64,000 bases of DNA, from NCBI GenBank assembly GCA_044892505.1, contig CM097882.1, forward strand, positions 499,596,001-499,660,000. The letters are read 5' to 3'. Shown piece by piece: positions 1-64,000 of the stretch (position 1 is its first letter; the number at the start of each line of letters is the position of its first letter). Below the pieces are notes generated by a model. That model saw nothing but the letters and a program-made list of their open reading frames with translations, had not been told where the DNA came from and did no database searches. The translations under genes were made by a program, and so were the position numbers. Origin of the DNA: Schmidtea nova. Taxonomy: Eukaryota.

Positions 1-600
1 ACTTGAGTTAATTTGTTATTGAAGCGCGTTAAGACGTATGTTGGGGAAAAAATGTCGGTGGTGGAAGAAGAATTTCTGTTGTACAAGAAAATTTGTGTAA
101 GTTTGTGGGCGTGACTTGTATTGAATGTGTCGAAAAAAACTGGGCAGAGTATTTGTGGATTTTGAGAAGAATAATATAAATAATTTTAAAATTTAGGATA
201 AATAAAAGTAATGTAAATAAGTATAATATATTATATAATGTAATATTATAAATAAAAGAGATAAAATACCCATTGCCAGATAATCGCAAATAACTGCCGC
301 AATTGTTTTGAGAGATAGACGCTTCCAGTTGCATTACCGCTCCGTTGTTAGTGTGGTTGTTAGTGGACCTGTAAACCACACAGGAATAGGAGCTGAGGCC
401 GAGTTTACGCAACGGACAAGAATTGAAAATAAACTTTACATTGCGTGGTAAATCTTTGACCAATGACATATTGTTCGGGTGATGCGACGAAATTGACTGA
501 GTATTTAGTTAGTTGCGTGTTGTAGTTGCTTGTGAAAATTATACGATTATATAGTGTGATTATGAATGTAGATGTATAAGGGATATTTGTTGAGCCCAGC

Positions 601-1275
601 CAGGGATACCATCTTTGAGATTTAAATATGCCGGACAAAAATATGCGGGACAAAATCTCGAAATTGAAATAAAGAAAAAAAACTCATAATTTGAATATTT
701 CAAATATTCAACGTATATATATTATTATAATATTTATTATAGTCACAAATAATGAAAAAAAATATTTTAAAAAAATTATAAAAAACTAAATAATAAAAAA
801 ATATATGCTTAATGAAAAATAAACAAATTAACAAAACATAACGAAACAGAAAAAAGGAATACAACTGACGAATGTACTTTTAATGTGCATTAATAATATT
901 TAATTAAATTTTTACCTATTAAATGTTTACTTGAATACTTTTTTTTATCATTTGTCTTTGACCACAAGGACGAGAATGAAGAACTGTCATCACAATTCAA
1001 AAGTCCCAGTAGGCAATTTGTACTGCACCAAATATCCCAACTCGTGAAATAAAAATCCAAATTAAAACAAACCCCACCAAACAAAATAAAGTGACAATTT
1101 TCGTTACAGGGCTTGTATATTTTTAATTCAGACGTATAATTAATTTTGTTTTATGTGAAATTTTTTAAACTCGTTTTAGAAAGACGTGCGGGAAAATTAG
1201 TTTGCGTGTGGGACTCGTGAAATATCTTAGGTGTGTGGGACAATCCCACCTAGGGTGGAACAGATGGTAACCCTG
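601..1275. mobile_element. Non-autonomous hAT-type MITE, copy 1
   Basis: Termini CAGGGATACCATCT / AGATGGTAACCCTG are inverted repeats. Flanks AGCCCAGC (593-600) and AGCCCAGT (1276-1283) give an 8-bp TSD with 7/8 match. Near-identical inverted copy at 14513-15161. Confidence 0.85.
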
Positions 1276-1660
1276 AGCCCAGTCGAGTATCCGGTAAAGA
1301 TCTGTCTTGGGAACAGCTGGGGTGAATGCTGTATACTTTTGTGTGCGTGTGTTCGTGTGTATGTATATTTAGATATGTGGTGATGTGCTGGTAAATGTGT
1401 TAAAACAACAAATAATGAACAAATAATATAACAAACTTTATTTATAAAATAAGAATAAACTTAAGTATACTCACGGTATTTATAAATACAAAGTTTGTTA
1501 TAGTTTTTATTATTTCCTATTTCGGATATTTGCTTGTTCATCATAACCTTCTTAATTTTCTAATTCGATTTTCTTTGCAACTTTTTTCTTAACTATAGCT
1601 ATTGTTTTCTGTAGTAATTTTTTAAATCCCATATTGATTTTTTTATTCAAATTTTAAATT
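1276..1660 (-). repeat. Dispersed repeat of unknown class, copy 1 (related to 30020-30530 and 59579-60193)
   Basis: Shares a GGGACAGCTGG..GTGAATG-like block and a minus-strand GTGAGTA donor (1468-1474) with the other two copies. Confidence 0.5.
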
Positions 1661-2098
1661 TATTATTTTTTTTGTAATTTAAATTGTTATCTCTTTCAAT
1701 CAAAAAATATATAAGCACATAAATTCATCGCACAATACAAAGAGGTGACACCCTGTGTCCGACAGGATGCACACAAAACTCACTTCGACCATAACAATCA
1801 TAATANNNNNNNNNNNNNNNNNNNNNNNNNNNNNNNNNNNNNNNNNNNNNNNNNNNNNNNNNNNNNNNNNNNNNNNNNNNNNNNNNNNNNNNNNNNNNNN
1901 NNNNNNNNNNNNNNNNNNNNNNNNNNNNNNNNNNNNNNNNCTTAAAAATATTAAGTAATACAAAATTACTTAAAAAGTTTAAAAATAAAATAAAAATCAC
2001 GGACGTACTTATATAATTCTATAATTATGGATTAAATAATTAAAAATTGGATTCTTTAAAATGCCATAAAATTTCTGTCACATCTACTTAAAAATATC

Positions 2099-2977
2099 CG
2101 GGTCGCCCCATTTAATCAACTTCTAAAACATCAACTTTTAAAACATCAACTACGAAAACATCAACTTTTTACCCTAAAACATCAACTGTCAAAAACATCA
2201 ACTGGCAAAAACATCAATTGGCTAAAATATCAACAATCTAAAACATCAACAATCTAAAACATCAACAATATAAAACATTGAATTTCATTACAATTTAAAT
2301 AATAATTTAAATAATAATTTATTATTAATTAAAGTCCAAATGTTTTTTTTTAATTAACGTTTTGGTTGTTAATTTGATTTTTAAAACTATTATCTCTCAA
2401 TCGCTTTAACTGATCGGACATATTTTTGCAACACTGTCAAAACTTTGTCTTTGATAATTTTACCAACAACTTCAACTCATCGTCACTCAACAGCATTAAA
2501 TTCAAATCTACAATAATAAAGGTAAAATATTTTATATTTTAAAAATTAGATTTTCTTGCAAAAAGTTTTTTTTTATATTCAGCCTTTGTGCTTTCCGTCA
2601 AAAAGGTGATATTGTTGAAAATTTGAAATAAAATATATCGCATCACAGTCCTTTTTGCATTTATGAGAATTTAAACAATTTCAAATTATTTTCTAATTGT
2701 TTTCTAATTGTGTCGTAATTGACTTGCACAAATTAATTTTTTTTTATTAAAAAATAATTTGCCGGTCCCTAAGAAAGATCCATTAGATAAAAATATTTTT
2801 TTAAAGTTGATGTTTTTGACAGTTGATGTTTTAGGGCAAAACTGCAGTTGATGTTTAGTAAGTTGATGTTTTAGACAGTTGATGTTTTAGACAGTTGATG
2901 TTTTTGACAGTTGATGTTTTAAAAGTTGATTTTTTAGTAGTTGATGTTCTAGAAGTTGATGTTTTTTTGGGGGCGCC
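2099..2977. mobile_element. Mutator/foldback-like non-autonomous element
   Basis: About 170-bp imperfect TIRs built from tandem AAAACATCAAC (left) and GTTGATGTTTT (right) units. Perfect 9-bp TSD AAAAATATC at 2090-2098 and 2978-2986. Confidence 0.75.
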
Positions 2978-3749
2978 AAAAATATCATTCAAATATCATA
3001 ATAATTAATCTAACATAATATCTATAAAGATACGCTTTTATCAAAATTAAACGCTATTTAGTTTTTAGATATTATTATTATCTTCATTAATCAATATCAG
3101 ACTTTTTTACATTTGTAGAAAATCAGTTTCCCTGTGGTAATATAAGCTACACTGATTCCAAAATTTCAATTTTTAAATGAAATTTCATAGGAATTTACAT
3201 TAATTAAAATTATTTTACCTGTATTTATCTTTTTATTTGCCACCTTAAGATTTCTCAGAAAAAATGATTTTTAACTAAAAAGCTATTTTTGATAGATTTT
3301 AACTCTTAAGCCTCTTTCTCACATGTTATTTCTGAAATATTCCTAAATAACTAATAAAACTTGATTTTTCATTCAAATTCTTGAATAATTAATTTAACGC
3401 ATTGTAATCATTTAACATTTTTATGAATTTTTCTGTTTTGAAGTATAACAACTCTTTAAAAATATTTAACAACATTAATGGGGATAAGTCATTTATCCTT
3501 AAACTATATAATTTACTTAATAAATATGCAGGAAACCTTAAACATTTCCCATTGTGTAATACTATAATATTATGTAATGGTTTGCTGGAACGATTATATA
3601 AAATTTTATTAAGTATGTTGGGCTGGTAGAAATAAAATTAAAACAGTTTTAATGAATCGAGAAATAAGTTCACATAAAGAATCAAGTTCAAAGCTCACGA
3701 TAGCATATTATAGCATTAAGCAGCCTCAGCATAAAAGAAACAAAGCATT

Positions 3750-5663
3750 TTAAAGCTTGTCAAGCTGACTCTGATATTTCCTCACAACTCCAGCTTCTAA
3801 TAAATTATGTACTAACTCTTCAATTTTGATTTCTAAATGCATGGGTTGTCTTCTGGGGTTTCGTAAAGTTGGAGGACCCAAAGTCGTTCTTTCATGTGTT
3901 ATTACTTTTGTATGACCTAAGTAAAATCTGGATGCCATAAAAATGTTTCTAAACTTAGATATTAAAGTACCTAACTTCGAATTCTTGTCTAACTTGAGCG
4001 TTGATAACGCAAAATCAAAATGATCAATATCTGTAAATCTCTTGGCAACTAGTGAGACATCTATATTATTGACTTCTTTAAGCTCTATGCCAAATATTTT
4101 CATGGTGTCTACACGTCTTATAAAATCTGGATGTATTTTCCTGACAATAATAACATTAAATTCTCAACATTTGTTGTTCCATTTTGCAACGAATTTACCG
4201 CTTCCGAGAGGTTTCTCGTCTTCTTTTGAAAATACTCCACTCAACCGTATTCTGCCTTCCATCAATGGTAAACTGTCAATCAATCTCCGTCATTTCTCAC
4301 TCATAACACTGATTAAAGCTCCTGAATCCCATAATATCTCTACATAAAATTCATTTTTTTCAATCGTGCTCCACTTTCTGTCATCATTCTTCTTAAGCAT
4401 CTCATCCTTCTTTACAACATTTCGATTTTATATTCATCTACTGTCTGGACCCTACTGACGAAATGTAGACAACAGGGTTTTTTTAGTTTGTTGAGTTTCA
4501 ACATTATGTTTGACTGGGTCTATCAATCCCTCTGATCTGTAATCGTATTCTTCGTGTATATAATACACTCTTCGTTCCATTCTTTGTGTATTGCTTTTTG
4601 ATTTCGCTAACAAATTGCAACTTTTAAATGAATGACCTTCTTTATCGCATATTAAGCATTTATCCTTCGAAGGACATTCAAAACACATAAGGTCACTTTG
4701 TTCATATCAAAAGCATTAATCAGGTCCAAGACTTTCTTCTGCTGGCACAGGTAAACCACAACATCTATTATATACTTTCCTTACAATATATTTCATTGAA
4801 ACTAACGGTAGTGGTCTACGATCCGTAGTTTACCTCTCATTACATTGTTCTACCAAGAGTTTCACTCTATCAATTTGTCTTTCGCTTCTTTCATTTCTTT
4901 TTTGAAAACTTATTTCTGGTTGACGACTTGAATATCTTTTGTTATTAAAGGATGTTTTTGAGTCCATTGATTCTGTATATCTTGAGCAACGTTTGCATAG
5001 GTTGATTTAACTACTACCTGAATTTCTTCAAATCGTTCTTTTGCATCATAACCTTCTCTTGCCTCATTTACCCTGGCTAAATTTCTAATTTCTTTCCTCG
5101 TGATGTTAGCTTTCATTGATATATTTTCTTTCAAACGGTTGTTCCGAACTATGTTGCACAAAATCAATTCAACAATATTTTCTTTTGAGATTCTACAGTC
5201 AAAAGCCTCGTCAACATGTTTCTTTACTCATATCTCAAATGTAATGAATCTTTTATCGTGATTTTTTTTACTACTGGTCAGTCACAAATCTTATCCATAA
5301 TGGACTTCTTTTTGTAAATATTTCATTAAACCATCCACGAGCTTTTTCATTAGTTGTTGCTATGTCTTTAAGTTCTTTCCAGAGAATAGATACCTCTTTA
5401 AACAATAATAAGTCAAAAATACTTATTAAATTTAGATCATTAAGAAGCATCCAATCTTCAGTATCCTTGAGCCCTTTTTCTGCTTCTATCGTGCTTCGGC
5501 CGTCGAATCTTCTGACATTAAAATTTAAAATGTCTTTTGTCTGTTTAGACAAAGATTCCATAATCGTCTTTCTACATTGAATTCTTGTTACCACGTAAAT
5601 CGGCTCGATTTCCTCTGCGTCGTCTCCAGTTATAATCTCTTCATAATTCATAATAACAACCAA
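3750..5663 (-). mobile_element. Decayed Gypsy-type LTR retrotransposon (gag, zinc knuckle, protease, start of RT)
   Basis: CCHC knuckle CLICDKEGHSFKSC (ORF 4452-4688). Aspartic protease ILWDSGALISV near 4310-4340. RT N-terminus PRRQPMHLEIKIEELVHNLLEAGVVRK (ORF 3750-4103). Multiple stops and frameshifts. Confidence 0.85.
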
Positions 5664-6703
5664 AATATATTTTTATAAAAGTGCGGAGTTTGTAATATTA
5701 AAAACAAAGTTCTAATATTAAAAACAAAGTTCTATTGGAACTGAGTCTATTAATCATTGAAATAATAATCGAATTCTGAAATCGGGTATCTTCCAAAAAT
5801 ATTCTTTAAAGAAAATGTTTTACTTAAACTCTAAAAAATGAGTGTTCGAAAGTGAGTATCCGTTTTTCAGTGGCTTTCAAAATAATTCGAAAAAACATCT
5901 AGAGTTCTTCAGAATTATTTTAAGGTTGAAAAGTGACACTCATTGTGGCTGAAATAGCCCTGGTAATTTTACCATTTTTCGCTACGTATTTTTATTGATT
6001 CGTTTAAACAAAAGTCTAGGTTAAAGTTAATCAACGTTATCGAATTAAAATTCATGATATAAGAAACATGTTATAAGAAACAACCAATCAGGTTGTACAA
6101 AGGAATTCCATCTAGTGTAAATCCTAAATTTAATTTTTAAAACAATTATATATAAAAACTGTTATAGAGTAATTTAAGTTTTATGAAAAATAAAATAAAG
6201 GGGGTCACCGAGTTAAATTTAATTTACAGCATAATTTTATATTAGAATTAAAGAATTAAATAGCTTTTAAAGCGAAATTTGTTGACTATAAACTATGAAA
6301 ATTTACTAAGTCATAACCATTGCCGTTGTCAAGGCTTCGGCGGTAATTTAAAAATTCTAAAACCAAATTTTTGACAAAATCCTAATATAATTTACAGGAC
6401 AAGAAAGACAATAGAATTGGTATTTAAATAAAGTTTTATTAAATTTTTAACATTAAAAGTACAGAAATTTGAAAAATTACGAAAACATACAATTAGATTA
6501 AAAATTATAATAATTACAATACCCCGAAATATTTTTGGAATTTAGATTCCCAAATTAAGCAGTGTACCATTTTATTAAAAGGTTATGTAAGTGAATAATG
6601 CGTTTGCATGATATGATGCAGTTGGTTGAATGGTTAAAATCGTATAAATACAGAATGTATGTCAGATTGGAACAATAAAATTGATGCTTTCTGTTTAATC
6701 CAG

Positions 6704-7250
6704 ATGGAAGCTAAGATCGACGAATTGTTGAAGAAAGCCATAGAAAATACGCGGCGCAACCATCTATCGACGTCCGACTTGCCGATATGGAAGCGGAATG
6801 GAAAGTGAATGCAGATGCTCTGTGAGAGATGACGATCCGCATGGAGATGTTCCGGTCCCGCTGTCGTACTATGGAAGCGACATGGACCAACAAAGAGGGC
6901 GTAGAAAAGCTAAAGAAGCAGATTCAGCTTCTGCAACAACAAGCGCGGAAGACGCTACACAATTGCGGGCGTTCACAATGCTCATGAGGAACAAAGAGAT
7001 TGAAATTGCAAGGATGCAAGTGGAAAGTGTCATCAACGCTGCCGTGCTACCCAAGGACAACCGACCCGCTGTGGAACTATTTTCGGTCAAAGTCGAGGAT
7101 GAGGCGCCGGCCAAACAGCATCCCAATCGTATAAAGCGCTGGAAACCCAGTAAATGCGCTAGACCACGCCTAAAATGCAGGAAAACGTGTGTGTTAGAAC
7201 AGGTTTCTGAAATTGAGTTTCGAATCGATCGATGTCACAGTTTTGTATAA
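6704..7250 (+). pseudogene. Frameshifted coiled-coil-like ORF in a GC-richer island, unidentified
   Basis: Three successive frames read as one helical protein (MEAKIDELLKKAIEN / DVRLADMEAEW...KLKKQIQLLQQQ / LRAFTMLMRNKEIEIARMQVES), with one in-frame TGA. Confidence 0.35.
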
Positions 7251-7519
7251 CAATTGCAAATTCCGAAATGTGATGACTTTTTATTTGTGTATTTGCATGT
7301 ATTTTATTCTTTGTGTACATAAATTAAAAATTTCCTTGTGTATAAATTGATTTTCGTTAATATTAGTTTTTATAGTAAACATAATTATCACTATTATATG
7401 AATTAAGTTAAACCGATCACATGAATCCGATAACAACTTTCAGTATATTTAAAAGTAAATAGTGTGATAATTTACATTAAGGGACTCAAATGGGCAATAA
7501 ACCTTCTATCGGCAGCCCT

Positions 7520-8557
7520 TGTACCCATGGTGATGTTCGGTCAATGACACAGACTTTTATTGATTATTACAATGAATTACACAATTCAAAATATCACAAT
7601 CAATTCAATACCTCTTTAGACAAATATACTAGCTTATTACGACACTTCGTGAAGAATAGCTCTATTGTATAATGTCTAGAAAACACCAACTACTAACCAC
7701 TGATTTGGATTACATATTGGTAATTGATTTCGATTGTTTCCACGCTTTAACTTTATTCTTCACTCAATATTATTTGGCATTTTAAATTTTCGTCTGTTTA
7801 GCTTCGTTTGCCTTCGAAACACAAATTTTATTTCTGCAACTGATTCAATCAACGAATTTCTTTTTGTTTATCAAATTTCTCATTTTGCATTTCAAATTTG
7901 TTTCGTAATTTCACTTCAATTTTTCAATTTCACTTCTGTTCGAGTTTCAAGTTTACTATTAATCAATTTCAAATTCTCTAACAATTTCTATGTCTAACAA
8001 ATTCTTTTAACAACTTCTAATTCAATTCTTTCGTCTCATGAATTCTGTCACAATTTCTGATTCTCTAATAACTCTTGTCTCACACAAATTCTGTCTGAAA
8101 CTTGTGTGTCCTTCCTTTTATAACTCGACAAATTTTGTGGTACTAGAGATAATTTTGTTTTTTTGCATTTTGATTCTCGAAAATCTCGTGTTTTTCTCTT
8201 AATTCCTGTTTTATCTTAGACAGCTGTCTAGATTATTTCAGATTTGACTTTTTCCTTTTTAAGCCGACTTTTATCCGCATTCCTGTTATCTGACAAGCTG
8301 TCAAGATTTTATTTTCCTAATTGTTTTTGTTTTCGTTTTGAAAATTCCTTTCGCGTTTTTGTACTTACTAATTATGAATGAATTTTGTTTTTGATTTCTT
8401 GTTTGATCTCTTTTGTTTGTTCCCAACTTCTCATTTCCCCATTTTTGGCTGTCTTTCTCTTTTCCGGCTTCCAAAAGATCACATTATTCGTCCAATCAAT
8501 TTTCCCCAGGTAATTTTATTATTTATATATTATTTTGTATTTTAGGTATCCTCAACA
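7520..8557 (-). mobile_element. Solo-LTR-like repeat, family A (left boundary approximate)
   Basis: Ends GTATCCTCAACA like 12213-13108. Internal blocks such as CTTATTACGACACTTCGTGA and ACCACTGATTTGGATT align with the reverse complement of 32206-33187. No TSD found. Confidence 0.6.
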
Positions 8558-9152
8558 CTGTTATTTTAATTAATCATATTTATTAGTCCTCTTTTACTAT
8601 TTTTTTACTTTTATAATTTAATGTTTTCGCGGATTTTGAATTTACTTTTTGCAGGAAGTGTATATCTTCAATACATTAAAACAATCAAAATTCTACTGTT
8701 GTTAATCCAATAATACTAAGACTTATAAGTATAATGTTTCATGATATTTAATTAAATTTTATTCTTCATTGACTAGTGTTAGGTTGGACAAAAAAATTTT
8801 TAATTTAATCAAAATGCTGTCATCAAATTTCATTGTTTATATTTTGTGTATAAGTTTTTCTTGAAAATTAAAATTTTCTTGAATAATTTAATTTTTCTTG
8901 AATTTTCATTAATAACAAAAAAATCTTATAAACTTTTTGAAAATAATTTCTAAATTTTAATAATTAAGCGATTTTTTTTTAAAAATAAACACTAAATAAG
9001 ACAAATAATGAAATAATAACTTTGTGTAGTAAAAAGAAGGAATATAAAAATATTATCGAAATCTTTAAATCAATTAAAAATTTCAAGCAATTATTTAAAA
9101 GACTGAAAATTTTTACGTTAAAATTTAATATATTAATTTTTACTAATTTTAG

Positions 9153-9625
9153 AATCGATTTTTATATTTATTGAATTTTTATAAAAGAAGTAAATTCTCG
9201 GTTACTGGTAAACGGCTCAAAAGTTGTAAGATTCACACAAATGATAGTGTCTTTCAATATCAAGGTCTTCCATTTATTCCAATATTGCAGCAAATTATAA
9301 GGGCGACTATAATGATTTCCGGAAGGTGTGTTTATGTGTTTGGGAGCTTTTTATTTCACTTCCAATGCCTTTTATTTATTTTTGACCTATATATAGATTG
9401 CTGAATCGTTGGTGGAGAAATCTTTCACCAGAAGATAAATCTCGCATTATAAATAAATATAAACGACCCGCAAAAATATTTGCTGTTTTTGGATCTTCAA
9501 TAGTTGGAATTGAGACCTTGATATATTATCGAAGCATGGAAATTTGTCCATATACTGGTAGAAAACGATTTATGATATTGAGCAATGAGGATATGAGAGA
9601 AATTCTTGGAGATTCAATAAATAAT
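9153..9625 (+). CDS. OMA1: OMA1-type M48 metallopeptidase, paralogue 1, 5' exons 9153-9325 and 9397-9625 (start exon not located)
   Basis: GT-AG splice joins PFIPILQQIIRATIMISGR to LLNRWWRNLSPEDK...EICPYTGRKRFMILS, matching the OMA1 region before the catalytic domain. 71-nt phase-2 intron. Confidence 0.85.
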
Positions 9626-10029
9626 GTTAGTTGGTTTAAAAAGTATTTTCCAAATTTTATAATCCAAATTAAGAATTTTCCTTATTTAAATTAATGCTTT
9701 GAAATTTTGTTAATTTAATTAAACAATACGATATAAAAATCATTAACAATTAAGGAACTCATATTTTCAAATAAAATGCCTTATTCAAAACACTTGGTGA
9801 TTATTATGAATCAGTTATTCGTAAATAATTGAAATTTAATTTACAAATTGTCATTTGACAGTACATATATTATTTAATATGGATTTTTAAATTAATTTAT
9901 TATTGAGTATTTTATTGTAAATTATTAGAATTTATAACCTATACATTAAAATTACACTTGGCTTATATCATCTAGGTTAAGGTTGTAGACTTTTCACTGG
10001 TTTCAATTTAACACATACACAAAGAGTTG

Positions 10030-10290
10030 CAAGATGCGTGGAGTATATTATACCGAAATCTCGTTGGATAGTGGAAAGCTGGAATCTGGTCACAGCCGAA
10101 TGTATTATGAATGGTTTCAGAAGGGGAATATTGCGCCTATAAAAATGAGGATATTTCTGAAGTAGGTGAGAGCAATGAGTGGATAGAAGGCGAAAATAGT
10201 AACTCTGTTAGTGACCGAATAGATGATAGCACTGACCCAATTCCGGATGATTTACCTCATTTACTCAATTTAGATATGAATGGGTTATAA
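10030..10290 (+). mobile_element. pogo/Tigger DDE transposase C-terminal fragment
   Basis: Translation WIVESWNLVTAECIMNGFRRG followed by an acidic tail, typical of the end of pogo-family DDE_1 domains. Confidence 0.5.
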
Positions 10291-10915
10291 TTGTTATTTT
10301 TGTTAATAAAAACTAGTGTTTTAAGATTAATTTATACTTCTTGTTGGGCTCATGATCTGATGTCCTAGCCGTAATATTTTTTATACACCCTCTTATAATA
10401 CATCGATCTCATCATTATGTTTTTATACTAAATTGAAAAAATCAAATAATGTGCCGTGTGTAGCCCGCACCTAGAATTTTTTGAATATAATTTCTTTTCT
10501 TGTATAATCCGCGGGTTATCCACGGTAAATTAGAGTAATTAGATCAGTTTCATTGCTTACTTCGGTTTCTTTTAGGGTTACCTGCCCATATTTTTGAGCA
10601 AAAAGGATGAAAGCAGAAAATGTTAGCTTTTAAGATCAAGCCAAATATTTCTCGCGTTACAGGGTTTAAATGAAAAATCCCTGAGACCTATCCCCAAAAA
10701 ATGTTTTACACCCTCTTCCTCAAAAATTACAAAATAACTTTAATATTTTATTAAAAACTGCAAAAACATAAAAAATGTATAAAAGTTGAATAATTATAAT
10801 TTTTATTTCACAAAGTTACATAAACTTATCAGCATTATGTAATAATAATCAATATATCTATTACATAATCATTGTTTTCAAATAGTGTTACATAACATTA
10901 TATTATTTATTACTA

Positions 10916-10945
10916 CCGTGTTTCCTCGAAATTAAGCCCCGGGCT

Positions 10946-11001
<56 letters not shown>

Positions 11002-11474
11002 AAAATTTTGGCAAAAATACACTTAAGGCTTAATTTCGGGAGGTTTTCTATTTTTTGGAATAAAAATAAACTTTTAAAAATTATACAAATATTCAAAATT
11101 AAAATTAAATCAATTAAAATGTTTTTATTTTAGTACAACCATATCATCTTCTTCTAAAACATTGTATTCATCATTTAAAATTGAAAAATCAGCAGGTCTT
11201 GTTTGCGATTCTATATTTATTTTATATTCAACTAAATAGCTTTTTCTAGTTCCTGCCATTTTGTATGGATTAATTTTTAAAAAAAATTTATTCAATTTTA
11301 TCAAATAGTTATTAATATTAATATAACTATGTTTTTAATTTTTAACAATATATAACGATCTGAAATTTTATTTAATATATCAAAAAACAAAATTGCTAGG
11401 GCTTAATTTCGGTGTTAGGGCTACAATATAATTTTTTTTAAATTGTGTTAGAGCTTAATTTCGGAGAAACACGG
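10916..11474 (-). mobile_element. Tc1/mariner-pogo (Tc2-like) internally deleted element
   Basis: 22-bp TIR CCGTGTTTCCTCGAAATTAAGC / CCGTGTTTCTCCGAAATTAAGC with TA on both flanks. Residual minus-strand mini-ORF MAGTRKSYLVEYKINI fused to an acidic tail. Contains a (TA)n tract. Confidence 0.8.
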
Positions 11475-12212
11475 TATATAAGTTTATATATTGATTCTAT
11501 GTTAGAACCATATTTATCTGGATGTTATTAATAATGTTTAAATTAATAATGTAATAATTAAAATAATAATAAAATTTAAATTAAATAACAAATCATTTCA
11601 AGTCTAAAATGTTCATTTAATTTACTTTGCGAAACCCTGCTAACAAAATATGTACCACGATCCTTTTGTTAAATCACTTATTACCTGATTCTTGTGCCAT
11701 ATCATAATGAAATTCAAGAATTTCCTCTTATTAATACCCGTTAATCAATGTATTTTTAATGCAAGTTTTGGTGCACAATAATCAAGTGTATTTTTAAATC
11801 CTGGATAAAGTTCTTGAAGATTCTTTAACAAAACTTCAAAGAAATATACTAAAAATGATAAACATTTAAAGACCATTAAATCTTCTAGACATTTTTCAAA
11901 ATTATAATAATAAAAATAATAATTAATACAACCAAATCATTAATCAAATTTTATTGATTAATTTAATTTTTATATTTAAATATATAAATTACAAATTAAA
12001 AAGGATAAATAAATAAAACAAATTTTTGAATAATTTTTATTAAAAAACAATCTTCAAATTCTGAATCATACAGATCAATTTATTGAAATTGAATTGTATA
12101 ATAAACTTTCATCATTTTCTTCTTCTCCTTCACCATATTCTTCTTCTTAAATGATACTGACTCTTAAAATCGCTCATTGTGTCCAATCCACTCTCGCTTT
12201 GTTTGTTAATGC

Positions 12213-13108
12213 TGTTGGGTTATTGGGTTGTTGGTGAAGTTTAAAAATTACCAAACAAATTTCTGACTCAGAATGCGTGCTTTATATTATCAATAGAATA
12301 ACAATTACAACAAGGATCTTTATTGATATCACAACTGGTTCACAATTTCACTGGTATTCTCTATCAATAACCTGGGGCAATTATACAGTGCTTATTAAAA
12401 CATTTATGTGAGGGATTGCACTCGTGTATAATTTATGTCTATTTTTTCCTTTGCTTTGACTTGAAATTCGGCTTACAAACTTTATATATAAATTTCTCAA
12501 TAATCAATAATCAATCTCCAATAAACTTATCAATAATCATTTTCTCAATAAACTTTTCTCGATCAATTTCTTAAGTGATTTCTTGTCATAAAACTTCAAT
12601 TGAAAATTCTCACCGTAATACTTCTCCGCAAACCTCTGTCTAAAACTGGTGTCTTTCACTTTTTATATTTTGCCATTCTCCGGCAATTGTAATGATTTGC
12701 CTTTTTTATATTCCGGCCACTGGCATTTCCAGTTTTCTTTTTCAGCTCTCGTGTTACCCATAGCCGTTCGGCACTCGGAATAATTTGCTTCTTACTTTTA
12801 GTCTCTGGCATTTCCCAATTTTTTCCCATTTCCCCTGTTATCTTTGACAGCTGTCAAGATACCGGTTTTGTTTCTTGTTTTCAATTTTGAATTACATTTT
12901 GTTTTCTTGCACTTTTCAATTATAAGTAACCTTTCTCTGTTTTATTGTTTTATTTCTATTTTATTGTTACCCTTTCCTCCTTTCTCATTTTTTTGCTTTT
13001 CCGTTTTCTTCCATAAGTTTCAGAATGCTAGCTCAATCACCTATCGGATTTTCCCCCAAATTATTCAAATTATTTATAATATTATTTATTATTTAAGTAT
13101 CCTCAACA
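12213..13108 (-). mobile_element. Solo LTR, family A
   Basis: TGTTG...CAACA termini and perfect 4-bp TSD ATGC (12209-12212, 13109-13112). TATAAAA and AATAAA on the minus strand. Homologous to 32206-33187. Confidence 0.8.
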
Positions 13109-13389
13109 ATGCTACTTGTGGATATTTGATACTTTATAATTGATNNNNNNNNNNNNNNNNNNNNNNNNNNNNNNNNNNNNNNNNNNNNNNNNNNNNNNNN
13201 NNNNNNNNNNNNNNNNNNNNNNNNNNNNNNNNNNNNNNNNNNNNNNNNNNNNNNNNNNNNNNNNNNNNNNNNNNNNNACAACAATCATTATTATTATAAC
13301 AATCAAAGTAAGATTGATATTTCAAATTTGCACCCTTCGCTTTAAGACCCTCAACCGAGTCACTGAAAAGATTATAGTACTTTGGACAT

Positions 13390-14200
13390 AAGAAGACCCA
13401 CTCCTTATATCCAAGTGCTCATCTTTGGATTTACTAATAACAGAATCAAGTTTTTAAAAATATAATGGATTATTTGAGCTATAATTAGAATTATCCAACA
13501 AATTGTCATTCACCATTGCATGTAATAACACATCTATCCGTATCCATTGCTACGATATTGATAGTACAATTAAATTGATCTTTATATTTCTGTAATTCTT
13601 TGTATTGTAGCTCGTAAATTCGAAGTTTAGATAGGTCTAGTACAGAATGTCCAATGTAGCTAGGTATATCTAAACAATCAATATAATTATTAATACCGTT
13701 ATTAAATCATTATCAATTTTAATAGTGTTTCTAAATGTTGATTTTGAAGTTTTGATTTTGTTAAATGTTTTGATTTTGTAGGCAACTTAGAAGTTGAATT
13801 ACATAGCCTCAAATTAATTTTTTTTTAAATTTTCAACGGTTTCACCGTATAACCTATTCAGTGTAATAATTTTCATTTTAATTATTATTTAAATTGGCTT
13901 TTAAAGACGTATTGGGGTCTAAAAAACTTTTAAAGATTGGTTCCCAATTAAATTAATAGCTCTTTAAATTTTAATAACTTTAACTTCCAATATAACAAAC
14001 CATTTCAAGAGTCTCGAATGAAGAATATAAATAATGTCTAAGAAGCAGTTTATTTTTAATTTTCGAATAAGATAGACACAAAATTTCAGGAGCTACCGGG
14101 AAATCACCTAAAGAATCATGTATTTCTATAGGAATAACAAGTTCAACTCCATAGTATAACCATATGGAAACGCATCAATATCAATATTTATACATTCTGT
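13390..14200 (-). pseudogene. Family B DNA polymerase fragment of Polinton/Maverick or adintovirus type, decayed (boundaries approximate)
   Basis: Minus-strand motifs in the expected order: IHDSLGDFPVAPE (~14086-14122), LNRLYGETVENL (~13830-13860), IPSYIGHSVLDLSKLRIYELQY (~13610-13670), IVAMDTD (~13538-13560), KEWVFLCPK (~13385-13410). Confidence 0.75.
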
Positions 14201-52600: not shown

Positions 52601-53530
52601 AAATGGTGTCAGAAGTTACTACCCCTCTCCATTAACATTTATATTTTATATTATTTTATTTCCACCTCTATTACTTTTTCTATCCCTTCCCAAATGAGGG
52701 CGCTACAACCCTGGGCGGGACTAACCGTATTGAAGATGCATAGAAGCCACATCATAAGACCAACCGGTTTTTTAAACATTGAGAAGACGCAAGTATCACA
52801 CAAGTTTCTCTTCCGGTGTCCTAACAAGACTTCCGGATGGCAACCTCTGTGTCCAACGAAGTCACAATTGACCTCAATGACTTCATTGCTCCTATCAATT
52901 GGTGTCCCAAGAGAAACGCACCGCCATTTTTTTGTCAGGAAGTCCCAATCTGCGGCACATACCCCAGTCATCATCACCTATTTCGACATCGTCCCTCGTT
53001 TGACTGGAGGAATGCAAACTGACGATACTAACACAGACTGCGAAATCAGCCACATTCAACCGCCAACACAACAAACAACACCAGTTATTACCCCAATACC
53101 GTTTTTCCTAGACGGCGTTGGCTCCCACAAACGTGGTTCCTGGCATTAGAAGTGACTCCAACTTTTCTACCCACTCAATCTCAAGGACAGAAGTTTGGTG
53201 CACTCTTGTCCATGCTTTATTGTCCAAGTATTATTAAATTTATTTGTAAGATTACATAAAATTAAAAGCGGGGAAACAAAATTAAATTGATGAATCGGCA
53301 ACCACACCAAAAATCACAATACCAGTAATACCAAATACAACATTCCAAAATCATACATTGGATCTCGATATTTGGTGTTCCTCTACATTTCATTACCGAT
53401 CAAGGACCCCAATTCGAATCCAATCTTTTTAAACAACTTTCTGCACAACTAGGAATTAAACACCTGAGGACTAGTACCTACCACCCACAAACAAACGGAG
53501 CTGTCGAGCGGTTTCACCGCACACTCAAGA
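49680..53530 (+). pseudogene. Decayed Gypsy gag-pol
   Basis: gag PSSWFHIIEA and KFLYALPYHIQ. Protease ILGVDFL. RT SFRPCSDFRALH, STIDLAKAF, AYLEDIF, KCQLFKPRIRFLGH. RNase H QTDDTN. Integrase FGVPLHFITDQGPQFES...YHPQTNGAVERFHRTLK. Confidence 0.9.
52106..52588 (+). repeat. Inverted, internally deleted copy of the ankyrin cassette inserted in pol
   Basis: 52106-52430 = reverse complement of 54821-55143. 52431-52589 = reverse complement of 53591-53749. Third partial copy at 53226-53323. TCCG lies on both sides (52102-52105, 52589-52592). Confidence 0.9.
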
Positions 53531-53546
53531 CATCCCTCCGAATTCT

Positions 53547-54629
53547 TTAAACTTCAAAGAACTGGACAAAGGCCCTATAAAAAGCCCTATAAATCACATC
53601 AAGGTATTCTGATTTTTGGTGTGGTTGCCGATTCATCAATTTTATTTTTGTTTCCCCGCTTTTAATTTTATGTAATCTTAAAAATAAATTTAATAATACT
53701 TCGTGGTGTTCCGGTGGCCGAAGTTTGTGTTGCTTGGCAACTGCATTTGTGTACGGGGAATTGAAACTGTGAATTGAACTCTCATTTTGAATTTGAACTA
53801 CTGGACTATATTTGGAAATATTTATTTTTAAAATACACAGAACGTTGTATTTATTTGGCTCCAGGGAACGTACGTCGTAAGAGATTTTATCAATATTATA
53901 GTTGCCTGTCACTTTAATGTCATTGTTTAATAATTCTAATGAGGTAAATTGGAGCGTATTGGAATATTTATTATGGAATAAGACCATACAGTTTATGGAA
54001 ATAGAATGTCTGTATATAAATATTGTTCTTTCCGGGGATAATTTCAATTGAGACAGACACTGGGGAGTCGTTGCAACATAGTATGATTTTATCGACAAGT
54101 ATTTATTATTATCATCATTACAAATGATACAATAATCATCTTCTTTATCAGTAAGCTGTTTGAAGAATGTTGTGAACACTGTATCACCAGCAGAATTGGA
54201 GGAACAGAAATCCTGGTGCACAAACGAAAATATGTCAATGAGGGTTCTATTGGTTGTTATTATCGACAGATAAAGTGGAGTACTGATGGGTATTTCGCAA
54301 TCATTAATTGAGATCAGATTGCGCATCAGAATATATCTTACCATTCCTTCCTCCCCATCGATGACGGCGATATGCAGCCGATTAGAACCTGCTTTATATT
54401 CAGTCTGCGAGAAGTCATTTCTCTTCTCTGATATTTGTCTAATTTCTCCCACTGCTTTAGATAAGTCATGTTGCTCCAATTTATAAACTTTTTTAACCAT
54501 CAAATCGAAAAATTTAATTCTATTTTCAATGGCAGAGATCTCCAAAAGTAAATGACCACTTTGTGCAGTGAAGTCATTAATTGCTTTAGCTGGACAATTA
54601 GTAGCAAAATATCGGGAAAAATTGGTCAA
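53547..54629 (-). CDS. Intronless 360-aa protein with 2-3 divergent ankyrin repeats
   Basis: Uninterrupted ORF. GSNRLHIAVIDGEEGMVRYIL, STPLYLSII and NSAGDTVF follow ankyrin consensus spacing. C-terminal half unidentified. Confidence 0.65.
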   Translation of the reverse strand: MTNFSRYFATNCPAKAINDFTAQSGHLLLEISAIENRIKFFDLMVKKVYKLEQHDLSKAVGEIRQISEKRNDFSQTEYKAGSNRLHIAVIDGEEGMVRYILMRNLISINDCEIPISTPLYLSIITTNRTLIDIFSFVHQDFCSSNSAGDTVFTTFFKQLTDKEDDYCIICNDDNNKYLSIKSYYVATTPQCLSQLKLSPERTIFIYRHSISINCMVLFHNKYSNTLQFTSLELLNNDIKVTGNYNIDKISYDVRSLEPNKYNVLCILKINISKYSPVVQIQNESSIHSFNSPYTNAVAKQHKLRPPEHHEVLLNLFLRLHKIKSGETKIKLMNRQPHQKSEYLDVIYRAFYRAFVQFFEV

Positions 54630-55970
54630 GTATTATTAAATAGTGAGACAAATAATATCAAGTAACTAATGATATATTATAAATAATATCAAGTAACTAA
54701 TAAAATTCGTAAGCGTTAACTAATATATTTTTAAAATTTATTGTGCGCGGTATCCGCTAACATATTTTTTAAACAACTTTTTACAACTCATACTTTAATT
54801 TATAAAAATAACAAAATATTCAGTATTACAAAATTTTTACATAGATAATTACACCACATTAAATATAAATAAGACAAGGCATTAAATGATTATAACATCT
54901 CTAATCAAAGTATATAATATTATTATCAACAAACATATTAATTTATTTAATCAAAATTAGTAATTATTAATTCAAACAGACACAACTAAACACATACAGT
55001 TAAAAAAATATCCAAACATTACTAACGAGAGCTATTATGGTGTATAAAATATACAATGAAACAACAAAATACATCGACATAATAATAAAAACTTTAAAAC
55101 ACTCTTTGATTGAATGGACATGATGTGACAACAGAACATTACATAATTAAAAGGCCCGATAATTAATCCTCTTACGCTTCATTCTGTCCCCATACGCTCC
55201 GCGTTCTTCGGCGGGGCTATTGGAGTGCCTCTACTTTATGCATATTTATAATAAGCTAAATATACTAAATTATTATAATATACTAAATTATAAGAAACTA
55301 GGCTTTATCCCGTATGTATAAGAAAATACTTTTGTAAGCTGTAAAAAAAATGCAATCTCGAATAAATGGAATTAGTGAAAAGAAAATGCTCGGTTTGAAG
55401 AGATAAAAACTATTTCTTAAATAATAAAATTTTGTTATTCTTAATTACCGTGTATTTAGGAGTCACGATTCTAAACAATTTGGTTAGATAAATTTAAGCA
55501 TTAATACTTATTACATACTATATTCACCAAAACTCAATTTTACGATTACTTGACAAATAATTTTGATTTCAATTGGCTTGATTGTGTAAAAATTGCAAGT
55601 GGACCTCAGTCACTAAATATAATGTAATGGAAGACTTATAGATAAAATGATGATATTAATGAGTTAATTTTGTTAACTTTTTTATAAAAAAATACAATAC
55701 TTCTTTAATTGTTTCTACATTAATTTAATTTGATTATTTTTCTAAGGGCGGATATAGGTTGCTGAAAGAACTCTAGAGAAAGGTATTAGATATAATATCA
55801 TAAATGCAAACACAATTGTTCAAATTTTGAAAATTATAAAAACATGACTCAATCCACTATGAAAATAAAAGGCTCATATTATTACCCGATTTATTGAGCT
55901 GCAGTAAGCGTATCAAAAGTTATTTTAATTAATCAACAAAAACTGGATAAATAATTTATTAATAACAACG

Positions 55971-58757
55971 TCAAATAGGTAATGGTATTTTTGCGGCAAC
56001 CAGTGGTAAAATATCCTTGGTTTTCGATTTCCAATTAACTACATCTTTGCTGATTGGGCACCAATATTCCCCAAACCTCGGTTCCGCCATCACGCATCGG
56101 GTCATCACTTCTTCCTTTTGGCTTTCCGTTCCGTAAATGCTCTCCAACTTATACAGGTAGCCCCATGCATCGCCGAACAATTTCTCAACCTTAATAGTTT
56201 TCATCAACCAACTCCTAGCATTAGCGATTTGTCCTTGCTCCCAAAACACCTTCGCAGCCGCAAGCAGCACGTGTTCACTGTGTTCACATTTCGAAAGCGC
56301 ATCTCGTGACTTGGCTATCCTATTCTTCTTCGGCACGATATTGATGCTCTCCGCCCACAAAATCCCCGAATCCGGACAATGCTGCAACGCCCTTGACATT
56401 AAATTGGTCGCCAATTCCGCATTATTATCCCGCAACTCCAACCGAATCGATGCCAACCACAACTCGGGAATTTTCATATTTTTCGCTTTCGCTCTTTCCA
56501 GCGTATTTCTCGCCATGGAAACGCAGTTCAATTTCTCCTCCAAATTCGCCTGCAACGTCCAGAGCGCCACCGATTCCGGGTTTTTCAACGAGCCGTCTTT
56601 GTACGAGCCCAGCGCCAGCTTGAATTCCTGTTTCTGTTCCCTGACCTGCCCCAGCATCATCCACAGTTTGGGATATTTGGGAAATTTCTTTGTCGCTTCC
56701 AGTAGGAGATTTTCCGCCGAATCCAAGTTCCCTAAGCACCACTCGAGTCGCGCTGACTTCATCCAAACCCTATCGGTGCCGACATTCATTCTCGCCCTCT
56801 GTAGCAGCCTGTTAGCGCGGTCGAATTCATTGTTTTCCGATTCCAATTTCACAGCGGCCAACATAATCTCCTCGGAATTCGGATTGGCCGCGAATGCTCG
56901 ACTGAGCACATTCCTGGCACTCTCGACATCTCCGGCTTCCCATTTCGATTTCGCCGCCATCAGCCACAACACCTCCACCGTATCGCAATGCTCAACCGCC
57001 TGACTCAGTATTTTCTCATAGTTCTCCCTCGTTCCGTGTTCCTTTTCGAACGCCGCCGCCCGCTTCCAAATTCCCTTCTTTTTCGATAAATTCGAAATCG
57101 CGATCGAATAAATCGCCCTAGCGCACTCCAGACATCCGTGCTCCTCGCAGGCCTCCGCGTCCGCAAGCCACGTCCGCTTCCTGTCCTGCTCATCGACCCC
57201 TATGCTTACAACTCGCTGGATGATTTTCTGCGCGGTGACTTTGTTTCCCGACTTCTCCGCTTCTTCCGCGTCCTTTATCCACTCATCGCGATTGATTTCC
57301 ACCATGTTCGATTTCAGCACTTCAATCGCTCGTTGGATGAGTCTTTCGATTTTCTCGTCGTTGCCCTCGGCTTCCTCCAGCTTGCAAGCCGTAATCCAGA
57401 TCTGGCGATCGTTTGGTATTTTCTGTCGGGCTGTATTCAACACTGCTCGAGCTTCTGTGGGATTGTTCAGTTTAGCCAGCGCCAGCCACAATTCAACACT
57501 TGTCGGGCAGCACTGAACTGCTCCTTCCAGCAATTGCTTCGCTTCTTCGGGATCGTCTTCCAATTCGACACTCAATTTCCATAATTTCACCGAATCTGGA
57601 ATCACCGATAACGCTTTCCGGTAGACAATTCGTTTCGCTTTCAAAGTTTCCTCTAAGTTAGCTCCAGCCACCCAAAGTGAAACGGAATTCGGAACGTGCT
57701 TAATTGCTTTTGATGCAACGCTTTTCGCCTGTGAGATATTATCCACTCCACCGTACTGTTTCATTATTCGGATCGCTTCTAGCCACATTTCTTCACTTTC
57801 CGGGCAATTTTCACAGCCTTTCATTACCAGTTGTTTCGCTTCGTGGATTTTTGAGAAATGTTCCTCGAATCTCACAATTGATATCCAACCGCTGACTTTG
57901 TGAGGATTTGTATCGGTCATAGATTTCAATAGCAATCGACTCTTTTTAATGTCAGCTACTTCACTTCCGCTGGGATTCATGCTCATTTGGGGTAGCATTG
58001 ATTGTAAATCCGTTAAATAACCCTTTGGATCTATAACTGTCTGTCCATTGACGCTATCAGAAACCCGACTCAATTGGCTGTCCATTAGCAGAGTTCGTGC
58101 CTTTCCAATACGTTGCATATCGATATTATCCATTGGTGTTTGTAATCCATTTCCAGTTGTTGTTGATGACATTCGAGGATCTATTACATTCATTTGGTTG
58201 TCTTGATATTCTTTTGCAATCAAACTATCCGGCTTTGGTACATACAAATCTGGTCGGGGATTTCGTTGTTTTCGGTTGCGAGAATCTCCGACTTCGGGGA
58301 TGTTTTTCCATTCGTCGAATGAAACATTTTTTAGTTCACGTTTCAAATCCACGAAATTCTGTTGGATTTTCGGTCGTTTTCGGCGATAATTTTCGATTTC
58401 TTTCTGTTCACGGATTTCTCGATAAGCTTTTCTTCTTTCATCCATATGCTTGTCAATGTTTTCATAGATCGTGTCGGCTTCAATGTCGTCTTCTTCGTAT
58501 GGATCTTTCGAGCAAATGTTACCACCGTAACCGCTGAACTCATCATAGTTTGAGTCGTTTAGATTTTCATTGTCTTCGTCTTCCCTTGTGCGTTTATGTT
58601 GAAGATGTCTTTCATCTGGAACATCAGTGTCATCTCTTGCTGGACCGATATCGGATCTAGTTGTGAAACCCGTTGCTCCACGGCCCATTCCAGCCACATA
58701 GCCAGATGGGGCTGGAATTCCTAGAAATTCTTTTCGCTTTTTTGTAATAAGATTCAT
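55971..58757 (-). CDS. PRPF6: Pre-mRNA processing factor 6 (U5 snRNP 102 kDa), 928 aa, intronless
   Basis: N-terminal [53 protein letters not shown], a long HAT/TPR array and C-terminal [12 protein letters not shown]. Confidence 0.98.
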
Positions 58758-59578
58758 TTTAACAGCAACTTAAAATTACTCACTCTTTCAGTAAATGTTA
58801 AATTAATAAAAATAATTATAATTATAGAAATTATTAAAACAAGAATAATTATTATCACAAATTATAAATTAATTTCGCTATATTAATATAAATAAAAGAA
58901 ATTTTAAATTTTAATAACTTCAAAAGTTACTCATATATTCAATGTCATTAACATCCTTGATATGGACCAAATTTTATCTTTTTCTAATTTTCAGAAATTT
59001 TTAATGTAATCATACATTTAAAATAAAGAGTTTCTCATTTACCATACCAGATTTCATAAATTTAAGTACAACAGGCCTAATTTTATATACGTATTCTCAA
59101 TAATATTTTTTTGATTTTTAAATAATTTTTTAATGTAATTTTTAAGTTAATTTATTTTATTTAAATGTAACAAGCTGTTATTTTGTTGACTTGGTGGGTT
59201 GTTGACAACCAAGATGATCTTGACATTTCCATTTCTCATGTCAACAACTCATCACATAAAACATTAGCTAACTATTTTGTTGCCCGCTACAAAGTAACGT
59301 TGGTAATGCTACAAATGGATGGATATTCGCAATTAGTGAGCTTCATAAAAAACAATTCAGGACTATGATTGACCGAATATCGCAGTGAGTTCAGGGGCAA
59401 TCGATGGAAGGTTCTTTACTTATTTTGTCCCTTACTCCAGCTATATTGTACATCTATTTTTAAGATTTTAATAAAGATTAAGGTAAAGCTAGTTTAATAA
59501 TTTTCTTATTAATTAATTAACAAACAATATTAACTTATAATGTCAATACAAATTTATATCAAATTTATTTTATATCCC

Positions 59579-60193
59579 TTGTTGTGATATAATGTTTTAA
59601 TTAGTATTTGTGTTGAGAATGTGTTGAAATTTTGCAGGTTATTAATTGCCTTTAAGAAAACTGTAGAGCCCAGCCCAGTCACCGATCAAAAAATAACTCT
59701 CTTGGGACAGCTGGAGTGAATGTTGTGTATGCTTGGTGTATGATTGCATGTGTATGTAGTTGATGCGAATATATAACAAGAGAACAAATAACAAAACTTT
59801 TAGAAACACTTTTGTTATTGGATAACAACATTAATAACACGTACTCACGTAATTTTATCTAGTTTGATTTTCAAAATTTTCTTTGGCTTTACAATTAATT
59901 GCTGTAATTTTCCAAGAATTGTTTTCTTCAGGAATTTGCTTTTCTTTGGTTTTACAATTAATTACTGTTTCTAATTGTCAAGTTTGCTATTGCTTTTTTT
60001 CTAAATTGTCAGATTCATATAGCAAATTTTTGAACTTGGTTTTATCAATTGTTATTGGTTATTGATTATGCTTTTTAAATTCGTAATTTTATATTTTTGA
60101 ATTTATTATTTTTAATATTATTATTGTCATAATAATAACAATAGGGCAAGTCCAAAATAACACATAGGGTGGTTATAATAAAATTATACAGCA
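59579..60193 (-). repeat. Dispersed repeat of unknown class, copy 3, flanked by 70-bp direct repeats
   Basis: GAGCCCAG...GGGACAGCTGGAGTGAATG block and minus-strand GTGAGTA (59842-59848). Direct repeats at 59509-59578 and 60194-60263. Confidence 0.55.
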
Positions 60194-61032
60194 TTAATTA
60201 ATTAGCAAACAACATTAACTTATTATGTCAATACAAATTTATATCAAATTTATTTTATATCCCAAATTCAAATCAACAATTATTTCCAAATATATGGTAC
60301 AACAATAGACAAAATAGAAGCATTAAGATCACTGTTTTCTGTTTACGAACCTCCAGTCAAATTTTGAGTCGAATTAATCGATCTGCGGCTTCTAGATAAC
60401 AAAACAAATTTAATAACTGTTTTGATTGCTATACCCTTCATCGCTCGGAAATTTAAAGGCATATACAAACAGATTTTTAACATTCATAATCTTTAATTAC
60501 CATTCCCCACAATTTGTTATGACTCAATTTTGGATGGAAATCAAGTACAAGAGAGATTAGTAGTATAACCGGGAATTATTCCTAAAATTTTGGAATCACC
60601 GGCAGCTGATTGGCACTACATCTATACCTCGCTTTGGAGGAGAAAACTTTTTCCAACCCTTGAACCATTATTATTGCTCGGGAAAATCTTATCCCTAGTT
60701 TTGAGACAGTACATACGATTTCCTAATAAGGATCGAGGAATCCGAATGAAATTTTGGCTATGGTTCAATTTCTATATGTCGTAAGTTTTTGAACTAATGA
60801 TTTTATTCCTTTTCCTTTTTATACACTCTATTTTATTCAGTAATGCATATTTAAATGATAAAATTAAAAAAAACTTTAAAATTATTAGAATTAGAAAGAA
60901 TTTAATTGTAATTATATATTGAATCGATGCCATTCGTAGAGTATGCAGAATGTGATGACAAAAAAGAAATTTGTGTGCATTTTTGGTTGGATTTTACAAT
61001 ATTACCCACAGTTCATTTTTATTAGTCTAGAC

Positions 61033-61438
61033 CAGCCGCATTAAACAGGCGGCCCGCGAGAGGGTCCAATGCAGCCCACGAAGTTTTTTTAATAAATTAC
61101 CAAAAAAAAGTTTATAATTTTAAATTCAAATTAATTAAATAACAAGAACTGCATAACGCAGTTAAAAATCAAATTTTTAAACTGATTTTTTTTAAATTAA
61201 AAGCATGACTTCGATATTTTTAATTAATGATTATTAGAAAATTAATTAATATTTTTAGTTTAAAATTTGACTCAAACAAAGCATAATCAAAGGTTATAAT
61301 AAAAAAATTGATCATTGTTGTAAATTATAACGAAACATCCGTATTCAATAATTTTTACTCATTTTTTTTCAACAGTTCCAAACAAAAGAAATAATATATA
61401 AAATGCCTATGAAAAAGAAATCAAAAATGGATGTTGAG
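61033..61438 (+). mobile_element. hAT (Charlie/Buster-like) 5' end, interrupted by the next element
   Basis: GTCTAGAC target followed by CAG...GGCGGCCCGCG. ORF start MPMKKKSKMDVE is cut at 61438 by the CAGGGCCGGATT terminus. Confidence 0.45.
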
Positions 61439-64000
61439 CAGGGCCGGATTAAGCAGTTTTGACGCCCTAAGCCAAAAGAATTTCGAGGCCCTCCATGAAA
61501 AATATAAACCCAACAGTTTGTTGTATAAAGTAAAGTATTCCAAAGAATAAAAAAAATTTATTGGATTACTTGCTTTCGAGATTTTACTAATGCAAAATCA
61601 TCGATGATATCATCAAATGTTAATGATCGTAGCACTTCATGCTCGATTGATAAAAGACTTAATGACGCTAGTCTTTCTTGAGCCATTGTGCATCGCAATT
61701 CATCCTTAATACTCTTCAACTTTGAGAATGATCGTTCTCTTGAACAGTTTGTCAGCATTAGGCAGAGAAAAATGCGCAGAAGAACTTCGATGTTGGGGAA
61801 GGCACACTGAATTCCGTCCTGTATAATGATGGCGTACATCTTTTGATGCGTCAGCATCGTCACTTTCTTACTTTCTGCATGCAACAAAATGAAAGATAAA
61901 GATAGGGAAAATAAAAAAAATGTCGAGAAACTGCAAAAATCAAAGCATATTTAAACAATTTACCAGCATTCATGATGACAGAAGAAGTGTGGCTTCGTGC
62001 TTTCACATGCTGATGAAACTGCTCAAGTTCTGCAGCCAGGTTATTAGGTTATTGTCAATGTCACCTGAGTAGACGTTCACCAAATTCATCACACATGCAT
62101 CCCGTTGATTTTTAGGAAGGTCAAGTTGCGTTATAAAATCGAATTCAGAGGCCACCTTTTTGTACACTCTGGCTCTTACTTGTAGATTTGTAGAAAGGGC
62201 ATCAACGATGGGCAGAAAAGCAGTGAAACGAAACTTATCTCTAGGGGAGAAATGATGCTCGGGTGCGTCCCCATCAATTGACTGTTGCTTTCTAATACGC
62301 ACTCGTTTTGCTGCGCAGCGATATACCACCCCAGGTAAACGGTCTTTCGCATTGTTCTCATATTTGTCAAACTGGTCGTGAACATTCGCCACATATTGCT
62401 GTAGTGACTCATAGAGACCCGCACAAGTGCTGAGAGACACCTTCTCCGCCTGTAAATGGAGAGGACTGAGAGGTAAACAGACATAAATGATTTTCAATTA
62501 TTTTCTATATTTATTCAATAGTATTCCCACAACATAAATACATGTAGTGTTTTACTTGTGTCATGAAAGCGCTGAAGGACCTCATCCCAAAACTCCAGCA
62601 TCAGCGAAAACTCGAGTTCTTGCATCTTCTCGCTAAGACTCTTTGCCTGCAGTCTTGCGTCTCCTTTCTCGTTCCTGTCTTCATGAATGGCATCCAGGGT
62701 GTCTATAATCAGGGAATACCCTTGTTTCACCGCAGAAATGGCATTGGCGTGGGCTTCCCATCGCGTGTCTGAAAGGCACTTCACAACAGCTGAATCATGT
62801 AAATGAGAAACAAGGATTGCCCAACGTTGTGTAGAAGCCGAGAAGAATGTCTATATGTTCTGTACAATACTGAAGAAGTTGACTGCTTCCAGACAGCAGT
62901 CAGCGGCTGCGCGTCCAACAAGGTTCAAAGAGTGGACTGCACACAGAATGAACCTGACAAGCGGGTTTTTCTGCAAGATCATTTCTTGCATCCCTTTGTA
63001 GCGCCCGGATATATTCGCAGCATTGTCATAAGATTGACCACAACAGTTGGAAAAATCAATTTCGCAGCCATCGCAAAGATGGTTTAAGACCAATGTGGTT
63101 AGGCCTTCTCCTGTGTGATTTTCCATTGCGAGAAATGTCAGGAATCGTTCCACTGGTACTCCATCAGCCGGTGACACATACCGCAAAACGACTGTCAATT
63201 GGTCAACATGCGATCTGTCGGGTGTTGAATCCACAGACAGGGAGAAGTATCGTGCCTGCTTCAACTCAGCCAGGATGCATTTTAAAACCTTATTCGCCAT
63301 TAAGCAGATCATCTCTTCACAAATTGTTTTTGAGAGGTATGATGGATTTCCATAAAGGGGTCAAATTCCGCTACCAGTTCCATGATTTCTAAGTAATTGC
63401 CATTGTTTGGCAATCCAAAAGTCTCAGTGGTTCCATGGAATGCCAAACCGCGCTCAGTAAGAGTTTGTATGACAGCAACCACCCGCCGTAGCACATTTCT
63501 CCAGTAGGCTGCTTCATTCCAACATTGCTCCTCGGGTCTACTGTTAATCCCGCCACCACGACGACGCATAATGTAGGCCAGCATCGCACGTCGATGATCT
63601 TGTCCATGCTCGTGTAGCTGTAGAACAGTAAGATTTCTCCAGTTACTGAACCCACTGTTGGCCAGTGCTGCTGACGAGTGACTGAGTAGCTTGCAGACAA
63701 AGCAATATACACTTCCAGTTGATGGAGAATAAATGAGCCACTCACGTGGATACTTCTCACCATTGACTTTTACTGACTGGAAGACGCCAAGTGAGCATAA
63801 GCGACCTCGATTACCAAACTGACGGCGAGATGCTTCGAAAGGACCTTGTCAGTTTTGACATTCTTGTGGGCCTTTGTTAATCCAATACAAAATGTCCTCT
63901 TTAAATAGCACACCCCATTGTCCAGGATCGGTAACTGGAGTTGCTTTTGTCAAGGACATTGACGACTCCACAGATGTTGTTTCAAGTGCAGATTGAGTCA
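61439..64000 (-). mobile_element. hAT (Tip100 / ZMYM1-like) transposase element, frameshifted, runs off the window
   Basis: Terminus CAGGGCCGGATTAAG. Motifs YFSLSVDSTPDRSHVDQL, GQSYDNAANISG, CAVHSLNL, LSDTRWEAH and TNCSRERSFSKLKSIKDELRCTMAQERL. Confidence 0.92.

Follow-up and report, generated by a model that had tools for sequence, protein, structure and literature searches.

Acutely transforming retroviruses carry gag-onc fusions that are internal and usually disable replication. In Ty1, the start of Gag lies inside U5 and only a few codons belong to the long terminal repeat (LTR), and MMTV sag and HIV nef are U3 ORFs, each of them a single conserved gene with its own stop. The Ty3/Gypsy family described here, referred to as the inner family, resembles the gag-onc retroviruses in the fusion of host mRNA to gag, and Ty1, MMTV sag, and HIV nef in having a coding frame that overlaps the LTR.

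LTR-mediated retroposition in animals has been described by Tan et al. (2016; PMC5131818), and according to the accessible part of that article the retrocopies of Drosophila always replaced part of the internal ORFs and gave non-autonomous elements. The inner family shares with the cases in that part, and with maize Bs1, spliced mRNA fragments, junction microhomology, the joining of several parent genes, sense orientation, and re-mobilization. It differs from the Drosophila cases in that the captures lie inside the LTR and are copied to both ends and to solo LTRs, in that they are layered and in frame with gag, and in that gag-pol is still under purifying selection. Among other sources, each accessible in part, PMC13317346 lists maize Bs1 and a piece of Wis-2 that entered a BARE LTR, PMC13534243 describes telomeric LINEs with captures of 140–235 bp acting via piRNAs, and PMC6431247 reports ankyrin repeats in the giant Burro polyprotein; the accessible parts of PMC11410931 and PMC8532177 describe no such LTRs.

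Burro/GYPSM1, a planarian Gypsy, is similar to the inner family in that its Gag-containing polyprotein bears host-like domains, ankyrin included (PMC6431247, accessible part). However, Burro is about 30 kb long and has an env-like region and a polyprotein of 4,900 aa, in whose internal part the domains lie, whereas the inner family is about 7 kb long, has no env-sized ORF, and carries host pieces that are recent, swappable, neutral, and located in the LTR. The two were set apart on the basis of this partial description.

Template-switch capture by LTR elements is known; the novelty here is that the captured mRNA sits in the LTR itself, in a family with selection still acting on gag-pol. A literature search of openly accessible main texts revealed no description of mRNAs captured repeatedly and in frame within the LTRs of such a family, and the family may already be listed in a repeat library such as Repbase.

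Layout of the window

The window, i.e., the whole analyzed stretch of 64,000 nucleotides, contains a stop-free run of 361 codons on the minus strand (53547–54632). An open frame of this length is expected by chance from base composition at about 2e-12 per start, and the open frame of more than 1 kb noted in the preliminary description is real, as are the stops that break the adjacent gag-pol. That the ORF belongs to a separate unit was first suspected because two long inverted repeats link 52106–52589 to 53591–55143 in a self-comparison. The features of the region are as follows.

48280–48499, plus strand: outer, older Gypsy element, 5′ LTR remnant (48280–48485) and primer-binding site (PBS; 48487–48499); 87% identical to 55226–55469
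49690–52105, plus strand: broken gag-pol of the outer element, a different family; 36–41% amino acid identity to the inner pol; RVT_1 8e-14
52106–52602, plus strand: inner-family LTR with an internal deletion (nt 1–325 joined to the 3′ end), inverted relative to 53591–55143; self-comparison
52604–52615, plus strand: inner-family PBS, which follows the LTR end in 29 distinct loci
52616–53217, plus strand: open leader and gag start of the inner family, read in the frame of the LTR cassette; 90–97% amino acid identity to the L069 gag frame
53226–53323, plus strand: third piece of the inner LTR 3′ region, 98 nt; self-comparison
53355–53577, plus strand: integrase fragment of the inner family; 99.1% identical to natural element L061
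53591–55143, minus strand: LTR of the inner family, ankyrin type (A), beginning with TG at 55143 and truncated by 13 nt at the 3′ tip; over nt 1–1571, 96.4% identity to L008, a natural solo LTR
53591–54137, minus strand: older cassette layers together with the conserved 3′ end of the LTR, all within the one open frame; breakpoints nested at LTR nt 1010, 1191, 1399, and 1461
54138–54152, minus strand: 15-nt microhomology at the 3′ capture junction; the 15 nt span an exon junction in the spliced host mRNA and are also present in the B-type LTR
54138–54700, minus strand: captured 5′ part of a host ankyrin-gene mRNA, with a short leader, start-codon position, joined exons, and in-frame internal jump between two ankyrin repeats; the host exons have AG/GT borders, and the introns are absent here
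54228–54407, minus strand: about 1.5 ankyrin repeats (ORF residues 76–135); PDB phmmer and Ank_2 in relative P0003
54717–54723, minus strand: TTAGTTA, an initiator-like motif directly before the host-derived sequence; in 13 of 15 LTR representatives
54724–55143, minus strand: 5′ non-coding LTR portion (likely U3), toward the end of which lies a GC-rich GCGG..CCGC motif; first 300–440 nt common to the LTR types
55226–55469, plus strand: 3′ LTR remnant of the outer element, the 3′ LTR of the preliminary description; self-comparison

The inner element in the window runs in the order deleted LTR, PBS, gag start, LTR scrap, integrase scrap, and inverted A-type LTR. We interpret this arrangement as a rearranged, broken copy of the inner family nested in an older Gypsy element. 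The AT-rich DNA reported upstream of the ORF, before the 3′ LTR, is the 5′ part of the ORF's own LTR. The GCGG..CCGC motif was found in 14 of 15 LTR representatives, and TTAGTTA, which we take to resemble an Inr, is likely the transcription start. For the layers at 53591–54137, neither Pfam nor the Atlas gave a match to any source.

The inverted LTR pair within 52106–55143 is 99.7% alike over nt 1–325, with deleted gag and integrase pieces between its members. The outer element is without its RNase H and integrase half, and 52106–55143 represents a local rearrangement without a target-site duplication (TSD).

State of the open frame and its ankyrin likeness

The ORF as called is an ordinary broken copy, and the family behind it is the finding. 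The ORF had been described as intact, but relative to its sister copies it has lost the start codon (54631–54633) and 14 nt near 54612. The LTR that bears it ends 13 nt before the full LTR end, and the last residues and stop codon of the ORF are supplied by the antisense of the integrase fragment at 53355–53577.

The proposed ankyrin identity was retained in a reduced form. Pfam analysis of the whole 361-codon ORF gave no ankyrin match at E ≤ 1, and the sole Pfam match of the N-terminal piece of sister copy L008 was Ank_3 (E = 0.065). In a phmmer search of PDB, DARPins matched ORF residues 76–135 (best E 6.9e-6, summed over repeats), and P0003, a natural relative with 67% identity, is a clear ankyrin protein (Ank_2, 1.6e-17). 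The likeness is real but small, covering about 1.5 repeats rather than the several repeats above profile threshold sought in an ankyrin accessory protein of the viral or endosymbiont type, and the protein did not show purifying selection. An NCBIfam search with the whole ORF gave no match. Protein searches with the whole ORF, and with the ankyrin piece against longer proteins, gave no match, and the ESM Atlas gave no usable match for the C-terminal half; such blanks prove neither novelty nor absence. AlphaFold2 modeling of a sister copy, with no alignment given, yielded a pLDDT of 33, too low for the model to be informative.

The inner Ty3/Gypsy family

A genome search yielded 488 candidates, of which 40 were scored, and each of the 40 covered most of the query at 87–100%. 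For the first 15 copies, the flanking DNA was unrelated and, as judged by translations, consisted of Gypsy pol, Polinton-like, and hAT-like DNA. The A-type unit is about 1,580 bp long, starts with TG, ends with CATCAAA, and is flanked by a 5-bp TSD in 13 of 14 copies. The occurrence of the unit in unrelated flanks with its own TSDs, together with the 36–41% likeness of the two pols, ruled out the earlier assignment of the ORF to the flanking Gypsy as its cargo. Among 79 two-ended LTRs, 54 had a perfect TSD, 10 were of the 3′ type (following the same 5 bases), 7 were of the 5′ type (PBS next), and 8 were other, with 25 further LTR ends that had no start in the available stretch left out of the 79. 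A 23-mer of the LTR end had 344 exact matches in the genome versus 0 for the reversed control, and the family comprises at least 344 LTR ends, mostly solo.

Full elements of about 7 kb consist of LTR, PBS, gag, pol (in the -1 frame, with RT, RNase H, and integrase), and LTR, and have an internal region of about 5 kb. The PBS, TGGTGTCAGAAG, lies one base past the LTR end in 29 loci. LTR pairs in seven single elements were 97.3–99.6% alike, with one cassette common to both members. The inner gag matched DUF7041 (E = 1e-5, below the curated cut-off), and the nearest solved structure to the inner RT was that of Ty3 (E = 2e-84). A search with the leader and gag against proteins of 480–1528 aa gave no match, which proves neither novelty nor absence. 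In 11 of 16 representatives, an AATAAA precedes the LTR end by 69 nt. A cassette-less LTR variant of 440 bp has also transposed (L064).

The elements show the direct repeats around gag-pol, TSDs and defined termini, PBS, and RT-RNase H-integrase order with a Ty3-like RT by which Ty3/Gypsy LTRs are recognized. In common with Ty3/Gypsy elements (Metaviridae) that have a DUF7041-type Gag, they have the order PR-RT-RH-IN, a Ty3-like RT, a PBS, and TSDs. Unlike in those elements, the LTR is 1.4–2.3 kb long and mostly coding, its termini are TG...AA instead of TG...CA, and the gag frame begins about 1.0–1.8 kb inside it. From these comparisons, we identify the ORF as the coding middle of the 1.58-kb LTR of a second, young Ty3/Gypsy family of about 7 kb.

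Solo LTRs with other cassettes (L053, L058, and L056) sit in or beside elements of the same family, and L054 and L060 are apparent tandem elements with one common LTR.

Swappable cassettes and their host mRNA sources

The LTR types share the first 300–440 nt and the last 124 nt, and their middles, here called cassettes, formed 16 clusters among 77 long LTRs. Type A accounted for 33 of these 77, and 12 of the 33 were open for 354 codons. Other cassettes corresponded to MED23 (Pfam, 1e-30), a second ankyrin gene (Ank_2, 1e-9), PSME4 (E = 5e-11), and B-Raf (E = 4e-4). Still others presumably resemble adenylate cyclase, RIIa/DPY30, and ARM proteins, labels for which Pfam and PDB gave no confirmation.

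A protein search in which all 57 candidates were scored revealed, besides LTR copies, four colinear host matches at G000:C2:129.806–129.847 Mb. The four matches are phase-0 exons with AG/GT borders, are joined exactly in the LTR, and are preceded in the host by a short leader exon ending in ATG. Two ankyrin repeats that lie 37 kb apart in the host gene are joined in the LTR by a jump that preserves the frame and falls on about 6 nt of microhomology. Junction microhomology was examined in the ankyrin capture only, where it amounted to about 8 nt at the 5′ junction and to 15 nt, common to the spliced mRNA and an older B-type LTR, at the 3′ junction. The MED23 cassette was present in about 33 intron-free copies versus one host locus with four exons. 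Both mapped captures, those of the ankyrin gene and MED23, start at LTR nt ~440 with a host leader and ATG, directly after the conserved GCGG..CCGC motif and TTAGTTA, and captures were 85–95% identical to host exons.

As in retrocopies, the parent introns were absent for both mapped donors, and microhomology was found at the fusion points of the ankyrin capture. In contrast to the retrocopies in PMC5131818, the capture did not replace internal ORFs but lies in the LTR, and gag-pol is present and under purifying selection. Judging from the exon joints, the ankyrin piece is a spliced copy of the host gene, and its intron-containing donor rules out a viral or bacterial origin. In place of the host-manipulating, virus-like ankyrin cargo that had been suggested, we found that the LTR of another, nested family holds a recent spliced piece of an ordinary ankyrin gene of the host, an outcome that the preliminary description had itself named as speaking against its proposal.

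Cassette A is layered, with other types joining at LTR nt 1010, 1191, 1399, and 1461. Because these breakpoints are common to other cassette types, the C-terminal half, which had been thought to be a possible undescribed domain, is likely a stack of older layers and not one domain.

One frame from the cassette into gag

In intact cassettes, no stop occurs before the LTR end, and the frame runs via the LTR end and the PBS into gag. Beyond the LTR end, 5 of the 29 PBS-bearing loci stayed open for 467–475 codons, up to where gag ends, and in two loci the open frame began at the cassette ATG and likewise reached the gag end. At least ten cassette types had a natural copy open from the ATG to the LTR end. 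No complete A-type cassette was seen directly before a PBS among the A-type loci examined. L053, a B/A chimera, is a 5′ LTR with a frame open across the PBS, and two A-type 3′ LTRs are joined to the family's pol or integrase tail; the family as a whole, this chimera, and these two LTRs suggest that type A is likely fused to Gag as well. The same frame contains AUGs at the gag-core start and 9 codons ahead of the EYL motif, which is conserved at the LTR end.

The frame was interrupted in part of the copies. In the adenylate-cyclase-like cassette, 11 of 18 copies, including both LTRs of L071, were out of frame at a T run, and in another cassette 10 of 47 copies were shifted out of frame at an A run. 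These common 1-nt shifts in homopolymer runs may reflect assembly error, slippage, or spread without an open frame. Frame concordance between representatives was 16/25, a value not used as evidence, and the nine discordant pairs all involved three copies with private frameshifts.

Selection on the open frame

Variants were classed per codon column as singletons, which are mostly post-insertion, or as shared by at least three copies and therefore passed through replication. Over 12 pooled segments, which overlap somewhat and contain related copies that are not independent, stops were created by 0 of 352 shared variants versus 35 of 960 singletons (P = 2e-5) and versus 63 of 1633 in the other five frames (P = 6e-6). 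Variants found in exactly two copies created stops in 7 of 239 cases. Frameshifts in cassette A were singletons in 28 of 29 cases.

The ratio of nonsynonymous to synonymous changes (N:S) was then compared between shared and singleton variants. Both classes were similar in cassette A (2.27 vs 2.48, P = 0.75), in its ankyrin part (2.40 vs 2.61), and in ten cassette segments pooled and summed by hand (227/93 vs 559/220). The ratio of shared variants was far lower than that of singletons in the gag core (0.11 vs 1.64, P < 2e-6) and in pol (0.19 and 0.27 vs 1.45 and 1.49, P < 2e-6). The 131-codon leader between the PBS and the gag core had 0 stops among 28 shared variants and a neutral N:S (1.55 vs 2.00). 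The host gene differed from all A copies by 10 N and 2 S changes in 172 codons. The Raf cassette had a low shared N:S (2/5 vs 28/9, P = 0.025), one of about ten tests, and the PSME4 cassette, with too few copies, was left out. The comparison of copies that had been recommended as a check on selection revealed that amino acids were not conserved. The expectation that the ORF is younger than the element or under selection was borne out: the surrounding element is the older of the two, and the ORF is under some selection. Because stops are purged while amino acids drift, translation as a Gag extension is likely, and selection likely keeps the frame open for translation of Gag, not for the cassette protein.

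Neighboring features

Between the PBS and gag of the outer Gypsy, a CAF1/CNOT7-like deadenylase fragment was found at 48500–49400 (frame 48772–49257, plus strand; Pfam CAF1, E = 9e-4, below the cut-off). The CAF1-like region matched all 40 scored places of 246 candidates at 77–100%, and its sister L155 has a frame of 246 codons there, without a Pfam match. By this resemblance, we regard the outer Gypsy as a second family with captured host-like cargo. L004 (G000:C1:515.298–515.302 Mb), considered as a full element and rejected, is an A-type solo LTR with a TSD inside another element that has a gag-like frame. We take the latter to carry a SUMO-like N-terminus on that frame and upstream frames resembling SAPS/PP6R and filamin, and it is possibly a third capture-prone family.

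A single-frame, intron-less gene for splicing factor PRP6 (932 codons; PRP1_N, 2e-51) lies at 55971–58769 on the minus strand, 500 bp from the outer LTR. Units of about 28, 83, and 110 nt make up a degenerate tandem array at 36875–38140. Long inverted repeats of 95–99% (671–1275 and 14513–15110; 19015–20162) are likely DNA transposons with terminal inverted repeats or MITEs. From their translations, 39798–41263 and 61558–63848 (minus strand) are presumably broken hAT-like transposase remnants, and 45991–47200 (plus strand) is presumably another Gypsy RT remnant.

Proposed mechanism and alternatives

We consider it probable that spliced host mRNAs have repeatedly contributed their 5′ parts to the LTR of a young Ty3/Gypsy family, with RT template switching as the likely route, and that Gag likely carries the translated copies as a passenger extension at its N-terminus. 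The direct observations bearing on this proposal are the LTR identity, the host mRNA origin, the junction microhomology, the single frame through cassette, PBS, and gag, the purging of stops, and the neutral amino acid change. Transcription would start near LTR nt 430, and the cassette would therefore lie in R/U5. During minus-strand strong-stop synthesis, RT would switch at a microhomology onto a co-packaged mRNA, run to near its 5′ end, and jump back, as the junctions suggest; the resulting new outer layer would then be copied to both LTRs. The captured AUG would be the first AUG of the genomic RNA, i.e., the start of Gag, so that only captures in frame with gag would still give Gag and Pol in cis and keep spreading. 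Such a filter would act on the frame and not on the residues, consistent with the selection pattern. Counting against the model are the 1-nt shifts common to several copies in homopolymer runs, the transposition of the cassette-less variant, and the low shared N:S of the Raf cassette.

The frame might instead be open for reasons at the RNA level, such as the avoidance of nonsense-mediated decay or of an inhibitory upstream ORF, with most Gag made from an internal AUG or a spliced RNA and little fusion protein. The AUGs 9 codons before the EYL motif and at the gag-core start would suit this explanation, and cassette-less and frameshifted lineages exist. However, the 131-codon leader also has 0/28 shared stops with neutral N:S, and scanning from an open upstream AUG would yield the fusion anyway, and we regard this explanation as improbable.

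Slightly less probable still is that the cassette proteins are functional accessory factors, as the preliminary description supposed, namely truncated host regulators (the Ras-binding region of Raf, the N-termini of MED23 and PSME4) that are freed from Gag by protease and act on the host. Burro elements do carry ankyrin and apoptosis domains (PMC6431247, accessible part), many of the captured fronts come from signaling or regulatory proteins in their native frame, and the shared N:S of the Raf cassette is low. Against this, the shared N:S is neutral in cassette A and in the ten pooled segments, the host gene comparison gives 10 N versus 2 S, the internal jump has cut the ankyrin array to about 1.5 repeats, and junctions fall inside domains.

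The AATAAA that 11 of 16 representatives have close to the LTR end, 69 nt from it, would permit a long transcribed 3′ LTR, and a U3 gene expressed from it, like MMTV sag or HIV nef, could then be imagined; no stop occurs inside the LTR, however, the frame continues into gag, and it begins with host 5′ leaders right after the conserved initiator-like motif, which makes such a gene very unlikely. To our knowledge, no identified donor is a piRNA-pathway gene, which counts against the captured pieces being small-RNA decoys against host genes with an incidental open frame. A decoy role has a precedent in Drosophila telomeric elements (PMC13534243, accessible part) and would fit the 85–95% identity to host exons, but it leaves the purging of stops unexplained and is just as unlikely as the U3 gene.

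A more speculative and rather doubtful reading is that the capture of mRNA 5′ ends serves as a strategy, in which swapped host leaders, start codons, and N-terminal domains lend Gag tissue-specific translation or targeting. Each of the hundreds of solo LTRs might then act as a portable module, with a promoter, an AUG, and a stop-less frame, by which shuffled host domains are fused to any downstream sequence, and together they would form a standing factory of chimeric genes.

Implications

The results call for caution against taking intact transposon ORFs for functional genes, and in annotation these LTRs will look like additional MED23, Raf, PSME4, and ankyrin genes. Selection that preserves an open frame could be told apart here from selection on a protein, gag-pol serving as the internal control. 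The family represents gene capture at no cost to the element: the cargo lies in the LTR, gag-pol survives, and the captures are amplified and left behind as solo LTRs. The cassette layers record successive template switches and co-packaged host mRNAs, and the cell types in which the elements replicate thereby become testable.
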